Shown here: in pieces, positions 1 through 64,000 of the stretch
Layout of the letters: each line of letters begins with the position of its first letter
Numbering within the stretch: the first letter of the stretch is position 1
Source: Candidatus Latescibacterota bacterium
GTDB lineage: Bacteria; Latescibacterota; UBA2968; GCA-2709665
Reading direction: 5' to 3'
Assembly (NCBI GenBank): GCA_963662665.2
Contig: CAXXJS010000028.1
Location: 1-64,000, forward strand
DNA: 64,000 nucleotides
Made by a program: the position numbers and the translations under genes
The notes under the pieces: model-generated
Told to the model about the DNA's origin: nothing
What the model saw: the letters and a program-made list of their open reading frames with translations, nothing else
Database searches by the model: none

Positions 1-70
1 TCAGCATTCCGATCAGCGCCAGGACGCCGAAGATACGGGACCACAGGAACAGTCGTCCTCCCCATATCAC
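1..70 (-). CDS. Probable N-terminus of heme exporter/cytochrome c biogenesis protein CcmC (runs off the left edge)
   Basis: GTG at 70 overlaps the ccmB stop (GTGA). It reads MIWGGRLFLWSRIFGVLALIGML, a hydrophobic helix, in the expected position after ccmA-ccmB. Confidence 0.55.
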   Translation of the reverse strand, partial: MIWGGRLFLWSRIFGVLALIGML

Positions 71-765
71 TCCTCGATCACATAGTCGAACAGAAGCATG
101 CAGGCCGCTGTGAACAGCAACGCGAATGCACCACCGATGTTGATCCAGGCGGATACATCGGAGAGAGAGTCACCCGCCAGCACCGCACGGAAAGATTCGA
201 CGGCCGCCAGGAGGGCCGGCACCAGGACCGGAAGGGTAAGCAATGGCAACAGGGCCTCCTGAAGCCGGGTCTTGAGCGACATTGCCGCGAAGAGGGTGCC
301 GACGGCCGCGAATCCGATGGTGCCCAGCAAGAGCCCCGGTAACAGACGGGGAAGGTGTTGCCAGATGGCAATATTCAGAAAGACAACCATAAGCGGAAGC
401 AGCAGCGCTTCCAGCAACAGCATGGCAAAGAGGTTCGCCAGCATTTTGCCCAGGTAGATGGCGCCTCTGTCGGCGGGAGAAAGCAGGAGGCCCGTGAGGC
501 AATCGTTGTCGCGTTCCGTAATGAAAGAGCGCGTCAGACTCATGAAACCGGAGAACGTAACGGCGATCCAGAAGATGCCGGGCGCCGCGCTTCTGATGTT
601 TTCCGAATTGGGCGTGAATGCAAAATTAAACACGATGAGCACCAGGAACGCAAAAAAGCACATGGCGCTGAGGCGTTCCCTGGTGCGTACTTCGGTCTTG
701 ATATCTTTCCAGAAAACAGCGGAAACCTGATTGGCGAAGAGGACCAAGGGCGCTCCCGTTCCCAC
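67..765 (-). CDS. ccmB: Heme exporter permease CcmB
   Basis: Multi-TM protein with KDIKTEVRTRE, ERDNDCLTGLLLSP and LLPLLTLPVLVP motifs; adjacent to ccmA. Confidence 0.92.
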   Translation of the reverse strand: MGTGAPLVLFANQVSAVFWKDIKTEVRTRERLSAMCFFAFLVLIVFNFAFTPNSENIRSAAPGIFWIAVTFSGFMSLTRSFITERDNDCLTGLLLSPADRGAIYLGKMLANLFAMLLLEALLLPLMVVFLNIAIWQHLPRLLPGLLLGTIGFAAVGTLFAAMSLKTRLQEALLPLLTLPVLVPALLAAVESFRAVLAGDSLSDVSAWINIGGAFALLFTAACMLLFDYVIEE

Positions 766-807
766 GTTACGCCGGACGTTGAATTCCGGCGTACACTTGT
801 CCCGCCG

Positions 808-1539
808 TCATCCTGACTTCCGCATTGCGGGACCTATGGCACTTTCATAGTTACGTTCCAGCGCCTTGAGTGACAATCCCCCGGTGTCTCCCTTCGCCAC
901 AAACCGCCCCATGTTCAGGATCGCGAACCGATCCGTCAGGGTCAGACCCCGTTGCAGATCGTGAGTCACCAGGACAATGGTACGACCTTCCAGGCGAAGC
1001 TGGTTCAACCGAGTGTTCAACATGCCGCATGCGGCGGCGTCCAGGCCCGTGAACGGCTCGTCCAGAAGAAGAATCGCCGGATGGTGGAGCGTGGCCCGCG
1101 CAATGGCCAGGCGTTGTTTCATCCCCCTGGAAAACCCACGGACACGATCGTGTTCTCTGGAGGATAGGCCAACGCCCTCCAACGCCGTTCGCACGCGTTC
1201 TTTCAGGTTGCGCAGTCCGTACAGGCGGCCATAGAAACGCAGGTTTTCACACGCGGTCAGATCTTCGTAGAGAAGCGTCTGGTGGGAGATCAGACCGATG
1301 TCCGCCCGCACGCGTTCCGGTTCGGCCCGGGCGTCTACGCCCCGGATGAAAATCCGCCCGCGCGTTGGTTTGGACAGCGTTGCAATAAGCCGCAGAAGGG
1401 TGGACTTGCCAGCCCCGTTCGGGCCGAGAAGCGCAAGAGCGCCACCCGGAACGACCAGGTCGATACCCTCCAGGGCGGCCAGGCGGCCGAACCGCTTTTC
1501 CACGTTCTCGAGAACAATGGCCGGAGCGGGCGAATCCAC
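808..1539 (-). CDS. ccmA: Heme ABC exporter ATP-binding protein CcmA
   Basis: Walker A GPNGAGKST, signature FSRGMKQR, Walker B LLLDEPF; ccm operon context. Start uncertain: the ORF extends to 1617. Confidence 0.9.
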   Translation of the reverse strand: MDSPAPAIVLENVEKRFGRLAALEGIDLVVPGGALALLGPNGAGKSTLLRLIATLSKPTRGRIFIRGVDARAEPERVRADIGLISHQTLLYEDLTACENLRFYGRLYGLRNLKERVRTALEGVGLSSREHDRVRGFSRGMKQRLAIARATLHHPAILLLDEPFTGLDAAACGMLNTRLNQLRLEGRTIVLVTHDLQRGLTLTDRFAILNMGRFVAKGDTGGLSLKALERNYESAIGPAMRKSG

Positions 1540-1737
1540 AACGGTTAACCCCAATTCGAAAAAAAGCAACTCGGCGACGCGACGAAAACCCCTGAAACGG
1601 AGCGTAACGGTCGTCAAAAAGGACGTTTTTTCAGTTCACGTCCAGTGTCCTGGTGTATCCTGGTAATCCGAAGTCAATTCGCCTTTATCTACGTGCATAT
1701 ATTCGGTTTTACTTCCCCGAGGAATTTTGCATCAAGG

Positions 1738-2832
1738 TTAAGCCTCCCCATCCAGAACGCGGGTTATTTCAACGAGTTCCGCTTTAAAGGCATTTCGCCG
1801 GGCCTGGTAATCTGCTTCTGAAAGGCCGCCCTTCTCATATCGGTCGTCCATGTCCGCAATCTGGTGGACCAGGGCGTTTCTTCGCGTCCGGAGGTCGAGC
1901 CGGCCTTTGGCTGCTGTTGGCGTGGGGGATCCGGTTTTTCCGGCCGGACGAACGAAGACGGCCAGCAGAGCGAAGCCGATTGCCAGGCCAATCAGCACCC
2001 ATATGGGGTCGACGTCGCCGAACAACGCCGAGAGGGACCAGGGCGGCGCGTTGAATTCCAGTTCGATCCGGTCTCCCCGGTTCAGGGCGCCTCCGGAAAA
2101 CCTGCGGAAGCTGTGCTGCTCGAACGTGACTTCGCCCAGGTCCTGAAGCGCGCCTGCGGCGATGTTCGTTTCCGGAGGATGGACAAAGACGTCAACCGTT
2201 CCCGTGGGATAGCTTACGGCTTGCGACAGACGCCCCGAGGCGGGCATGTCGAAGGCGAACAGGAGTTGGCTGCGGCCCGGGCGGACCGGATCCGGATTCA
2301 CCAGGATGTCGCCGTGGGTATGAAGTCCCTGCGGCCCGCCTGTGACTTCCGTCACGCCGTCGGGAAGGAAAACCTCCAGCCCATGGCCGTGGCCCTCGCC
2401 GGTCTTGAACGTGCGGTTGCCATCATTCTGTACGATCAGGATTTGTTCGACCCGCTTTTCTGCAGCGTCGACGATAATGTGGTGCGAGGCAACGGTGACG
2501 GCCGTATCGGATCCGGTCGTTTCATAGACGGCGATCTTGTTGGGGCCGTCCACGGCGCGCTGGACGTAATTGACGCCGGCATAGGACGCGGAAAGAAACC
2601 GTAGCGCCTCACCGTCCTCCCGGTCCTGAAACGAGAATCGCCCGCGCGCATCGGTGGTATCCTGCAGGATAACTTCGGGTTCGGCGCCCTGGCGGATCAG
2701 CAGAACCACGCAGTCCGGCTGGGGTTGAGAGCGCGTCTCATTGGTGACGCTGCCAACGACTGAGACGGCGGCGCGGGATTCGTCCGAAAGAACGGCCAGC
2801 AGGATGGCGAGGAAGCAGAGGCGTGCGCTCAT
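1738..2832 (-). CDS. Exported membrane-anchored protein with a carboxypeptidase-regulatory-like N-terminal domain and CcmI-like C-terminal tail
   Basis: Signal peptide, VVGSVTNET...TTDARGRFSF, C-terminal TM followed by IADMDDRYEKGGLSEADYQARR. ATG overlaps the upstream stop. Confidence 0.7.
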   Translation of the reverse strand: MSARLCFLAILLAVLSDESRAAVSVVGSVTNETRSQPQPDCVVLLIRQGAEPEVILQDTTDARGRFSFQDREDGEALRFLSASYAGVNYVQRAVDGPNKIAVYETTGSDTAVTVASHHIIVDAAEKRVEQILIVQNDGNRTFKTGEGHGHGLEVFLPDGVTEVTGGPQGLHTHGDILVNPDPVRPGRSQLLFAFDMPASGRLSQAVSYPTGTVDVFVHPPETNIAAGALQDLGEVTFEQHSFRRFSGGALNRGDRIELEFNAPPWSLSALFGDVDPIWVLIGLAIGFALLAVFVRPAGKTGSPTPTAAKGRLDLRTRRNALVHQIADMDDRYEKGGLSEADYQARRNAFKAELVEITRVLDGEA

Positions 2833-3257
2833 GGCGTCGGCTCTTCGAGGGTTTTGCCGCATCGAGGACAAAAGCGTGCGCCGTCGGGCGTCGAACTGCC
2901 GCAGGCGTCACAAGTGTCAGGGTCTCCTGCTCTGAGGGCGGCGATTTCACGTTCGATGCGTTCCTCGATTCCCGGCGTTGGGCCGGCGGTTTCTTCGATG
3001 GCCCTCATCAGTTCCACGGCGCGATTCTCGTAACGCGTGCGGGTCTCGCGGTAATCGTCTTCTTCAACCTTGCCCATTCGGTAGTCGAAGTCCAGTTCGC
3101 GGATGGCGTCATAAAGGGCTTCCCGGTCTTCATGGAGCCGGTTTCCGCGAGCGGATCCCGCATCCGCCGGTCCGATCCAACCTTGCGTTGTAATGAACGG
3201 GCGGAACACAAAGATGAAGACCGCCGTGGCAATGACAATGCAGACGGCGGCGCTCAC
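2829..3257 (-). CDS. CcmI-like membrane protein with a C-terminal zinc ribbon
   Basis: N-terminal TM, IRELDFDYRMGKVEEDDY motif, CDACG...FCPRCG. Confidence 0.8.
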   Translation of the reverse strand: MSAAVCIVIATAVFIFVFRPFITTQGWIGPADAGSARGNRLHEDREALYDAIRELDFDYRMGKVEEDDYRETRTRYENRAVELMRAIEETAGPTPGIEERIEREIAALRAGDPDTCDACGSSTPDGARFCPRCGKTLEEPTP

Positions 3258-3748
3258 AGATCCCGCTCCCTGAGTTCCTGTTCCAGCCTCATTCTGTAAG
3301 GGTCGTCCGATCCGGAATCAGGGACCTGGCGCGCGGCGGAAACGACGCGTTGCCGCGACCAGTTGCGCACCACCGAACGCACCACAAAAGCGCCGAGCAG
3401 CAGGACCACAATGGGCATGATCCAGGCGGTAAGGTTGAAACCCCTGGCAGGAGGCGTCACGTAAGCTTCCTGGCCGAATTCCGCAACAAAACCGGCAATG
3501 ATGGTTTCCTTATCCCTTCCTGCTTCCAGTGCTTCGGCAATGCCTGCCCTTCTCTTGTCCGCCCAGCCGCAAGCGCACTCATCGAGTGGCCGGCGGGGGC
3601 AGGTGCCGCACAGACAGGCGAGGCCCTTCGCCACTTCTCTTACACGTTCAGGCGTAACTTCCGCAAAGACGGAGCACGCAAGTAATAGTAACACGAATGC
3701 CGGGACGATTATCCTTGCCGGGAATACAGAGAGCAGAGGGAAGAACAC
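3254..3748 (-). CDS. ccmH: Cytochrome c-type biogenesis protein CcmH/CcmL family
   Basis: LACLCGTC...ECACG cysteine cluster, FVAEFG...PPARGFNLTAWIMP plus a TM helix. Confidence 0.82.
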   Translation of the reverse strand: MFFPLLSVFPARIIVPAFVLLLLACSVFAEVTPERVREVAKGLACLCGTCPRRPLDECACGWADKRRAGIAEALEAGRDKETIIAGFVAEFGQEAYVTPPARGFNLTAWIMPIVVLLLGAFVVRSVVRNWSRQRVVSAARQVPDSGSDDPYRMRLEQELRERDL

Positions 3749-3810
3749 GCCGCTTTTCTTCCGCTTTTCACTCGCCGATGTCTGTCTTTTGATATTCAGA
3801 CCCTATCCTT

Positions 3811-5793
3811 TCAGGAGGCGGCGGGGAGCCCAACGGTACGTCCGCGTCTGAGGCGGTCCCGTCTGTCCGGCAGGATGGCGATCACCGTCCCCAGCGTAAG
3901 AACCCACGCGCCTATCCACACCCACATCACGAGGGGATTGACGTAGATCCTGAACAGGGCGCCGCCGTCAGAGTCCGGGCCCTCATACAAGACATAGAGG
4001 TCTTCTCGCAAGCTGGATCGGACGGCGACTTCGGTCGTTCGCTGCTGGTCCTTCCGTTTGTAGTAGACGTGCTGCTCGGGCCACATCGTACCCAGGCGTT
4101 CTTCTCCCTGATACACGCCCAGCTGGGTCTGAATCACGATGGTGAGCGGGTTCCGGGTCTGGGAAGAGCCTTCGTAGACGAGCCGGTATTTTCCGAGAGT
4201 CGCGGACTCACCATGCTTCAGTCCCGCCTCGATTTCCCGGTTGAAGGCATTGCCCGTGAATCCCAGAAAGAGGAGTACGACGCCGAAGTGGACGATATAT
4301 CCGCCGTAACGCCGCCGATTTCGAACGGTGAGCGACCAGAGCGCTTTGAAATAGGGCTCCTTTGAACTGCTGCCACGTGCCTTCGCGCCTCTGTGAAACT
4401 CCGTGGCGATGGCTCCGGTCACGAAGCCGCAGAGGGTAAAGGAGATCAACGCGTACGGTTCGCGCGCGCCAAGGGCGAATGCCGCGGCGCCGCAGATGAG
4501 ACCGAAGACGCCCGGTCCGGAGAAGTGTTTTTTCAGGCTTCGAGCCGAGGTCTTCCGCCAGGCCAGCAGCGGTCCAACGCCCGTCAACAGGAGAAGCAGC
4601 AGACCGATGGGCGTCATGACCGTGCTGAAAAAGGGAGGGCCAACGGTGACTTTGGAGCCGGTGACGGCTTCGGAGAGCACCGGGAACATCACGCCCCAGA
4701 ACACCGCAAAAGCGGCCGTCAGGAAAAGCAGATTGTTGAGCAGAAAGCCCCCTTCACGGGAAACCGGCGACTCGTACTCGTTCCTGCTCTTCAGCAATGG
4801 CCTTCTCCTCCACAGGATGCCGGCTGAAAAGACCACGATAACAGCCAGGAAATAGAGGAACACGTTTCCGATCGGCGACTGCGCAAACGCATGCACGGAC
4901 GAAACCAGGCCGCTGCGGGTCAGGAAGGTGCCATAGATACACAATGTAAACGTGAGGATGATGAGCGCCATGTTCCAGACTTTGAGCATCCCTTTCTTTT
5001 CCTGGATCATAACAGAGTGCAGAAAGGCGGTGCCCGTGAGCCAGGGAAGCAGGGCGGCGTTTTCAACCGGGTCCCAGCCCCAGTACCCGCCCCATCCGAG
5101 AACCACGTATGCCCAGTTGCCGCCCAGAAGCTGTCCGGTCCCCAGGAAAAACCAGGGCCAGATGGTCCAGCGCCGGGTGGTGCGGATCCACTCTTCGTCC
5201 ACCTGCCGGCTCAACAGGGCAGCCATCGCAAACGCGTACGGTACGATGAACCCCACGTAACCCATATATAGCATTGGGGGATGGATGGCCATCGCGGGAT
5301 GGACGAGAAGTGGATTCATGCCCTGGCCGTCGGCAGCAGTGAAGCCGAGTTCGCGGAAGGGATTCTCGTAGTATCCGATAAGGACGAGGAAAAAGACCTG
5401 CGTGAGCGACATGACTACCGTCGCATAGGAGGCGAGCGGCCCCCTGAACCCTCGGGTATTGCGCGTGGCGAAGAAATTGAAACCGGCGAGGATGACGGCC
5501 CACAGCAGGAGAGAGCCTTCCATGCCGGACCAGACGGCGGTGAACTTGTAGGGCACCGGCAGGTCGCGGCTGGAATGGCCTGCCACGTAGTGGAGGTCGA
5601 ATCGGTCGGTGAGGAAAGCGTACTCCAGCAGGCCGAAAGCCCCCAGAACCATAAAGAAAGTGGCGGTAGCCGCGCGTTCGGTGCTGAGTGCGAGATTCAG
5701 CCTGCCGGTCCTGCCGGCCAGAACGCCGGACACCGCCGCGTAGAGGGAGGTGACAACCGTGAACCAGATTAGAAAATTGCCGACTTCAGCCAT
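3811..5793 (-). CDS. ccmF: Heme lyase CcmF
   Basis: WWD motif WGGYWGWDPVEN, IHPP, TRSG..SSVHAF. Confidence 0.96.
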   Translation of the reverse strand: MAEVGNFLIWFTVVTSLYAAVSGVLAGRTGRLNLALSTERAATATFFMVLGAFGLLEYAFLTDRFDLHYVAGHSSRDLPVPYKFTAVWSGMEGSLLLWAVILAGFNFFATRNTRGFRGPLASYATVVMSLTQVFFLVLIGYYENPFRELGFTAADGQGMNPLLVHPAMAIHPPMLYMGYVGFIVPYAFAMAALLSRQVDEEWIRTTRRWTIWPWFFLGTGQLLGGNWAYVVLGWGGYWGWDPVENAALLPWLTGTAFLHSVMIQEKKGMLKVWNMALIILTFTLCIYGTFLTRSGLVSSVHAFAQSPIGNVFLYFLAVIVVFSAGILWRRRPLLKSRNEYESPVSREGGFLLNNLLFLTAAFAVFWGVMFPVLSEAVTGSKVTVGPPFFSTVMTPIGLLLLLLTGVGPLLAWRKTSARSLKKHFSGPGVFGLICGAAAFALGAREPYALISFTLCGFVTGAIATEFHRGAKARGSSSKEPYFKALWSLTVRNRRRYGGYIVHFGVVLLFLGFTGNAFNREIEAGLKHGESATLGKYRLVYEGSSQTRNPLTIVIQTQLGVYQGEERLGTMWPEQHVYYKRKDQQRTTEVAVRSSLREDLYVLYEGPDSDGGALFRIYVNPLVMWVWIGAWVLTLGTVIAILPDRRDRLRRGRTVGLPAAS

Positions 5794-5840
5794 CGTTGGC
5801 GCCACGGGTCATGGGATGACCCGGCTTTCCTTGTGGGAAT

Positions 5841-6278
5841 TTACCTGCTGTAGGCTTTCTTGATGTCTTCGTAAGACTGCCCCTCGTATTTGGATGGGCA
5901 CTTGGCTAACAGGGTTTCCGCGCGAAAGAGGCCGTTCGAGCCCACTTCGCCCTCCAGGACCACGTCGGCTTCGTCTCTGAAGGTGTCCGGAACAATGCCC
6001 GCGTATACCACCGAACGTCTCGCGGAAAAGACCTCTCCCTCCAGGGGTTCCCAGATCTGAAACCGGACTATACGGTCCGGGCTTTTCCGGATGGTACCCG
6101 GCGTGACCTTGCCCGCGAGCTTGATGCGTTTGTCCAGGAATTCAGTCTCACGGGCGTCGAGCTCGGATACGGTGAGGTAATACATCGACATCTTCTGGGA
6201 ACTGGTTACAACCAGGAGAACCAGGGATGCCACGATTACGGCGAATCCGGCGATGAACTTGACCTTTCGGACCTTCAT
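5841..6278 (-). CDS. ccmE: Heme chaperone CcmE (CxxxY variant)
   Basis: N-terminal TM, YYLTVSE, PDTFRDEADVVLEG, LAKCPSKY. Confidence 0.92.
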   Translation of the reverse strand: MKVRKVKFIAGFAVIVASLVLLVVTSSQKMSMYYLTVSELDARETEFLDKRIKLAGKVTPGTIRKSPDRIVRFQIWEPLEGEVFSARRSVVYAGIVPDTFRDEADVVLEGEVGSNGLFRAETLLAKCPSKYEGQSYEDIKKAYSR

Positions 6279-6671
6279 AGTTGGCGTTCCAGGAAAGTAT
6301 CCAGCTTCAGGAAACATCCGGAGACGACGCCGGCATCAGCGTCCGGCCCCGTGTATCAATCCGCTTCGGGGGGATGGGACCGGCAGCGCCGGCAAGGCCT
6401 GACTGCCAGAGAAATATATAAAAGAACGACACAATATCCACAAAAAAAGGAGTTTACGCGGGTCACGGGCGATCAGGACCCTGGTCCGGAACGAGTCCGC
6501 GCCACCTGATGGCGACCCCTTGATGTCAATCCCAAAACCACATCAATCACATTCTCTACATTCGGCTCTATCACAGTTGCTCCTGATAATCATAGTTATT
6601 ACCGGTAGCAGTAAATAGTTGACATCTATTGCGCCTGCTACGGTGGAGAGGAACTTGCCCAAACGGGGACG

Positions 6672-6737
6672 CTGAGCTTGTCGAAGCGCCCGCGTTTCGG
6701 CACGTTTTTTCCTTCGCCGACCCTTCGACAAGCTCAG
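6672..6737. repeat. REP-like inverted repeat (CTGAGCTTGTCGAAG ... CTTCGACAAGCTCAG)
   Basis: Perfect 15-bp inverted arms at 6672-6686 and 6723-6737. Related copies near 7760-7855, 14790-14830, 24488, 25485, 35991, 43466 and 43517. Confidence 0.8.
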
Positions 6738-6927
6738 GGAGCGGCTCAGGGTGCCGGGTCAACGTTGTGGACAAAAGGTAAACTATCGGGTGCTCCGCGT
6801 GTTAGTCAGATTGTCAATCATAGTCAAAATGACTTGACAGGTTACATTCCGGCGCCATATTCATTACCGCCCCGCAGGGCATTCCCGGGAGTTTTTCATT
6901 CCGTTCCATTGCATGAGGGAGGACGAC

Positions 6928-7746
6928 ATGGCTGTTCTGGACGCCGAGGCGTTGAATTTCTGGGAGGAGAACGGTTACGTTGTGGTGCCCGAGGCTGTCC
7001 CGCCGGAAAACTGCCGGAAAGCCGAGAGGGCCGTGTGGAGGTTTCTGGGCATGGACCCCGGAGATGCGGATACGTGGTACCCGGATCCGCCGAGGCCGGG
7101 AATCATGGTCGAAATGTACCAGCATCAGGCGCTGTGGGACAACCGGCAGCACCCCAGGGTACACCGCGCGTTTGCGGAAATCTGGGGGACCGGAAAACTC
7201 TGGGTGAGTTTCGACCGGACCAGTCTGAATCCGCCGGAACGACCGGGATTTGCATTCAAGGGACCCTACCTGCACTGGGATATCTCGATCGATGATCCCT
7301 CTCGATTCATGGTGCAGGGCGTGCTGTATCTGTCCGATACAGCGGCGAACCAGGGCGCGTTCACGTGCATACCCGGCTTTCATCGGCGCATTGCGGACTG
7401 GCTCGAGACGGTATCGGAGGAGGATGACCCCAGGCGCCGGATGCAGTCGGAATTCGGACATCAGGCAAAACCTATCGCCGGCAGGGAGGGCGATCTCGTC
7501 ATATGGAACAGTCTGTTGCCCCATGGAAGCAGTCCGAATTCGGCCGATCGGCCGCGCATTGCGCAATATATCACAATGACTCCGGCGAAGGAAGACGACC
7601 AGGCGCATCGGGAAAGCCGCATCGAGGGTTGGCGGGATCGCCTGACTGGCCTGGGAAAGAACCGGAAGGAAAAGGAGCACTTCGAAGGCGAAACGGCGAG
7701 GCTGACGGCGCTCGGGCGAACGCTCCTGGGCCTGGATCGCTGGTAG
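6928..7746 (+). CDS. Phytanoyl-CoA dioxygenase (PhyH) family Fe(II)/2OG oxygenase
   Basis: FWEENGYVVV, HWD metal motif, GDLVIWNSLLPHGS..N...PR; GGAGG SD before ATG 6928. Confidence 0.88.
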   Translation: MAVLDAEALNFWEENGYVVVPEAVPPENCRKAERAVWRFLGMDPGDADTWYPDPPRPGIMVEMYQHQALWDNRQHPRVHRAFAEIWGTGKLWVSFDRTSLNPPERPGFAFKGPYLHWDISIDDPSRFMVQGVLYLSDTAANQGAFTCIPGFHRRIADWLETVSEEDDPRRRMQSEFGHQAKPIAGREGDLVIWNSLLPHGSSPNSADRPRIAQYITMTPAKEDDQAHRESRIEGWRDRLTGLGKNRKEKEHFEGETARLTALGRTLLGLDRW

Positions 7747-7898
7747 CCCTTAGCCGCGCCTGAGCCTGCGGTCCGTGAGTCCGGCGAAGGGTCGAAGGGT
7801 TGGCGAAGGCCTGCCGTTCGGCACAATACGGCGCACCCTGCGCCTGTCGAAGGGCAGCGATACGCGGGCCGAATCGCAGCACGTCTCCGGGACGACCA

Positions 7899-8108
7899 AT
7901 GGTTATACACCACAAGAACCGCGAGTTTATCCTCAATGCCAGACATGACGGCGACTTCTGGCTTGTCGAGGTCTTCGAGATTGCGGCAGGAAAGCAGCGC
8001 CTGCGGTTTGAGTATAAGTTGAATACACCGCGGGACGGCGCAGCGGCGCGACAGAGGGCGTGGGAGCTTTTTTCGACGCGAAACCTCGGGGATCGGTCAC
8101 CAAGATAG
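7899..8108 (+). CDS. Small hypothetical protein (69 aa)
   Basis: MVIHHKNREFILNARHDGDFWLVEVFE... has a globular beta/alpha-like composition. No family recognised. Confidence 0.55.
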   Translation: MVIHHKNREFILNARHDGDFWLVEVFEIAAGKQRLRFEYKLNTPRDGAAARQRAWELFSTRNLGDRSPR

Positions 8109-8314
8109 ACTCACTCGCTCCCGGGACCTCTCCCCCCGGCCCCCTCAGAAACGGAGAGCGGGTAGACGCAAGACGTCATCTACCGTCTCACCTCTACCCT
8201 CTCTCCGCTTTCAGGCTTTTCATCTACCGTCTCACGGCGTCCGCCTCCACGCCTCTCAAAAGAGGGCAAGGGAATAGGAGACGATTTGCGGGTTGTGGAG
8301 CGTGTATCCGAGAT

Positions 8315-8352
8315 AAAAAAAGCGGAGGCGATCCCGATGGAATCGCCTCCGC
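8315..8352 (-). terminator. Rho-independent terminator of dnaK
   Basis: GCGGAGGCGAT/ATCGCCTCCGC stem plus a T7 tract on the minus strand, 20 nt after the dnaK stop. Confidence 0.85.
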
Positions 8353-8372
8353 CGTTCATTTGATATTCCGGA

Positions 8373-10292
8373 TTATTTCTGTTTGTCATCATCCACGACT
8401 TCGTACTCCGCGTCCACCACGCCGTCGTCTGTCTTCTGCTCGCCCGCGGCTTGCCCCGGGTCGCCCGGAGCTCCGGCCTCGGGTCCCGCCTGCGAGGCCT
8501 GCGCGTAGAGCTCGCTGGCCACCTGGTGCCACTCCTGGGTGAGCGCTTCCGTGGCGGATTTGATCTCGTCCACGTTGTCGCCCTTGAGCGTTTCCTTCAC
8601 CCGATCCACCGCGGCCTGCACCTTGGCCCTGGCGTCCGCGCTGATTTTGTCGTCCATTTCGCCGAGTTGCTTTTCGGTCTGGTAGACCTGCTGATCAGCC
8701 TGATTGCGGACTTCGATGCCATCGCGGCGCTTCTTGTCGTCGGCGGCGTTTTCCTCGGCGTCGCTGACCATCCGGTCGATTTCCGCGTCTGAAAGGCCCG
8801 AGGACGCCTCGATGCGAATGCTCTGTTCCTTGTTCGTGCCCATGTCTTTGGCAGAAACGTTCATTATCCCGTTGGCGTCGATGTCGAAGCTGACTTCGAT
8901 CTGCGGGGTGCCGCGGGGTGCGGGTGGAATGCCGTCCAGGTGGAACCGGCCGATGGTACGGTTGTCCACCGACATTTCCCGTTCGCCCTGAAGCACGTGC
9001 ACCTCCACCGAAGGCTGGCTGTCGGCCGCGGTTGTGAATACCTGCGATTTCTTCGTGGGAATGGTGGTGTTACGGTCGATGAGCTTTGTCATCACGCTGC
9101 CAAGGGTTTCTATACCCAGAGACAGGGGCGTCACATCCAGCAGCACCACGTCTTTGACCTCGCCCGAAAGCACACCTGCCTGGATCGCCGCGCCCACCGC
9201 CACCACTTCGTCCGGGTTTACCCCCCGGTTCGGCTCTCTTCCGAAGAGTTCCTTGACCGCCTCCTGAACTTTGGGAATGCGGGTGCTGCCCCCGACCAGA
9301 ATGACCTCATTGATCTCCGACGGGGAAAGACCCGCGTCTTTGATCGCCTGGATACAGGGCCTCCTGGTCCGTTCGACCAGGTCTTCCACCAGTTGCTCGA
9401 ACCTGGCCCTGGACAGGGTCAGGTTCATATGCTTGGGACCTGACGCATCGGCCGTTACAAAAGGCAGGTTGACATCTGTCTGCATGGAACTCGAGAGTTC
9501 GCACTTGGCTTTTTCGGCTGCTTCCTTCAGGCGCTGCAGGGCCATAGGATCATTGCGCAGGTCGATGCCGTTCTCACGCTGGAATTCCTCCGCGAGCCAG
9601 TCGATGATGCGCTGATCGAAGTCATCGCCGCCCAGGTGGGTATCTCCGTTGGTGGATTTGACTTCGAACACGCCGTCGCCCAATTCCAGAATGGAAATGT
9701 CGAAGGTACCGCCGCCCAGATCGTAGACGGCGATGATTTCGTCCGTCTTTTTATCCAGGCCATAGGCCAATGACGCGGCCGTGGGTTCGTTGACGATGCG
9801 TTTGACTTCGAGGCCGGCAATCTTCCCCGCGTCGGTCGTGGCCTTGCGCTGGGCGTCGTTAAAGTAAGCCGGTACCGTGATTACCGCGTCGGTAACGGTC
9901 TCGCCGAGGTATTCTTCGGCCGTCTGTTTCATTTTCTGGAGGACCATGGCCGAAATCTCGGGAGGCGTGTACGTCTTGTCACCCAACCCTGCGGTAGCGA
10001 GGCCGTTACTGTCTCTTTTGACTTCGTACGGCACTTCTCCAATTTCAGTGGGCACTTCCTCGTAGCGCCTGCCCATGAAGCGTTTGATGGAATAGACGGT
10101 ATTGTGCGGGTTTGTCACCGCCTGTCGTTTCGCCACCTGGCCAACGAGACGTTCGTCTTCTTTGGTGAATGCGATCACCGAAGGCGTGGTACGCCCGCCC
10201 TCGGCATTGGGAATCACGACGGGATCGCCCCCCTCCATAACGGCCACGCAGGAGTTTGTCGTTCCCAGGTCGATTCCGATAACTTTGCCCAT
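8373..10292 (-). CDS. dnaK: Molecular chaperone DnaK
   Basis: [25 protein letters not shown] and DAEYEVVD motifs. Confidence 0.99.
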
Positions 10293-10328
10293 TGGTTGAA
10301 TTCCTTTCCGATATGAGTCCAGCGTGTC

Positions 10329-10622
10329 TTATGCCGCTTTTTCCTTGTTCTTTGCCTTGGCGCCGCTGCCGCTCTTGTCTTTGGAATCCTTTTTCTTGTC
10401 TTTTGGAGCGTCTTTTTTTGCGGCCTCCTTATACCCGTCGCTCCGGTAGTCGGTAATGTAGAAACCCGATCCCTTGAAGAGGAGCCCCGCCCCCGCGCCG
10501 ATGAGCCGCTTCAGCTTTCGTTCGCCGCATTCAGGACATTTGCGCAACGGGGACGACGTTATGCTCTGAAAGTGCTCGAATTCATGGCTGCACGCTTCAC
10601 AAGCGTAGTCATATGTGGGCAT
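10329..10622 (-). CDS. FmdB family zinc-ribbon protein
   Basis: MPTYDYACEAC...CPECG...FKGSGFYITDY. Confidence 0.93.
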   Translation of the reverse strand: MPTYDYACEACSHEFEHFQSITSSPLRKCPECGERKLKRLIGAGAGLLFKGSGFYITDYRSDGYKEAAKKDAPKDKKKDSKDKSGSGAKAKNKEKAA

Positions 10623-10679
10623 AAACAGCTTCCCTTTCTTTGAGCTGCGGATAGATGAAATTACCGACGGTCTATTTAA

Positions 10680-10695
10680 AGCAACATGAGTACCA
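10680..10695 (-). promoter_or_regulatory. Sigma54 (-24/-12) promoter for fmdB-dnaK
   Basis: Minus strand TGGTACTCATGTTGCT with GG-N10-GC spacing, 58 nt upstream of the ATG. Confidence 0.7.
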
Positions 10696-10774
10696 AAGAG
10701 TTATTAACATACTGAACTATATGAAAAATAACTGGATATCGAATACGGTACGCGGCGTGCAATCGTTGCGCTGG

Positions 10775-10807
10775 TGCCGTTTTTGCATAATTATGCCATT
10801 TTGGCAT
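10775..10807. promoter_or_regulatory. Candidate enhancer (activator-binding) palindromes
   Basis: ATGCCATTTTGGCAT (10793-10807) and the related TGCCGTTTTTGCA (10775-10787), about 100 bp upstream of the sigma54 site across an AT-rich spacer. Confidence 0.55.
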
Positions 10808-10876
10808 ATGAAAAGAGGGATGCCTGCATTCTTTGCAGCCATCGGGGGTGGGGGGCTCTCAATCGCTTTCCGTGCG

Positions 10877-12046
10877 CTACAGGCTGTCGCCGCGAACCGC
10901 AGCCACAACCGCTTCCGCCGCTTCTTTCAACTCGCGGGCGACCGTGAATTCAAGGTCCGAGTTCTCCAAAATCCTCGCGCCCGCTTCGGCGTTGGTCCCC
11001 TGCAGGCGTACCACGATCGGCAGGTCTACGGAAAATTCCTCCAACGCCTGGACAACACCCTCGGCGACCCGGTCGCAACGGACGATGCCACCGAAGATGT
11101 TGATGAGCACCGCTTTGACGCCGGCATCGGAAAGCAGGATACGGAAGGCGTTCCGAACGCGTTCCACGTTGGCGCCACCGCCCACGTCCAGGAAATTAGC
11201 CGGGGAAGACCCCGCGTATTTGACGATATCCATAGTCGCCATGGCAAGACCGGCGCCATTGACCATACAGCCGACCTCGCCGTCAAGCTTGATGTAGTTG
11301 AGGTCGAATTTGGAGGCGTCCACTTCCAGGGGGTCTTCCTCGTCGGTGTCGCGCAGTTCCAGGATATCTCCGTGGCGGAAGAGCGCGTTGTCGTCGAAGT
11401 TCATTTTAGCGTCCAAAGCCACCAGGCTGTCGTCTTCGGTGACCACGAGGGGGTTGATTTCGGCCAGGGAGCAGTCGGTGCCTGTGTAGGCTGCGTAGAG
11501 CCGGTCTATGAACCGCACACCCTGTTTGAACGCTCCTGACTCAAGGCCCAGACCGAAAGCCAGCCGGCGGGCCTGGAAGGGCTGAAGCCCTACCGCCGGG
11601 TCTATGGTCTCCCTCAGGATTTTTTCGGGTGTTTCGGCCGCCACTTCCTCGATGTCCATCCCACCCTCACGGGACGCCATAATGACCGGCCTGGAACGGT
11701 CCCGGTCCAATACCACGCCCAGGTAGAGTTCACGGGCGATATCGGTGGCGCTTTCGATCCACACCCGTTTGACGCGCTGCCCTTCAGGACCTGTCTGGGG
11801 GGTGACCAGATTCCGTCCGATCATGTCCCTGGCATATCCACAGGCTTCGTCCGGGTCCCGGGCGAGTTTGATGCCGCCGCCCTTGCCGCGGCCGCCCGCG
11901 TGGATCTGGGCCTTGACGGCGACGGCTCCGCCGAGTTCGGCCGCCGCGCGTCCGGCCTCGGCGGCCGTTGTCGCCAGGCGTCCATCGGGCACCGGTACGC
12001 CGTACGACTTGAGGATTTCCTTGGCCTGGTATTCGTGTATCTTCAT
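10877..12046 (-). CDS. sucC: Succinate--CoA ligase (ADP-forming) beta subunit
   Basis: [44 protein letters not shown]. Confidence 0.98.
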
Positions 12047-12080
12047 GGAGTCTCCTCGTGGGAGGGTCGTGGAGCGGATT

Positions 12081-13658
12081 TCAGCGCGTCTCTCTAAGGT
12101 CTTCTCCCGTCATGGCGTCCGGTTTCTGAAGGCCGAGCATGCCCAGAAGGGTGGGCGCAACGTCGCAGAGGCGGCCGCCGTTCCTCAGCCCGCCGCGAAA
12201 CGCCCGGTCGACAAGAATAAAGGGTGCGGGATTGGCGGTGTGGGCGGTGTGGGGTTCGCGGGTTTCGTGGTGAATCATCTGTTCGGCGTTGCCGTGGTCC
12301 GCTGTAACGATGGCCGCGCCGCCGACTTCGGCGATCGCAGCCAGGACCTGTCCCAGGCACTGGTCTACGGTCGCCACGGCTTCGACGGCCGCGTTGAACA
12401 CGCCGGTGTGGCCAACCATATCGGGGTTCGCGAAATTACAGATGGCGGCGTCGAAGCTCCTCGAGCGGATCGCGTCGACGAATTTTCGTGCCAGGACCCG
12501 CGCGCTCATTTCGGGCTTGTGATCGTAGGTGGGTACGTTCCTGGGAGAAGGGACGAGGATACGCGTTTCGCCTTCAAAAGGGTCCTCATGCTGGCCGTTG
12601 AAGAAATAGGTGACGTGCGCGTATTTTTCGGTTTCGGCGATGCGCAGTTGCCGGAGCCCGGCGTCGCTCAACGTCTTCCCGCAGACGTCCGGCATATCCT
12701 GGGCCAGATTTTCGGGCGAAAACGCAATCCCGTCCACGGGCAGGCCGGCTTCGTAACGCGTGAGGCACGTGTAGTGTGCCTCGGGGCGGGCTGCCCGCTC
12801 AAATCCGTCGAAACCCGGAAGTACGAAGGCACGGGTAATCTGCCGCATCCGGTCGCCCCGGAAATTGAAGCAGAGTACGGAATCGTCGTTCCGCACGGTC
12901 GCCAATGGACCCCCGTTTGGCCCGGCGATGACGATCGGCTTGACGAACTCGTCGGTTTCGTTGCGATCGTAGGCGTCCCGCAGGGCTTCGAACGGATCCC
13001 GTGCGCGCGTCCCCCGGCCGAGTGTCATGGCCTCGTAGGCCACGCGGACGCGGTCCCAGCGCAGGTCCCGGTCCATGGCGAAGTAGCGGCCGCAGACGGT
13101 GGCGATTCTGCCCACGCCGACCGACTCACACATTTCGTGAAGGGCGGTCAGATGGCGGATACCGCTTGTGGGCGGCGTGTCACGCCCGTCGAGCCACGCG
13201 TGGATGAAAACCTGATCCGGTCTCACCCGGCGGCCGGCGGCCATTTTGAGCAGACCGCTGTAGTGGTTGGGCCAGGAATGCACCCCCCCGTCGGACACCA
13301 GCCCGATCAGGTGGAGGCGCCGGTCTGTGCCGGCAACCCGGTCCATGGATGCAATCAGCGCTTCGTTCCGCGGAAAGCCGCCGTTCCTCACCCTGTCGTC
13401 GATCCGGGTGAGGGCCTGCATCACGACACGTCCCGCGCCCAGGTTGAGATGCCCGACTTCGGAGTTGCCGATCAATGGGTCGGGCAGACCAACGCTGCGT
13501 CCGTACGTCCGGAGAACCGTGGACGGGTACGTCGCGGCGATCCGGTCCATCGTTGGCGTATCGGCCAGCGCGACCGCGTTGTGGTCCTCGTTGGAGGAAA
13601 TGCCCCAGCCGTCGAGGACAATCAGGGCGACAAAACGTCGTTCCGGACAGGTCATCAC
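12081..13658 (-). CDS. gpmI: 2,3-bisphosphoglycerate-independent phosphoglycerate mutase
   Basis: [52 protein letters not shown]. Confidence 0.98.
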
Positions 13659-13713
13659 GAGGTCGGAAAATAAGGTTTTGACTTACGAAAGGCAAGTTGA
13701 AACGGGAACGTTA

Positions 13714-14601
13714 TCAGCCTGTTCCGGAGAGTCTGGACGGGATGGTTTTCAGGAGCACCTGGTGGAAAGACCTTACAATGGGACGGGCGAAGGTGGTGTT
13801 GCGGCCTACAAGCGCGATCGGCCTGGAGAGCCCCGGTTCGGGGAAACGAATAAGCCCGCGGTCGGGAATGCCCAGTGCTCTGGCGATACCCAGCGGCACC
13901 AGTCCGTGTCCGAATCCGCACCGGGCCATCTGGGCGATGCCCGCGAACGATTGAAGCGTCTGTACTGTCTCTATATGTATGTTCCATTTCCCCGAGAGGA
14001 CCCTGATCCGCTGGTCCAGGTGGCGCCAGGTCGTGGCATGAGGTTCGATGGTGATGACCGGGAGCGTTGTGTCCCGGCGCAGTTGAAACGGCTTCAGGCC
14101 GGAGGACACCAGAACCATGGGCTCGTCCACGAGGGGCTCCGACGTCATGTCAGTGCTATATTTCCCCAGGTCCGCGCACAGCGCGAGCATATATTCGCCC
14201 GAGCGGACATTGTCAATGACAACGGGGCTTCTGTGGGCATTGATGACCAGTTCAAGCCGCGGGATGGCCTGTACGACGTCTGCAAGGACGGCTGAACCCC
14301 ACGAGGAGAGAATGGATTCGGAAATGCCAATGACAAGGCGGCTGCCCTGAACTGGAGACTCGTCCGCCACGGCCTCCCGCAAGGCAGCCATGAACGGCGC
14401 GGTCTTTTCGAGCAGTTGAATGCCCGCTGCGGTAAGCCGGACCCGTCTGCCAACGGGTTCTACGAGTTTCCGACCCAGCGCATTTTCCAGTGCGTCAATG
14501 CGCTTGCTGACTGCCGACTGGGAAATTCGCAGCCGGGTGCCCGCTTTGGTCATCGTGCCGGCTTCGGAAAGCGCAGCCAGGGTTTCGATGTTCTCGATCA
14601 C
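13714..14601 (-). CDS. LysR family transcriptional regulator
   Basis: HTH TMTKAGTRLRISQSAVSKRIDALE...LTAAG; GGAGG SD before GTG 14601; divergent from acnA. Confidence 0.93.
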   Translation of the reverse strand: MIENIETLAALSEAGTMTKAGTRLRISQSAVSKRIDALENALGRKLVEPVGRRVRLTAAGIQLLEKTAPFMAALREAVADESPVQGSRLVIGISESILSSWGSAVLADVVQAIPRLELVINAHRSPVVIDNVRSGEYMLALCADLGKYSTDMTSEPLVDEPMVLVSSGLKPFQLRRDTTLPVITIEPHATTWRHLDQRIRVLSGKWNIHIETVQTLQSFAGIAQMARCGFGHGLVPLGIARALGIPDRGLIRFPEPGLSRPIALVGRNTTFARPIVRSFHQVLLKTIPSRLSGTG

Positions 14602-15029
14602 ATCTAACGTCCTCCGTATGGGGAACCCTCCCCGCCTCGTCCGCCACAACCTATTCCTTTTCGGAATATAATCTATAACAACGATTCGCTTTTGTATTGT
14701 ATTGAATTTAGCTAAATTAGATCCTGATGTAAAGTGGCAACCCGCCATTCACGAATCTGGGGGTGCCCGGACCCCGAGTCGTTCCCCGAGCCTGCGGTTC
14801 CTGAGCCTGTCGACGGGTCGGCGAAAGGCAATGCAACGCAACCCGACAGGATGATCCGCCGCCTGCCTGTGCGTGCTGCCTCACACACGCAGACAGGGAA
14901 GAATAGCGCCATATTTCTGTAGCTGAACACCGAATTCCGGCCTTGCGAACTTTAGATTATATTATATATTTTGTAAGCATCCATCATTTTATTCTGGGTT
15001 TTCACTGTCATGCCTCCCCTGGACCCGGG

Positions 15030-15212
15030 GCCTGACCTACCCCCTAACCCCCTTCCCAAGGGAAGGGGGAACGGTGATGGGTCGATGTACTGGGCTTTCG
15101 ATCGTGCCGGGATGGCGTTTGCCTATCAATCAGAGTGTCTTTAGGAGACCGGCAAGGCGATGCCTGCACTTGCTCCCCCTCTCCCTTGGGAGAGGGGGCC
15201 GGGGGGAGAGGT
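15030..15212. repeat. Intergenic G/C-tract hairpin repeats (CCTCTCCCCCCGGCCCCCTCTCCC family)
   Basis: CCCCCTTCCCAAGGGAAGGGG and CCCCCTCTCCCTTGGGAGAGGGGGCCGGGGGGAGAGGTC. Homologous copies at about 8125, 55281, 61670 and 61830. Confidence 0.75.
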
Positions 15213-15317
15213 CCCGCGCCATCGTTGCCCACGTCAAGGCGCTGACATTGGCGAATTGTTTTCGCCAGTCCATATCGCTAACGGGTTTTAGCTGATTGCT
15301 TTTTGAGGGTTATCGTT

Positions 15318-18017
15318 ATGAAAAATATCAAGGATCCCTTCGGACTGCGTGACAGGCTTTCCACCGCAGGCGGCGACGTCCACTTCTATCGCCTGGATCG
15401 AATGGAGGCGGCCGGCGTCGGCGCGGTTTCGAAACTGCCCTTTACCATAAAGGTGTTGCTGGAGGCCGCGCTGCGGAATCTGGACGACTATCTGGTAACC
15501 GAAGACGATGCGGCGGGGCTTGCCGGATGGAATGCGGCGGCGCCCACACAGGCGGAAATCCCTTTCTTGCCGGCGCGCGTGGTATTGCAGGATTTCACCG
15601 GCGTGCCCTCTCTCGTCGACCTGGCCGCGCTCCGTTCCGCCATGGCCCGGATGGGAAAGGATCCACGGCGGATCGAGCCGCAGATTCCGGCCGACCTGGT
15701 GATCGACCATTCCGTGCAGGTCGACCGCTTTGCCCGTCATGACGCGTTGCGTATCAACGCGCAGATCGAATTTGAACGGAACCGGGAGCGGTATGAGTTC
15801 CTGCGGTGGGGGGCCAACGCGTTCGAAAAGTTTCGGGTGGTGCCGCCCGCCACGGGAATCGTGCACCAGGTAAACCTGGAATACCTGGCGAAGGGCGTTA
15901 TGCGCCAGCGGGGTGTGGCGTTTCCGGACAGCCTGGTGGGAACGGATTCCCATACCACCATGATCAACGGCCTCGGCGTGCTGGGGTGGGGCGTTGGCGG
16001 GATCGAGGCCGAGGCGGTCATGTTGGGTCAGCCAGTCTATATGGCAACGCCCGAGGTGGTGGGATTCAAGCTGCACGGCAGCCTGCCAGAAGGCGCCACC
16101 GCCACGGACCTCGCGCTGACGGTAACCCAGATGCTGCGTGCAAAAGGCGTGGTCGGCAAGTTCGTGGAGTTCTACGGCACGGGTCTGTCGAGCATCAGCC
16201 TGGCCGACCGCGCAACCATTGCGAATATGGCGCCGGAATACGGCGCAACCGTGGGCTTCTTCCCTGTGGACGCGGAAACGTTGCGTTACCTGGAGCGCAC
16301 CGCGAGGTCGGCCGACGAGGTCGACCTGGTGGCGCGGTATACCCGGGCGCAGGGTCTTTTCCGTACGGACGAAACGCCCGAACCCGAGTTTACGGAAACG
16401 CTCGAGATGGACCTGGGCGCCGTGGAACCGAGTCTGGCCGGGCCGAAACGGCCGCAGGACCGTGTGCCGCTGGAGGCCATGAAGCGGGGTTTCGAGCAGG
16501 CGTTAGCGTCGCCCGTCGGTCACAACGGGTTCGGGGTGGACGAAAAGGTTCGTGGGAGAAAATTGACCGTGGCGGCCAACGGCCGTTCCCGGATCGGACA
16601 CGGCGCGGTGGTGATCGCGGCGATTACCAGTTGTACGAACACGAGCAATCCATCGGTGATGGTGGGCGCGGGGCTTCTGGCGAGGAAGGCCGTGGAACGG
16701 GGCCTTACGGTGCCATCGTACGTGAAGACAAGTCTGGCGCCGGGGTCCCGCGTGGTCACGGATTATCTGAACGCGGCGGGCTTAACGCCCTACCTGGAAC
16801 GACTTGGATTCCACACGGTCGGGTACGGATGCACCACCTGCATCGGCAACAGCGGTCCGCTGCCGGAGCCGGTGGTGGCTGCTATTGACGAAGGCGACCT
16901 GGTGGCGGCGTCGGTCCTGTCGGGCAACCGGAATTTTGAGGGACGGGTGAACCCGCACGTCAAGGCGAATTATCTTGCGTCTCCGCCCCTTGTGGTGGCC
17001 TACGCCCTGGCGGGCAGGGTCGACGTGGACCTGGCGAACGAGCCGCTGGGTGAGGATACCGATGGAAATCCGGTGAACCTGAGCGACATCTGGCCCACCC
17101 AGGAGGAAATCTCCGATACCATCGCGCAGGCGCTGAAGCCCGAAATGTTCGAATCGCAGTACAGCAACGTGTTCGACGGCAACAAGACCTGGAACGCCAT
17201 TACCGGGCAGGAAACGGCGCAGTATTCGTGGAATGCGGACAGCACCTACGTGCAGGAGCCTCCGTTCTTCCGGGATCTGTCCGAAGACCCGGCGCCAGTC
17301 CGGGAAATACATGGGGCCCGGGTGCTTGTGATGCTGGGCGATTCCGTGACAACCGACCACATTTCACCGGCGGGAAGTATCGCGGTGGACAGCCCGGCCG
17401 GACGTTATCTCATTGATAGCGGCGTGGCGCCGAAAGATTTCAACTCCTACGGGTCCCGTCGGGGCAATCACGAAGTGATGGTGCGAGGGACGTTCGCGAA
17501 TATCCGCATCCGCAACTTGCTGGCGCCGGGGACGGAGGGCGGCGTGACCGTTCATCTGCCCGGCGGCGGGCAGATGGCAATTTACGACGCGGCGGTGCGC
17601 TACGCGCAGGAGGATGTGCCGCTCGTCGTTCTGTCCGGAAGGGAATACGGCGCTGGGTCATCGCGGGACTGGGCGGCCAAAGGGCCGGCGCTACAGGGAG
17701 TGCGGGCGGTGATCGCCCAGAGCTACGAAAGGATTCATCGGAGCAATCTGGTGGGTATGGGCGTGCTGCCGCTGCAGTTCAAACCGGGCGAAAGCGCGGC
17801 ATCGCTGGGGCTCACGGGCAGGGAGGTGTTCGACATCGCGGGCATCGGCGACGACCTGCGCCCGCTTCAGGACGCAGCGGTAACCGCGACGGCAAAGGAT
17901 GGCGCCGTAACGACGTTCACGGCAACGGTGCGCATCGATACGCCCGTGGAAATCGACTACTATCGGAACGGAGGTATTCTGCACACGGTCCTCAGGAATT
18001 TCCTGAGGGAACCCTGA
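15318..18017 (+). CDS. acnA: Aconitate hydratase AcnA
   Basis: [54 protein letters not shown]. Confidence 0.99.
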
Positions 18018-18147
18018 TCTCCGATTTCGCGCCGGTCACGGAAACCTGCAGGCTCCCGGCCCGGACCACAAATAAAGAAAAGCGGCCGGATCCTTCAGGT
18101 CCCCGGCCGTAATATAACTCCCGATGGTGCGTAGATCGAAGCTATTT

Positions 18148-19071
18148 CTAGAAACTCAGTTTCCCAACGCTGGATCGAACTTCCTCGGCGGATGCCTGAA
18201 ACGCATTCTGTTCGTCCGGCGTGAGGCCAATTTCGATGATTTCCTCGATGCCTGAAGCGCCCAGTTTTACCGGCACACCCATAAACAGGTCCTGGACGCC
18301 GTACTGCCCGGTAAGCCAGGCAGCGCAAGGGAGGATGCGTTTTTTGTCCCACACGATGGCCGCCACCATTTCCGCAATGGCCGAAGCGGGCGCATAAAAG
18401 GCGCTGCCGGTTTTGAGGTGTCCGACAATTTCGGCGCCGCCGTTCCGCGTGCGTTCAACCAGCCTTTCGATGACGGTGTCGTCGAGCAGTTCGGAAAGCG
18501 GAATCCCGGCCACCGACGAGTAGCGGGGCAGGGGCACCATGGAATCGCCGTGGCCGCCCAGAACGAAGGCGGTAACGTCTTCCACGGAAACATCCAGTTC
18601 ACCAGCAATGAAATAACGAAACCGAGCAGAATCCAGAATGCCCGCCATGCCGACGACATGAGCGGGCGAAAATTTCGTAACTTTCAGCGCCACGTAAGCC
18701 ATTGCGTCGAGGGGATTCGTTACCACGATGACAATGGCGTCGGGCGCTGTTTCTTTAACGCGTTCACAAACCGAACCGACGATGTCCGCGTTTGTGGCCA
18801 GCAGGTCGTCCCGTGTCATACCGGGCTTACGCGCCAGGCCGGCGGTAATGACGACGATGTCGGATCCGGACAGGCTGCCGGAATCGCTCGTACCTGTAAC
18901 CCGGGTGTCGAAGCGGTCAACAGGCGACGCCTGCGCAAGGTCCAGGGCTTTGCCCTGTGGAATGCCCTCGGCGACGTCCAGCAGTATCAGTTCGCGGGCG
19001 AGCTCCCGTTCCGCTATATGCAAAGCGGCGGTCGCTCCCACGTTGCCGGCGCCAACCACTGCGATCTTCAA
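18148..19071 (-). CDS. mdh: Malate dehydrogenase (LDH-like)
   Basis: [36 protein letters not shown] start. Confidence 0.97.
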
Positions 19072-19078
19072 TGCTGGG

Positions 19079-19339
19079 CTACTCCGCTTTTGGGTAAACG
19101 CTGACCTTTTTGCGGCGCTTGTTCAGGTTCTGGAAGGTCACAACGCCGTCGACCAGTGCAAAAAGCGAATCGTCTTTGGCGCGCCTGACCATGTCTCCCG
19201 GATGGATCCGGGTGCCGCGCTGCCGGACAATGATGCTGCCGGCGGTGACAAACTGCCCGCCGAAGACCTTGACGCCCAGGCGTTGTCCCTGGCTGTCGCG
19301 GCCGTTCCGGGAACTTCCGACCCCTTTTTTGTGGGCCAT
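19079..19339 (-). CDS. rpmA: 50S ribosomal protein L27
   Basis: [16 protein letters not shown]...RLGVK...IIVRQRGT. Confidence 0.99.
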
Positions 19340-19407
19340 ATCGTCGACCTCCTCCCCCTGCCTCCGGACTGCGCACTAGCGAATAAAGTGCCGGATCAGG
19401 GGTGCCA

Positions 19408-19719
19408 TTATGCAGAAATACCGTCGATCCGTAGTTCCGTATAGGGCTGCCGATGGCCGTTTTTCCGCCGGTAACCCTTTCGACGCTTCATTTTGAAAAT
19501 GATGACTTTGTCGTGTTTTCCGTGCCCCAGGACGCTGGCCTCGACGGCGGCCCCGTCAACCTGCGGCCGCCCGATGCTGGTTTCGCCGTCTTTCGATACC
19601 AGAAGAACCCGATCCAGGGTGACTGATTCACCGGTTTCGGCCTTCAGGCGGGAGACGCGAATGCGATCTCCTTCCTGAACCTTGACCTGTTGACCGGCGA
19701 TGTCTACAACCGCGTACAT
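19408..19719 (-). CDS. rplU: 50S ribosomal protein L21
   Basis: MYAVVDIAGQQVKV...KRRKGYRRKNGHRQPYT; GGAGG SD. Confidence 0.99.
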   Translation of the reverse strand: MYAVVDIAGQQVKVQEGDRIRVSRLKAETGESVTLDRVLLVSKDGETSIGRPQVDGAAVEASVLGHGKHDKVIIFKMKRRKGYRRKNGHRQPYTELRIDGISA

Positions 19720-19806
19720 GAAAAAACCTCCAGAATTCGTGTTGTTGCAACCGGCCGTTTCAACCGCAAAACGGGCCGAAAACGGTAACAAAGACCGGCT
19801 GTTTTG

Positions 19807-21354
19807 TCAAGTCTTAAATTTGTCCGTAATGTCCTGATTTAGTTTCCGGGAATACATCCGGTAGGCGTCAACGGAAAGGTCGGGGTCGTTTTCCACGTTC
19901 AGCCACACACGCGTGGACCTTCGCAGCCTCTTAAGGCGTTCGCGACGGTTTTCGAGGATGAATTCCCCCACCGTGGGGTTGACATGCACGGTAAGTCTTC
20001 GTTCAACCGAGGCGGCACGGGACCTCTTGAGCCACCGCTCGATGCGCGCCAGGGTGGACTCCCGGCTGGGTACGCGCCCGCTGCCGTGGCAGTTGGGACA
20101 GGATTCGCTGAAGATGAACATGAGGCTCGGGCGTACCCTCTGGCGGGTCATTTCCATGAGACCGAATTCGCTGATCTCCGAGAAACGGGGCTTGGAACGG
20201 TCCCGGCGAACGGCCTGCCGGAATTCCTGCTCCACCTTCTTCCGGTTCTGTACGATGGCCATATCGATGAAATCGATCACGATGATGCCGCCGATGTCAC
20301 GCAGGCGAAGCTGCCGCGCGATTTCTCTGGCGGCCTCGAGGTTGATTTTCAATATGTTTTCTTCCTGGTTCGACCTGCCCACGAATCGGCCGCTGTTCAC
20401 GTCTATGGCAAATAAAGCCTCGGTGTGATCCAGAACCAGGTATCCGCCACCCTTCAGCCAGACCCTTCGGTCCGAACATTTCTCAATTTCACTCTCGACA
20501 CCGAATGCGTCGAAGATGGGAGCGCTGTCTCTGTGGTATTCCACCCGGCCGCGGAGGTGCGGCGACGTGGATTTGAGGTAGGCCAGGATCTTCTTGTATT
20601 CCTGTTTTGCGTCTACCACCAGGCGGTCGACGTCGTCGGTAAACAGGTCGCGGATCAGGCTGGACGTCATGCCCATTTCCTTGTGCAGAATGCTGGCCGG
20701 GTCGGTGTTTCGGTACTGTTTCTGAATGCGCGACCAGGCGTTCATCAATTGCTTCAGGTCTCGCATCATCTCCCGGTCGCCCTTGCCGGAGGCTTCGGTC
20801 CGCACAATGATGCCGTAACCGTCGGGGCGCATGTCGCGGCCAAGGTCCTTCAGCCGTCGTTTTTCGGACATGTTGGTGATTTTTCGGGAAACGCCCACCT
20901 TCTCCCCGTTGGGCACCAGCACCATAAACCTCCCGGGGAGGGAGGGTACGGCCGTTACCCTGGGTCCCTTCGTGCCAATGGGTTCCTTCTTGACCTGAAC
21001 AAGGACCTCCTGGCCCTTCTGGATGAGACCTTCTATGGGAATGACCGATCTGCCGTTTACGTGGGTTCGCGCGTCGATTTCCTCGAGAGTTTCTTCATCC
21101 AGCCCCACCATTGACCCTCGCGAACCGGGCATATCGGACGCATGAAGAAATGCGCTCTTTTCCAAACCGATATCCACAAAAGCGGCCTGCATTCCCGGGA
21201 GCACCGCGGAGACTTTTCCCTTGTAGACGTCGCCGACCATGCGCTCTTTCTCCCCACATTCGACGAGGATTTCAACCAGCTTTCCATCTTCCATAACAGC
21301 AATTCGAGATTCGTGGGACCCTACGTTTATTACAATTTCGTTCTTCACTTGCAC
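19807..21354 (-). CDS. rng: Rne/Rng family ribonuclease (RNase G-like)
   Basis: S1 domain VLPGMQAAFVDIG, KEPIGTKGP, IDVNSG, RLRDIGGIIVIDFIDM, CPNCHGSG. Confidence 0.93.
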   Translation of the reverse strand: MQVKNEIVINVGSHESRIAVMEDGKLVEILVECGEKERMVGDVYKGKVSAVLPGMQAAFVDIGLEKSAFLHASDMPGSRGSMVGLDEETLEEIDARTHVNGRSVIPIEGLIQKGQEVLVQVKKEPIGTKGPRVTAVPSLPGRFMVLVPNGEKVGVSRKITNMSEKRRLKDLGRDMRPDGYGIIVRTEASGKGDREMMRDLKQLMNAWSRIQKQYRNTDPASILHKEMGMTSSLIRDLFTDDVDRLVVDAKQEYKKILAYLKSTSPHLRGRVEYHRDSAPIFDAFGVESEIEKCSDRRVWLKGGGYLVLDHTEALFAIDVNSGRFVGRSNQEENILKINLEAAREIARQLRLRDIGGIIVIDFIDMAIVQNRKKVEQEFRQAVRRDRSKPRFSEISEFGLMEMTRQRVRPSLMFIFSESCPNCHGSGRVPSRESTLARIERWLKRSRAASVERRLTVHVNPTVGEFILENRRERLKRLRRSTRVWLNVENDPDLSVDAYRMYSRKLNQDITDKFKT

Positions 21355-21388
21355 CTAACCCTTCTTATAACCATCTGGTATTATTGTA

Positions 21389-21406
21389 TGTTACAAAAAT
21401 GTAACA
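21389..21406. promoter_or_regulatory. Palindromic operator candidate upstream of rng-rplU-rpmA-mdh
   Basis: TGTTACA-AAAA-TGTAACA, a perfect 7-bp inverted repeat in an AT-rich stretch 35 nt upstream of the start. Confidence 0.5.
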
Positions 21407-21491
21407 AAAACACGGACCGTGGACAAGGAGATTGTTCCAACGCCGCGGCATGTACGCGTGAGCCGGGCGTTCGGTCTCCAGTTCACAAACC

Positions 21492-22229
21492 CTACTTTGC
21501 AACGACCCGCCTTGGGAATATCGTGATCTCTTCCACGATCGCCCGGCCGGGCAGCTGCGCGACCATCAGCGCGGCGGCGGCGACGTCTTCCGGCGGGAGC
21601 GCGGCAGCTCGTTTTTCGTCTGAAACAGGGTTGGGGCGGAGATCCAGGATGGGCGTGTCGACCTCTCCCGGAAAGATACAACACGCCCGGATGCCGGTCT
21701 CGCGGAACTCGGCATTGATGGACTGGTTCAGGGCGGCCATTCCGAATTTGGATGCGCAGTAGGCCACGCCGGCGACCATCCCGGACCGTTTTCCCGCCAT
21801 TGATGAGATATTGACGACCAGGCCGTCGCCCTGTTTCTCCATTTGCGGCATTACGGCACGAAATGCATTAAATGCGCCGGTGAGATTGATGTCAACCACG
21901 CGGTCCCAGTCCTCGTCGGAGATATCTCTGAGGCCCCGCTTCAGGGTGTTGATACCGGCGTTGTTTACCAGGATATCGATCCGCCCGAAACGCTCTACCG
22001 TGCGATCCGAGAGGGTTTTGACAGACTCCCGGCAGGTGACGTCGGCCGGAACACAAACTGTCTCCGCCTGGGGATTGCGCGCCATTTCCGCGGTTTCTTC
22101 AAGGGCGTTGGCGCGGCGTCCGGCGAGGACGCAATTCATGCCTGCATTGGTAAACGCCACGGCAATGGCGCGGCCGATACCCGTACCGGCGCCCGTGACG
22201 ACGGCGGTTTTTGCTTCAGAGCCTGTCAT
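21492..22229 (-). CDS. SDR family oxidoreductase
   Basis: TGAGTGIG, NNAG, YCASK. Confidence 0.95.
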   Translation of the reverse strand: MTGSEAKTAVVTGAGTGIGRAIAVAFTNAGMNCVLAGRRANALEETAEMARNPQAETVCVPADVTCRESVKTLSDRTVERFGRIDILVNNAGINTLKRGLRDISDEDWDRVVDINLTGAFNAFRAVMPQMEKQGDGLVVNISSMAGKRSGMVAGVAYCASKFGMAALNQSINAEFRETGIRACCIFPGEVDTPILDLRPNPVSDEKRAAALPPEDVAAAALMVAQLPGRAIVEEITIFPRRVVAK

Positions 22230-22653
22230 GTAGATTTAAACTCCGGGATAGACATGGGTAGGGACTTCAAGACGAAAATCCGGCCGACGATGGCAGCGTA
22301 CCCGGCGGGTACCGCGGCAGCGCTGATCCGTTGCTTTCAACGCTTTGCGCACATGGTTAATGTAGGCATTCGATGCGCGAATGTCAAATCACGGACTTTG
22401 AAGAATCGCGTTACCGGCGAACGGGTTAGCAACGTTGCGGGAAGACACCGAGAAGTGAAGGCTGCGCTTCTTCGTTCGGGGTTTGCCGGTGCGGTTTGCC
22501 GGCTTGCCACGGGATCAACCGCATTTCGGGCGAACCCGGTATGCTGCACCGATCCTGGCGGTACCCGAATTGAAGGGCCGGTTTTGAAGTGACATTTGAA
22601 CCCGGTTTGTATATATTTATTGGCCGATGTCAGGGCATTGCAAAGGGTCTCCA

Positions 22654-23880
22654 ATGGATATGATCACCATGGACGAGGCGATTCGCATCGTCCTTCAACA
22701 TACGTCCGAAATCGACCGGACAAGCGTCCACCTGATGGACGCCCTGGGATGCACGCTCGCCGAGGACGTGCGGTCCGACATTGACATGCCGCCGTTCGAC
22801 AAAGCCACCATGGACGGTTACGCGGTGGTCGGTTCGGACGTTGAGGGCGCAGGACAGGAAAATCCGGCCGTTCTCGACGTGATCGAAGAGATTCCGGCGG
22901 GGTCGGTGCCTGAAAAAACGGTTTCTCACGGTAAGGCCGCGCGAATTATGACGGGAGCGCCGATGCCGGACGGCGCGGACACGGTGGTGATGGTGGAAGA
23001 AACCGTTTCGGAGCGGGGAGGGGATGGTGTGAGGGTGCTGGCGCCAACGGCGCCGGGACGCAACGTGGTGCCTCTCGGAGAAGACGTGAAGCGCAATCAG
23101 GTGGTACTTGAAGCCGGCACGGGTATCCGGCCGCCGGAAATCGGTATCCTCGCGGCGGTGGGCGTGGTCGGCGTACCCGTCTACAGGCGGCCGGTCATCG
23201 GGGTCGCGGCAACGGGCAGCGAGATCGTTGAGCCCGGGAACGACCCGGCAGCCGGACAGATACGGAACAGCAACGGGTATTCCATGATGGCGCAGGCGCT
23301 GCGGTCCGGAGCAGAGACTCGGTATCTGGGCATCGTGGAAGACGACGAATCCGCCCTGAATTCGGTGATTTCACGCGGCCTTGAAGAATGCGACGTGGTG
23401 CTACTTTCCGGGGGCGTATCGGCCGGTATTTATGATCTGGTCCAGGGTGCCATGCGCGACTGCGGCGTGGAGATCTACTTCGATCGGATTCGCATGAAGC
23501 CGGGAAAACCGCTCACCTTCGGTGCGCGTGGGAAGAAACTCGTCTTCGGGTTGCCGGGCAATCCGGTCTCGGCGGTGGTGGGCCTGGAACTGCTGGTCCG
23601 TCCGGCGGTCCGGAAGATGCAGCAGATAGCCGAGGTCCATCGGCCGATGGTCCGGGGCAAACTGGCGCAGTCGTTTCGGCAGGCGCCCGGGCGCAAGCAG
23701 TTCGTTCCGGCCCGGTCCAATGAAGTCAACGGATGCTGGGAGAGCCTCTGGGTGGGTCACCACGGATCGGCCGACCTGTTTTCGCTTTCACGGGCGAACA
23801 GCCTCTTCGTGGTCGAGGCCGAGGTGGAAGCGCTCGACGCGGGAGCGGAAGTGGACATCGTGTTGCTGGAAGAGTGGTAG
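22654..23880 (+). CDS. moeA: Molybdopterin molybdotransferase MoeA
   Basis: PPFDKATMDGYA, IMTGAPMPDGAD, SGGVSAG, MKPGKP, GLPGNPVS. Confidence 0.96.
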   Translation: MDMITMDEAIRIVLQHTSEIDRTSVHLMDALGCTLAEDVRSDIDMPPFDKATMDGYAVVGSDVEGAGQENPAVLDVIEEIPAGSVPEKTVSHGKAARIMTGAPMPDGADTVVMVEETVSERGGDGVRVLAPTAPGRNVVPLGEDVKRNQVVLEAGTGIRPPEIGILAAVGVVGVPVYRRPVIGVAATGSEIVEPGNDPAAGQIRNSNGYSMMAQALRSGAETRYLGIVEDDESALNSVISRGLEECDVVLLSGGVSAGIYDLVQGAMRDCGVEIYFDRIRMKPGKPLTFGARGKKLVFGLPGNPVSAVVGLELLVRPAVRKMQQIAEVHRPMVRGKLAQSFRQAPGRKQFVPARSNEVNGCWESLWVGHHGSADLFSLSRANSLFVVEAEVEALDAGAEVDIVLLEEW

Positions 23881-23952
23881 AAATACACGACACTCCTTGC
23901 GTCCCTGGCGTGGTCGGACCCAGCCTGTTTTAAAACGAACCGGACACGATGC

Positions 23953-24423
23953 ATGTCGAATCTGACCCACATTGCGGACGATGGATCCGTGAGGATGGTG
24001 GACGTCACGGAAAAGGACGTGACCGACCGCGTGGCGGTTGCGGGCGGTGAAATCGCCATGGCGCCCGATACGGCGCGGCTTGTTTCCGGGGGGGAACTGC
24101 CCAAGGGAAACGTGCTGGAAACCGCACGGATTGCGGGGATCATGGCGGCGAAACGCACCTGGGAGTTGATCCCGCTGTGCCATCCCGTCGATCCAACGGG
24201 TATCGAACTGAGCTTCGAGGTGGAACAGGACCGTATCGAAGTTGAAGCCAGTGTGCGCGTGACGGGCAAGACCGGTGTGGAAATGGAGGCGCTGACCGCC
24301 GTCAGCGCGGCGTTGTTAACCGTCTACGATATGTGCAAAGCGGTGGACAGGGACATGGAAATCCGGAACATCCGCCTGCTGAGAAAAACCGGCGGCCGCA
24401 GCGGGGATTACATTCGGACGTAG
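23953..24423 (+). CDS. moaC: Cyclic pyranopterin monophosphate synthase MoaC
   Basis: LTH...MVDV, AGIMAAKRT..LIPLCHP, TGVEMEAL, YDMCKA. Confidence 0.98.
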   Translation: MSNLTHIADDGSVRMVDVTEKDVTDRVAVAGGEIAMAPDTARLVSGGELPKGNVLETARIAGIMAAKRTWELIPLCHPVDPTGIELSFEVEQDRIEVEASVRVTGKTGVEMEALTAVSAALLTVYDMCKAVDRDMEIRNIRLLRKTGGRSGDYIRT

Positions 24424-24614
24424 GTTTTGATTGAGATGATATGCCACCATTCATCCGCCGAAACGTCACGACTCGACGCGTGGTCATTGAGCTTGTCGAA
24501 ATGCCGCTCGGTTCGCTATCCTTTCAGTGACAATCGACAGCCCGTCGCGAACTAGCGCCTTGTAGGGGCGTCCCTTGTGGGCGCCCGCCTCTGGCGACGG
24601 TCCACACAGTCAAT

Positions 24615-24690
24615 GCGCCCATAGCTCAATAGGCAGAGCAGCTGACTCTTAATCAGAAGGTTCGGGGTTCGATTCCCTGTGGGCGCACCA
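24615..24690 (+). tRNA. tRNA-Lys (anticodon CTT)
   Basis: GCGCCCA/TGGGCGC acceptor stem, TAGCTCAAT..GGCAGAGC D arm, CTCTTAA anticodon loop, GGTTCGATTCC T arm, encoded CCA; 76 nt. Confidence 0.97.
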
Positions 24691-24726
24691 GATTTCGGCC
24701 GTCTCATGCGACGGCCCGATGGCGAA

Positions 24727-24764
24727 GACAAGACCCCGATGGGCAATCCCGTCGGGGTCTTGTC
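24727..24764 (+). terminator. Strong hairpin downstream of tRNA-Lys
   Basis: GACAAGACCCCGATGGG-CAAT-CCCGTCGGGGTCTTGTC. Confidence 0.65.
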
Positions 24765-24839
24765 GTGTTATCCGGAATCGTGTTCCTGGCCAACGCGGAC
24801 GTCCACGCCCCGTCATCCAAAGATGTGGTGGCAATTCCA

Positions 24840-24868
24840 TTGATATTCGGACACAAATGTCCTATTTT
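24840..24868 (+). promoter_or_regulatory. Sigma70-type promoter with an operator palindrome, directly upstream of hicB
   Basis: TTGATA-17 nt-TATTTT, with GGACA-CAAA-TGTCC in the spacer. Confidence 0.65.
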
Positions 24869-24888
24869 CAAGAGGTATGGGAACTATT

Positions 24889-25338
24889 ATGCAATTTCGC
24901 TACCCCGCCCGGTTTCATCAGGATCACTCCGGCGAGATCACTGTCTCATTCCGGGATTTTCCGGAATGTCTCACGTCCGGTTCCAACGAGTCATCTGCGC
25001 TCGTGGAGGCCCGCGACGCGCTCGAGGAAGCGGTCGCCGGCCGCATTGACGATAACGAGCCCATCCCGGCGCCCAGTCGCCGACGCGCAGGCGAGCATTA
25101 CGTTGCCGTTCCACCCGATACGGCTGCGAAGGCCGCGTTCGCCATCGCGTTCCGGGACAGCGGTCTGTCCCGTCTTGCCGTTGCTCGTCACCTCGGCGTG
25201 AACGAGAAAGTCGTGCGCCGCATGCTTGACCCCCGTCACCACACCGCCGCCAACCGCATTCACAAGGCCCTGCGGTCGCTCGGGCGGGAACTGATCGTGG
25301 AGTTCCGCGCGGCTAACGGTGTTAGAGACCTCTCCTGA
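24889..25338 (+). CDS. hicB: HicB family antitoxin with a C-terminal HTH (no hicA adjacent)
   Basis: YPARF...VSFRDFPECLTSG...ARDAL...IPAPS, followed by an HTH (LARHLGV-like, VRRMLDPRH). Confidence 0.88.
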   Translation: MQFRYPARFHQDHSGEITVSFRDFPECLTSGSNESSALVEARDALEEAVAGRIDDNEPIPAPSRRRAGEHYVAVPPDTAAKAAFAIAFRDSGLSRLAVARHLGVNEKVVRRMLDPRHHTAANRIHKALRSLGRELIVEFRAANGVRDLS

Positions 25339-25756
25339 GCTACGCCATTTACGCTAGCGCGGCTTCGTAATGCTCAGCGGCAACCAAACAGGTGGCAACG
25401 AACGGGCGAGCCCAATTGATGTTTCAATCACTCCCCCCTTGAGGGGGAGTCGCAGAAGCCGAGTCCGTCCCCTGAGCAACTCGCCCTGAGCCTGCCGAAG
25501 GGGCCGACGAAGGCTGATGCGGAGGGGGGTTTCAATGCCTTACTGTAAACAAGCAGCGTGATTTAACATCTACGCATTTTGCGTTGATATCTTACTGTAG
25601 GGTCAAAACTGGCTTGCATGTTTGAAGCCTGTTCTTTTTTTGCCCACGCGCGTTAATTATTATCGATTTGAACCGTTTTCGCTAATAAGAAACCTCCTTA
25701 TCTCCACAGGCGAAAACAAGAGAAGGCCCTCGCGTCTGCAGATTTCTCTCCAGTAT

Positions 25757-25780
25757 GGCAGGTTTGAAACGTGCCCCTAC
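25757..25780 (-). repeat. GTAG-type REP element
   Basis: Reverse complement GTAGGGGCACGTTTCAAACCTGCC; an oppositely oriented relative lies at 27959-27982. Confidence 0.6.
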
Positions 25781-25922
25781 AGTCTCCTACGGTGCACCGT
25801 TTACAATGTGAAAATCCAGTCTCTTCTATATTTCCGTTTTGTGTTATATTGTTAGCGAACTGAACGGGCAACGCGTATTGGCGTCGTCGTTTTTCGCCCG
25901 ATTGAAATCATGGAGCGTACCG

Positions 25923-26190
25923 ATGAACCACAGTGAAATCGTCAGCTTTATCTGGGGCGTCGCGGATCTGATTCGCGACAGCTTCAAGCGAGGCAAGTAC
26001 CAGGACGTCATTCTGCCTCTGACCGTATTGCGGCGTCTCGACTGCGTGCTCGCGCCGACCAAGCATCAGGTACTCAAACGCCAGGCGGAACTGATACAAC
26101 ACGACCCCTCCCCGAAATCGATGCCGATATTCAGGCTATCGAAAAGACATACTGGATATGTTGAAGAATATATCCGGCTCAACGGCCTGA
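25923..26190 (+). pseudogene. hsdM: Type I restriction-modification M subunit, internally deleted
   Basis: N-terminus MNHSEIVSFIWGVADLIRDSFKRGKYQDVILPLTVLRRLDCVL is joined to a frameshifted HsdM-like C-terminus, RPLPEIDADIQAIE/DILDMLKNISG. Confidence 0.82.
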
Positions 26191-26214
26191 GCCACCAAGA
26201 GTATCTATGGAAAC

Positions 26215-26271
26215 TGCTTTGTGTGGTCGGATGCTGGGCCCGTAAATGTGGAAATCGTCGACTATCACTAA
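26215..26271 (+). pseudogene. higB: C-terminal remnant of a HigB (RelE/ParE) toxin
   Basis: Reads CFVWSDAGPVNVEIVDYH-stop, the typical HigB end, 22 nt before higA. No in-frame N-terminus. Confidence 0.8.
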
Positions 26272-26293
26272 CGACTAACCAGAGGTGCGAAAA

Positions 26294-26608
26294 ATGGTAC
26301 GTATTCCAACCAATCGTGTCCCGACTCATCCGGGTGAGATGTTACTCGAGGAATTTCTGAATCCCATGAATTTAACACAACGTGAACTGGCCACGGCCAT
26401 TCATGTTCCTTATCAACGGGTCAACGAACTGGTAAACGGTCGACGGGGTATCACTCCGAGTACAGCCCTGCGCCTGGGGAGATATTTCAACGTGTCGGCA
26501 GCGTTCTGGCTGAATCTGCAGCTACGTTGGGATCTGTATCACGCCACGCGGTCCGAGGCAGAGGAACTGGCGGCTATTTCGCCACGTAACATTGAGCTTA
26601 GCGTATGA
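26294..26608 (+). CDS. higA: HigA family antitoxin
   Basis: PTHPGEMLLEEFL..TQRELA..QRVNELVNGRRGITPSTALRL..FWLNLQ. Confidence 0.94.
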   Translation: MVRIPTNRVPTHPGEMLLEEFLNPMNLTQRELATAIHVPYQRVNELVNGRRGITPSTALRLGRYFNVSAAFWLNLQLRWDLYHATRSEAEELAAISPRNIELSV

Positions 26609-26756
26609 CGAGAACGGCTGAACGCTCATCAATTGATGATAGAGTTGACCTCAGCCTGGAAAGAGCTACTTACCGGGAACACGTCATAAACGGTAAAAAA
26701 ACATGACGTGTGGGTTTGCGCCGCAAACGAAGCGCTGGCCGACATGAGGAGGCGAA

Positions 26757-26969
26757 ATGTTGACTCAAAGATTGAAGGTGGCTGGCCTGCTGTCGTTCGG
26801 ACCCGACGGTGTAGACGTACCTATGGAACCGCTAAACGTCCTCATCGGCCCGAACGGTTCGGGAAAGTCGAACTTCCTTGAGGCAATTGCGCTATTGAAG
26901 GTCGCACCAACTGGCATAACGGATCCAATCTCGCGCACGGGGGGCGTTCAGTGCTGGAAAGATCAATGA
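26757..26969 (+). pseudogene. N-terminal fragment of an AAA/ABC-type ATPase
   Basis: LLSFG..LNVLIGPNGSGKSNFLEAI, then truncation after about 65 aa. Good AGGAGG SD. Confidence 0.8.
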
Positions 26970-27454
26970 CATCCGGATCCTCCGGTTTCCCGGTTTCCGC
27001 CGTGAGGGGCGTGGCCTCGGTCGCGCTACTGCTCGGCCTGCTTGCCGCGACCGGCTGTCGTGAATCGACGCTCGATCCGGGTGTCCCCGAAACCAACGTG
27101 GTAGTCGCCGACGGCCGCGACCGGGGAGACGACCCCTGGGTCGTGAACTCGGCCGCCATCGACGGACACCGGTTGACCATCGAAGTCTCGTTCGCCGGAG
27201 GCTGCCGGAGGCACGACTTCACGCTGGTAATCTCGAAATCGTTCATGGAGTCGGATCCGGTGCAACTTCAGGCCGTGCTCGCCCATAATGCGAACGGCGA
27301 TCTCTGCGAGGCATGGCTGACCGAGTCCCACGTCTTCGACCTCGCCCTGGTGAGGACGCGCTATCAGCAGTTCTACGGACCCGGTCCGGGCAAGGTCGTC
27401 CTTCGAATCGAGGGTGTGTCAGGCGCCGATCTCTTGTACGAATTCGACGGATAG
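26966..27454 (+). CDS. Lipoprotein, possibly with a NigD-like C-terminal domain
   Basis: Lipobox LAATGC; GGCRRHDF...HNANGDLCEA with a cysteine pair. Confidence 0.75.
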   Translation: MTSGSSGFPVSAVRGVASVALLLGLLAATGCRESTLDPGVPETNVVVADGRDRGDDPWVVNSAAIDGHRLTIEVSFAGGCRRHDFTLVISKSFMESDPVQLQAVLAHNANGDLCEAWLTESHVFDLALVRTRYQQFYGPGPGKVVLRIEGVSGADLLYEFDG

Positions 27455-27538
27455 CCACGGGCGGGTCGCTCAACTCGAAACCTGCAACTCCTGCATTCTA
27501 CCTACGAATGCGACGAGATCAGTCACATTCGTCGCGCG

Positions 27539-27817
27539 GTGATTCACCCTCACCAAATGGACAACGGATATGTTGCCTATGTTGCAACCGCTCCTTATTT
27601 TATTGAACGTCCGGAAGTGCAAATTGTCGACGGTAAGGAAGTCTGCGTGGTGAGTTGCCAGCGGAGTCCGGAACCGGTGTTTCTCTCGTGGAAGGGACTC
27701 GAAAAGGAAAACACAGGTGACTTTCTCGTGCGCAGCGGTCCGGGAACTGTGAAGCTCTCGCCCGACAGCGCCGGAGAATTCATCCGTACCCGGTTTCCGG
27801 GTTCAGGTGAAGAGTAA
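27539..27817 (+). pseudogene. Probable C-terminal fragment of a Schlafen/AlbA_2-type protein
   Basis: VDGKEVCVVSCQRSPEPVFL...FLVRSGPGTVKL..FIRTRF resembles AlbA_2 domain ends. N-terminus absent. Confidence 0.55.
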
Positions 27818-28071
27818 ACTTCGGTTTTTGCGAAGAATTCGTTATTAGCGTATTTGACCCTTGTCGCCAATAAGTGACATCCTTGTTATCACCGTCGCAA
27901 ATAACGCGCAGTTATGGCGAGGTGTATCGCTGGAAAAAAACGAACCGGGATACCGCCCGTAGGGGATGGTTTCAAACCTGCCCCTAACCTCCATACATCC
28001 GCGAATGCGGGGTTGAAACCTCCGCTGCCGATATGTATTGTTTATCCACGTCTCGATGAAAGGGCAATACG

Positions 28072-28269
28072 TTGAGCGCAAGGCGTAAAGCTGCAGCTCA
28101 TCGACGGCGCGAGGAACAGCAGCGTTCTCGCACATTCGAGTCGGTAGCGGATCTGGAGACGTTCTTTCGTGCGTGCGACGCGCTGGAGGGTCCCCAGCGG
28201 GAACCCGATTGGCATGAGCACCTGGCGGTCATCGATAAATCCCGCAGGAGGGGTACATCCAGCACGTGA
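28072..28269 (+). pseudogene. Degenerate small antitoxin-like (RHH/VapB-type) gene
   Basis: TLSAxxxAAA...FESVADLETFFRACDALEGPQREPDWHEHL recalled as an antitoxin-like C-terminus; in-frame stop just upstream. Confidence 0.4.
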
Positions 28270-28316
28270 TTATTCGTTTTCCGACATAACCCAAACCGGA
28301 GATTGCAAGCGTCGCG

Positions 28317-29681
28317 ATGTCAAATTTAAAACGCATTGAATCGTGTTCCCTCGACCGCATCAGGAGGATGAGAGACCTGGTCAGGAGGGAGACCGAGAAG
28401 ATTGACCGCCGGTTGGCCGAGGAAGAGGACAAGATCGGCCGTATGGCCGGAAGAGCGGACACGGTCGCCCTGAGCAAGAGGCATGGCCGCTACGAACTGG
28501 ATCTGGACAAGGCCGATTCGCGAATTTCAACGCTGAACGAGGAAAGGCAGGAGCTGGAGGACAAGGCCAGGATCATCGAGCAGGCCTTCCAGAAGAAACA
28601 TCTGATGGATAGGCAAGCCAGTGTACTGGGCAGCGTCCGGAGGGTTTACGCGAAGGACATCGTCATCTTCTTTCTCATTCTGTTTCTGATCTCGATCCTT
28701 GTCGTGGACCTTCTCGGCATCGGCGCCAGCGGAAGCGGCGCGACGGCAACGGCTGAAGTGGAAAAAGGGAAGATCAGCAAAATCACCATTTCGAAAGCGG
28801 GCGCAGGGTATGAACGCGTGAACATTCACATAGTGGATACGGCCGGGTCCGGCGCACTCGTTTCCGGGCACGTGACCGGAGGAAAATTGACGGGGGTGGA
28901 CATTGTAGACCGCGGGGGAAAATACAAAAAACCGGTTGTGGAAGTACACCCCCATTTCTCGGTCGGCACGTTGTGGATCCTCTGGATCATCGACGTGGTG
29001 TGCTGCACCATTTTCATGGCCAATTTCGTCTTCGAACACAAGCTTGCCGATTCCAAAAAGTGGTATTGGAAGAATAACTGGATCGACTTCATCACGTCCA
29101 TTCCGCTTCCCCCGGTGCAGGTCATCGCGGTTTCCGGCGACATCGGCGTCGTACGCCTGGGTCGGCTCCTGCGTGCCGTGCGGATTTTGCGGGCACTCAG
29201 ATTACTGCGCATCGGACTGTTTTTCTGGCGGGGCATGGACCACCTCAGCACAACGCTGGACGTGCGGCTTCTCAAGCGGTCCCTCCTCTATGGCCTGTTG
29301 TCGCTGGTTTTCGGCGCGTGCGTTTTCATGGGCTTGGAACACATGGAGTCCGGTTCCGGATTCTGGGAGAGCCTCTGGTGGAGCTTCACAACGCTTGTCA
29401 CCGGCGGCTACGCCGACATCCACAACCCCGAGACCGCCTCCGGAAGAATCCTCACGGTTTTTCTGGTGATTACCGGAATGGTTCTGGTGGGCGTCTTCAC
29501 CGCGACGCTGACGAGTATTCTCGTCAAGGAAGAGGACTCCATACAGGCCGAGGAACTTGAAGAACAGGTCGGTATGGTCACGAAAATTCAGGAAGAAATG
29601 AACAACGCCAACGAACGCCTGGACAGGCTGGAAGGCAGCATCCGCGAAATCCGGGACGCTGTCAAGGGCCGGGAGAATTAG
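28317..29681 (+). CDS. Voltage-sensor-type 6-TM cation (K+-like) channel with an inserted beta-repeat domain
   Basis: S3 NWIDFITSIP, Arg-rich S4 RLGRLLRAVRILRALRLLR, pore SLWWSFTTLVTGGYAD, N- and C-terminal coiled coils. Confidence 0.88.
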   Translation: MSNLKRIESCSLDRIRRMRDLVRRETEKIDRRLAEEEDKIGRMAGRADTVALSKRHGRYELDLDKADSRISTLNEERQELEDKARIIEQAFQKKHLMDRQASVLGSVRRVYAKDIVIFFLILFLISILVVDLLGIGASGSGATATAEVEKGKISKITISKAGAGYERVNIHIVDTAGSGALVSGHVTGGKLTGVDIVDRGGKYKKPVVEVHPHFSVGTLWILWIIDVVCCTIFMANFVFEHKLADSKKWYWKNNWIDFITSIPLPPVQVIAVSGDIGVVRLGRLLRAVRILRALRLLRIGLFFWRGMDHLSTTLDVRLLKRSLLYGLLSLVFGACVFMGLEHMESGSGFWESLWWSFTTLVTGGYADIHNPETASGRILTVFLVITGMVLVGVFTATLTSILVKEEDSIQAEELEEQVGMVTKIQEEMNNANERLDRLEGSIREIRDAVKGREN

Positions 29682-29684
29682 CCG

Positions 29685-30965
29685 ATCTCGCCATCCAGGA
29701 AGCACGATCCCTACGCGGCCTTCCGCATTCAAAACTACCGGCGTTACATTCTGGGCTGGTTTTTCGCCATTGTGGGCAACCAGATCCAGAGCATCGCGAT
29801 CGGCTGGGAGATCTACCAGCGCACGGGCCAGGCGCTCTCCCTGGGCCTGGTCGGGCTAGCCCAGGCCCTGCCAGCCATCCTGCTCGCCCTGCCCGCTGGC
29901 TTCCTGGCGGACAGATTCGATCGCCGCAGGGTGGTCATCTTCAGCATGCTGGGCACAACTCTGACGTCGCTGGCGCTCCTCGCACTCTCCATTGCGAAGG
30001 GGCCCATTCTCGTGATGTACGCGTTGCTGGCGCTGGACGCCACGGCCACGTGCCTGGGCCGCCCTGCCCGGACGGCCCTTGTGCCTCTGCTGGTCCCCCG
30101 CGACGTCTTCCCAATCGCCGTTACATGGAACACCAGCCTGATGCAGATGGCATGGGTCGTCGGCCCTGCCCTGGGCGGCTTTGTGGTCATGTTCAGCGTT
30201 CCAGCCGCCTACGCGCTCAGCGCGGCGAGCACACTGGTTTTCGTGATTCTGCTCACGCGGGTGGGTTTCCGGTCTGAGCCCGAAAAAGCGGAACCCGCTT
30301 CACTCACGACCGTGCTGGCAGGCATCCGCTACGTCTGGCGCACCCGCCTGATTTTTTCTCTGATGGCGCTGGATATGTTGGCCGTGCTGCTTGGCGGCGC
30401 CGTCTACCTGTTGCCCATCTATGCGGAGGACATTCTCCACGTCGGTCCCCAGGGCTTCGGCTGGCTTCGCGCTGCCCCGGGCGTCGGCGCCTTCTGCATG
30501 GCCATCCTCCTGGCCTACCTGCCGCCGATGCGGCGAGCGGGCCGAAACCTGCTGCTGGCCGTGGCCGGATTCGGCGCGGCCACCATCGTATTCGGCTTCT
30601 CTCAATCGTTCTGGCTCTCGCTGGCGATGCTTTTCCTCACCGGCGTTTTCGACAACGTCAGCATGGTCGTTCGACACACACTCGTCCAGCTGCTCACCAC
30701 CAACCGGATGCGCGGCCGTGTGCTGGCTGTCAACTACGTATTTATCGGCGCATCCAATGAATTAGGGGGGCTGGAATCCGGCCTGGTGGCCCACTGGTAC
30801 GGGCCGGTCGTGTCTGTGGTCAGCGGCGGCATCGGGACCGTCCTCGTGGTTCTCGGCACCGCAGCCGGCGCTCCCGGCCTTCGTCGCTTCGGCGCCCTCC
30901 ACGAAGCCCGGCCGGAGGAAGAGGACGAAGCAACGGGAGAACACGACCGGAAGGCGGAACCCTGA
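29685..30965 (+). CDS. MFS transporter (EntS/DHA3-like); start codon non-canonical or uncertain
   Basis: GFLADRFDRRRV motif A, GASNELGGLESG. The conserved N-terminal HDPYAAFR..NYRRY lies upstream of the first GTG (29772). Confidence 0.88.
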   Translation: MSPSRKHDPYAAFRIQNYRRYILGWFFAIVGNQIQSIAIGWEIYQRTGQALSLGLVGLAQALPAILLALPAGFLADRFDRRRVVIFSMLGTTLTSLALLALSIAKGPILVMYALLALDATATCLGRPARTALVPLLVPRDVFPIAVTWNTSLMQMAWVVGPALGGFVVMFSVPAAYALSAASTLVFVILLTRVGFRSEPEKAEPASLTTVLAGIRYVWRTRLIFSLMALDMLAVLLGGAVYLLPIYAEDILHVGPQGFGWLRAAPGVGAFCMAILLAYLPPMRRAGRNLLLAVAGFGAATIVFGFSQSFWLSLAMLFLTGVFDNVSMVVRHTLVQLLTTNRMRGRVLAVNYVFIGASNELGGLESGLVAHWYGPVVSVVSGGIGTVLVVLGTAAGAPGLRRFGALHEARPEEEDEATGEHDRKAEP

Positions 30966-31067
30966 AGACCTGGTTCGTGTTCAAAGATGTGGACGTACGC
31001 CAGACAAGACATCCGAGGTTTTGTGAATCCCATCTTCTTCGCGACTAAACCCTCTCCGTCGGTCCCC

Positions 31068-34046
31068 GTGCCGTTTCGGCTTGCGCTTCCCATAATGCTC
31101 CTGGTATTCGCCTTTTTAGTCGTACAGGCGGCAGCCCAGCAGGTCCCGCCGGACGAACCCTGGCGCACGCTCGAAACGGAACACTTCCGCGTCACCTTCC
31201 CGGAGCACCTGGAAGACCTGGCGCGCAGGGCAGCCGATAGCGCGGAATGGGCCCACGCCCGGCTTTCCGAACAGTTCGTACAGGGACCTCGTGGAACCAT
31301 CGATCTGGTCGTCACCGATCACATCGATGCATCCAACGGCTACGCGACCCGGTTTCCCTCCAACCGCATCGTCCTTTACGCACGGACACCGGTCGACAGT
31401 TTCCTGCTCGGCTATTTCGACGACTGGCTGGAACTACTGATCGTTCACGAACTGACGCACATCTTTCATCTCGACCGATCCGGACGGTACAGCGTTCGGG
31501 GACTGTTCGGACGGATACCGGTCCCCGTTTTCGGCTTCCCGGCAATCGCAACGCCCCTGTGGGTGATCGAGGGCATCGCCACCTGGTACGAGTCCGCGCT
31601 TACCGGCGAGGGCCGCGTTCTGGGAACCTACCACAACATGGTGCTCCGAACAGCGGCCCTGGAGGGTCGCTTCGAGTCCATCGGACAGGCAGGGGGATGG
31701 TCGTCGCAGTGGCCTGGGGGGCTTCGCGTGTACGTTTACGGATCTATGTTCTTCGAACACCTCATGCGCAAGTACGGCCGGGACCGGATGTCTGCATTCG
31801 TCGAAGCCGTAGAGGGCCAGTGGATTCCCTATCGTCTCGACGCCGCGGGAAGGAACGCCTTCGGCGCCAGCCTGTCGAACGAGTGGACCGCGTGGGCGAA
31901 CGGTTGGCGAACGGAGGCAGCAGAGCTCGACGCCCGCCTCGCCCGGATCGGGCCGGTCTCCCAACCCGAAAGGATGACCCATGGCGCCCGCTACGCGCTC
32001 CACCCGAAAGTGTCACCCGACGGCGGGATGTTGTCTTACATCCGATCGGACGGCAGATCGGACCGGAAACTCGTATCCGCCAGGCCCGGTGGCGGTGTCG
32101 AATCGACTCTCGCCCGGGTCTGGGGGAGCAACTTCGATTTCACACCCGGCGGGGACGTCCTCCTGGCCCAGTTCGAGTTCGCCGGGCCATACCGGCGGTA
32201 TAGTGACATCTACCGGGTGACCCGGGACGGCGTGATACAGCGGATGACCAACGGCGCGCGGCTGACCGCGCCTTCGGCCGGCCCCCGTAACCGGGCGGTT
32301 GCCGTCTCGGAAGGAGAGGGCACGAACGGACTTGCCCGCGTCAATACCCTTACCGGCGCCATCGAGACCCTGGTTCGCCCCGATGCGGGCGTCTACGGGG
32401 CGTTTCCGGCGGTGTCTCCCGATGGGAGGCGGATTGCGGCAACCCGCTGGAAGGGCGGGTACCACGACGTCGTCATCCTGGACGCTGACGGCAGCCTCGT
32501 CAGGCGTGTCACCAATGACCGTGCCATTGACTTTGCCCCCGCCTGGAGCGCCGACGGGCGGTGGCTGGTATGGTCGTCCGACCGGACCGGTATCCTGAAT
32601 GTTTTCGCCGCTCGGGTCGACAGTGGGCGGACAGAGCCGCCGGTCATGCTCACGAACGTCCGAACGGGCGCGGCGTGGCCCAGCGTGGACCCATTGGGGC
32701 AATGGCTCTATTTCTCGGGGTATCACGTGGACGGCTGGGAGATCGAACGCATTCCGTTCAATCCGGCCGCCGCGCCGCCCGCGCCTCCATACCCCGCCGA
32801 TTCAACGCGCACCGCGGCAGGCATGCTCGCGGCGGAAGTCGCGACGGCGGATAGAGGATCTCGCCCGCGCGCTGTCGGGCCGGTACGTGACTACTCACCG
32901 GTTCCGACACTCCTTCCCCGTTACTGGCTCCCCTTCGGGACGGTATCTCTCTCCGGAGCCGGAACGGACGCAACGCCGCGGACGAAGGTCCTCGGTTCGT
33001 CAGTCGGCGCCCTCACCTCCGGTGTGGACCTCGTGGGACAACACGCCTACTACGTGGGGGCCAGGATATTTCTGCCCGCTGGAGGATATTCGGGAGGGAG
33101 GGGGGCGGGCTTTCTTTCGTATCGGTACTCCGGACTCGGTAACCCCACGCTGAACGTGTCGACGTCTCAGAACTGGGATGAGGATCGAGTCAGGATGGGG
33201 GGGCGGAACGGCGACGCCCCGGCCGACACCATCTTCATCCTTGAACGTGCGCGCCGGGCCGTCCTGTTGATGACCCTTGCGCGTCCGAGGGCGTGGAGCG
33301 CGGTTTCATTCACGCTTTCAGGCGGCCTGTTGCGGGAGGACCGGGAGGCGCTGGATACGGAACTCAGGCCGGCGGATCTGCCGAAATACGACAGCCCTCA
33401 CAGCACCCTGGGGGAAATTGCGGCGGGTTTCTCGGCCTCCACCGCCAGGTCGCACGCGTTTCAGATGGGCAATGCCGCCGGCGCGTCATTCTCCGTGCAG
33501 GCGACGCGGCGGTTCGACGTCACCAGGGAGTCTTTGGACGACCGTTCCGTGGATGCCGTCTCCGGCGACTTCAGGACCTACGCGAAACTGCCGGGAGGCG
33601 GATTCGCGGCGCCCGTGGTGGCGCTCAGGACAAGCGCGGGCGCGGCGCGTGGACCGGATAGCGGGAGGGGCTACTTCAAAGTCGGGGGCATCGCGCGGCG
33701 CCTGTTTCCCGTTCGGGGGTACGAACACACGCAAAGATCCGGGCGGCGCGCCTGGGCCGCCACGCTGGAGTTACGCCTGCCGGCCGCGCTGGTCAACCGT
33801 GCCCTCGGAACGCCGTTGTTGCACTTCGACCGCGCCTCTCTCACGCTCTTCGCCGACGCGGGCAACGCCTGGGGGCGGGATAACTCGCCGCAGGGCACGC
33901 CCGAACCGCTCTTGTCCGCCGGCGCCGAGTTCGTCTACGATTTCGGCATCCTCTACCTTCCATTCCGCTTCCTCGCCGGCGCAGGATACGGGTTCACAGA
34001 CCCGAAGGGCGCCGTTCCCTACCTCCGCCTTGGGACTTCGTTTTGA
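31068..34046 (+). CDS. Outer-membrane protein: zinc-peptidase-like domain + PD40 beta-propeller + BamA/TamA-like barrel
   Basis: Signal peptide, HELTH...WVIEGIA, repeats PKVSPDG/PAVSPDG/PAWSADG, VRGY motif, C-terminal LRLGTSF. Start uncertain (30987-31095). Confidence 0.85.
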   Translation: MPFRLALPIMLLVFAFLVVQAAAQQVPPDEPWRTLETEHFRVTFPEHLEDLARRAADSAEWAHARLSEQFVQGPRGTIDLVVTDHIDASNGYATRFPSNRIVLYARTPVDSFLLGYFDDWLELLIVHELTHIFHLDRSGRYSVRGLFGRIPVPVFGFPAIATPLWVIEGIATWYESALTGEGRVLGTYHNMVLRTAALEGRFESIGQAGGWSSQWPGGLRVYVYGSMFFEHLMRKYGRDRMSAFVEAVEGQWIPYRLDAAGRNAFGASLSNEWTAWANGWRTEAAELDARLARIGPVSQPERMTHGARYALHPKVSPDGGMLSYIRSDGRSDRKLVSARPGGGVESTLARVWGSNFDFTPGGDVLLAQFEFAGPYRRYSDIYRVTRDGVIQRMTNGARLTAPSAGPRNRAVAVSEGEGTNGLARVNTLTGAIETLVRPDAGVYGAFPAVSPDGRRIAATRWKGGYHDVVILDADGSLVRRVTNDRAIDFAPAWSADGRWLVWSSDRTGILNVFAARVDSGRTEPPVMLTNVRTGAAWPSVDPLGQWLYFSGYHVDGWEIERIPFNPAAAPPAPPYPADSTRTAAGMLAAEVATADRGSRPRAVGPVRDYSPVPTLLPRYWLPFGTVSLSGAGTDATPRTKVLGSSVGALTSGVDLVGQHAYYVGARIFLPAGGYSGGRGAGFLSYRYSGLGNPTLNVSTSQNWDEDRVRMGGRNGDAPADTIFILERARRAVLLMTLARPRAWSAVSFTLSGGLLREDREALDTELRPADLPKYDSPHSTLGEIAAGFSASTARSHAFQMGNAAGASFSVQATRRFDVTRESLDDRSVDAVSGDFRTYAKLPGGGFAAPVVALRTSAGAARGPDSGRGYFKVGGIARRLFPVRGYEHTQRSGRRAWAATLELRLPAALVNRALGTPLLHFDRASLTLFADAGNAWGRDNSPQGTPEPLLSAGAEFVYDFGILYLPFRFLAGAGYGFTDPKGAVPYLRLGTSF

Positions 34047-34092
34047 ATCGGAATTAAACAAATACAATAGCGGGGATCTGGCGCCCGCACAC

Positions 34093-34131
34093 AAAAACCC
34101 CCCGGAGATTACTCTTCCGGGGGTTTGTTTT
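34093..34131. terminator. Bidirectional rho-independent terminator
   Basis: A-tract, CCCCCGGA/TCCGGGGG stem, T-tract, between convergent genes. Confidence 0.8.
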
Positions 34132-34200
34132 GCCGGCCCTGCAATTCTCAAACCCGCGCGCCGTGCTTAGATCATCTTCAAATCGACTCTACGGCAGCGA

Positions 34201-34458
34201 TTATCCGTGATCCACCTTGAGCGCATCCAGGTCGGCGTATTCATTCAGACCCGCTCCCGTACCTGCCCGCCGCATTGCCTCTTTGGTCTCGTCATTGGGA
34301 ATCCTTACCTCAAACGGCAAGCCGCCATACAAGGTAACTTGAGAGTAGAACAATGTGATCGCTTCTGTCGTGGATAGCCCCAGTTTTGAGAAAACCTCCT
34401 CGGCCTGGTGCTTCAACCGGGGTTCAACACGGGCCCGGATGAATTCCGTCTTTGCCAT
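34201..34458 (-). CDS. RelB/DinJ family antitoxin (no toxin adjacent)
   Basis: MAKTEFIRARVEPRLKHQAEEVFSKLGLSTTEAITLFYSQV..GLPFEVRIPN; GGAGG SD. Confidence 0.92.
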   Translation of the reverse strand: MAKTEFIRARVEPRLKHQAEEVFSKLGLSTTEAITLFYSQVTLYGGLPFEVRIPNDETKEAMRRAGTGAGLNEYADLDALKVDHG

Positions 34459-34480
34459 AGAAACCTCCGTATCTTCAAGA

Positions 34481-34500
34481 TGTATCACAAACGGGATACA
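34481..34500. promoter_or_regulatory. Operator palindrome upstream of the DinJ-like antitoxin
   Basis: TGTATC-N8-GATACA, overlapping a TTGCAT-N17-TACATC promoter-like sequence on the minus strand. Confidence 0.6.
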
Positions 34501-34582
34501 AATGCAACCGCTTCTTGCACCCAGCCGGAAACCCGACCTCAAGTTATTCATTCGCGGGCGTTTGTCATATCCACGCTGATGT

Positions 34583-35707
34583 TTAGTCACCTGTGCAGGC
34601 CGTTTCGTAAGTCCACTCTCGCCCAAACCCCTGTTGTTTTGCAATTGACATTAGAGGTATCAAGGTCTTGTGATACGCAGATTTCAAATCTTCGCGGTCC
34701 AGCGTTTGGTCTGCACAAATGAAGAGGTCCGTAGTGTACGGCTCGACGACCTTTTTCCATTTTTCGTCGCTCATACTGTCCCGTGCGATGGAAAGCGAGG
34801 TACTTTGGGTTTCAGCCAAACCGTCAATGTATTTCTCACATGGGATTTGGTCACTTTTTTTACTGTTCGCGTAGGAATCAGCGGGTATCAGGTTCCATAA
34901 CTGATCGTGCGCGACGAATCTCCATGGCAGGAAGTGATCCAATTCATAACCACAATCCAGTTTTTTCCCTGTGTAAATACACCGGATATCTGATTCACTT
35001 ATAGCTATATCCCAATACCTTCGCTGGACATTGAGAGACGCCCTCCTATCCGGCGGGAGCAATTTTCGCGTTACAGCGGGAATACCTGGATTCCGCCGCT
35101 GCATATAATCCGCCCAATTCCATAATGCCCATCCCTCGACAATCGTCTGATTTTGTTTCAAATAAGCAACCCACTCCGGATGCAAAAGGATACATTCCTC
35201 AGAATTGTCGAAACGGAAGAGAGGACGTCGTACACAAAATCGCTCGGCAGCGAGATTGAAAACTTCCCGGTTCACCCGTTGATCTGGCATGCCTCTGGTT
35301 TCTCCGGCAAAAAACGGCCGCAAAATCCGGTGGGGAACATAGCGCATCAATTCGTAATCCAGCACCTCATCACAACTGGCAAGGAGTTTGCGCAGTTTCT
35401 GACGCCCGGATTTGGGCAGCAGCTTTCGTTCATCATCGATTTGGGGAATCGATCGCAAAGCTGAGGCGATTTTATCCTGAGTGCCGAATGACAACTTGAA
35501 AAAAACATGAGGATACCATGCAGTAACCAGCATCTCAACTTCTATATCCCTCAATAGAATGCCGTCACCAGTCTCAAAACGCCTGTCCTTTAACAAAGTC
35601 AGCAACGCGAAGAAAAATAGATATTTGTATGAATTTGTCGTATGCCTGAACAAACCGCTCAGAGTTGCGATATCCAATCGATCGGAATGTGGTAATTGTT
35701 GATTCAT
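34583..35707 (-). CDS. HNH endonuclease domain-containing protein
   Basis: TTNSYKYLFF N-terminus, CIYTG...LDHFLPW..HDQLWNLIP...NSKKSD. Visibly lower GC than its flanks. Confidence 0.88.
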   Translation of the reverse strand: MNQQLPHSDRLDIATLSGLFRHTTNSYKYLFFFALLTLLKDRRFETGDGILLRDIEVEMLVTAWYPHVFFKLSFGTQDKIASALRSIPQIDDERKLLPKSGRQKLRKLLASCDEVLDYELMRYVPHRILRPFFAGETRGMPDQRVNREVFNLAAERFCVRRPLFRFDNSEECILLHPEWVAYLKQNQTIVEGWALWNWADYMQRRNPGIPAVTRKLLPPDRRASLNVQRRYWDIAISESDIRCIYTGKKLDCGYELDHFLPWRFVAHDQLWNLIPADSYANSKKSDQIPCEKYIDGLAETQSTSLSIARDSMSDEKWKKVVEPYTTDLFICADQTLDREDLKSAYHKTLIPLMSIAKQQGFGREWTYETACTGD

Positions 35708-36088
35708 TAAGGATCAATCCGATCGGTGAACGGATGGATTATTTGGAACTGAGCAGAAACAATGGGATTTGGCGCACCACGATACCGATGGCGCGTGGTG
35801 TACAAAGGCGTCGTGAATGTCGCAAAATGCGACGTACCGTTCTATCGTACGTTGCGGCATTGTCGTTGTCAATGTGAATCCATATGGGAAAACTGGCGCC
35901 CCTGCACACCTGTAATCAGGGATTCTTTTTTGTTCCGGGCGGAGGTTTACGGTATATTTATCTCTTTCGGATTCGGCAAGCCTGCACCGACCCTTCGACA
36001 GGCACAGGGAGCGGTGCAGGATTCAGTCGCATTTCCTGGATGATTTCGGAGCGGGAGCTTTTCTTCTGTCTCCTTTCCGGGAGAAGGA

Positions 36089-36354
36089 TAGCGACGTGGG
36101 CAGACAGGAATGTCCGCCCCGCCTTCACACCGGCTTTCTCAGGATGACAGTTCAAGCGTGCGTGTCCTGGGTACATCTGACCGAGAGTTGTCGAACAACA
36201 TGTCATTCTGAGCGAAGTCGAAGAATCTCCCGTCTAGTCAATTATCCTCAACGCAGAAACACACGTAAACACATCTGCGCGGAGACATCTTAAGCTCGAC
36301 GGCCTTTAGCGACATGGGCAGACAGGAATGTCTGCCCCACCTTCACACCGGCTT
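36089..36354 (+). repeat. Direct repeat of about 48 bp containing a GGGCAGACAGGAATGTCTGCCC hairpin
   Basis: Copies at 36089-36136 and 36307-36354 with about 3 mismatches. A GTCATTCTGAGCGAAGTCGAAGAATCT element lies between them. Confidence 0.85.
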
Positions 36355-36439
36355 CCTTAGTGTGTGAATACACGTGTGCCGGATGCCGGGGCTGATCGAT
36401 GATCCTGTAACTATGGAGAATTGGAGGGATGTTTCGACC

Positions 36440-37699
36440 ATGTCCGACCTGATACCGCTTCATGGGGGGCTGTCCGCGCCCGTTTGCCGCATGGTTCCGG
36501 CCCACGAGAGGGACGTTTTCCGCGAGAATGCATCGAAGCTGGTCCGCGTTCCGGTAAGCGACGCCGATCTGTCCACGGTCTACCGTTTCGGAGACGGGGG
36601 GCTGAGTCCGCTCACCGGTCCGATGAATTCGGAGACCTGGCACAGAGTACTGGAAGATAGTGTCATCAATTTCAATGGGAAGCCGTATGCCTGGACCATT
36701 CCATTGGCCTTGCCGATCGGGAGCGATCTGGCCGGGCAACTCGAGGTCGGGCAGACGGTTGCCCTCGTGCGTCAGGACGGGGGAATTGTGGGCAGCCTTG
36801 ATATCAGCGATGTTTTTCTCTGGGACAAGCTGGCCTATCTGAAGAGCGTCTACCTCACCGAACGGACCGACCATCCCGGCGCGGATATGGTACTGAACGC
36901 AGACGCCGACAAGACCCATCTTCTGGGAGGGGAAATCAGGGTGTTGCCGCAACCGAGGCACCCCGCGTTCGGTCGCTATATGCACACACCAGCCGAGGTC
37001 CGTCGTCTCCTTTCCGAAACGGGTTGGCAGCGGGTGGTTGCGTTCCAGACCCGGAACCCGCTGCACCGCGCGCACGAATACGCCCTGGTATACGGTCTGG
37101 AAACGCTGATTCGGCAGGGGATAAACGCGGGCGCCTGTCTGAACCCCCTGGTGGGAGAAACCAAGTCGGACGACGTCAACGCGGAAATCCGGATGCGGAC
37201 CTACGAGGCGTTGATCGAGTCCCGCGGTCTGGGGGAGGGGGACAGCGATGCCGAATTGTGGGAGCCCAGGGGCGAAGCCGTGCCGGACAGGGTGATTCTC
37301 ATCGGGCTGGATATCAAGATGTTTTACGCCGGCCCCAAAGAGGCGGTTATGCACGGGATATACCGCCAGAACTTCGGTTTTACCGATATCATCATCGGCC
37401 GAAAACACGCCGATGCGCCGTTTCACGACGGCAGTCCGATCTGGGGAGATTTCGACGCCCAGGAGGTGTTCCAACAGCTGAACGGAAGCCTTGAGATCCG
37501 GCCCCTGAACGTGGGTTTCGCGGCGTTCTACGAGTCGTTGGGACGGGTGGACCTGATGGAGAACCATCCCCAAGAGCAGCCCGTGTTCATTTCAGGAAAA
37601 CAGGTGCGGGAGATGCTTCTGAAAGGGGAGGCGGTGGATCCGCGGATTATGAGGCCCGGCACTTCCGTGATTCTGAGCGAGGCGATGGCGGGAAATTGA
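36440..37699 (+). CDS. sat: Sulfate adenylyltransferase
   Basis: [49 protein letters not shown]. Confidence 0.95.
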
Positions 37700-37862
37700 G
37701 ATCCGGCGAACGCGCCCGCATCCTTGCTCGCCATTCCAGGCGGCATTGAATTTCGGGGAATGCCCTTGACAACAATGGGCTGATAGGATAAATTGAGCGG
37801 GCTTTGGAAGCCGGCAAACCGGTTGTCATTTCACGCGTTTTTTGTGGGAAGAAGGGGATGCG

Positions 37863-38480
37863 ATGTACGAGTTCCTGTTGGACGAAGATCCGGAGGAAGA
37901 AGAGGAGGAGGAAGCGCAGCGGGAGGGTCATGGCGAGTTCATCGTCAGAAACCTGATCAGGGCGCGCACCATTCTGATCTCTGATCCGATCGACCATAAG
38001 CTGACAACCCGGGTAATTGCCCAGTTGTTGCTGATGGACAGCGCCGACCCGGATAAACCGATCAGAATCCTGATCAACTCGCCGGGGGGCAGCGCGGACG
38101 ACGGCTTCGCCATCTACGACATGATTCGCTTTGTCCGTCCGCCCGTTAATATTGTCAGTGTCGGTTTGTCTGCCAGCGCGGCCACGGTCATCATGCTGGC
38201 CGCGGAAAAAGCAGACCGATTCGCGCTGCCGAACGCGCGAATTATGATCCATCAGCCTTCGATGCGGTATATGGGTGTCGCGGAAGACGTAAAACGCACC
38301 GCGGAACAGATTCTCAAGCTGCGGGAGAGGATCAATGAACTGTACGCCCGGGAGACCGGACAACCACTGGACAAAGTGGTTGAAGACACGGACCGGGACT
38401 ACTGGATGTCTGCACAGGAAGCGGTGGAATACGGACTGATCAGCAGGGTTGTAACGCATTTCAACGAACTTGACGTGTAG
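37863..38480 (+). CDS. clpP: ATP-dependent Clp protease proteolytic subunit
   Basis: INSPGG, catalytic Ser in SASAA, MIHQP, DRDYWM. Confidence 0.95.
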   Translation: MYEFLLDEDPEEEEEEEAQREGHGEFIVRNLIRARTILISDPIDHKLTTRVIAQLLLMDSADPDKPIRILINSPGGSADDGFAIYDMIRFVRPPVNIVSVGLSASAATVIMLAAEKADRFALPNARIMIHQPSMRYMGVAEDVKRTAEQILKLRERINELYARETGQPLDKVVEDTDRDYWMSAQEAVEYGLISRVVTHFNELDV

Positions 38481-38503
38481 TGACGCGATGGTTTCGCGAT
38501 TCG

Positions 38504-38538
38504 GCAGGGGCACAGAACGTGGTGCCCCTGCTTTCTTT
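38504..38538 (+). terminator. Rho-independent terminator after clpP
   Basis: GCAGGGGCAC/GTGCCCCTGC stem followed by TTTCTTT. Confidence 0.75.
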
Positions 38539-38596
38539 AATTGGGGGCGTCTGTAGGGCGCCACGCGCCCCTGCGCCACTGAACCGGGAACCCTGA

Positions 38597-39628
38597 ATGT
38601 CCCGAACCGACCGTTTTCTGAAAGCCTGCCGCCGCGAGCCGGTGGACGCCACGCCGGTCTGGCTGATGCGCCAGGCGGGCCGGTATATGCCCGCGTACCG
38701 GAAGCTGAAGGAAAAATACGCCTTTCTGGAAATGGTGAAGACGCCGGATATCGCCACCGAGATCACGTTACAGCCCGTAAATGCGTTCAACGTGGACGCG
38801 GCCATCGTCTTCCAGGACATACTGCCGATCCTGGAGCCGATGGGCCTGCAACTGGAATACGTGGGGGGCGAGGGGCCCGTGATTCACAACCCGGTACGCA
38901 CACCCGCGGACGTGGACGCCCTCACCATTCGCCCCGCGGCCGAAGCCATGGATTTCGCCGCAACCGCCATCCGCCAGGTCAGGCGAGCGCTGGGCGACAG
39001 AGTTCCGCTCATCGGGTTTTCCGGGGCGCCGTTTACGCTGGTCTGTTACGCGGTGGAAGGAGGCGCTTCACGCGACTTCCGGATTGCCAAGGGCCTTATG
39101 TACGGACAGCCGGAGACCTGGCGGCGCCTTATGGAAAAAATGGCCGCGGCCGTAGGAGACTATCTTCAGACCCAGGCGGCGGCGGGGGCCCAGGCGCTGC
39201 AGTTGTTCGACAGCTGGGTGGGCGCGTTGAGCCCTGCCGATTACGAAGAGTACGTGCTGCCGCACACCCGGCGGGCGATTGAGACGGTCAGGGAGAAGCA
39301 CGACCTGCCCGTGGTCCATTTCGGTACGGGCACGTCCGGTATGCTGCCGCTCCTGAAACGGGCGGGCGGGGACGTGGTCGGGGTGGACTGGCGGATCGAA
39401 CTCAATGAGGCGTGGGACCGGTTAGGGGCGGACGTGGCGGTGCAGGGGAATCTGGATCCCACGGTGCTTTTTGCGACGGTACCGGAAATCGAACGGCAGG
39501 CCGCCCGGATCCTGGACGGCGTCCGGGGCCGGCCCGGGCATATTTTCAATCTCGGCCACGGCATCCTGCAGCACACCCCGGTTGAAAACGTGGCCGCGCT
39601 GGTCGAATTCGTACACGCTTACGGATAG
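38597..39628 (+). CDS. hemE: Uroporphyrinogen decarboxylase
   Basis: PVWLMRQAGRY, GFSGAPFTL, QLFDSW, FNLGHG. Confidence 0.98.
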   Translation: MSRTDRFLKACRREPVDATPVWLMRQAGRYMPAYRKLKEKYAFLEMVKTPDIATEITLQPVNAFNVDAAIVFQDILPILEPMGLQLEYVGGEGPVIHNPVRTPADVDALTIRPAAEAMDFAATAIRQVRRALGDRVPLIGFSGAPFTLVCYAVEGGASRDFRIAKGLMYGQPETWRRLMEKMAAAVGDYLQTQAAAGAQALQLFDSWVGALSPADYEEYVLPHTRRAIETVREKHDLPVVHFGTGTSGMLPLLKRAGGDVVGVDWRIELNEAWDRLGADVAVQGNLDPTVLFATVPEIERQAARILDGVRGRPGHIFNLGHGILQHTPVENVAALVEFVHAYG

Positions 39629-39634
39629 GTGACC

Positions 39635-40570
39635 ATGAAGAAGAAGGCCGTTTTGATGCTCGCCTACGGCAGTCCGGATTCGCTGGACGACATGGAAGCT
39701 TACCTGAACGATATCCGGGGCGGGCGCCCGATGTCTGGGGAATTCGTGGCGGAATTCAAGGGCCGGTACGCACGGATCGGCGGCAGGTCTCCGCTCAACG
39801 ACAACACCTTTGAACAGGCGGCGTGTGCCCAGCGTTCGTTGAGGGCCCGCGGGCAAGACGTGCGCGTTTACGTTGGCATGCGCCACTGGTCTCCATGGAT
39901 AAATGACACGGTGCGTCGGATGTCCGAAGATGGCGTTGAAGAGGCGGTTGCCATTGTGATGGCCCCGCACTACTCCCGTCTGAGTATCGGCAAGTACAGG
40001 GAGGCCGTGAATCTCGCAAACGAATCGGGTGGAAACAGGGTTCTGTTTTCCTTCGTGGATTCCTGGTGGCGGCAACCCGCGTTGCTGGACGCGCAGGAGG
40101 CTCACGTTCGTGCAGGGCTGAAGGCGTTTTCGCGCGAGGATCGAAAACACGTGAAAACCGTCTTCACCGCGCATAGCCTCCCGGAGCGGCTGTTGAAGAT
40201 GGGCGATCCATACGACGACGAACTGAAGAGCAACGCGAGAGCGGTGGCGGCACGCCTTGGCGACGTGGACTGGATGTTTTCCTATCAGAGCGCCGCGCAC
40301 ACGGGAGAGCCGTGGCTGGGCCCTCAGATCGAAGACGTGATCCCGGATCTGGCCGATGAAGGATACCGGCACGTGCTTGTTGCGCCCATCGGGTTTGTCT
40401 GCGACCACGTGGAGATCCTGTACGATATCGATATCGGACTTCAGGAAATTGCGAAGGCGCGGGGGGTGAACGTGAAGCGTATCGCGTCCATGAACAACGA
40501 CCCCACGTTCATCGATGCGGTGGTCGACGCGGTGGAAGGGAAGCTGAACAGTGTCCTGTCCCAAAAATAA
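39635..40570 (+). CDS. hemH: Ferrochelatase (coproporphyrin/Firmicutes-like)
   Basis: MLAYGSP, IGGRSPL, FTAHSLP, YQS..WLGP, GFVCDHVEILYDID. Confidence 0.96.
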   Translation: MKKKAVLMLAYGSPDSLDDMEAYLNDIRGGRPMSGEFVAEFKGRYARIGGRSPLNDNTFEQAACAQRSLRARGQDVRVYVGMRHWSPWINDTVRRMSEDGVEEAVAIVMAPHYSRLSIGKYREAVNLANESGGNRVLFSFVDSWWRQPALLDAQEAHVRAGLKAFSREDRKHVKTVFTAHSLPERLLKMGDPYDDELKSNARAVAARLGDVDWMFSYQSAAHTGEPWLGPQIEDVIPDLADEGYRHVLVAPIGFVCDHVEILYDIDIGLQEIAKARGVNVKRIASMNNDPTFIDAVVDAVEGKLNSVLSQK

Positions 40571-40735
40571 GTTGCCTAAATTCGGCCGTCGAGTCGCCCG
40601 GCTCGCAAGGCGACTCCGACCTGGGCAGGTCGGCGAGCGATGGCAACGTGGCGAGACGGGATGAATCGGCGGCCGAATGGTGAGGTATTTTTGGGACAGG
40701 ACACCAGGCTCCCAACGCCACAATGAGGTGCCGAA

Positions 40736-42130
40736 ATGCACGTGACCATCGCTGGCGGAGGAATCGCCGGATTGGCAACGGCCTTTTATCTGCAGGAGAA
40801 GGCCGATGCGCACGGGATGGATGTGAATTATACGCTGGTGGAGGCCACGGGGCGATGGGGCGGGGAAATCCTGACCGAGCGAATCAACGGGTTCACCATT
40901 GAAGGTGGACCCGATTTGCTTTTAACGCGAAAACCGTGGGGCATCGGGCTCTGCCTGGACCTGGGTCTCGAGGATCGTCTGATTGCGCCGAACGAGGAAC
41001 GGCGGAAGACCTTCCTGGCGCAGGGGCGCAAACTGGTTCCGTTTCCCGAAGACTTCACGCTGGCGCCAACAACGTTCAGGTCCGTTGTCCGCTCCCCGCT
41101 CTTCTCCGCCCGCGGCAAGCTGCGAATGGGGATGGAAAGGTTTGTACCGCCCCGTACAACGACGGAAGATGAGAGTCTGGCGTCGTTTGTCCGACGGCGG
41201 CTGGGGCAGGAGGCCCTGGCCAAGATAGGGGGGCCGATGCTGGCGGGCATCCACGGGGCGGACCCGGAGCGGCTCAGCCTGCAGGCCACCTTTCCGCAGT
41301 TCGCGGATATGGAGCGCAAGTACGGCAGCCTGGTCAGGGCGGTTCGGGCCGCCAGGAAACACCGTCCGGATTCGGGTGACGCAGTGCACGCGCCACCTAT
41401 GTTTCAGACCCTGGTTGGAGGGCTCGGGGAACTGGTCGAGGCGCTCGTGAAACGATTGCAAGGCGACCTGCGTACGAACTGTCCGTTAACGGGCCTGGCG
41501 AGGCTACAGCGTGGATTCGAGGTATCGCTCGGCCGGGACTCGCTGAAAACCGACGCGGTGGTACTGGCCGCACCCGCGTTTGCGGTGGCCGATCTGCTGG
41601 AGGGTATCGCGCCCCGGCTGTCGGTCGAACTCCTCCGGATCCGTTACGCTTCCTCCGGAACGGTAGCGCTGGCATACCGGAAGGAGGACTTACAGGACCA
41701 GCATGACCTTGACGGGTTCGGGTTCCTGGTTCCCAAATCGGAGGATCGCCGGATCACGGGGTGCACCTGGGTGTCATCCAAACTTGGCCACCGGGCGCCG
41801 GATGACGGGGTGCTGATCAGGGGATTCGTTGGCGGACACGCGCGGGAAGAGGTGGTTGAGTTGCCAGACGATATGCTTGTACAGGCTGTGAGGGAAGACC
41901 TTGCACACGTGATGGGGCTGACCGCAAAGCCGTTGTTCTCCCGGATTCACCGCTGGCGAAAGGGCCGGCCGCAGTTCGACGTGGGACACCTGGACCGGGT
42001 GGCGAAGATGGAATCGCTTGCCGATGGGTATCCCGGCCTGCACCTGACCGGCAGCGCCTATCGGGGCTCCTCTGTACCCGACTGTATCAGACAGGCAATG
42101 GAAACCGCAGACCGGATTCTGGGTCTGTAA
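40736..42130 (+). CDS. hemY: Proto/coproporphyrinogen oxidase (HemY type)
   Basis: GGGIAGL FAD motif, [28 protein letters not shown]. Confidence 0.93.
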
Positions 42131-42149
42131 CGCCCGCCGGACATGCGAC

Positions 42150-43436
42150 TCAGCCGGCGGGTTCCAGGATTTCCTGGCCGCCCATGTAGGGGCGGAGTAC
42201 ATTCGGAATGACTGCCGATCCGTCGGGCCGCTGGCTCTGCTCGACAATGGCGGGAATCAGACGACTTGTCGCCAGGCCTGACGCGTTGAGCGTATGCACG
42301 AATTCATTCCGGCCGGTTTCGGCGCGCTTGAATCGGATGCGGCCGCGCCGGGCCTGATAATCGATCGCGTTGGATGCCGAGCTGACTTCCTTGTATTCCC
42401 CCATGCTCGGAATCCAGATCTCGATGTCGTACGTCTTGGCCATGGACGCGCTGGCGTCCTGCGCCGCCAGTTTTGAAACGCGGTGGTGCAGCTCCAGACC
42501 CTGAACCAGGCCTTCGGCCTTTGCGATCAGTTCTTCCAGGGCCCCGTCGGAGTCTTCGGGACGCGAGAACTGGAAGATTTCAACCTTGTTGAACTGATGC
42601 CCCCGAATCATGCCGCGTTCCTGCGCGCGATAGCTGCCCGCCTCTCTGCGGTAGCAGGGCGTATAGGAAAAGTATTTCCGGGGCAGGTCCGCTTCGGGGA
42701 GGATTTCGTCCCGATGGAAGTTGATCAATGCGGTCTCGGACGTTGGCAACAGGAACCGGGACTCCTTTTCGCTCTCCCATTTCAAATGAAACACGTCGTC
42801 AGCAAATTTGGGAAACTGCCCGGCGGTGTACCCGCATTCATAGGTGAGCAGGTGGGGCGGCAGGACGAATTCGTAGCCGTCGCCGAGGTGCGTTTCGACA
42901 AAGTAGTTCAGGAGCGCCCACTCCAGGCGGGCGCCGGCACCTCTGTAGAGCCAGAAGCCGGCGCCGCCCATTTTGACGCCGCGCTCGTAGTCGACCAACC
43001 CCAACGCGGTGACAAGGTCAACGTGGTCTCTGGCGCCCTCGTGCAACGCCGGCCTTTCGCCCCATGACCGAACGACCTCGTTGTTTTCCTTCCCGCCCGC
43101 GGGCACGTCCTCAGCCGGGACATTGGGCAGCAACTCGAGAAAGCTCCGGATACGACGTTCAATCTCCGACAGTTCCGCCTCAAGGGTTCTGATATTCCCG
43201 GAGACCGTCTTCATTTCAGTCTGGATATCGGTCGTGTCCCGGCCTGCCTTCCTCATCTGTGGAATCTGCGCCGAAACCCTGTTACGTCTCTCCCGCAGGC
43301 CCCCGATCTGGGCGATGAGGGCTCTCCTGCTCTGGTCCCACTGCAGCAATTCCGTAAAATCCACCGTGTCCATGCGTTTCAGCAGCGCCTGTCTGACGCC
43401 CCGGGGATCCTTCCGAATCCGGTTCATATCCAGCAT
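42150..43436 (-). CDS. serS: Serine--tRNA ligase
   Basis: N-terminal coiled coil, PTSE, CYRREAGS, HQFNKVE, EVSSASN, TLNASGLA. Confidence 0.98.
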   Translation of the reverse strand: MLDMNRIRKDPRGVRQALLKRMDTVDFTELLQWDQSRRALIAQIGGLRERRNRVSAQIPQMRKAGRDTTDIQTEMKTVSGNIRTLEAELSEIERRIRSFLELLPNVPAEDVPAGGKENNEVVRSWGERPALHEGARDHVDLVTALGLVDYERGVKMGGAGFWLYRGAGARLEWALLNYFVETHLGDGYEFVLPPHLLTYECGYTAGQFPKFADDVFHLKWESEKESRFLLPTSETALINFHRDEILPEADLPRKYFSYTPCYRREAGSYRAQERGMIRGHQFNKVEIFQFSRPEDSDGALEELIAKAEGLVQGLELHHRVSKLAAQDASASMAKTYDIEIWIPSMGEYKEVSSASNAIDYQARRGRIRFKRAETGRNEFVHTLNASGLATSRLIPAIVEQSQRPDGSAVIPNVLRPYMGGQEILEPAG

Positions 43437-43963
43437 ATCGATACCGCCTCACTGTGTTGCTTGCACTGAGCTTGTCGAATTGCCTTCGCTTGTCCGAAAC
43501 GTGGTCTTTGCCTGCGCTGAGCTTGTCGAAACGTCGAAATGCCGGCGTTATCGCTCCCATGGGTTGGAACTTTCGCCACACCCAAACGTCCCCCTTTTCA
43601 CTTGCCCTTCTTCAAGCGTCGGTGAGAGGGTAGAGGTAAGTCACGGCAGAAGTGAGAGAATCGGGTAGAAGGGAGACGGTAGACGGTAGAAGAAATCTTC
43701 GCCCGGTATGTTGTTCCTCCTTGCCTCCGGCACGAGAAGAAACCTCACGAGGCAGGCAATCTCTCCCGTCTCCCGGCTTACGTCTTCCCGCCTTTAGCTG
43801 ATGGCCGTTTTCAATGCACGGGTGGAATACACCAGATTTTTCACACTGTGTGGTGTATTTGAACACATTGTACTGCTATTGTCGGCGTTCTGATGTCAGC
43901 CCGTGCCCCGAAAACGCCCTCAAACGCTCAAAAATAGAAAACATGGTACTCGCGTTTCATTTT

Positions 43964-43979
43964 TGGCACGATATTCGCT
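43964..43979 (+). promoter_or_regulatory. Sigma54 (-24/-12) promoter
   Basis: TGGCACGATATTCGCT (TGGCAC, GG-N10-GC). Upstream inverted repeat AATACACCA-N16-TGGTGTATT at 43826-43859. Confidence 0.65.
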
Positions 43980-44044
43980 GATGTATTTCGGGTGATTGTA
44001 CTTACCGATATCTTTCTGTCACCCCTTTACGCAAGAGGCCCGAA

Positions 44045-44215
44045 ATGGTTCTCAAAGCAGCGCTGAATCCACGCGACCGCCTGGCTTTTCTGGCGCTTTA
44101 TTATGCGATCCGCGGCAACGAGGAGAGATCGGAACAGCTGAGGCGGGTGGTACGCCGGCACGATCAGGCCGTGATGGGCCGCCCGCAGGTGCACGGGATG
44201 CCGGTGGCCTTTTGA
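44045..44215 (+). CDS. Small hypothetical protein (56 aa), below the ORF-track cutoff
   Basis: MVLKAALNPRDRLAFLALYYAIRGNEERSEQLRRVVRRHDQAVMGRPQVHGMPVAF; AAGAGG SD; sigma54 promoter upstream. Confidence 0.55.
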   Translation: MVLKAALNPRDRLAFLALYYAIRGNEERSEQLRRVVRRHDQAVMGRPQVHGMPVAF

Positions 44216-44317
44216 ACTTGAAATCAGGCGCCGGTTACACCTCTTGAACGACAGGCCATAAATGATGGTCTGTCGTTCTTATTTCCCTCCCGAAGACCGG
44301 CCTCGTCCTACCTGGCG

Positions 44318-45298
44318 CTACGCCAGGATTTTCCGGATGTTGAATTTCTCGTGGGGAAGTGTCTGCCGGGTGATCATATCCGCCAGGAGGCCGGTACACA
44401 CGAACTGAACCCCCAGTACGGACATCAGGATTCCAAGAAAGAGAAGCGGATGGCGGTTCTGAATGGTTCCCGTGCGAAGCCAGAGCAGAGCAATAAAACC
44501 ATTGACAGCAACGCCGAGTGCGCTCAGGATAATTCCGATGGTTCCGAACAGGTGTAACGGACGTCCGATATAACGACCCAGGTACATAACGGTAAGCAGA
44601 TCCAGAAAACCCTTGAACAGCCGCGTCCATCCGTACTTGGTCACGCCGAAGCGGCGTGGACGGTGCTGTATGACGATTTCGTCGATCCGGTAGCCTTCCA
44701 TGTGGGCGAGAACGGGAATGTACCGATGGAGTTCACCGTATATCTTGATGTCTCGGACAACCTCGCTGCGAAAGGCTTTGAGACCGCAGTTGAAGTCGTG
44801 GATGGGAATGCCCGATAGCCGCCCCGTAATCCAGTTGAAGAACCTGGATGGAACGGTTTTACTGAGGGGGTCGAAACGCTTCTTCTTCCACCCGGAAACC
44901 AGGTCGAGGCCACTATCGATTTTTTCGATCAGGCGGGGGATTTCCGCCGGATCGTCCTGCAGATCGGCATCCATGGTGATGATCGTCCGGCCCGCCGCCA
45001 TGTCGAATCCCGCGGCGTACGCCGCGGCCTTGCCAAAGTTGCGGCGGAACTGGATGACTTTCACTTCCTCGTGGGCGTCGTGGAGTTCCCCCAGAACCCT
45101 CATGGAGCCATCGGTACTGCCATCGTCTATGAAAATGGCCTCGAAACGAGACCCGGTAGCCGCCATGGTTTCCCGGACCTGTTCCATGAGTGGACGAAGG
45201 CTTTCCGCTTCGTTCAGGAGCGGAATCACAATGGAAATGTCAACGGCGTCCGCGGCCGGGTTATTGAATTCGATTGGAGGTTCGGTATGCGTATCCAT
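44318..45298 (-). CDS. GT2 family glycosyltransferase (ArnC/DPM-like)
   Basis: ISIVIPLLNE, IDDGSTDGS, RNFGK, MDADLQDDP, two C-terminal TMs. Confidence 0.94.
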   Translation of the reverse strand: MDTHTEPPIEFNNPAADAVDISIVIPLLNEAESLRPLMEQVRETMAATGSRFEAIFIDDGSTDGSMRVLGELHDAHEEVKVIQFRRNFGKAAAYAAGFDMAAGRTIITMDADLQDDPAEIPRLIEKIDSGLDLVSGWKKKRFDPLSKTVPSRFFNWITGRLSGIPIHDFNCGLKAFRSEVVRDIKIYGELHRYIPVLAHMEGYRIDEIVIQHRPRRFGVTKYGWTRLFKGFLDLLTVMYLGRYIGRPLHLFGTIGIILSALGVAVNGFIALLWLRTGTIQNRHPLLFLGILMSVLGVQFVCTGLLADMITRQTLPHEKFNIRKILA

Positions 45299-45476
45299 AG
45301 TATGATGCCCGCGATCAGCGGCAGGCAATTGGCCCCTCCCGTCACTCCCGGGCGAGAGCCTGCAGATTAGAGCCACCTCTCCCTTTCACGTCTCAACGTC
45401 TCCTTCTTGCGGCTTCTCAAGATAGCAAAGTAGGACCCGGTTTTCAAGTCCTGTATCCGGATGCCGCGGTTACGTC

Positions 45477-47885
45477 TTACTGAACCGCCGAGTCGTCAGC
45501 CGCCCCTGGAAGCTGTTTCAGATCGACGAAGAAGCGCTTTCGATCACGGTTTCCAATCCCGTCCACAACGTCCAGCGTGTGCCATCCCCTTGAGAGTTCC
45601 GCGGCCAATACATGACGGCCGCGGCTGTATCCCATATACCGGTCGTCCAGGTACCAATACAGGATTCGATCCCGCTCTCTATGAGCCACCCGCATCGCAA
45701 TCTTCTGCCGCCCTCCGCCGAAGTCTCTGGGGAGCCACAGCCTGGCGTTCTGTTGCGGGTAAGTGATCTTCAGGGGATGGGGCCCGGTCCCGGCCGGACA
45801 ATCCGGTTTGTGCGGAGGAACCACGCCCGGAACATGGCCGCGTTCCCTCAAGAATTCCGCGACCTCTGCGGGAAAGACAAGCCGGCGCACGGAACGGCGG
45901 CCCTTCGGTTGCCAGCAGAGCGAACACACGCGGTGGCTCCCGTCCAACGTCACTTGAAGGGTCCGGTGATAGGGACACGTTCGGAGGGGTTTCATATGTG
46001 ATGGCGCCTGAACGGAAACCGGGCGCTCGCAGTGCGGGCCCGCCCGGAATCCCGTATCCGCGCAAAGCTCTGGACGTCCCAGGTCGGCAACCGGCACATC
46101 GATCCAGGCGTGTTCGCGTCGCTTCGGCAGCATATTGAACAGGTCGAAGAGGAGCGGCGCCGCCGAACTGGCGCCCGTGAGGTTCGCATTCCCGCGACCG
46201 CTGAAATTGCCGATCCAGACCGCCACCGTCCACTCGGGGCTGACGCCGACCGCCCAGGCGTCCCGCTTCCCGTAGCTGGTCCCCGTCTTCCAGGCGACCG
46301 GCCACTGGTTCTGGTACTGATGCCAGTAATATTCCGCACCCGGCCGCTTGAGATCTCGGAGCATGTTGAGTGTGAGAAAACAGGCGCCGGGACTGATGAG
46401 CGCCGGACCCTCTGCGGCGGGCGTCCCGGCGAGTACCCTGAGCGGACTGAACCTGCCTCCTTTGGCCAGCGCGCGGTAGCAAAGCGCCATATCCCACAGG
46501 CGGACCTCAACCCCACCGAGAATCATCGGCAGCCCGTAGTCGCCGGAGGACCTGAAAAGCGTTGTCAGCCCCGCGGATTTCAGAAACCCGTAAAACGGAT
46601 CCATCCCGTACTTACCAAGCAATCGGACCGCGGGCACGTTCAGGGAACGAACGAGCGCCTCCCTGGCCGACACCAGACCGTTAAAATCCCCATCCGCGTT
46701 CCCCGGTGAATACCCGCCGTAGTGTATGGGAAGATCTCGAATCCGCGTCTGGGGCAGCAACAGCCCCTCGTCCATGGCCAGGGCGAACAGAAACGGTTTG
46801 AGCAGAGAGCCGGAGGACCTTGCGGCCGCTACACCGTCCACCTGCCCCTGGTTCCGGTTGTCGAGGAACCCCTGGGACCCAACGTACGCGCGCACCTTCC
46901 CCGTACGGGTCTCGGCAATCAGGGCAGCGCCGTTGTGGACGCCCATGCGCCGCATAAAGGCGGTATGTCGATCGACGAGTTCCGCGCTTTGTTTCTGAAT
47001 ATCCCGTTGAACGGTGGTCCTTATATACGTACTCCGGTGTCGTGACGCCAGTCGGCGGGCCAGATGCGGCGCGTCCATCGGCAACGGCCGTACGCCTTCC
47101 GGGACCTTTTCGAGCCTCGCCAGTCCAAAGGTCTCAACGTCTATCACCCCTTCGTCCAGAAGCCGGTTCAGAAGCCGGTTGCGCCTGATCCGCAGTTTTT
47201 CGGGGTTGGCAAGCGGCGATATCAGCCCGGGCGCGTTCGGAAGAACCGCCAGCGTGGCAGCCTCTCCCCAGGTCAGCCGTTCGGGCGACTTGCCGAAATA
47301 CCGTTGCGCGGCCGAGCGGTACCCAACAATATTGCCGCCATAGGGCGCGTGATCCAGATAGAGGTTCAGGATCTGCTTCTTGTCATAATGCAGCTCAATC
47401 TTCAATGCCTGGAGCGCCTCCAGCGCCTTGTTGACGTACGTCCTTCTCCCGGACGACGTCATCCGGGCAACCTGCATCGTCAGTGTACTCGCGCCGCTGA
47501 CGACATCTCCCGAACGGATATTCTGATAGACGGCCCGGAGCAGCGCCAGTGGATCCACGCCGGGATGGCTGTAAAAGCGACGGTCCTCGAAATGGAGAAC
47601 CGCCTGTTCCAGGGTGCGAGGAACAACGGCCTCCGCCCGATGCGGGAAGCACCACTGTTCGTCGCGATTCAAGAACATCCGCAGGATCCGTCCCTGTTCG
47701 TCCAGAACAACCGTGCTGTAGTCAGGTTCAAAAAGCGGATCCGGCAGTGGAATGGATACGTAGATCGCCGCGGAGAAGAGAAGCAGCGTAAGAAAGATCC
47801 CCATCTTTGCGCGCCTGCTACATGCCGGAAGGGTCCCGGGACGCCTCCTTCCCCTGGCCGCTATCCGCCACCGCTGCCAAGACAT
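45477..47885 (-). CDS. pbpC: Penicillin-binding protein 1C
   Basis: EDRRFYSHPGVD, SGASTLTMQ, SLLK, SLN, KTGT; downstream of the A2M gene. Start uncertain. Confidence 0.95.
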   Translation of the reverse strand: MSWQRWRIAARGRRRPGTLPACSRRAKMGIFLTLLLFSAAIYVSIPLPDPLFEPDYSTVVLDEQGRILRMFLNRDEQWCFPHRAEAVVPRTLEQAVLHFEDRRFYSHPGVDPLALLRAVYQNIRSGDVVSGASTLTMQVARMTSSGRRTYVNKALEALQALKIELHYDKKQILNLYLDHAPYGGNIVGYRSAAQRYFGKSPERLTWGEAATLAVLPNAPGLISPLANPEKLRIRRNRLLNRLLDEGVIDVETFGLARLEKVPEGVRPLPMDAPHLARRLASRHRSTYIRTTVQRDIQKQSAELVDRHTAFMRRMGVHNGAALIAETRTGKVRAYVGSQGFLDNRNQGQVDGVAAARSSGSLLKPFLFALAMDEGLLLPQTRIRDLPIHYGGYSPGNADGDFNGLVSAREALVRSLNVPAVRLLGKYGMDPFYGFLKSAGLTTLFRSSGDYGLPMILGGVEVRLWDMALCYRALAKGGRFSPLRVLAGTPAAEGPALISPGACFLTLNMLRDLKRPGAEYYWHQYQNQWPVAWKTGTSYGKRDAWAVGVSPEWTVAVWIGNFSGRGNANLTGASSAAPLLFDLFNMLPKRREHAWIDVPVADLGRPELCADTGFRAGPHCERPVSVQAPSHMKPLRTCPYHRTLQVTLDGSHRVCSLCWQPKGRRSVRRLVFPAEVAEFLRERGHVPGVVPPHKPDCPAGTGPHPLKITYPQQNARLWLPRDFGGGRQKIAMRVAHRERDRILYWYLDDRYMGYSRGRHVLAAELSRGWHTLDVVDGIGNRDRKRFFVDLKQLPGAADDSAVQ

Positions 47886-47976
47886 ATTATCAGCTCCTGC
47901 GAAAGAATACCGTTCGGCGAACCGCCCCTGCAAATACAAGGCATCCGTGAATTGACGACGACAGCCCGAAGGCATT

Positions 47977-50900
47977 CTATCGCTGTTTGACCACGACCCG
48001 TTTTCCGGCCGCGGTCGCCCGGTAGGATCGATCGTACATCGCTTCGGCCACCGTTGCGGGCAGCCTGAATGACCCTGCAGTAACCGCGTTCAATCGGACC
48101 ACGAAATCCAGGTGCCTTCGTCTTTCAGCGTCAAGAAACCACATCACCCGGTCGTCGCGCACGTCCAGATATTCCTCGCGGTTCAGATTCAGGCGCTTTG
48201 TCCATTTCGGCGCCGTCCGGTCGGACAGCCGCGGGTTGTCGATTTCCCAACCGGCTGGCAGGACCTGAACCAGCGCAACCTCTTCGATTTTGCGAGCGAC
48301 CGTCATATTGCGGACGCGAAAATGGCCCCAGAAAGCCTCGCCCTGCGACAGTTCCGCGGGATCGACCGGCAAACCCTCATCGTTGCGCCAGGCCACCTCC
48401 AGCTTCAGCTTGCCGGAGGTATCTCCCACGTCGTCCACAAGTGGAACTCCGTCCCAGTCCATTGTTGCAAAAGCCCTCTTGACGGTAGAGGTCGAGTCCA
48501 GAAATATCTCTACTTCCTCGCCGAAGCCGTCTTCAATCTCAACGTGGTGGGCAGGCCGGTCCGTTTCGAACCGCACTACCCGTCCGTCCGGAAGGCGGAT
48601 CGTGCCTGCAAGCACGGAACGGCCGCCGTCCTCGTTGTCGAGAGACCGTAGATATTTGCCCAGAGCAAGAAGCATAAACCCGGTGGTCTGGGTGCTGTGC
48701 CAGCGCCGGGATTTAAGCGCCGCGCCCAATTCTCTGGCGATCTCGTCGGCCTCCGACCAGCGTTCGAACAGCACGAGCGTATTCAGAATGATCGACAGGT
48801 CCCGCAGGCCCGAGCCGTACGTGCCGCCGGATTCGTTATAACGCTTCACCCGCTTGCCCGCGGGGATGAGGATCTGCGCGGCGGTCCGCTCCACGCCGGC
48901 AAGATGATAGGCCGCGGCCAGCATCCACTTCTGGGTGTCGTTCATGTCGTTGATGCCGGTCTCCTTAAGCAGATTCATCGGTCCGATCTGGAATTCGCCG
49001 GCAAGCGCCAGGAGATAGACCCGATAAACCCGTTCCATCAGGTTGTCTTTGGTGGTTAGCGCACGCGATTTTTCATAACGCAGCCAGGTGGCCATCAGGA
49101 CCTGGGGAACGTGGTATCCCAGTTTGCGGGCTTCAATCAGAAAGTGACCCGTGTACAGGGAACCCCAGGGAGAGACCGTCGATCCGCCGGGCCAGTAAGT
49201 GAACCCCCCGGAAACAAGCTTGAATTTCCTCAGCTTGCGGATCGCCGAATTGATGAGCCTGTCGGTGTCCATCGCCGCGTCTCCGGCAAACGTCACGCCG
49301 TCCAGAAGAGTCCCCAGATATAACAGTGGAAAAGCGGCCGAAACCGTCTGCTCGATACATCCGTACGGGTAACGGACCAGCCCGAGCAGCCGATGGGTCA
49401 TCCCCAGATCGGGGCGCCGGCGTATACCCAGGCGGGCGCGATTGGAACCTGGCATTCCTTTGTCCGGCACCGTGAATCGGGCCGTTTCGCCGGGCCGGAT
49501 GTCCTCATCCTCCGCCGCGTAGATCCTGGGTGACGATGGACGGACCCTCACGTCTGTTACATGGTCCGCGGCAACGTTCGACGCTTCTGCCGTAACAACC
49601 ACCCGCGCCTGCCCCACCGCCGCTGCCGCCTGAAGCGTAAACGATAGGTCCCGCTCCCCCGTTTCTGCAAAGTCCAGTTCCCGCCGGACCGGGCCGACAA
49701 CCGATACCGGGCCCTCGGTCTGTATCGAAACTACGGTCGTTCCGATACTGTCGACCATCGCGAAAACAGTCACGGGGACGTCAACGCGATCCCCCGGCCC
49801 AAGTACACGGGGCAGCGTGGGCATCACCATCAGGTCGGTCTTCACCGGAACGGATGTCTCTGCCTTGCCGTATCGTCCGCCGGCGGCGGAAACGGCCATC
49901 ACCCGCACCGAACCCGTGTAGTCGGGCATGTCGAAATCAACGGTAGCCCGTCCCATCGCGTCGGTTTCGATGGGCCCCTTGAACAGCGATACCGCCTTGA
50001 ATCGCTTCCCGCGTTCCGGCTCCAGCTGGGAAGCCCTGTACGCGAATCCGCCGCCCACGGCAAAGGTCTTGAAGACGTCCCCCTTATTCGCGCCAATGAC
50101 GTGGGAATAGACGTCGTGCGTCACCACCCCCAGGCGACGCTTCCTGTAAAACGACTTCCAGGCGTCCGGCGTGGAAAACCCCGTGAGCGCCAGCAGCCCC
50201 TCGTCCACAACCGCAAGCGTGAACTGGGCCGGCTGCCCGTCGCCCGTCTCCACCTGAATCTGAAACGGGGACTCGGGCCTGAGTTCGCCCGGCATGCGAA
50301 TGGAGATTTCCTGGCGGGTATGGGGATCGCTTACATTGAGCGGAACGACGCCGTACAGGCGAATCGGTCGATCGTTCAACGTCTGACTGAACGGCTGGAG
50401 AACCGACACGGCAACGTATGCCGTGGGCGCCATTTCCCGTGTGACGGACACCGGAACCCGGAACTCGCCGCGATGACCGTCCGGTTCGTACCATCGGGTC
50501 TGCAGAACGCGACTGTCCTGTTCCACCGAGACCAGAATCGCGCCACGTCGTGGCGCGGGAAACGTCACCAGTGCCGAATCGCCGGGGGCGTATGACTTCC
50601 TGTCGGTCTTGAGCGCCAGCATGCCTGCCGATTTCGGATCAGCCTGCGCCTGGCCCCATGGATATGCGCGCATGAAGAACGCGGCGGTATGGCCGCCCTC
50701 CTCCTGCACCTCGATCAGGTACTCGCCCCGTTGCTCGGGCGTAAACACAAGCGGTACGGGCGTTGATTGCGAGAAAATCGAACCGCTTTCGATCTGTTCG
50801 GTGTACTGATCTGTCTTGAACCGAAGGCGAAACTGGTCCCGGGACTCGTATTCCCACCACCAGTGCCCCGTGCTTCTGTAAATGCGATATTCAAGCGGCA

Positions 50901-53496
50901 GACCCGGCACCGCCTCCCCCTGAGCCGTTACCAGTACGACTGGAATCTCCAGCGCGGATCCCAGCCGGGCATATCCGTAGTCGAACTGTGGTTTTCGCAC
51001 ACCAACGTAACGGTCGTATGGATCGAAGGCGAGCGTTTCGCGGCTGCGGTTGGGGCGGCCGCCTTTCTCCAACACCGTGGCATCGATTCGGACACGAATT
51101 GCCGATGGCGCGCGGCCCGGGGCCGGCAGCGGCCAGCGCACCTGCGCCCGGCCTTCCTCGTCGAGTTTATCCTTGAAGATGCTGGTGCGAATCGGCGTGT
51201 ACCGAGCGCTCTCGTTGGTGAAGCTGAATCCCGGGTAGTCGGCAAACTGCCGGGCCGCGTGCCGGAATTCAACCGAAATTTCGCCATCCAGCCCGGCGGC
51301 CGGATTGCCGAACAGATAGGTACTAACGAGCGCCAGTCGAAGTTCTTTGTCCTCAGGTGTCAGGCTTTTCTTTTCGGGCTCGATCCGGACCTTCAACCGA
51401 TAGGGGGCCACCGTCTCGACTTTCACCGTTTGGTCGAACGTGCGGCTTCCCACCTCCAGCCGCGCCCGCCAGGTTCCCGTGGGATCGTCGGGCTCGGTCT
51501 TGAAGCTGAATACATAGAAGCCGTCCTTGCCCGTTCGGGCGGTCCGCTCCAGTACAAGCTGATTTCCGGGGTTGAAGAGTTTCAGCGTAACCGGGTGGTT
51601 TTCGGGAAAGGTCTCCTCCGAATTGCGCGCGATCAGCGAAAGATGTATCTCGTCACCGGGTCGGTAAACGCCTCGCTCGGAATATACGAACGCCCTGACG
51701 CCGTCCGGCGGCGCAGAGGCGCCCCCGGTATCAAACGTGGAAAGGTTCCAGGCCATTTCGTTGCACTTTATGATGCTTTTCCGGCCGTCTTTTTCCGCTT
51801 CGACGTAGAAGACGTCCCGCTCTCCGCCAGGGAACGTGGCCGCACCGTGCCTGTCGGTCAGGCCCCGGCCGGCCACCTGGTTCTGGAAAGTGCGCAGTGT
51901 GACCGCAACGCCTGCCATGGGCGCCGCGTCGTTGATGTCTCGTGCATATACGATGTGCCGGCGGTTCGCCTTTTTGTACGTCAGGCCGATATCGCTTACG
52001 ATAACCGGCTTGAATGCCCTGCCGCGCGTGCGGACGTATCCCGGCGAAAAGGGATGGCTGCGGTAATCCCACAACCGCCGGTTCCACCGCCATTGCTTCC
52101 GCGCTTCCTCGGCCTCGCCGGGCGCGCCGTACAGCATGTCAACATGCTTAAAGCTGAGACTCAGCAGCAGCGGCCCTTTTTCGGACGGATCGATCAGTGC
52201 GTTCAGGTCCAGTTCGTGCTGCAGCCACCGGTTGCGGACCTGACCGATCTCCAGGACCGTATCAACAAGCCCCACGCCAACGCGGTTGACCTCCCGGGAA
52301 TAGAAATCACGCCGGCGGTCGCCGGCGCTCTTCAAACTCTGTCTCTGCAGGAACTGGCCCAGGTTCGAGTCGAAAACCTGTTGGACCCGGAGCTTCACAC
52401 GGCTGACGTTAACCGTCCGGAACCGGACCCGCCGGCGGTTGGCCGTTGGCAGGATCATCCCGTCTTCAGAGAAACGAACCTCCGGTTTGAGGTCGGGTAT
52501 CTGGACCGTTTCGGTATGTTCGGAGCCGGTTGCCACACCCCATCGGCTTCGAATGCCGGGATGGACGGTGAGTGTATAGTGCCTGCCGTGCTGAAACTCA
52601 CCGCTCACGTGGATCTTTCTCCCGGCCGCCCTGACCTGGATATCCATCGGCGGATCCACGGCAATCAGCCCGCGGATGTCCTGGCGGGGGTCCGGATCGT
52701 CCGATAATTCGACCGTGAGGCCGGGCTGCCGCCCCTCCACGTGACCTTCGACTTTGACAATTTTCATTACGGTTACGGGTGCCAGAACCGTGGTCTCCCT
52801 GTAGTCTCGGGATATCGACAGCGCTTCCTTATCGAGGGTGAAACGGAGTTCACGGCTGTTGCTTCTTCGCTCGACCGGATCGGAGGCGAACGAGAAAATC
52901 TTCCCCTCCACGTCGGCTTTCCAGGCAAGGGACAGCCGTTCCCGGTCCAGAGACACCCGGGCTGCCTGTCGCACCTGTTCGAGAGGCGTCTTCTCGCTGA
53001 ACGAGATCCGCCCTTTGTAAACCACCAGGCGCGGATCGTCTTCCTCGATCAACTCGAAATCCGCGTTCAACGAAACAATCTCCCGGCCGGCTATCTCAAA
53101 TGCAAACGCCAGGGGTTGCAGGTTTTTTCGCTCAGGAAACAGGGCGGGGAGGTCCAGGACGCCGTTGTAGCGCTGCCGGAAGGGGAGCGGCGATTCGGGC
53201 TGAAAGATAAGGGTGCGCCGGTCCGCCCAGCGGGCGGCGCCTTCGATGCGCGGCTCGAATGCAAACACGGTCTTCTCCGGACTCTGGCCGACCCGGTTTC
53301 CGGACACGACGGGCGACACGAAACGTACGCGGACGTCGTCTTCCGAGCGGATGAGATCCGAGGTCACGTGGCTGACCAGCCTTGCCGTCTCCCGCGAATA
53401 GGTAATCGTCCCGGTCTCGTTCCGCTTCGTAGCACAACCGGCAATCAACAAGCCTGCCAGGAACAGCATGCCGCTGTCAATCCATTTGTGCGTCAT
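47977..53496 (-). CDS. Bacterial alpha-2-macroglobulin (lipoprotein)
   Basis: Lipobox LIAGC, ERGVYRPG, AVVDEG, thioester motif YGCIEQ, EAMYD. Confidence 0.96.
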   Translation of the reverse strand: MTHKWIDSGMLFLAGLLIAGCATKRNETGTITYSRETARLVSHVTSDLIRSEDDVRVRFVSPVVSGNRVGQSPEKTVFAFEPRIEGAARWADRRTLIFQPESPLPFRQRYNGVLDLPALFPERKNLQPLAFAFEIAGREIVSLNADFELIEEDDPRLVVYKGRISFSEKTPLEQVRQAARVSLDRERLSLAWKADVEGKIFSFASDPVERRSNSRELRFTLDKEALSISRDYRETTVLAPVTVMKIVKVEGHVEGRQPGLTVELSDDPDPRQDIRGLIAVDPPMDIQVRAAGRKIHVSGEFQHGRHYTLTVHPGIRSRWGVATGSEHTETVQIPDLKPEVRFSEDGMILPTANRRRVRFRTVNVSRVKLRVQQVFDSNLGQFLQRQSLKSAGDRRRDFYSREVNRVGVGLVDTVLEIGQVRNRWLQHELDLNALIDPSEKGPLLLSLSFKHVDMLYGAPGEAEEARKQWRWNRRLWDYRSHPFSPGYVRTRGRAFKPVIVSDIGLTYKKANRRHIVYARDINDAAPMAGVAVTLRTFQNQVAGRGLTDRHGAATFPGGERDVFYVEAEKDGRKSIIKCNEMAWNLSTFDTGGASAPPDGVRAFVYSERGVYRPGDEIHLSLIARNSEETFPENHPVTLKLFNPGNQLVLERTARTGKDGFYVFSFKTEPDDPTGTWRARLEVGSRTFDQTVKVETVAPYRLKVRIEPEKKSLTPEDKELRLALVSTYLFGNPAAGLDGEISVEFRHAARQFADYPGFSFTNESARYTPIRTSIFKDKLDEEGRAQVRWPLPAPGRAPSAIRVRIDATVLEKGGRPNRSRETLAFDPYDRYVGVRKPQFDYGYARLGSALEIPVVLVTAQGEAVPGLPLEYRIYRSTGHWWWEYESRDQFRLRFKTDQYTEQIESGSIFSQSTPVPLVFTPEQRGEYLIEVQEEGGHTAAFFMRAYPWGQAQADPKSAGMLALKTDRKSYAPGDSALVTFPAPRRGAILVSVEQDSRVLQTRWYEPDGHRGEFRVPVSVTREMAPTAYVAVSVLQPFSQTLNDRPIRLYGVVPLNVSDPHTRQEISIRMPGELRPESPFQIQVETGDGQPAQFTLAVVDEGLLALTGFSTPDAWKSFYRKRRLGVVTHDVYSHVIGANKGDVFKTFAVGGGFAYRASQLEPERGKRFKAVSLFKGPIETDAMGRATVDFDMPDYTGSVRVMAVSAAGGRYGKAETSVPVKTDLMVMPTLPRVLGPGDRVDVPVTVFAMVDSIGTTVVSIQTEGPVSVVGPVRRELDFAETGERDLSFTLQAAAAVGQARVVVTAEASNVAADHVTDVRVRPSSPRIYAAEDEDIRPGETARFTVPDKGMPGSNRARLGIRRRPDLGMTHRLLGLVRYPYGCIEQTVSAAFPLLYLGTLLDGVTFAGDAAMDTDRLINSAIRKLRKFKLVSGGFTYWPGGSTVSPWGSLYTGHFLIEARKLGYHVPQVLMATWLRYEKSRALTTKDNLMERVYRVYLLALAGEFQIGPMNLLKETGINDMNDTQKWMLAAAYHLAGVERTAAQILIPAGKRVKRYNESGGTYGSGLRDLSIILNTLVLFERWSEADEIARELGAALKSRRWHSTQTTGFMLLALGKYLRSLDNEDGGRSVLAGTIRLPDGRVVRFETDRPAHHVEIEDGFGEEVEIFLDSTSTVKRAFATMDWDGVPLVDDVGDTSGKLKLEVAWRNDEGLPVDPAELSQGEAFWGHFRVRNMTVARKIEEVALVQVLPAGWEIDNPRLSDRTAPKWTKRLNLNREEYLDVRDDRVMWFLDAERRRHLDFVVRLNAVTAGSFRLPATVAEAMYDRSYRATAAGKRVVVKQR

Positions 53497-53685
53497 CCTC
53501 GGCTCCCAATGGGATACGCGTGAAAACATCGCCATACGAGGCAGGCCTCGGGACATTGGAGGTCCCATCAACGGCGGCCCATCTCCCTATACCGACCAGC
53601 AAAACCGCTTGACTTCATCGCTTCTATCTATACCTTAAAACGCGCGGAAATCGGCGCCCTGTTCCAAATCCAAAGGAGATTAAAC

Positions 53686-54747
53686 ATGCAATTCGGCCAA
53701 TTCTATCTGCTGGAAACACCGCCCGGGAAAGACCACGCGCAAGTGTACCACGAAGCATTCGAACAGTTCAAGCTCATGGATGAAACCGGATGGGACGCCA
53801 TCTGGCTGGCGGAACACCATTTCGACCATAAGGCGCCGGGGGCCAACTACTATTCGATCACCCCGTCCATCCACACCATGGCGGCATACGCATCGGCCAT
53901 TACCGAACGCATTAAAATCGGCACCGCGGTTATCGTGCTGCCTTTTCACAACCCGGTCATTGTCGCGGAAGATTTCGCCACCGTGGATATCATGTCCGGA
54001 GGGCGGCTTCTCTTCGGCGTGGGGCGCGGCTATCAGCTCGAGGAATTCCACAACTGGGGGATCGACCTGGAAGAAAGCCGCGAACGATTTCAGGAGGAAC
54101 TGGATATTATCCTGAAAGCCTGGACAGGCCCAGTCCAATACGACGGCAAATTCCACAAGGTCCGGAAAGTCAACGTCATCCCGAAGCCCGTACAAAAACC
54201 GCACCCGCCGGTTTACGTCGCGGCGGTGAGTCCGTCCACTTACGAATGGGTCATTAAGAACGGGTACAACGTCCTGACCTCGTTCCTGCATCCCTACGAC
54301 CAGGTATTCGAACTCTACGAGGCGTACCACAAGACGGCGGACGCGTGCGGACTGACGGGGAAGCTGGACTTCCCCCTGGCGCGATTCCTCTATGTCGCCG
54401 ATTCCACGGAGAAAGCGCGGGAGGAATGCCACGACCAGCTCATGTGGTATTTCCGCACGCTGCTTGCGGAAGTTATCGCACCCCCGCCGGAAATCGCGCC
54501 ACCGGGACAGATGGAATTCTATCAGGAACTGAAACAGAAATTTTCGAACATCACCTTCGACGAGATCCTGGCCGAACACGCCATCGTAGGCGATCCGGAT
54601 TTTGTCGCCGACAAAATCGACTGGATCCGTAAACACACGGGTTTGCAGAACTTTATGGGGTGGACCCGTATCGGAGACCTGAATCCCGACCTGGTCTGCA
54701 AATCCCTACGAATGTTCTCCGAACGCGTCGCGCCCGCGTTTAATTGA
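53686..54747 (+). CDS. LLM class flavin-dependent oxidoreductase
   Basis: WLAEHHF, TERIKIGTA, AEDFATVDIMSGGR..GVGRGY, PKPVQKPHPP. Confidence 0.94.
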   Translation: MQFGQFYLLETPPGKDHAQVYHEAFEQFKLMDETGWDAIWLAEHHFDHKAPGANYYSITPSIHTMAAYASAITERIKIGTAVIVLPFHNPVIVAEDFATVDIMSGGRLLFGVGRGYQLEEFHNWGIDLEESRERFQEELDIILKAWTGPVQYDGKFHKVRKVNVIPKPVQKPHPPVYVAAVSPSTYEWVIKNGYNVLTSFLHPYDQVFELYEAYHKTADACGLTGKLDFPLARFLYVADSTEKAREECHDQLMWYFRTLLAEVIAPPPEIAPPGQMEFYQELKQKFSNITFDEILAEHAIVGDPDFVADKIDWIRKHTGLQNFMGWTRIGDLNPDLVCKSLRMFSERVAPAFN

Positions 54748-54792
54748 ACTCACCGTCAGACGCTGCGGTTCCCCGAGTGCCTCACCCTTCCT

Positions 54793-55128
54793 TCATTCCC
54801 GCCACGCCGGCTGGGTGACATGCAGCAGCAACGCGCCTTCCGGTACCGTGATCACGGTCGACGTTCCCTTTTCGATATAGCCCAGGTCCCCGACGTTGAA
54901 ACGCACAGGCTCCTGGCCCCGTGCGTGGACTTCCAGCGCGCCCTTCAACAGGAAAAAGACCTCGTTATAGTCGAAGGTCCATTCCAGCCGGCTGGGTTCG
55001 AGATATTCCGTGAATCCGGCCGCAAGGCAGTCATCCTTGCCCAGGATCGGATCGGATACCTGTACCTTCGCCCCGGGCGCGTCGTACAGTTTCATGTCCC
55101 TCTGATCCGGTTTGACTATCTGTACCAT
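54793..55128 (-). CDS. Cupin protein, EutQ-like
   Basis: AGF...WTFDYNEV...G.L...GD..YIEKG...VTQPAW. Confidence 0.8.
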   Translation of the reverse strand: MVQIVKPDQRDMKLYDAPGAKVQVSDPILGKDDCLAAGFTEYLEPSRLEWTFDYNEVFFLLKGALEVHARGQEPVRFNVGDLGYIEKGTSTVITVPEGALLLHVTQPAWRE

Positions 55129-55189
55129 CTTAACTCTCCCTGGTAGTAAAGCATTCCGTTATCTGCCGTCAGCGAGAAGCTGGACCTCG

Positions 55190-55530
55190 GGAAAAGCCGT
55201 CAGCCGTCAGCTTTAAGCTGTCAGCTAAAACCGAAACAGTTGACGTCCGCGCAATTATGTTGAAAACCGCGATGGCCGCAGACCTCTCCCCCCGGCCCCC
55301 TCTCCCAAAGGAGAGGGTGAGGGCCAGCGATACGGCTTGGCGAGATCCGTCAGCGATAGCAGCGCCACCAATCGGGCGACCCATGGGTCGCCTCTACAAA
55401 TGCAACAACGGCGCAGCGCAGGTCGGTTCCGCGCTTTATCGTACAGGATCTCGACCGAACCGAAAAGAGCGAGATCGTTTCAAGCGCACGGTTGTGGCGA
55501 GGGGGCTTTTGTTCGCGGCAAAAAATTAGG
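55190..55530. repeat. Composite intergenic repeat element
   Basis: TCAGC heptamer repeats, CCTCTCCCCCCGG hairpin, GTAG-type REP and GGGGGCTTTTGTTCGCGGCAA block. Most blocks recur at 61640-62130. Confidence 0.7.
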
Positions 55531-55668
55531 TGCTTATATAGGAAACGACTACCAGCAATCAACAGAAACAGCCGTCAGGCTTCGGTGTGCAATATACGCG
55601 CGCTACCAACCGCTTGACGGACATCATCGAGCTGTAAGAGAGATCCCCCGAATGGTGATGACACCGGC

Positions 55669-58002
55669 CTACGGCTCGAGCCGCTGCCGTGTCTCCGCCT
55701 CCGAGGCAATGGTCTCCCAGTCCCACAGTTGAGGGATATACGCCACGTCTGCCCAGAGTTGGGCCTGGTCCGCGTAATGTGCGCTTCCGGGATGCCCCGA
55801 TGCCCCCAACGGCACGATCCACCGGGAATTGCTCCAGTTCCCGGGGTCGTGAATGTATCGGTTTACCGACATCCCGGTGGCAACAAAGGGTTCGCTAACG
55901 TCGTACCCGCCGGCAAGCGGCACGTCTCCGTCTCCGTGCGTTGGCAGGCAGGGTGGATCCAGAAGCCGAGCGCATTCCGGAAAAACCCGCGAGAGCGGAT
56001 GCCTCGGCCGCGTATGGTGAACGCGCCCCCACCGCCATTCCGTCATATCCTCACCCAGGCGTTCCTTGAGTTCAACGACCGCCTGCCTGAGAGCTTCAGC
56101 CAGCAGGTCTGCCCAGGTGTGTCCGTCCGGTAACATCGATCCGTCACCGCGTTCGAGACCCAGGATCATCTCCAGTACGATCAAACGGATATGCGCATCC
56201 GCTCCGGGAACCCCCTCGAGCGCGATGGCCGCCACGTCGCCCAGCAGATGCTCCGCCAGCAGGCGGGTGGCGCACAGGCGGGTCTGCGAGTAAATCGTCG
56301 GCTGCGCCAGGTCTCGGTCCATACGATAGTCCCACCGGCTCAGAAGCGCCAGAGCCCGCCGTGAATCCGCGTCCGGAGCCTGTACGTCCAGGAGCGCCGT
56401 GGTAAATATCCTTGCCGGAATCGAGGTACGGTCCGCGTGCATCCGCGCCATGTCGTCCACGGTCGCCGCGCCCGGCTTCAGATCCAGTATATCCAGCTGA
56501 AGCCGCCTTGCCCGATATTCCGGACTGAAGTACAGTCCCACGTAATACGGGTAGTCGTGTCCGGCCACGCGCTGGTTGCACGTCACCGCGTATCCTGCCT
56601 GCGGACAAATCGCCCGCGGCAGATCATCATGGGGTATATACCCCCGCCACTCGTATTCCCCGGTCCACCCCGGCACGGCCCGCCATCCGTTGGCTTCCGT
56701 GCGAATGGGGATTTTTCCCTCGTGCAAATAGCCGAAACTCCCATGGACGTCCACGACGGCATAGTTGTTCACCCTGTCGGTCCAATTTTCAAATGCATCG
56801 TGCAGTTCCTGTACAGTGGTCGCGAGCATCGCTTTCCTGGCGGCATCCAGCCATGGGGTGCCCTGAATCAAGCCGGGGTCGCTGATCGCAATACCATACC
56901 CGGCCCCCGGACTGCCCGCGATAACGGGTCCATGATGGGTAATGGTCACTTCGATCTCCACTGACTCGTCGTTCCGGACCGCAATCGACTCATTCAGGAC
57001 TTCGGCCGGTCTCCACGTGTCCTCGAATTCATACTCCCGTCCCTCGCCCGTTTCCCGGAACCGCTCCACGAAGAGGTCCTGCGTGTCGGCATTTCCGTAG
57101 GTCATCCCCCATCCTACGTGCGCGTTGTGGCAGAAGTGCAGGACCCCGGGCATCCCGGGTACCGAGGAGCCGATAATCGAAAAATCCGGACAGGAAAGGT
57201 GGACCTGATAGTAGACGCCCGGCGTATCCAGGGCCCGGTGGGAGTCTCCGCCCATCAGCGGCAACCCGGATCGGGTCAATTCACCAGAGATCGACCATGC
57301 GTTGGAACCGGCGTCCGTTTCCCTCAGCCAGTTCACGTCTTCGAGCGCCCTGCGAAGTTCCTCCAGTCCGTCGACGCCAGGTCCCGCATACACCTCCCCC
57401 GGGGGCACGGTGAGCAGATGGCCGCCCGGGTACCCCTTGATTATGCGTGCTGCCTTCCCGGGGCCAATTGTGAGGGCAAGGCGCGTTCGGTAGAGTTTCG
57501 GCTCGAACGTCCCCAAAAGGGTATTGCGCATCTTATAGACTGCAATACAGTGCCAGTTCTCCCAGGGTTCGGGCGTCATGCCCAGAAGTTTGTACTCGAC
57601 CGGGTACGCTGACGTCGTTTCCAGGAACGCATTCACGCCCGCGGTGTAGGCGTCTACCATCGCCCTGGCCGCCGCGCCGGCCGCCGCGTAGTCCAGCCTG
57701 GCCGTACGTCCCATTCCTGCCGTTCGCAACAGCCGGTCCTGGGCCACGCCGTCCGGTCCGGCTATTTCGGCCCATCTCCCCAGCGCCCTGTACCGGTCGT
57801 AATCCATGTGCCAGAACCGGTCCTGGGCCGTGGCGAAACCCTGCGCGAAGTAGAGGTCGTGTTCGTTCTCCGCCAGAACGTGCGGAATGCCCCAACGGTC
57901 GCGATAGATCGTCGCTGCGTCGATCAAGCCCGGCAGGCGGAGCGTGGATGTCATATCCGGCAGCGCCGCGGCCAGGTCGGCTCTTGTGAGTTCCGCAGCC
58001 AT
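55669..58002 (-). CDS. Penicillin acylase family (Ntn hydrolase) protein
   Basis: RDRWGIPHV, AQGFATAQDR, GSNAW nucleophile, GASGHPGSAHYADQ. No obvious signal peptide. Confidence 0.94.
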   Translation of the reverse strand: MAAELTRADLAAALPDMTSTLRLPGLIDAATIYRDRWGIPHVLAENEHDLYFAQGFATAQDRFWHMDYDRYRALGRWAEIAGPDGVAQDRLLRTAGMGRTARLDYAAAGAAARAMVDAYTAGVNAFLETTSAYPVEYKLLGMTPEPWENWHCIAVYKMRNTLLGTFEPKLYRTRLALTIGPGKAARIIKGYPGGHLLTVPPGEVYAGPGVDGLEELRRALEDVNWLRETDAGSNAWSISGELTRSGLPLMGGDSHRALDTPGVYYQVHLSCPDFSIIGSSVPGMPGVLHFCHNAHVGWGMTYGNADTQDLFVERFRETGEGREYEFEDTWRPAEVLNESIAVRNDESVEIEVTITHHGPVIAGSPGAGYGIAISDPGLIQGTPWLDAARKAMLATTVQELHDAFENWTDRVNNYAVVDVHGSFGYLHEGKIPIRTEANGWRAVPGWTGEYEWRGYIPHDDLPRAICPQAGYAVTCNQRVAGHDYPYYVGLYFSPEYRARRLQLDILDLKPGAATVDDMARMHADRTSIPARIFTTALLDVQAPDADSRRALALLSRWDYRMDRDLAQPTIYSQTRLCATRLLAEHLLGDVAAIALEGVPGADAHIRLIVLEMILGLERGDGSMLPDGHTWADLLAEALRQAVVELKERLGEDMTEWRWGRVHHTRPRHPLSRVFPECARLLDPPCLPTHGDGDVPLAGGYDVSEPFVATGMSVNRYIHDPGNWSNSRWIVPLGASGHPGSAHYADQAQLWADVAYIPQLWDWETIASEAETRQRLEP

Positions 58003-58180
58003 GAATACCCCTCGCTTACATAACATCCTGATTAATAAAGAGTTTGTTCTGAATTTGCTGACAGTAACGATGTCTCAAATGGATGAACGCATCTCTACCG
58101 CCCCGGGATGATTCACTGCCTGAAACGGTTTCCGCGATTCTTCCTGACCATGTGCCTCTGTGCGAGAAAGTTACCCCGTG

Positions 58181-59041
58181 CTAACCGGACTGCACGTGGC
58201 CGAGCCACCGCTGAACCGCCTCCGAAAAGCCGTCCGCGTTGTGGTCCGGTACCACCGGAAACCGTTCTCTCAAGGGTTCGGGGGCATTCTGCACCACGAA
58301 TGGAAACCCGCACCACGCCAACATATCCGAGTCGTTGTAGTCGTTTCCAACGGCGGCGGAACGCCCGGCATCCACGCCAAGGCGCTCGCAGAGCCTGGCC
58401 GCCGACCGGGCCTTGGAAACCTGTCCCGGAAAAATCTCGAACCACGTGGACTGATGGTCCAAAGGCGACGTGGTCCGGATCACTGAAAGGCCCTTCAGCG
58501 CGTTCGAGAGCGCGTCGTGGGTGCGCCAGGGATCCGCTTCACCGGGACAGACCACCACGAACTGCGATGCCCGGCCGTTCCTCGGACAGCCGGGATTCAA
58601 CGGTCGACAGTATTCCTGGTTGTGTTGACGCCTGCGCAGGAAATCGGGATTGTGTTCGTTCTGTTCCCAGTACTCGAACGTATGGTTCTCCGGGACCGGC
58701 GCGTGAACCATAAAGTCAAATCCCCGATCGATAAGGTACTCCGTAACGCGGTGCACGACTCCGGTGGAAAGTGAATGGGATTCCACCAGCGTCTGATCCC
58801 GGAAATCGAAAATACCCACGCCCGACGAGGTAATCAGAAAATCGATCGGGAAGGTGTCCGCCAGGACGGTCCGCGCCGACATCAGCGACCGGCCGGTAAC
58901 CACAGCCCTCCAGATGTTCTTTCTACCAAGCGTATTCAGCGTTTCCAGGCTTCGGCCGCTCGCCTTTCGGTCGCTCTGCAGCAGCGTCCCGTCCAGGTCT
59001 GTAAACAAAGCAAGGTTCGTTCGTCTTTCCGGCAGCTTCAA
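58181..59041 (-). CDS. Cof-type HAD-IIB hydrolase
   Basis: DLDGTLL, TGR, VSKA, GNDYNDSDML. Confidence 0.92.
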   Translation of the reverse strand: MKLPERRTNLALFTDLDGTLLQSDRKASGRSLETLNTLGRKNIWRAVVTGRSLMSARTVLADTFPIDFLITSSGVGIFDFRDQTLVESHSLSTGVVHRVTEYLIDRGFDFMVHAPVPENHTFEYWEQNEHNPDFLRRRQHNQEYCRPLNPGCPRNGRASQFVVVCPGEADPWRTHDALSNALKGLSVIRTTSPLDHQSTWFEIFPGQVSKARSAARLCERLGVDAGRSAAVGNDYNDSDMLAWCGFPFVVQNAPEPLRERFPVVPDHNADGFSEAVQRWLGHVQSG

Positions 59042-59193
59042 CCCGTGCCTCCATCCCCGTGCGACCAGTCGCCTGGCGGGAGTCCGCGATCTGCCGCCAG
59101 GTCGATTGGTGGCGCATTGTCATTCAGCGGGAATATAAAAAACCCGGAAGTAAACACATAACCGATTTGCTCCCGGATTTCCGCCGCGCACAT

Positions 59194-59221
59194 AAAAAAA
59201 AACGGCGCACGGTCGTGCGCC
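59194..59221 (-). terminator. Rho-independent terminator
   Basis: GGCGCAC-GACC-GTGCGCC stem plus T9 on the minus strand. Confidence 0.8.
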
Positions 59222-59281
59222 TTCTCCCTGGTGACTCCCCAGACTCGTATTCAGTTCCCGTGATCCCCGTAGGCCATCGGG

Positions 59282-59863
59282 TCAATCCTGTGACCGCTTT
59301 CGAAAATACAATACCCGGTGCAACGCCGTATAGTTGGCCAGAAACGCAATTGCCCAGATCGCTACCGTAAGACCGATTTCGCCTACCAGCGCCCCCACGC
59401 CGATGGCAATGACCCGCTCCGGCCGTTGCATGAAGCCGACCTTGCACTCTTCGCCCAGACCCTCTACGCGCGCCCGGATATAGCTCACCATTAAAGAGCC
59501 GGCCAGCGCAAAAAACACGGCGGACGTAGTCCACAGGGAGTCTGACCGGATGAAGCTGACCGCCATCCCAAACCAGATGAAAATCTCTGAATACCGGTCG
59601 ACGGTCGAGTCCAGAAGGGCGCCGAACGTGGTTTCGCTTTGCCCCACGCGGGCCACCTGTCCGTCCAGAAAATCGAACACGCCGGCCAGCAGCACCACGA
59701 AACCTGCCCACCTGATGTAGTCGAAACCGAAAAGCACCGCCGCAACCAGGTTCAGTATGAACCCAACGAGGGTCAGTACATTTGGCCGGAACCGCTTCTT
59801 CACAAGAAATTGCGTGGAGGGTTCGAGCAGTTCGGCGACATCCTCTTTAACCTTTTCAATCAC
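59282..59863 (-). CDS. CDP-alcohol phosphatidyltransferase family protein
   Basis: PNVLT, DFLDGQVAR..FGALLDSTVDR, SYIRARVE, MQRPER (PIP-synthase-like). Confidence 0.93.
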   Translation of the reverse strand: MIEKVKEDVAELLEPSTQFLVKKRFRPNVLTLVGFILNLVAAVLFGFDYIRWAGFVVLLAGVFDFLDGQVARVGQSETTFGALLDSTVDRYSEIFIWFGMAVSFIRSDSLWTTSAVFFALAGSLMVSYIRARVEGLGEECKVGFMQRPERVIAIGVGALVGEIGLTVAIWAIAFLANYTALHRVLYFRKRSQD

Positions 59864-60214
59864 GAGCCATCATTCCCAATTGGCCTTGGCATTTCATTTC
59901 CGGGCATTATACGACAACGTTTTTGACGAAATATAGAATAATCGCCGGGGGGTAGCAAGCGAAATTTTCGGTATCGCAGGCGGTTCGGATCGACCCGTTT
60001 CGGCGGGTGCGCAGGGGCGGGAAATCGTTCGGAGACCCCCGGTACCGGTCGTGTATGGGGGTTGACGTTCGCTCGTTGCCACCCGGGAATTCCTCACGCG
60101 AAGCGTTCGCATCCGGCGTGGTTTCGAGCGACCGGGTCACGATTGTCGCGGGCATCGGTTCCGCGGCGCACACGAAGGCGCCGCAGTCTGCCGGGGGGTT
60201 GGGGAGGCCGGGTA

Positions 60215-60350
60215 TTTTTTCCACGTATTATCCACATGTCGATGCCTTGTTCAGGGGATAAATTACAATCTGTTAAGAATAAAAACTATAAAAACAATCG
60301 TTTATTTATTAACATCCATTTTTGTGCAGTTATTCAGATATGTGGATTTC
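60215..60350. other. DnaA-box cluster flanking an AT-rich tract (candidate replication origin or DnaA-regulated site)
   Basis: TTTTCCACG-TA-TTATCCACA tandem (60217-60236), weaker boxes AGGGGATAA, TTATTCAGA and TGTGGATTT, around about 60 bp of AT-rich sequence. Confidence 0.5.
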
Positions 60351-60515
60351 CTGGTATTGCGATACTTCATCGTTCGCCATTCGTTGCTCCTCCCCCGGGG
60401 CATGCCGGTGCCCGTCCAGTCGTCCGAATTCCTTGACAGTCGTCGGCCGGCATGTTATTCTTCGCACCCTGTTCGGCAGGATAACGTCATCCTTCAAACG
60501 AAAGGTAACCTCTTT

Positions 60516-61373
60516 ATGCGACTGCTCACCTTCGATTACCAGGGAGCGCGACGCGTGGGCGTCAGGTCGGGAGACACGATCGTGGACGTGAGCCGTATCG
60601 ATCCCAACCTCCCGCCCGATCTCATAGGCCTGCTGGAGGCGGGGCCGACCGCGCTTGCAGCCGTGCGGGAAGCGGCAGAGAGCGGCGCAGGCATCGACGC
60701 CGGCGCCGTCCGTGTGGCGGCGCCCATCCAGAACCCGGAAAAGATCCTCTGCATCGGCCTCAACTACGCGGATCACGCCGCCGAAAGCAATATGCCCATT
60801 CCCTCGGAGCCGGTGGTGTTTTCCAAGTTTTCTTCCACGATTATCGGACCCGGCGATGCGATACGCCTGCCGTCAGTGACGCAGTCTATAGACTACGAGG
60901 CCGAACTGGTGGTTGTCATCGGAACGGCAGGAAAGGATATATCGGAATCCGACGCGATGGACCACGTCGCGGGCTATACCGTGGGCCACGACGTCAGCGC
61001 GCGTGACTTCCAGCTTGAAAAACCCGGCGGGCAATGGCTGTTGGGCAAGACGTTCGACACGTTCGCGCCGCTGGGACCGGAAATTGTCACCCCCGACGAG
61101 GTCGACGATCCGCACAACCTGGGCATACGGTGTATCCTGAACGGCCAAACCGTGCAGGACTCGAATACCCAACAGTTGATTTTCAACATAGACCAGTTGA
61201 TCGCCTATCTGTCCCGGGTTATCACTCTCCAGCCCGGCGATCTGATCTTCACGGGCACGCCACCCGGAGTCGGTATGGCCCGTCAGCCGCAACTCTGGCT
61301 GTGCGCAGGGGACACCGTGGTTTGTGAAATAGACGGCATAGGCAGGCTTGAGAACCCGGTTGTCTCCGGCTGA
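60516..61373 (+). CDS. Fumarylacetoacetate hydrolase family protein
   Basis: KILCIGLNYADH, DYEAEL, DVSARD, GKTFDTFAPLGP, GDLIFTGTPPGVG. Confidence 0.95.
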   Translation: MRLLTFDYQGARRVGVRSGDTIVDVSRIDPNLPPDLIGLLEAGPTALAAVREAAESGAGIDAGAVRVAAPIQNPEKILCIGLNYADHAAESNMPIPSEPVVFSKFSSTIIGPGDAIRLPSVTQSIDYEAELVVVIGTAGKDISESDAMDHVAGYTVGHDVSARDFQLEKPGGQWLLGKTFDTFAPLGPEIVTPDEVDDPHNLGIRCILNGQTVQDSNTQQLIFNIDQLIAYLSRVITLQPGDLIFTGTPPGVGMARQPQLWLCAGDTVVCEIDGIGRLENPVVSG

Positions 61374-61639
61374 CCAGTACAAGATTGAAAAACCGGAGTC
61401 GTTGCGGCGGGTCCGAAAACCTCCGAAATCCCGCCAGGTCTCGTGGGTCCCGCTTCCCCCGAGACTCGATCGCATTCAGGTTTCAGCCATCAACTAATTT
61501 TATAAATATTTAATGAACACCATATTATATTCGATTTCAACGCACACAAGTGTGTGTATGCGTCCCTCGTTTCACAATTGTACTCTCCGGCCCTTGCAGT
61601 CGCCGCATCTCCTGAGGCGCAACCTCTCCCTCCGGGCCC

Positions 61640-62290
61640 TCGGTAAAAGCTGTCAGCTTGAATCGACGAGACCTCTCCCCCCGGCCCCCTCTCCCAGGGG
61701 AGAGGGGGAGGGTTGGCGATACGGCCAGGCGATATCAATTAGCGATAACCGCACCAGTATATCGGCAACGTCGGCGCGGTGCCCTCACGGGGGAGGGGGA
61801 ACAATGCGGGATGTCTTCAGTTAATGACAGTTCCCCCCTTCCTTCAGGAAGGGGGATAGGGGGTAGGTCGCGCCCCATGGCGCATCTGCCCCTTCGCGCG
61901 ACCGGTGGCGGAGAGGGGGCTTTTGTTCGCGGCAAGAAACGCGCCGCTCACCAGCAACCTCGAACGCCAGAACCAGGCGTCCCCTGTTGTCCCGAAAAAT
62001 CCCGGAACAACAGGTCACCCGCTTCGCGGGCGGAGGTTGGTTCCGCGTGCTACCGTACGGCATCACTAAGATTCCGTATGTCGTCAGGTCCCATCAAGCG
62101 CCCGGTGGTTGCGCCGGGGCTTTTCCACGCTCTTCCGTCTGGCACTGAAGTACCGTGGGACGGGATTCGTACGCAGGCCACCGACACAGATATATACCCT
62201 TGAGACGATTCGTGGAAAAGCAGCCCCGCGGCGTTTGAGCGGCGCCGTTCTTTTTGGTCCTTTTTCTTTGGCGAAAAGGAAAAAGGACAT
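61640..62290. repeat. Composite intergenic repeat element
   Basis: Shares blocks with 55190-55530 and 15030-15290; ends in a GTCCTTTTT..AAAAAGGAC hairpin. Confidence 0.65.
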
Positions 62291-62493
62291 GGAAATAGGG
62301 GAAGTTTGTGGGTGGAGTAGAATCTACGTCGCTTTGCATCCAATATCCCCCCGAAACGTAGTTCCAAAGGGAGACTGTCCGCTACCAATCGAGCCGGCAA
62401 TGGCCAACGCGTAACGCAAAAAGGGCATTCTCACAGTTGTGTTGCCGTCTGATGCGGCATTTTCCACGCGCCCACGTAATGGAGGCATCGCGG

Positions 62494-64000
62494 ATGAACT
62501 TCGGAGATATGATCGAGAAGGCACGCAGGGGCAGGTTCAGCCAGCAGGGCCTGGGCGAGAAAATGGGCGTCTGGGGCACATATATCGGACAGATAGAGAG
62601 CGGGAAGCGAATCCCTTCGGATGAGCGATGCCTCGACCTGGCGGCCATTCTTGATCTGGACCCCAGGGCCCTTCTGATTCAGGCTTACAGGCAGCGCGCC
62701 CGCACTAAAGAGGCCCGGCGCCTCTTTGGCCGGATGGCGAGGCTGCTCGTGGATCCGCCCGGGAACCGGAAGGCGGCGGACGGCATCTCCCGCGACGAAC
62801 AGGGGCCGGCCACAGCTGCGCCGGGAGAATCCCTGCCGGATCGGATCGGGCGCGCGGGTGAGCCGCCCTTCACCCGCGGCGCCTACTCTTCGATGTATCG
62901 CGGGCGCCTCTGGACCTTTCGCCAGTACTCGGGATTCTCCACCCCGGCCGAGACAAACGCCCGGTTTCGCGCACTGCTTGCCGGGGGCCAGACCGGCCTG
63001 AGTGTGGCCTTCGACCTGCCCACGCAGATGGGTTACGACTCGGACCATCCCGGTGCGGAGGGCGAGGTGGGCAGGGTGGGCGTGGCGATCGACGGCCTGT
63101 GGGACCTGGAAGCCCTGTTTGAGGGGATACACCTGGACCGCATCAGCACTTCCATGACAATCAACGCGACGGCGTGCATCCTGTTTGCGTTCTACACGGG
63201 CCTGGGAAAAAAACGCGGGCTGCCTTCAGCGATGCTTACCGGAACCGTCCAGAACGATATTCTCAAGGAATATGTTTCACGTGGAACATATATCTTTCCG
63301 ATTGCCGACTCGATGCGAATGGTCGTAGACCTGATGGGTTATTGTCTCAGGGAGTCGCCGAAGTGGAATCCGATCAGCGTCAGCGGGTACCATATGAGAG
63401 AAGCGGGCGCAACCGCCGCCCAGGAGTTGGGTTTCACGCTCGCCCACGCACTGTCGTATGCCGAGGCCGCCAGGGAGGCCGGGCTGGAACTGGAGGGGGT
63501 GCTTCCGAAATTCTCCTTCTTCTTTGGCGTCCATAACCACTTCCTTGAAGAAATCGCCAAATTCCGGGCGGCCAGGCGCCTCTGGAGCCGCCTCGTCGAG
63601 GAACGCCTGGGCATAACGGACCCGCGCTGCCGGCGGTTGCGATTTCACGCCCAGACCGCCGGCTCGACACTCACGGCGCAACAGCCGTTGAACAACTGCG
63701 CACGGACCACGCTCCAGGCGCTAGCCGCCGTGCTGGGCGGGACCCAATCCCTGCACGTCAACGCCTACGACGAAGCGCTCGGCCTGCCGTCGGATACGGG
63801 AGCGCAACTGGCTGTCCGTACCCAGCAGATCCTCGCCTGTGAAAGCGGTATTCCCAACACTGTCGATCCGATGGGTGGGTCGTTTGCGGTCGAACAAATG
63901 ACCGATGACCTGGAGGAGGAAGCCATTGCCGTTCTGGAGTCGGTCGACCGGGAGGGAGGGGCCGCGCCAGCCGCCGCAAACGGTTTCACGGCAGCCTGTA
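62494..64000 (+). CDS. XRE-family HTH domain fused to a methylmalonyl-CoA mutase large subunit (3' truncated by the window edge)
   Basis: GGAGG SD at 62481. Reads MNFGDMIEKARRGRFSQQGLGEKMGVWGTYIGQIESGKRIPS..., a linker, then GEPPFTRG, RLWTFRQYSGF, GLSVAFDLPT, TSMTIN, GTVQNDILKEY, SVSGYHMREAG, FHAQT, GGTQSLH in one open frame. Confidence 0.92.
   Translation, partial: MNFGDMIEKARRGRFSQQGLGEKMGVWGTYIGQIESGKRIPSDERCLDLAAILDLDPRALLIQAYRQRARTKEARRLFGRMARLLVDPPGNRKAADGISRDEQGPATAAPGESLPDRIGRAGEPPFTRGAYSSMYRGRLWTFRQYSGFSTPAETNARFRALLAGGQTGLSVAFDLPTQMGYDSDHPGAEGEVGRVGVAIDGLWDLEALFEGIHLDRISTSMTINATACILFAFYTGLGKKRGLPSAMLTGTVQNDILKEYVSRGTYIFPIADSMRMVVDLMGYCLRESPKWNPISVSGYHMREAGATAAQELGFTLAHALSYAEAAREAGLELEGVLPKFSFFFGVHNHFLEEIAKFRAARRLWSRLVEERLGITDPRCRRLRFHAQTAGSTLTAQQPLNNCARTTLQALAAVLGGTQSLHVNAYDEALGLPSDTGAQLAVRTQQILACESGIPNTVDPMGGSFAVEQMTDDLEEEAIAVLESVDREGGAAPAAANGFTAAC
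63273..63288. other. parS centromere-like site
   Basis: TGTTTCACGTGGAACA, the reverse complement of the canonical TGTTCCACGTGAAACA. Confidence 0.75.

Follow-up and report, generated by a model that had tools for sequence, protein, structure and literature searches.

Voltage-gated channels of the KvAP/Kv type (KvAP, 6uwm, 1orq and 2a0l; Kv2.1, 8sda; the Kv1.2-2.1 chimera, 2r9r) provide the framework for P0001, a channel gene of the window (the whole 64,000-nucleotide stretch of Candidatus Latescibacterota DNA analysed here). With these channels P0001 shares six transmembrane helices, an S4 with arginine at every third position, candidate S2/S3 countercharges, a pore helix with a WW pair, the filter residues T, G, Y and D, and a C-terminal helix which can be aligned with those of KvAP and full-length KcsA. 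Unlike them it possesses a folded beta module of 82 amino acids between S1 and S2, an N-terminal coiled-coil region of ca. 105 amino acids, the filter TGGYAD in place of TVGYGD, and one additional residue ahead of the conserved proline (DIHNP).

The counterparts of the module are found among the virion proteins of bacteriophages. Repeats of ca. 38–40 amino acids occur in PHROG families 701, 19630 and 4406 (“virion structural protein”) and 2885, 708, 719 and 438 (“baseplate wedge subunit”), and the likenesses in BFVD include structural proteins of Synechococcus phages S-ShM2, S-P4 and ACG-2014d, the Bellamy baseplate wedge initiator and the S-RIM32 neck protein. These repeats share with the insert the motif GSGA..V..G.I..I.I...G.GY..P.V.I and three strands per unit, and two consecutive phage units superpose on it with a TM-score of up to 0.86 and an rmsd of 0.9–2.8 Å. 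The phage proteins contain up to dozens of units, as fibre or decoration, whereas P0001 has only two, in the loop of a membrane protein; and its unit 1 has a conserved YERVN instead of the phage ..P.V.. segment.

A precedent for the location comes from CaV1.1/1.2, in which the alpha2delta-1 subunit is docked on the S1–S2 loop of voltage sensor I (review PMC13661669). The extracellular S1–S2 loop is there an interaction surface which modulates the voltage sensor; the analogy is one of mechanism only, not of homology, and the CaV partner there is a separate subunit on a short loop while in P0001 the folded domain lies within the loop itself. A folded domain within the extracellular S1–S2 loop of a prokaryotic voltage sensor is not described in the literature searched. 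P0001 would constitute a small natural model for the coupling of an external binding event to a voltage sensor; it also shows a repeat of the phage-virion type being reused by a cellular membrane protein.

The channel gene and its product

The features of the gene and of the region upstream of it are collected in Table 1. The start codon of the ORF is common to all 32 aligned homologues, and among the matches listed at least 120 close homologues are 437–460 amino acids long with a query coverage of at least 96%. Against Pfam the product matched Ion_trans (PF00520; 6e-16) and Ion_trans_2 (1.9e-11); the former scored 58.8 bits over residues 220–402 (cut-off 25), which places P0001 in the voltage-gated ion channel superfamily. 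A profile search of the PDB gave KvAP, Kv2.1 and Kv1.2 as top matches, KvAP (6uwm; E 1.3e-12, ca. 51 bits) being the closest solved relative.

An earlier note, made from the letters of the sequence, had described a six-helix channel of the voltage-gated type with a long arginine run in S4. Both parts of this description were borne out by the Ion_trans match, the kinship to KvAP and the S4 itself, in which seven arginines (R280, R283, R286, R289, R292, R295 and R298) are all invariant in the 32 homologues; the S4 of the superfamily has at least four basic residues with this spacing. D226 and D257, in S2/S3, are invariant family-wide in the alignments, and F233 aligns with the S2 phenylalanine of Kv2.1; by the naming of positions in Kv1.2 the two aspartates are candidate countercharges and F233 is a candidate charge-transfer phenylalanine. 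The acidic position three residues past F233 is N236 in P0001 and D or E in many relatives.

The N-terminal region can be aligned in relatives which have no insert and is kept through the wider family. At the other end the profile alignment extends over the C-terminal helices of KcsA in its full-length form (3pjs, 3eff) and of KvAP (6uwm), and the C-terminal helix of P0001 is likely to form a tetramer bundle. In the full-length AF2 monomer model the pore is poor, with a pLDDT below 50 for residues 310–417, too low for the model to bear on the filter. A scan of positions 27400–30000 for promoters and terminators gave signals not above those of shuffled sequences.

Table 1. Features of the P0001 gene and of the adjoining region (positions in the window; residues in P0001)
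Feature	Position	Strand	Residues	Basis or remark
tRNA-Lys(CTT)	24615..24690	+		ARAGORN; left edge of variable region
Variable, decayed island	24691..28316	.		Pfam, PADLOC
HicB-like ORF	24877-25338			Pfam
HsdM_N fragment (HsdM N-terminal)	25839-26360			Pfam; PADLOC MTase_I
HTH_3 ORF	26285-26608			Pfam
AAA_21/HEC-01A ATPase fragment, 70 aa	26757-26969			Pfam; PADLOC HEC-01A
Lipoprotein-like ORF	26951-27454
Remnant, 3' end of HsdR-Schlafen gene	27539-27817			DNA similarity to L029
Channel gene P0001	28317..29681	+	454 aa plus stop	ORF list and translation
N-terminal cytoplasmic helical/coiled-coil region	28317..28631	+	1-105	AF2 helices 12-45, 62-104
S1 transmembrane helix	28632..28715	+	106-133	AF2 helix 107-133; hydrophobic stretch; Ion_trans coverage in P0129
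S1-S2 periplasmic insert	28716..28961	+	134-215 (82 aa)	Six-stranded beta module (AF2)
Repeat unit 1	28728..28841	+	138-175	Strands 143-149, 152-160, 167-173
Repeat unit 2	28842..28955	+	176-213	Strands 181-187, 190-198, 207-213
S2 and S3	28962..29132	+	216-272	Alignments; S2 itself about 216-243
S4 voltage sensor	29148..29216	+	278-300	Arg run R280-R298 (seven Arg, spaced by three)
Pore helix (W354 W355) and filter	29361..29429	+	349-371	Aligned to KvAP, Kv2.1
S6 inner helix	29442..29528	+	376-404	Pfam Ion_trans/Ion_trans_2 end 402-403; block nearly invariant
C-terminal cytoplasmic helix	29529..29678	+	405-454	AF2 continuous helix 376-453

The S1–S2 insert

The Ion_trans match on P0001 begins at model position 33, leaving out S1, and that on P0129, a relative with no insert, begins at position 5; P0001 therefore has an extra 82 residues between S1 and S2. 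The module is joined to these two helices by linkers of merely 2–3 residues. The two GSGA-type repeats which had been pointed out in this loop were confirmed: units 1 and 2 have 12/36 identities by BLASTP (E 2e-5 for that single comparison) and the common pattern GSGA..V..GK[IL]..[IV].I...G..Y. This pattern goes beyond chance, since P0135 (3161 amino acids; E 1.7e-59) contains the unit in 23 matched stretches, and it also occurs in P0122, a protein with a subtilase domain (29/77 identities, E 3e-12) and the single match when longer proteins were searched with the insert by a word-based method. Long arrays of such repeats in tandem are found in large virion, baseplate and neck proteins of phages and in certain proteins of the cell surface. 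Neither Pfam searched with the insert nor Pfam and NCBIfam searched with the protein returned a family for the insert or its repeat, and no other copies of the insert domain were found within the same genome.

Folded alone with AF2, the insert gave a compact, six-stranded model (pLDDT 89.7, pTM 0.78), in keeping with the proposal of a folded module grafted into the loop. Searched alone (84 amino acids) against PHROG, it matched families 701 (6.9e-8), 19630 (3.5e-7), 2885 (8.4e-7) and 708 (1.5e-5); eight families matched at E ≤ 2e-4, all of them virion structural or baseplate wedge proteins save one, of unknown function. The repeats of P0135 matched phrog_701 at 1.4e-126, and on its PHROG matches P0135 is putatively of viral origin. 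At the level of structure the insert model had 16 matches in BFVD at E ≤ 1e-3, with query-normalised TM-scores of 0.70–0.86 and 23–33% identity, the targets being predicted models and not solved structures. Foldseek of the model against the PDB gave no match at E ≤ 1e-3, and in VIA-align (wide) the best Z was 3.6, a tie among many Ig/FN3-like chains. The structure search on the insert alone which the earlier note had advised thus brought out phage domains in BFVD but no clear solved structure. Two sheath proteins, T4 gp18 (sheath domain, Z 2.9) and that of a Klebsiella phage, reached only Z 2.9–3.0 in VIA-align, and we do not claim a link to tail sheaths.

Other searches gave sparser results. 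Against the ESM Atlas the best score was 0.77, which is below the lead level, with viral clusters in the top two places. A tblastn search of 50,697 phage records with the single sequence gave one weak match at E ≤ 1e-3, a virion structural protein of Sinorhizobium phage Phosso (E 5e-4). Pattern scans of IMG/VR, run with the alignments of the insert and of the family as well as with P0135, found no relatives; they employed few exact peptide patterns and are weak negatives.

The suggested connection to phage structural proteins thus holds at the level both of profile (PHROG) and of fold (BFVD), and the insert, which might have proved to have no likeness to phage repeat domains, does resemble them. 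Judged by its profile matches and predicted fold it is a pair of ca. 38-residue beta repeats of the kind which builds large phage virion proteins. P0001, a cellular channel with two units only and with no relative found in IMG/VR by pattern scan, shares this repeat domain without belonging to the phage virion protein families. The 87-residue module should express easily for binding studies, which could also illuminate the phage repeats.

The selectivity filter and the wider channel family

The filter, T362-G-G-Y-A-D367 (29400–29417), is followed by IHNP and aligns with TVGYGD of KvAP and Kv2.1. In the stretch T359-L-V-T362-G-G364-Y-A366-D both threonines, the first glycine, the tyrosine and the aspartate are kept; glycine stands in place of valine, and alanine in place of the second glycine. 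P0001 thus departs from the canonical K+ signature T-x-x-T-x-G-[YF]-G-D with both glycines, and is therefore filed as a putative Kv-superfamily cation channel rather than as a proven K+ channel. To judge from the filter it is probably selective for cations and may lean towards K+. Residue 366 is alanine in 28 and proline in four of the 32 close homologues, and glycine or alanine in the wider family.

This family comprises 78 representative clusters at E ≤ 1e-30 and would be defined, by alignment, through an N-terminal coiled coil, six transmembrane helices, the signature SFTT.VTGG[FY][GA]D[IL][HY]NP and a C-terminal helix. Among 150 representatives the filter reads TGGFGD in 37, TGGFAD in 24, TGGYAD in nine and TGGYGD in two. 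S4 has 5–12 arginines or lysines in most full-length representatives; P0154 (apparently frameshifted) has two and P0216 (a canonical outlier) four. The S1–S2 loop, which the earlier note had taken to be short as a rule, has ≤12 residues in 54 of the 66 full-length representatives; the insert, far from being common in ordinary homologues, is carried by six of them (82–88 amino acids). Since the unusual filter occurs across the representatives and the insert in only 6/66, the former is, by these alignments, a family-wide signature and the latter the mark of one subclade. The filter had been read correctly as TGGYAD and not TVGYGD; it is not special to P0001, as TGG[FY][GA]D is the signature of the whole family.

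Members without the insert (for example P0127 of Roseibacillus persicicus and P0129) are annotated as “potassium channel family protein” or “ion transporter”. They share with P0001 the N-terminal coiled coil, S1–S6, the TGG[FY][GA]D filter and the C-terminal helix, and are 37–51% identical to it over S2–S6, but their S1–S2 loop has 3–12 residues. Planctomycetota are commonest in the Atlas clusters of these members, and relatives 40–54% identical to P0001 carry titles of Pseudomonadota and Verrucomicrobiales. No experimentally characterised member was found in the literature searched, and as far as that literature extends this family with a TGG[FY][GA]D filter appears to be previously undescribed. 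Attention is thereby drawn to a sizeable group of channels, the selectivity of which would be a test of the roles of the valine and the second glycine in TVGYG.

Gene neighbourhood, distribution and history

The decayed defence/TA region beside a tRNA, in which the gene had been placed by the earlier note, is real, with HicB-like, HsdM, HTH_3 and AAA_21/HEC-01A pieces. At 27641–27795 the window has 79% DNA identity to the 3' end of an intact HsdR-Schlafen (HsdR-SLFN) gene of L029, a locus of another family, and the junction from this 3' end to the channel is common to both. In L004 and L041, too, a homologue of the HsdR-SLFN gene was found upstream of the channel; 3/43 related loci have one upstream. 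Two genera of different families have this same R-M gene as upstream neighbour, so the channel has either moved together with defence genes or come to lie next to them more than once. Ten of the 43 loci, which belong to the window's genus, adjoin the variable island; in that genus the channel lies beside a decayed type I R-M/TA island linked to tRNA-Lys, with which it may have come in. A search between 24400 and 31200 for an att-type direct repeat matching the tRNA-Lys 3' end found none.

Most neighbours are of another sort. Among the 43 related loci, FTHFS (formate-THF ligase) lies upstream in 23, a PLP decarboxylase and a TonB receptor downstream in 26, and FtsY and QueG adjoin in 22; synteny is stable inside family f4. 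No gene conserved in the neighbourhood hints at a ligand or partner of the module.

The channel is single-copy and 68–91% identical across five genera, four of which have it in 13/14, 3/3, 2/2 and 26/31 of their genomes; the only genome from the window's genus to give no match has MoaC 3.6 kb from a contig end, so it may not truly lack the gene. Over the phylum it was found in 49/168 genomes and 5/49 genera, and in 0/70 genomes of 12 other families; such patchy presence is unusual for core genes. In family f1 a single genus has it (13/14), with 0/7 in the other f1 genera. A quick tree, with modest support, places the clade of the window's genus beside g21+g23, inside the diversity of f4 (SH-aLRT 85). 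In genera of the same family which have no channel MFS and MoaC are far apart, so no empty site can be defined.

Proposed function and alternatives

We favour, with a probability of about 0.62, the explanation that P0001 is encoded by a chromosomal gene, forms a tetramer and acts as a voltage-gated cation channel (Kv/KvAP) which serves the membrane physiology of its own cell and bears a periplasmic docking module. As other Kv channels do, it would open at its S6 gate when depolarisation moves the seven-arginine S4. The module, to judge by the length of its linkers only, would sit atop the voltage sensor and present a periplasmic surface for binding or anchoring, the partner being a glycan of the envelope, peptidoglycan or another protein; this might position the channel or bias the voltage sensor. 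In the window's genus the gene only adjoins the island, which has since decayed.

The earlier note had raised an anti-phage role through depolarisation. The periplasmic repeats would recognise incoming virion, baseplate or sheath proteins, or phage-induced damage to the envelope, upon which the channel opens, the potential collapses and the infection is aborted. The homology of the module to repeats found in proteins of the virion, baseplate and neck, the position directly downstream of HsdR-Schlafen in the window's genus and L029 with TA and ATPase fragments nearby, and the patchy distribution in the phylum all speak for such a sensor, which we nevertheless regard as improbable. Against PADLOC-DB 2.0 the channel itself matched no family at E ≤ 1e-3, the only matches being to neighbouring fragments (MTase_I, HEC-01A). 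The survey of homologues for defence-island neighbours, also advised earlier, found no consistent defence-island location across the 43 loci: HsdR-SLFN is present in 3/43 vs purely metabolic or housekeeping neighbours in 23–26/43. Moreover, the gene is nearly universal and single-copy in the genera which have it; its S2–S6 core is 89.5% identical, and defence sensors usually diversify; in the window the R-M genes have decayed and the channel is intact; the insert-less members are widespread, so that the core of the channel has a function in the cell; and the seven-arginine S4 points to voltage as the primary stimulus. The role raised by the note is thus not sustained, and the channel looks like a long-kept chromosomal gene and not an anti-phage one. 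A bolder version, in which a virion-derived module would bind matching repeats or their receptor in the envelope upon tail or baseplate engagement and override the voltage sensor, giving a one-protein abortive-infection channel which has outlasted its R-M genes, seems to us slightly more improbable still. We entertain tentatively the possibility that the gene is cargo of the island, with a role specific to a niche and unrelated to the phage ancestry of the module, and that it has spread horizontally among co-occurring lineages rather than being kept by vertical descent. Its restriction to a single genus of f1, the nesting of the window's genus within f4, the junction common with L029 and the titles of the 40–54% identical relatives are in its favour; the modest tree support, the lack of an att-like repeat of the tRNA end and the stable synteny of f4 are not. 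It concerns history rather than mechanism and is compatible with the explanation that we favour.

It is also conceivable, though unlikely, that the module has no ligand and is a passive decoration which stabilises or spaces the voltage sensor in the envelope or shields the loop from proteases, and which persists because the protein would misfold if it were removed. The S1–S2 loop of the family tolerates other, unrelated inserts (72 amino acids in P0196, 32 in P0151), and the insert changes at the pace of the cytoplasmic tails, with a mean pairwise identity of 66.7% compared with 66–70% for the tails and 89.5% for the S2–S6 core. The insert is maintained, with 17 columns invariant among 23 sequences whose identity goes down to 41%; most of these positions are structural Gly, Tyr or Pro. 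A docking module is favoured over decoration by the charged and polar residues E147, E166, R167, N169, D174, E209 and H213, which lie outside the repeat consensus and vary little or not at all among close family members; this conservation suggests a functional surface. The insert is carried by 32/32 aligned homologues, and the module is kept in channels from ca. 40% to 91% identical which are labelled as several phyla.

The channel and its voltage sensor

The channel (P0001), of Kv type, begins at a start codon common to all 32 aligned homologues, and in Pfam it matches Ion_trans (6e-16, residues 220–402), Ion_trans_2 and, more weakly, Lig_chan. When a profile of the 32 homologues was searched against solved structures the best relative was KvAP (6uwm; E 1.3e-12), followed by Kv2.1 and Kv1.2 chimeras; the alignment to full-length KcsA also covered the C-terminal helix of the latter. 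Coiled-coil-like helices are found at both cytoplasmic ends. S4 contains arginine at residues 280, 283, 286, 289, 292, 295 and 298, every one invariant among the 32 homologues, and the predicted voltage sensor is complete in sequence. By homology the protein would act as a tetrameric, voltage-gated, cation-conducting channel. The source annotations of its homologues read just "ion transporter" or "potassium channel family protein". Elsewhere the window's genome encodes two ordinary channels with the canonical TVGYGD filter (L045 and L046; see table).

The S1–S2 insert

The Ion_trans match on the channel starts at model position 33, which corresponds to S2, versus position 5, S1 included, on the insert-less relative P0129; the 82 residues 134–215 therefore sit between S1 and S2. 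In the standard Kv topology the N-terminus is cytoplasmic and the S1–S2 loop lies on the outer, periplasmic side. Since the N-terminus and the lysine-rich S2–S3 loop would be cytoplasmic here too, the insert is placed in the periplasm. Its halves (138–175 and 176–213) share 12 of 36 residues, with an E-value of 2e-5 in a single comparison. Pfam gave no match to the insert even at E 10. Seventeen PHROG families were matched at E≤10 and eight at E≤2e-4, led by phrog_701 (6.9e-8), phrog_19630 (3.5e-7) and phrog_2885 (8.4e-7); of these eight, phrog_22827 carries the function label "unknown" and the others go by the name "virion structural protein" or "baseplate wedge subunit".

The insert was modelled alone with 23 homologous inserts (41–87% identical), giving with good confidence six strands, three per unit (pLDDT 89.7, pTM 0.78). 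The predicted structure is a two-repeat beta module whose linkers to S1 and S2 are very short. Foldseek comparison with BFVD returned 16 matches at E≤1e-3 (query-normalised TM 0.70–0.86, rmsd 0.9–2.8 Å, 23–33% identity). The matches are domains within large proteins of Synechococcus phages S-ShM2, S-P4 and ACG-2014d ("structural protein") and Stenotrophomonas phage Mendera. Lower in the list are the Bellamy "baseplate wedge initiator", the S-RIM32 "neck protein", a protein of Agrobacterium phage Atu_ph07 and the phiM9 "tail sheath monomer" (TM 0.60). The same model found no clear match among solved structures. The likeness to phage structural proteins proposed in the earlier note is thus upheld by the PHROG profiles and the BFVD fold, with weak pairwise similarity to named phage records.

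When the whole channel protein was searched exhaustively against 1.84 billion representatives, the best 150 matches included a single protein that is not a channel, P0135, of 3161 amino acids, in which 23 separate stretches match residues ~138–214 (E 1.7e-59). The ~38–40-amino acid unit of the insert is repeated along it in a long tandem array; P0135 contains no Pfam family, and matches phrog_701 at 1.4e-126. Its source is a 108-kb metagenomic contig, for which a viral origin was sought and not confirmed. The repeat is not exclusive to phages, since in P0122 it adjoins a subtilase domain. No second copy of the module was found in the window's genome.

Selectivity filter and loop length across the family

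A word-based search yielded 329 proteins (E≤1e-3), of which the 120 listed are 437–460 amino acids long and at least 69% identical over at least 96% of the query, and all 32 aligned close homologues hold the insert. The exhaustive search returned 5250 proteins at E≤1e-3, of which 78 reached E≤1e-30. The 25 representatives aligned have in common an N-terminal coiled-coil region, S1–S6, a C-terminal helix and the pore signature SFTT.VTGG[FY][GA]D[IL][HY]NP. Three of the relatives (P0165, P0176 and P0182; 526–539 amino acids) possess a C-terminal extension of ~190 residues past the channel, conserved among the three.

The pore keeps the WW, T, G, Y and D of a K-channel-like scaffold and departs from it twice, its filter T362-G-G-Y-A-D367 matching up with TVGYGD in the alignment. 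Position 366 is alanine in 28 and proline in four of the 32 close homologues. Among 150 representatives we counted TGGFGD (37), TGGFAD (24), TGGYAD (9), TGGYGD (2) and six singletons; canonical TVGYGD, found in 30, marks the distant tail of the list, and 41, mostly fragments, yielded no motif. The unusual filter thus belongs to the family as a whole: the TGGYAD remarked upon in the earlier note is indeed non-canonical, but not peculiar to this channel.

The survey of S1–S2 loops covered 66 representatives of at least 330 amino acids. The phage-type module, in loops of 82–88 residues, is carried by six (P0001, P0029, P0124, P0125, P0126 and P0154), while 54 have loops of 12 residues or fewer and four have loops of 17–20. 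P0196 and P0151 contain loops of 72 and 32 residues, respectively, of unrelated sequence, which makes the S1–S2 loop a hot spot for added modules. Relatives without the insert are common, with Planctomycetota heading the labels of the nearest Atlas clusters.

We rate the protein as a known channel architecture bearing a domain graft that had not been described before, together with a non-canonical filter common to its family. In a full-text literature search TGGFGD and TGGYAD each occurred in no paper, and the titles and abstracts retrieved on S1–S2 loops of prokaryotic voltage-gated channels describe no such insert. The module may serve in the periplasm as a surface for binding or anchoring, by which the channel is positioned or its voltage sensor tuned; as a precedent for docking, alpha2delta docks on the S1–S2 loop of CaV sensor I (PMC13661669). 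Seven charged or polar residues that are conserved in the close homologues and do not belong to the repeat consensus (E147, E166, R167, N169, D174, E209 and H213) are candidates for this surface.

Distribution and gene neighbourhood

Of 168 genomes in the phylum 49 have the gene, in each case as a single full-length match free of stops. It is present in 13 of 14 genomes of the window's own genus (g1), 3/3 of g21, 2/2 of g23, 26/31 of g25 and four of g31, and in none of seven genomes from other genera of the same family (f1) or of 70 from twelve other families. The absence from the remaining g1 genome is not secure, MoaC lying just 3.6 kb from the contig end.

The titles of insert-bearing forms span several phyla. 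Forty of the 43 related loci are titled Candidatus Latescibacterota or Gemmatimonadota MAGs, and one (L001) just "uncultured bacterium". The other two (L038 and L040) lie on two contigs of one Pseudomonadota MAG, their channels 54% identical to that of the window; one of these paralogues adjoins an AAA_11/AAA_12 helicase gene. The insert-bearing P0125 is titled as a Verrucomicrobiales MAG. A quick tree places P0127 (Roseibacillus persicicus), which has no insert, as the sister of P0126, which has one (SH-aLRT 97, long branches); this hints that P0127 may have lost the insert.

Formate-tetrahydrofolate ligase lies directly upstream of the channel in 23 of the 43 loci; a PLP-dependent decarboxylase and a TonB-dependent receptor lie downstream in 26, with FtsY and QueG past them in 22. 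An MFS transporter and a PD40/Omp85-like protein are downstream in the ten loci of the window's genus, and seven loci have none of these neighbours. In the window's genus the region upstream, from MoaC/tRNA-Lys to the channel, varies in length: MoaC is 2.2–4.4 kb away in six of the ten loci and >10 kb in others.

Features of the window and of related sequences
Feature	Sequence	Coordinates	Strand	Remarks
HicB-like antitoxin ORF	window	24877-25338		just after tRNA-Lys; 84-93% conserved in sister genomes
HsdM N-terminal fragment	window	25839-26360		PADLOC MTase_I 2.5e-22
HigA-like HTH_3 ORF	window	26285-26608		84-93% conserved in sister genomes
HEC-01A/AAA_21-type defence ATPase fragment	window	26757-26969		70 aa, Walker-A end; PADLOC 1.7e-23
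Lipoprotein-like ORF	window	26951-27454		167 aa, signal …LLAATGC…; within variable island
HsdR-SLFN 3'-end remnant	window	27539-27817		92-aa ORF; last ~60 codons of fusion
Channel ORF	window	28317-29681	+	open frame, 454 codons
PD40 repeat protein	window	30987-34046		1019 aa; weak Omp85-type C-terminal match
HNH_4 protein	window	34583-35707	-	373 aa; weak Cas9 HNH-region matches
Stretch matching ATPase fragment	L029	3635-3832		74% identical DNA
Intact HsdR-SLFN	L029	5703-9857		directly upstream of channel
PLP-decarboxylase	L029	11372-12571		downstream of channel; in two pieces, residues ~237-386 missing
TVGYGD channel (L045)	window's genome, C14	18905-19369		open frame 400 aa
TVGYGD channel (L046)	window's genome, C44	5123-5692		open frame 267 aa

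The decayed defence and toxin–antitoxin region suspected earlier is real, with fragments of HsdM, of the HsdR-Schlafen fusion (HsdR-SLFN) and of an ATPase beside the HicB-like and HTH_3 ORFs; of the window's type I R-M system just these remnants of HsdM and HsdR-SLFN survive. The 92-aa remnant is 74% (protein) and 79% (DNA) identical to the intact HsdR-SLFN of L029, a locus of g23 in family f4, and in two loci of the window's genus, L004 and L041, a homologue of that gene was detected on the upstream side of the channel. The lipoprotein-like ORF matches no family in Pfam or PADLOC and is 84% (protein) and 92% (DNA) identical to a stretch in another related locus, L005.

The HsdR-SLFN/channel junction common to the window's genus and L029, the absence of the gene from other f1 genera, and the quick tree, in which the g1 clade joins g21 and g23 inside f4 diversity (SH-aLRT 85), suggest with moderate strength that the channel and the tRNA-Lys-linked R-M island came into the genus together. 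A search for an att repeat at the window's tRNA-Lys island found none.

It had been proposed from this setting that the channel might serve against phages by depolarisation. The evidence is against its being a defence gene. It is near-universal and single-copy within its genera, and no PADLOC model matched it. Its S2–S6 core is on average 89.5% identical, and the insert (66.7%) diverges no faster than the cytoplasmic tails. Also counting against it are the metabolic character of most of the 43 loci, the decay of the window's R-M genes beside an intact channel, and the abundance of insert-less relatives. We consider some phage-related role of the module improbable.

Downstream of the channel, the gene for the PD40 repeat protein lies beside that of the MFS transporter across the window's genus. 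The HNH_4 protein, encoded within a low-GC stretch (34001–36000; GC 0.49), recurs in sister genomes, 70–76% conserved and again downstream of the gene for the PD40/Omp85-like protein.

Follow-up and report, generated by a model that had tools for sequence, protein, structure and literature searches.

Enzyme-regulator hybrids are few, and their origin is mostly guessed. The trigger enzymes BirA, NadR and PutA each hold a DNA-binding domain and a metabolic enzyme in one polypeptide; we know of no radical B12 enzyme among the three, nor of any that forms part of a mutase with several subunits. In IcmF, an isobutyryl-CoA mutase shares its chain with the MeaB GTPase and a B12 domain, and in split mutases the assembly pairs two large subunits. 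SinR-like XRE regulators have a C-terminal helical oligomerisation domain.

In BzdR of Azoarcus sp. CIB, an XRE helix-turn-helix (HTH, residues 1-90) and a linker precede a shikimate-kinase-like domain that binds benzoyl-CoA (PMC3602430). According to that report, loss of enzyme activity was essential for the kinase-like domain to turn regulatory, and the same study made a synthetic chimera of the BzdR HTH with an active kinase (PMC3602430). Regulators of the MtPrpR/RamB type are reported to carry an N-terminal HTH on a CoA- or acyl-CoA-binding body and to act in propionyl-CoA metabolism (PMC6765138).

The gene described here lies at the end of the window, by which we mean the whole stretch of 64,000 nucleotides analysed (bases 1-64000 of a 223-kb contig of the genome under study, G000). 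Like BirA, NadR and PutA, its product unites a predicted DNA-binding domain and a predicted enzyme in one chain, and metabolic state could set transcription. Like IcmF, it is a natural fusion in which an acyl-CoA mutase barrel carries an accessory part, whereas the partner is a chaperone and cofactor domain in IcmF and a predicted DNA-binding domain here. It resembles the split mutases in having a separate B12-binding small subunit and MeaB, and its best match among solved structures is the large subunit HcmA of the split-type HcmAB (4r3u, E = 4.7e-142). It differs from HcmA in its specificity residues, which are of the methylmalonyl and not of the hydroxyisobutyryl type, and from other split mutases in having an HTH and a linker in place of the first ~30 residues.

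With BzdR, the fusion shares an N-terminal XRE HTH of ~90 residues, a linker of ~30-40 residues and an acyl-CoA-binding domain of an enzyme family, and the chimera of the BzdR HTH with the active kinase is the nearest parallel to an active enzyme with such a head (PMC3602430). However, the enzyme domain of BzdR is dead and unrelated to mutases, whereas that of the fusion is a full barrel, apparently active and dependent on a B12 subunit from another gene. Membership in the BzdR subfamily was rejected, as Pfam shows no shikimate-kinase-like domain and the likeness is one of layout only. MtPrpR is similar in layout, with an N-terminal HTH on a short-chain acyl-CoA-binding body; this body, however, is reported to be no pathway enzyme and to have a [4Fe4S] cluster (PMC6765138), and it shows no sequence relation to the fusion.

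A single gene with an HTH head and a mutase barrel

The gene encodes 613 amino acids, of which the window holds codons 1-502 with no stop in frame through its end; the gene ends beyond the window (Table 1). The first-pass annotation, made from the window, had described one uninterrupted frame from ATG 62494 without a stop inside the window and with GGAGG 8 nt upstream, and direct reading agrees in each respect. AAnGGAGG is the sole well-conserved block upstream of the gene in an alignment of 14 orthologous loci. The frame is full-length and free of stops in all 15 genomes of the genus, with 82-90% identity. The annotation had suggested mapping reads across 62700-62860; positions 62300-63300 are crossed in one piece, without indels, by contigs of runs from three studies, although three of the four spanning contigs are near-identical and may represent the source sample. 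Contig X7 differs from this region by 22 substitutions and no gaps. The fusion frame is thus neither a chance frame nor a misassembly.

Table 1. Features of the fusion locus and its upstream region (positions of the window, which are those of the contig)
Feature	Position	Strand	Basis or remark
Upstream synteny anchor, FAA-hydrolase-like (FAAH)	60324..61373	+	ORF list; name from sequence, no family-library scan
Promoter-like TTTATA-18-TATTAT just upstream of palindrome	61499..61528	+	Consensus scan only
ACACAC..GTGTGT-type palindrome, candidate ancestral operator	61541..61558	.	950 nt upstream of start; weakest copy, 5-nt perfect arms
Dispersed-repeat insertion between palindrome and gene	61623..62370	.	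blastn: many copies on other contigs
Terminator-like hairpin and T-run within repeat insertion	62228..62258	+	Consensus scan only
Shine-Dalgarno GGAGG	62481..62485	+	Read directly, 8 nt ahead of ATG
HTH-mutase fusion gene	62494..64000 in window, end 64335	+	Full-length orthologs in 15/15 genus genomes
XRE/Cro-type helix-turn-helix, residues 1-68, five helices	62494..62697	+	Pfam HTH_3, structure model
Helical extension, residues 69-87, to conserved 'DP'	62698..62754	+	Alignment; last part homologous to stand-alone regulator
Variable linker, residues 88-117	62755..62844	+	dN/dS, identity, length variation
Acyl-CoA mutase substrate barrel, large subunit, methylmalonyl type by residue criteria, residue 118 on	62845..64000	+	PF01642, TIGR00641, alignment to 4r3u, 8gju, 1req

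The division of the chain into an XRE HTH, a helical extension, a linker and a mutase barrel, proposed from the letters of the window, was found again by Pfam, a structure model and alignment, and the suggested Pfam search placed both the HTH and the mutase above their cut-offs. HTH_3 (PF01381) matches residues 15-58 (E = 2.5e-7, 31.0 bits against a cut-off of 23), and relatives that exist as stand-alone proteins in sister genera give the same score. In the fusion model the HTH helices span residues 3-11, 17-24, 28-35, 43-53 and 57-68 with a pLDDT of about 90, and every invariant residue of the stand-alone family is kept, including the recognition-helix block. Fold searches used the model of the stand-alone regulator, not that of the fusion, as query; its residues 1-66 can be laid over the repressor in the P22 c2 operator complex (VIA Z 10.1, rmsd 2.1 A, 64 residues), and Foldseek matched P22 c2 on its operator with a TMt of 0.84-0.86 (rmsd 1.1 A, 61 columns, E = 2.6e-3). 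SinR was also among the fold matches, in the HTH part. By its Pfam match and five-helix fold, the head belongs to the XRE (Cro-C1) HTH family. The extension helix (72-86) is a low-confidence prediction (pLDDT about 50 or less). The linker is disordered in the model (pLDDT below 50 at residues 87-113), and among the 15 orthologs it has a mean identity of only 37% and varies in length by up to about 24 residues.

Pairwise Nei-Gojobori dN/dS across the 15 orthologs has a median of 0.121 in the HTH (dS about 0.69) and 0.123 in the mutase, against 0.945 in the linker, each from 105 pairs; in the extension it is 0.269, from 102 pairs. The head is therefore under the same constraint as the enzyme, and both modules are under purifying selection.

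MM_CoA_mutase (PF01642) covers residues 120-607 and positions 27-512 of the 512 of the profile (E = 1.8e-191, 637.6 bits against 22.1), and the bit score with NCBIfam TIGR00641, 639.3, is above the cut-off of 303.8. Apart from this barrel, the Pfam scan of the fusion found HTH families only, and no B12 or GTPase domain. The roles of the Tyr of RQY, the Arg of SRG/VRN and the His of GYHM at the substrate site are known from the Propionibacterium and human enzymes. The fusion aligns with human MUT (8gju) in RQY, VQND, SRG and GYHM, whereas HcmA (4r3u) has RQI, VQAD and AQK at the aligned sites. By these residues, in a comparison that covered human MUT and HcmA, the barrel is of the methylmalonyl type; the earlier view that the enzyme half looks intact and methylmalonyl-type is therefore upheld, by the full profile match as well as by the residues shared with MUT. 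An identity as a single-chain methylmalonyl-CoA mutase (NF006944) was rejected, with 570.5 bits against a cut-off of 876 and only positions 61-552 of the 721 of the profile matched, as was one as IcmF (253.8 bits against 1500, no GTPase domain). By sequence, the fusion mutase is of the split type.

The fusion gene is the sole match to a mutase large subunit in G000, and the other parts expected of a methylmalonyl-CoA mutase system (B12-binding partner, MeaB chaperone and epimerase) are encoded in this genome. When the contig was extended, as the first-pass annotation had advised, an epimerase gene was found directly downstream of the C-terminus, overlapping the fusion gene by 4 nt (TIGR03081, 125.2 bits against the equivalog cut-off of 114.95). 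The B12-binding small subunit (TIGR00640, 160 bits against 57) and MeaB (TIGR00750, 297 against 241) are adjacent, in one operon on another contig, C40. Of the 14 other genomes of the genus, 13 have the B12 subunit, as do both genomes of genus g5, whereas none of the 21 genomes of g2 and g6-g9 does.

Outside the 15 genomes of the genus, the architecture was seen only in 11 close protein clusters. Among 80 genome loci with related mutases, an HTH head occurs only at the locus of the same genus and at none of the 79 others; three long frames upstream of mutases in this set were rejected as GC-rich reading-frame noise or a later start. IcmF-like long frames occur in the sister genera g3 and g4. 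A phmmer search of the 118-aa N-terminal module against 1.84 billion representatives gave 226 matches, and none of the 22 long ones scanned with Pfam holds a mutase; the fused proteins are missing from this list presumably because they are clustered with unfused mutases. In the literature searched we could not find any HTH-mutase fusion; a paper that names both an HTH and a mutase deals with each in a different passage, and the same search found nothing on the oligomeric state of split mutases. So, the claim that the gene lies outside the known types of mutase fusion stands as far as these sequence and literature searches go. The worry that it might be a one-off fusion fails, because all 15 genomes of the genus carry it.

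Origin of the fusion at the locus of a regulator

In the sister genera g2 and g6, the order of genes is FAAH, a coiled-coil ORF, a gene for an HTH protein of 166-167 aa and a convergent rsmG. The order in genus g5 is FAAH, an unfused mutase, epimerase and rsmG, and that in G000 is FAAH, the fusion, epimerase and rsmG. Homologs of the FAA-hydrolase-like ORF flank the stand-alone regulator, the unfused mutase of g5 and the other fused loci alike. The fusion shares homology with the stand-alone regulator over roughly its first 87-96 residues (56-65% identity), and its mutase is 62-63% identical to the unfused ortholog of g5. No second close copy of the HTH was found in any of the 15 genomes (best other match, E = 7.9e-5), and the C-terminal domain of the regulator and its coiled-coil neighbour were found nowhere in G000.

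Because the stand-alone regulator and the unfused mutase occupy the same slot in sister genera, the regulator appears to have come first. Judging from the gene order, the HTH was once the 5' half of a regulator gene that already existed, and not a domain that the enzyme recruited. This sets the fusion apart from BzdR, in that here the enzyme would have taken the place of the C-terminal half of the regulator. The ancestral slot between the FAA-hydrolase-like gene and rsmG was probably held by an XRE regulator of 166 aa with three parts, namely, the HTH, a helix and a helical domain at the C-terminus. A cassette of the mutase large subunit and methylmalonyl-CoA epimerase would have entered this slot in the ancestor of two genera, and in the genus under study an in-frame junction would then have joined the first ~87 codons of the regulator to the mutase. 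The junction presumably cost the regulator its C-terminal domain and the mutase its first ~30 residues, and the divergent coiled-coil neighbour gene was probably lost as well.

Modelled as two copies, the stand-alone protein scored 0.69, against 0.00 for the best of three controls. Of 30 proteins solved as pairs of one chain, 20 attain this mark, and of 23 solved as single chains one does; these counts hold only roughly, because an alignment of our own was used. The runs showed at least 94% contact agreement and a partner pLDDT of at least 88, with the lowest-error contacts in residues 107-160. The C-terminal helical domain of the stand-alone regulator is thus predicted to mediate dimerisation. 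In this the ancestral protein, with its HTH and all-helical C-terminal domain as predicted dimeriser, would resemble SinR, whereas the fusion lacks the helical domain. The fold of the lost domain, modelled within the whole stand-alone protein, gave no Foldseek match with E <= 0.001 and no confident Pfam match, and VIA matches of the stand-alone model fall almost only on residues 1-89.

A palindrome that accompanies the regulator gene

All 19 stand-alone genes have an ACACAC..GTGTGT palindrome in the 300 nt before them, and 14 of the 15 fused genes have one in the 1200 nt before them, whereas the loose pattern has a background density of 0.065 per kb. Its distance from the start is 590-1100 nt at eight of these 14 fused loci. 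The repeat insertion that separates the two in G000 matches, for example, a stretch on contig C17 (83% identity over 460 nt by blastn), and compact orthologous loci have only 83 nt in its place. We could not find any promoter in a compact fused locus by consensus scan, and Rfam, run on contig bases 60001-66500, gave no riboswitch or other family upstream of the gene. The same run returned sub-threshold matches to group II introns downstream of rsmG.

Under the strict pattern, the regulator locus is the sole genome-wide match in 10 of 16 genomes of g6, and the 15 genomes of the genus under study contain 64 matches against one for the reversed control. The extra strict sites form two orthologous groups, of 12 and 10 loci. 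A NIF3-family gene begins about 70-80 nt downstream of the palindrome in eight of 10 loci, and a CbiX/molybdopterin-domain gene (a partial CbiX match, 30 bits) about 120-130 nt downstream in five of the eight loci with those flanks; four group A loci (L131, L133, L140 and L150) lack the orf93/CbiX flanks. The genes next to the extra palindromes are not clearly connected with propionate metabolism.

In family f2, strict matches equal those of the control (11 and 11), so there only the placement of the palindrome is telling. Genome-wide, a looser pattern is about as frequent as chance predicts: it has 25 matches, where Markov simulations give 18-29, and a single repeat family accounts for 14 of them. 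In g5, which has no regulator ortholog, five strict matches with short arms were found, none of them at NIF3, EamA or CbiX-like loci. The EamA orthologs in genomes G017, G018 and G021 have neither the NIF3 neighbour nor the palindrome.

Within the window, the candidate operator is matched once, upstream of the fusion gene itself. The first-pass annotation had put forward genes that it named sucC, acnA and mdh as plausible targets, and this idea finds no footing, as the motif is missing from the surroundings of all other genes there. Genome-wide, G000 has two other close matches: site A, on contig C43 near 8217, beside a CbiX/molybdopterin-domain gene, and site B, on C31 near 93314, beside a NIF3-family gene.

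The core of the palindrome does not vary between two families or among three non-homologous loci, and the orientation of its central spacer flips between orthologous sites. At three positions outside the core, complementarity is 0.53-0.58 within a site against 0.35-0.42 between sites; at most 0.0065 of 2000 shuffles reached the observed value, and the relatedness of the sites inflates the effect. In a stand-alone locus the palindrome lies downstream of a strong divergent promoter, and at the two extra loci just past the stop of the preceding gene. By its sequence and placement the palindrome is a candidate operator of the regulator and of the fusion, and it may instead be a hairpin.

Possible function of the fusion protein

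We give about an even chance (roughly 0.5) to the reading in which the gene is a true fusion, kept by selection, whose product has two functions, namely, a working mutase subunit with a DNA-binding head. The mutase half would most likely still be the substrate-binding subunit of a split methylmalonyl-CoA mutase, acting with the separate B12 subunit and MeaB, and the HTH half would most likely still bind DNA. The HTH would sit on a flexible tether of variable length, and the mutase assembly would pair two copies of it, replacing the lost dimerisation domain. The likeliest target would be the palindrome that travelled with the regulator gene. A further step, that a radical B12 enzyme directly acts as a transcription factor reading metabolic status, is taken only tentatively and as a whole is rather unlikely. 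Two HTH heads would then bind palindromes at the own operon and at the CbiX/molybdopterin-domain and NIF3-family loci; closure of the barrel on its substrate, or docking of the B12 subunit, would alter the spacing or availability of the heads; and gene expression would thereby report on methylmalonyl-CoA/succinyl-CoA or cobalamin status.

If, instead, the mutase is active and the HTH is kept for protein contact, nucleoid tethering or non-specific DNA binding, the palindrome would be an unrelated syntenic hairpin. Its covarying flanks, its transcribed position in stand-alone loci and its placement after upstream genes are hairpin-like, insertions uncouple it from the gene in eight of 14 loci, and the native dimerisation domain is lost. 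However, an HTH with a dN/dS of 0.12 that keeps all invariant family residues, those of the recognition helix included, speaks against this reading, and a mere stem needs no core as constant as that seen in two families and three non-homologous loci. The flipping spacer likewise misfits a loop read as sequence, and in 10 of 16 g6 genomes the regulator gene has the sole strict match, so we regard this alternative as unlikely. Still less probable is a protein that is a regulator only, its enzyme-derived domain serving as an acyl-CoA sensor with catalysis gone. BzdR sets a precedent of the same geometry (XRE HTH, linker, enzyme-like domain), and the large subunit alone carries no cofactor domain; yet for BzdR the loss of enzyme activity is reported to have been essential (PMC3602430), and there is no sign of such loss here. 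The fusion is the only large-subunit match in G000, the barrel spans its profile, keeps the methylmalonyl-type residues and evolves at a dN/dS of 0.12, and the B12 subunit, MeaB and epimerase are retained, the first of these in nearly the whole genus.

A young and nearly neutral fusion, in which the HTH is a decaying leader that provides a start codon and a ribosome site, would fit the weak and distant palindrome of G000 and the restriction of the architecture to one genus-level clade. It would also fit genome G008, in which a 7-nt deletion removes part of codons 11-13 in the first HTH helix, and in which an upstream ATG in the shifted frame would yield a different N-terminus of 19 residues replacing native residues 1-13; this deletion may be an error because G008 is a single-contig assembly. 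However, an unconstrained leader should evolve near the dN/dS of the linker (0.95), whereas the HTH is at 0.12 over 105 pairs with a dS of about 0.69 and is intact in 14 of the 15 genomes, which makes such a leader very improbable. The view with the least in its favour, that the gene is an artefact of misassembly or a sequencing frameshift, or yields two proteins in vivo from an internal mutase start, is largely refuted. Nothing found supports it beyond the existence of an internal Met80 in 13 of the 15 genes, whereas fifteen independent assemblies agree and the contigs from three studies run through the junction. Met80 has no Shine-Dalgarno sequence, is I or V in two genomes and, by alignment to the stand-alone family, derives from a helix of the ancestral regulator; the sole universal ATG lies 9 codons past PFTRG, within the conserved core. 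The possibility raised at first, that translation begins at an internal start only, is thus unsupported, because none of the internal starts in the 15 orthologous genes is both conserved and preceded by a Shine-Dalgarno sequence.

The preferred reading, a two-function fusion, bears on how such proteins arise. The states before, parallel to and after the fusion survive in sister genera as a free regulator, an unfused mutase in the slot and the fusion, and therefore the route by which a regulator swapped its dimerisation or sensor domain for a whole enzyme can be read from genomes. If a radical B12 enzyme does act here directly as a transcription factor, this would be a natural snapshot of a regulator trading its sensor and dimeriser for a complete working enzyme. 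As far as our searches reach, it is the first acyl-CoA mutase with a predicted DNA-binding head, which would be new to B12 enzymology, and it offers a handle on whether the large conformational changes of B12 mutases serve signalling. Should the HTH prove not to bind DNA, it would still be a strongly selected domain on a central enzyme with some other job. For the Latescibacterota, of which we know no cultured model, the locus provides a small candidate regulon and a defined DNA motif.

The fused gene and its product

The window covers only the first 64 kb of a 223-kb contig, so the fusion gene, whose frame is open from its ATG to base 64000, could be followed to its end at contig base 64335; its product has 613 aa. 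Direct reading bore out the first-pass annotation, which had described a single stop-free frame preceded by GGAGG. Both of the domains that it had named were recognized by Pfam above cut-off, namely HTH_3 at residues 15-58 (31 bits, cut-off 23) and MM_CoA_mutase at residues 120-607 (profile positions 27-512 of 512). Among the NCBIfam models, the fusion scored 639 bits against the acyl-CoA mutase N-terminal-domain model (cut-off 304), and far under the cut-offs of the single-chain mutase and IcmF equivalogs because it has no B12 or GTPase domain. By sequence, the closest solved structure is 4r3u, the 2-hydroxyisobutyryl-CoA mutase large subunit; the human and Propionibacterium methylmalonyl-CoA mutases come next. 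At the substrate-site positions, which we take to carry the known mutase residue roles, the fusion has RQY, VQND, SRG and GYHM; the earlier claim of methylmalonyl-type residues agrees with this, since human MUT has the same residues whereas HcmA has RQI, VQAD and AQK at the positions aligned with the fusion. By every sequence test applied, the protein is an acyl-CoA mutase large subunit. In an AlphaFold model made with a 49-row alignment, pLDDT is about 90 in all five HTH helices and below 50 at residues 87-113, and the barrel is confident.

Among the 40 related genomes searched, the complete frame (residues 1-613 without stops) was found in all 14 other genomes of the source genus g1, with 82-90% identity. 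A search with the N-terminal 125 residues against a database of 5.8 billion proteins returned 11 matching clusters of 601-692 aa (65-100% identity), all 11 with PF01381 plus PF01642; the existing annotation of one reads merely 'methylmalonyl-CoA mutase family protein'. Positions 62300-63300, including the linker where a stop, frameshift or misassembly had been envisaged, are crossed in one piece and without indels by public-run contigs of three studies; three of these contigs are near-identical and may be the source itself, and one has 22 substitutions and no gaps. An exception is G008, a single-contig assembly with a 7-nt deletion in codons 11-13, where an upstream ATG in the shifted frame would yield a full-length protein with 19 residues replacing the native 1-13. 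An internal start as the only one, also envisaged earlier, lacks support, since the 15 orthologs share no conserved start codon preceded by a Shine-Dalgarno anywhere from the HTH to the PFTRG motif; Met80 is inherited from the regulator helix and is replaced by I or V in two genomes. The fusion is neither an artefact nor a one-off.

Nei-Gojobori comparisons across the 15 orthologs, which G008 entered only from residue 14, gave the dN/dS values listed in the table, with dS about 0.6-0.7 in all four segments. The linker varies in length by up to about 24 residues between orthologs (mean identity 37%). All invariant residues of the regulator family, including the recognition-helix block GVWGTYIGQIE, are kept in the fused proteins.

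Table. Coordinates of the features discussed. Nucleotide positions are those of the source contig (C28) unless another contig is named; C numbers denote contigs, of the source genome unless a related genome (G number) is given.
Feature	Location	Strand	Remark
Shine-Dalgarno GGAGG	62481-62485	+	read in sequence
Fusion start codon ATG	62494	+	read in sequence
HTH	residues 1-65		median dN/dS 0.121 (105 pairs)
Helical extension	residues 66-87		median dN/dS 0.269 (102 pairs)
Linker	residues 88-117		median dN/dS 0.945 (105 pairs)
Mutase	residues 118-613		median dN/dS 0.123 (105 pairs)
Dispersed repeats, about 750 nt	61623-62370		copies on many contigs (C17, C47, C37, C40, C50, C65, others)
GC-rich hairpin unit, ~40 nt	around 61674-61719		88-98% identity on >10 contigs
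Group II intron-like region	65903-66479 (locus L002, 5903-6479)	-	sub-threshold (Rfam)
NIF3/DUF34 gene by site B, two ORFs	C31:92518-92775 and 92812-93252	-	
331-aa ORF	C43:7112-8107	-	
CACAC..GTGTG repeat family	C8, C10, C16, C20, C28 (186036), C30, C32, C49, C51, C56, C60, C61		
Mutase-tail frame	G003:C42:25870-25986		
Mutase-tail frame	G009:C1:3646848-3646940		
Mutase-tail frame	G008:C1:1656644-1656730		
Mutase-tail frame	G005:C85:1425-1511		
Mutase-tail frame	G004:C67:32452-32577		

Origin from a stand-alone regulator

Residues 1 to about 90 of the fusion match the frame of a stand-alone regulator in 19 of 19 genomes searched of the sister genera g2, g4 and g6 (56-65% identity). This regulator gene codes for 166-167 aa and lies in the order FAA-hydrolase-like gene, divergent 167-170-aa coiled-coil ORF, regulator, convergent rsmG. 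The order in the source genome is FAA-hydrolase-like gene, fusion, epimerase with a 4-nt overlap, and rsmG (GidB by Pfam), and in genus g5 the slot is occupied by an unfused large subunit of the mutase (62-63% identical to the fusion), then the epimerase, with no regulator. No other close HTH copy, lost C-terminal domain or coiled-coil neighbour was found in the source genome (92% complete). The simplest history would be one entry of a mutase-epimerase cassette beside the regulator. An in-frame junction in g1 would then have spared the regulator as far as a conserved 'DP' (residues 1 to about 87) and discarded its C-terminal ~80 residues together with the first ~30 of the mutase; in g5 the regulator would have been lost from the locus. 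We infer this sequence of events from unrooted comparisons.

A diverged regulator homolog is present in g5 (loci L114 and L130; 162 aa in L130, 48-50% identical over the HTH), at an unrelated locus that lacks the palindrome described below; this could be either a paralog or a copy that has moved. Just past the window, downstream of rsmG and adjoining long minus-strand ORFs, is a region with sub-threshold Rfam matches to group II intron domains (RF00029, 35.7 bits vs 40; RF02005, 31.5 vs 49); it may represent a group II intron along with its reverse transcriptase.

The fusion is the only mutase large-subunit match in the source genome. The partners that the first-pass annotation named were located: the overlapping gene 3' of the fusion reaches the methylmalonyl-CoA epimerase equivalog cut-off, and the B12-binding small subunit and MeaB form an overlapping gene pair on contig C40. 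The B12 subunit was found in 13 of 14 other g1 genomes, in 2/2 of g5 and in 0/21 of g2 and g6-g9, and among the related genomes searched a split mutase with B12 subunit was found in g1 and g5 only; the mutase and B12 matches of g3 and g4 fall within IcmF-like frames. Three genomes of g3/g4 (G016, G017 and G020; loci L020-L022) have no split mutase and instead have open frames of 1085-1128 aa, which are IcmF-like because both the barrel (33-35% identity) and the B12 domain (38-40%) are matched. Five genomes contain short open frames that share 71-76% identity with the last 30-44 mutase residues. In four of these genomes the frames lie about 4.8 kb 3' of the fusion gene on the same strand; they may be a relic of duplication or of cassette insertion.

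The stand-alone regulator is modelled as an all-helical protein (pLDDT 89.7), with the HTH at residues 1-68, a long helix at 72-86 and six more helices at 88-163. Its residues 1-66 superpose on the DNA-binding domains of repressors whose structures include operator DNA (for P22 c2: Z 10.1, rmsd 2.1 Å over 64 residues); for the C-terminal part, which the fold searches barely probed, no Pfam family and no confident fold match were found. A two-copy prediction scored 0.69, against 0.00 for the best of three controls; among solved proteins, 20 of 30 same-chain pairs and 1 of 23 single chains attained this mark, counts that are only roughly valid since our run used its own alignment. Contact agreement between the runs was at least 94%, with partner pLDDT at least 88. 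The lowest-error contacts all lie within residues 107-160, and thus the fusion has most likely lost the regulator's own dimeriser. Split and homodimeric mutases have a two-large-subunit architecture, and entry 4r3u contains two large-subunit chains; by analogy, the mutase assembly could supply the HTH pairing in its place.

A palindrome as candidate operator

The upstream regions of the fused genes are little conserved apart from the Shine-Dalgarno. A palindrome with constant arms, ACACAC and GTGTGT, and a short variable centre was found within 1200 nt upstream of 14 of the 15 fused genes, the other having just 410 nt of upstream sequence available. The stand-alone genes (19/19) have it about 205 nt upstream, 12 of them with a second copy near -142. 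In three compact fused loci the palindrome follows the FAA-hydrolase stop by about 170 nt and precedes the ATG by 83 nt. Background occurrence of the loose pattern is 0.065 per kb. The strict pattern has exactly one genome-wide match in 11 of 16 g6 genomes, and in 10 of those the sole match is the site at the regulator gene (placed from listed coordinates in G040 and G028, and by combining locus and genome counts in the other eight). The 15 g1 genomes contain 64 strict matches vs 1 for the reversed control; family f2 contains 11 vs 11, and therefore only site placement is informative there.

The extra g1 sites (20 plus two in the source genome) constitute two orthologous groups, A with 12 loci and B with 10. 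In all of group B (10/10 loci) the palindrome separates the end of an EamA transporter gene from a NIF3-family gene, and in eight loci it is about 70-80 nt before the NIF3 start. In 8 of the 12 group A loci it has a conserved 93-aa ORF on one side and, on the other, a 331-aa ORF that matches CbiX and molybdopterin-oxidoreductase domains; it lies about 120-130 nt before the N-terminus of the 331-aa protein in five of the eight, namely those where the alignment extends that far. The motif evidence does not support sucC, acnA and mdh, the targets proposed earlier.

In the source genome the NIF3/DUF34 gene by site B appears as two ORFs, one aligned to profile positions 42-152 and the other to 171-237, reflecting either a frameshift or an inserted segment. 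The 331-aa ORF, with a partial CbiX (cobaltochelatase-type) match, has an unusual architecture that is kept in at least 7 other g1 genomes. Fourteen of the 25 loose matches in the source genome belong to one repeat family with a near-identical ~46-nt context and a CACAC..GTGTG core, which looks like an insertion sequence end.

The palindrome of the source gene itself is the weakest of 55 compared (5-nt perfect arms), and intervening dispersed repeats of about 750 nt, with a terminator-like hairpin, place it 950 nt from the start. In 8 of the 14 fused loci that have the palindrome, insertions separate it from the gene; in three they fall on its far side. Scanning a compact fused locus for the consensus gave no promoter; in one stand-alone locus a strong divergent promoter (11/12 consensus positions) is directed across the palindrome to the coiled-coil gene, and the palindrome may therefore be part of an RNA there. 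The flanks, which occur as two symmetric flavours, also covary as in a stem: three positions flanking the core are complementary within a site at 0.53-0.58 vs 0.35-0.42 between sites, a measure inflated by the relatedness of the sites. All these traits suit a hairpin as well as a dimer operator. A mere stem, however, would not explain why the arm sequence is constant across non-homologous loci and two families, nor why the centre flips orientation between orthologous sites. Genus g5, without a regulator ortholog, has five strict matches with short arms, none at corresponding loci, and is a weak control because its orthologous EamA loci differ in gene order.

The stand-alone loci (L110-L129) also have a conserved stem-loop about 150-200 nt upstream of the regulator gene (about 1316-1350 in L112). 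Its loop contains GTGGGGAG, and it is flanked by the distal palindrome and by a second CAAGTKTGTGTTGTCAAG motif, the latter overlapping the -35 of a strong divergent promoter; the stem sequence differs between g2 and g6 with complementarity kept.

Relation to known regulators

BzdR is described as an XRE HTH at residues 1-90, a linker and an enzyme-derived acyl-CoA-binding domain (PMC3602430), a layout that the fusion shares, and its study reports an HTH-active-kinase chimera built as a hypothetical intermediate (PMC3602430); MtPrpR is described as an HTH protein that reads short-chain acyl-CoA (PMC6765138). The fusion, however, belongs to neither family, its head coming from a small XRE family, for which a search gave 226 representatives with E up to 0.001, most of them 130-220 aa long. 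Mutase fusions described so far join the barrel to B12 or MeaB modules (PMC4017328). The IcmF entries among the solved-structure matches have the barrel with these MeaB/B12 modules, and no HTH-mutase fusion was found in the limited collection of literature searched. We know of no earlier enzyme-regulator hybrid among the acyl-CoA mutases.

That the protein would act as a trigger enzyme is still a hypothesis. We give a probability of about one half to the view that the mutase subunit is active and its HTH has kept specific DNA binding; full ligand-coupled regulation by the fusion appears less likely. In short, the fusion is confirmed as conserved, selected and of readable origin, and is better founded than the first-pass annotation could know; the evidence suggests an enzyme-regulator hybrid in an enzyme family where our searches found none.
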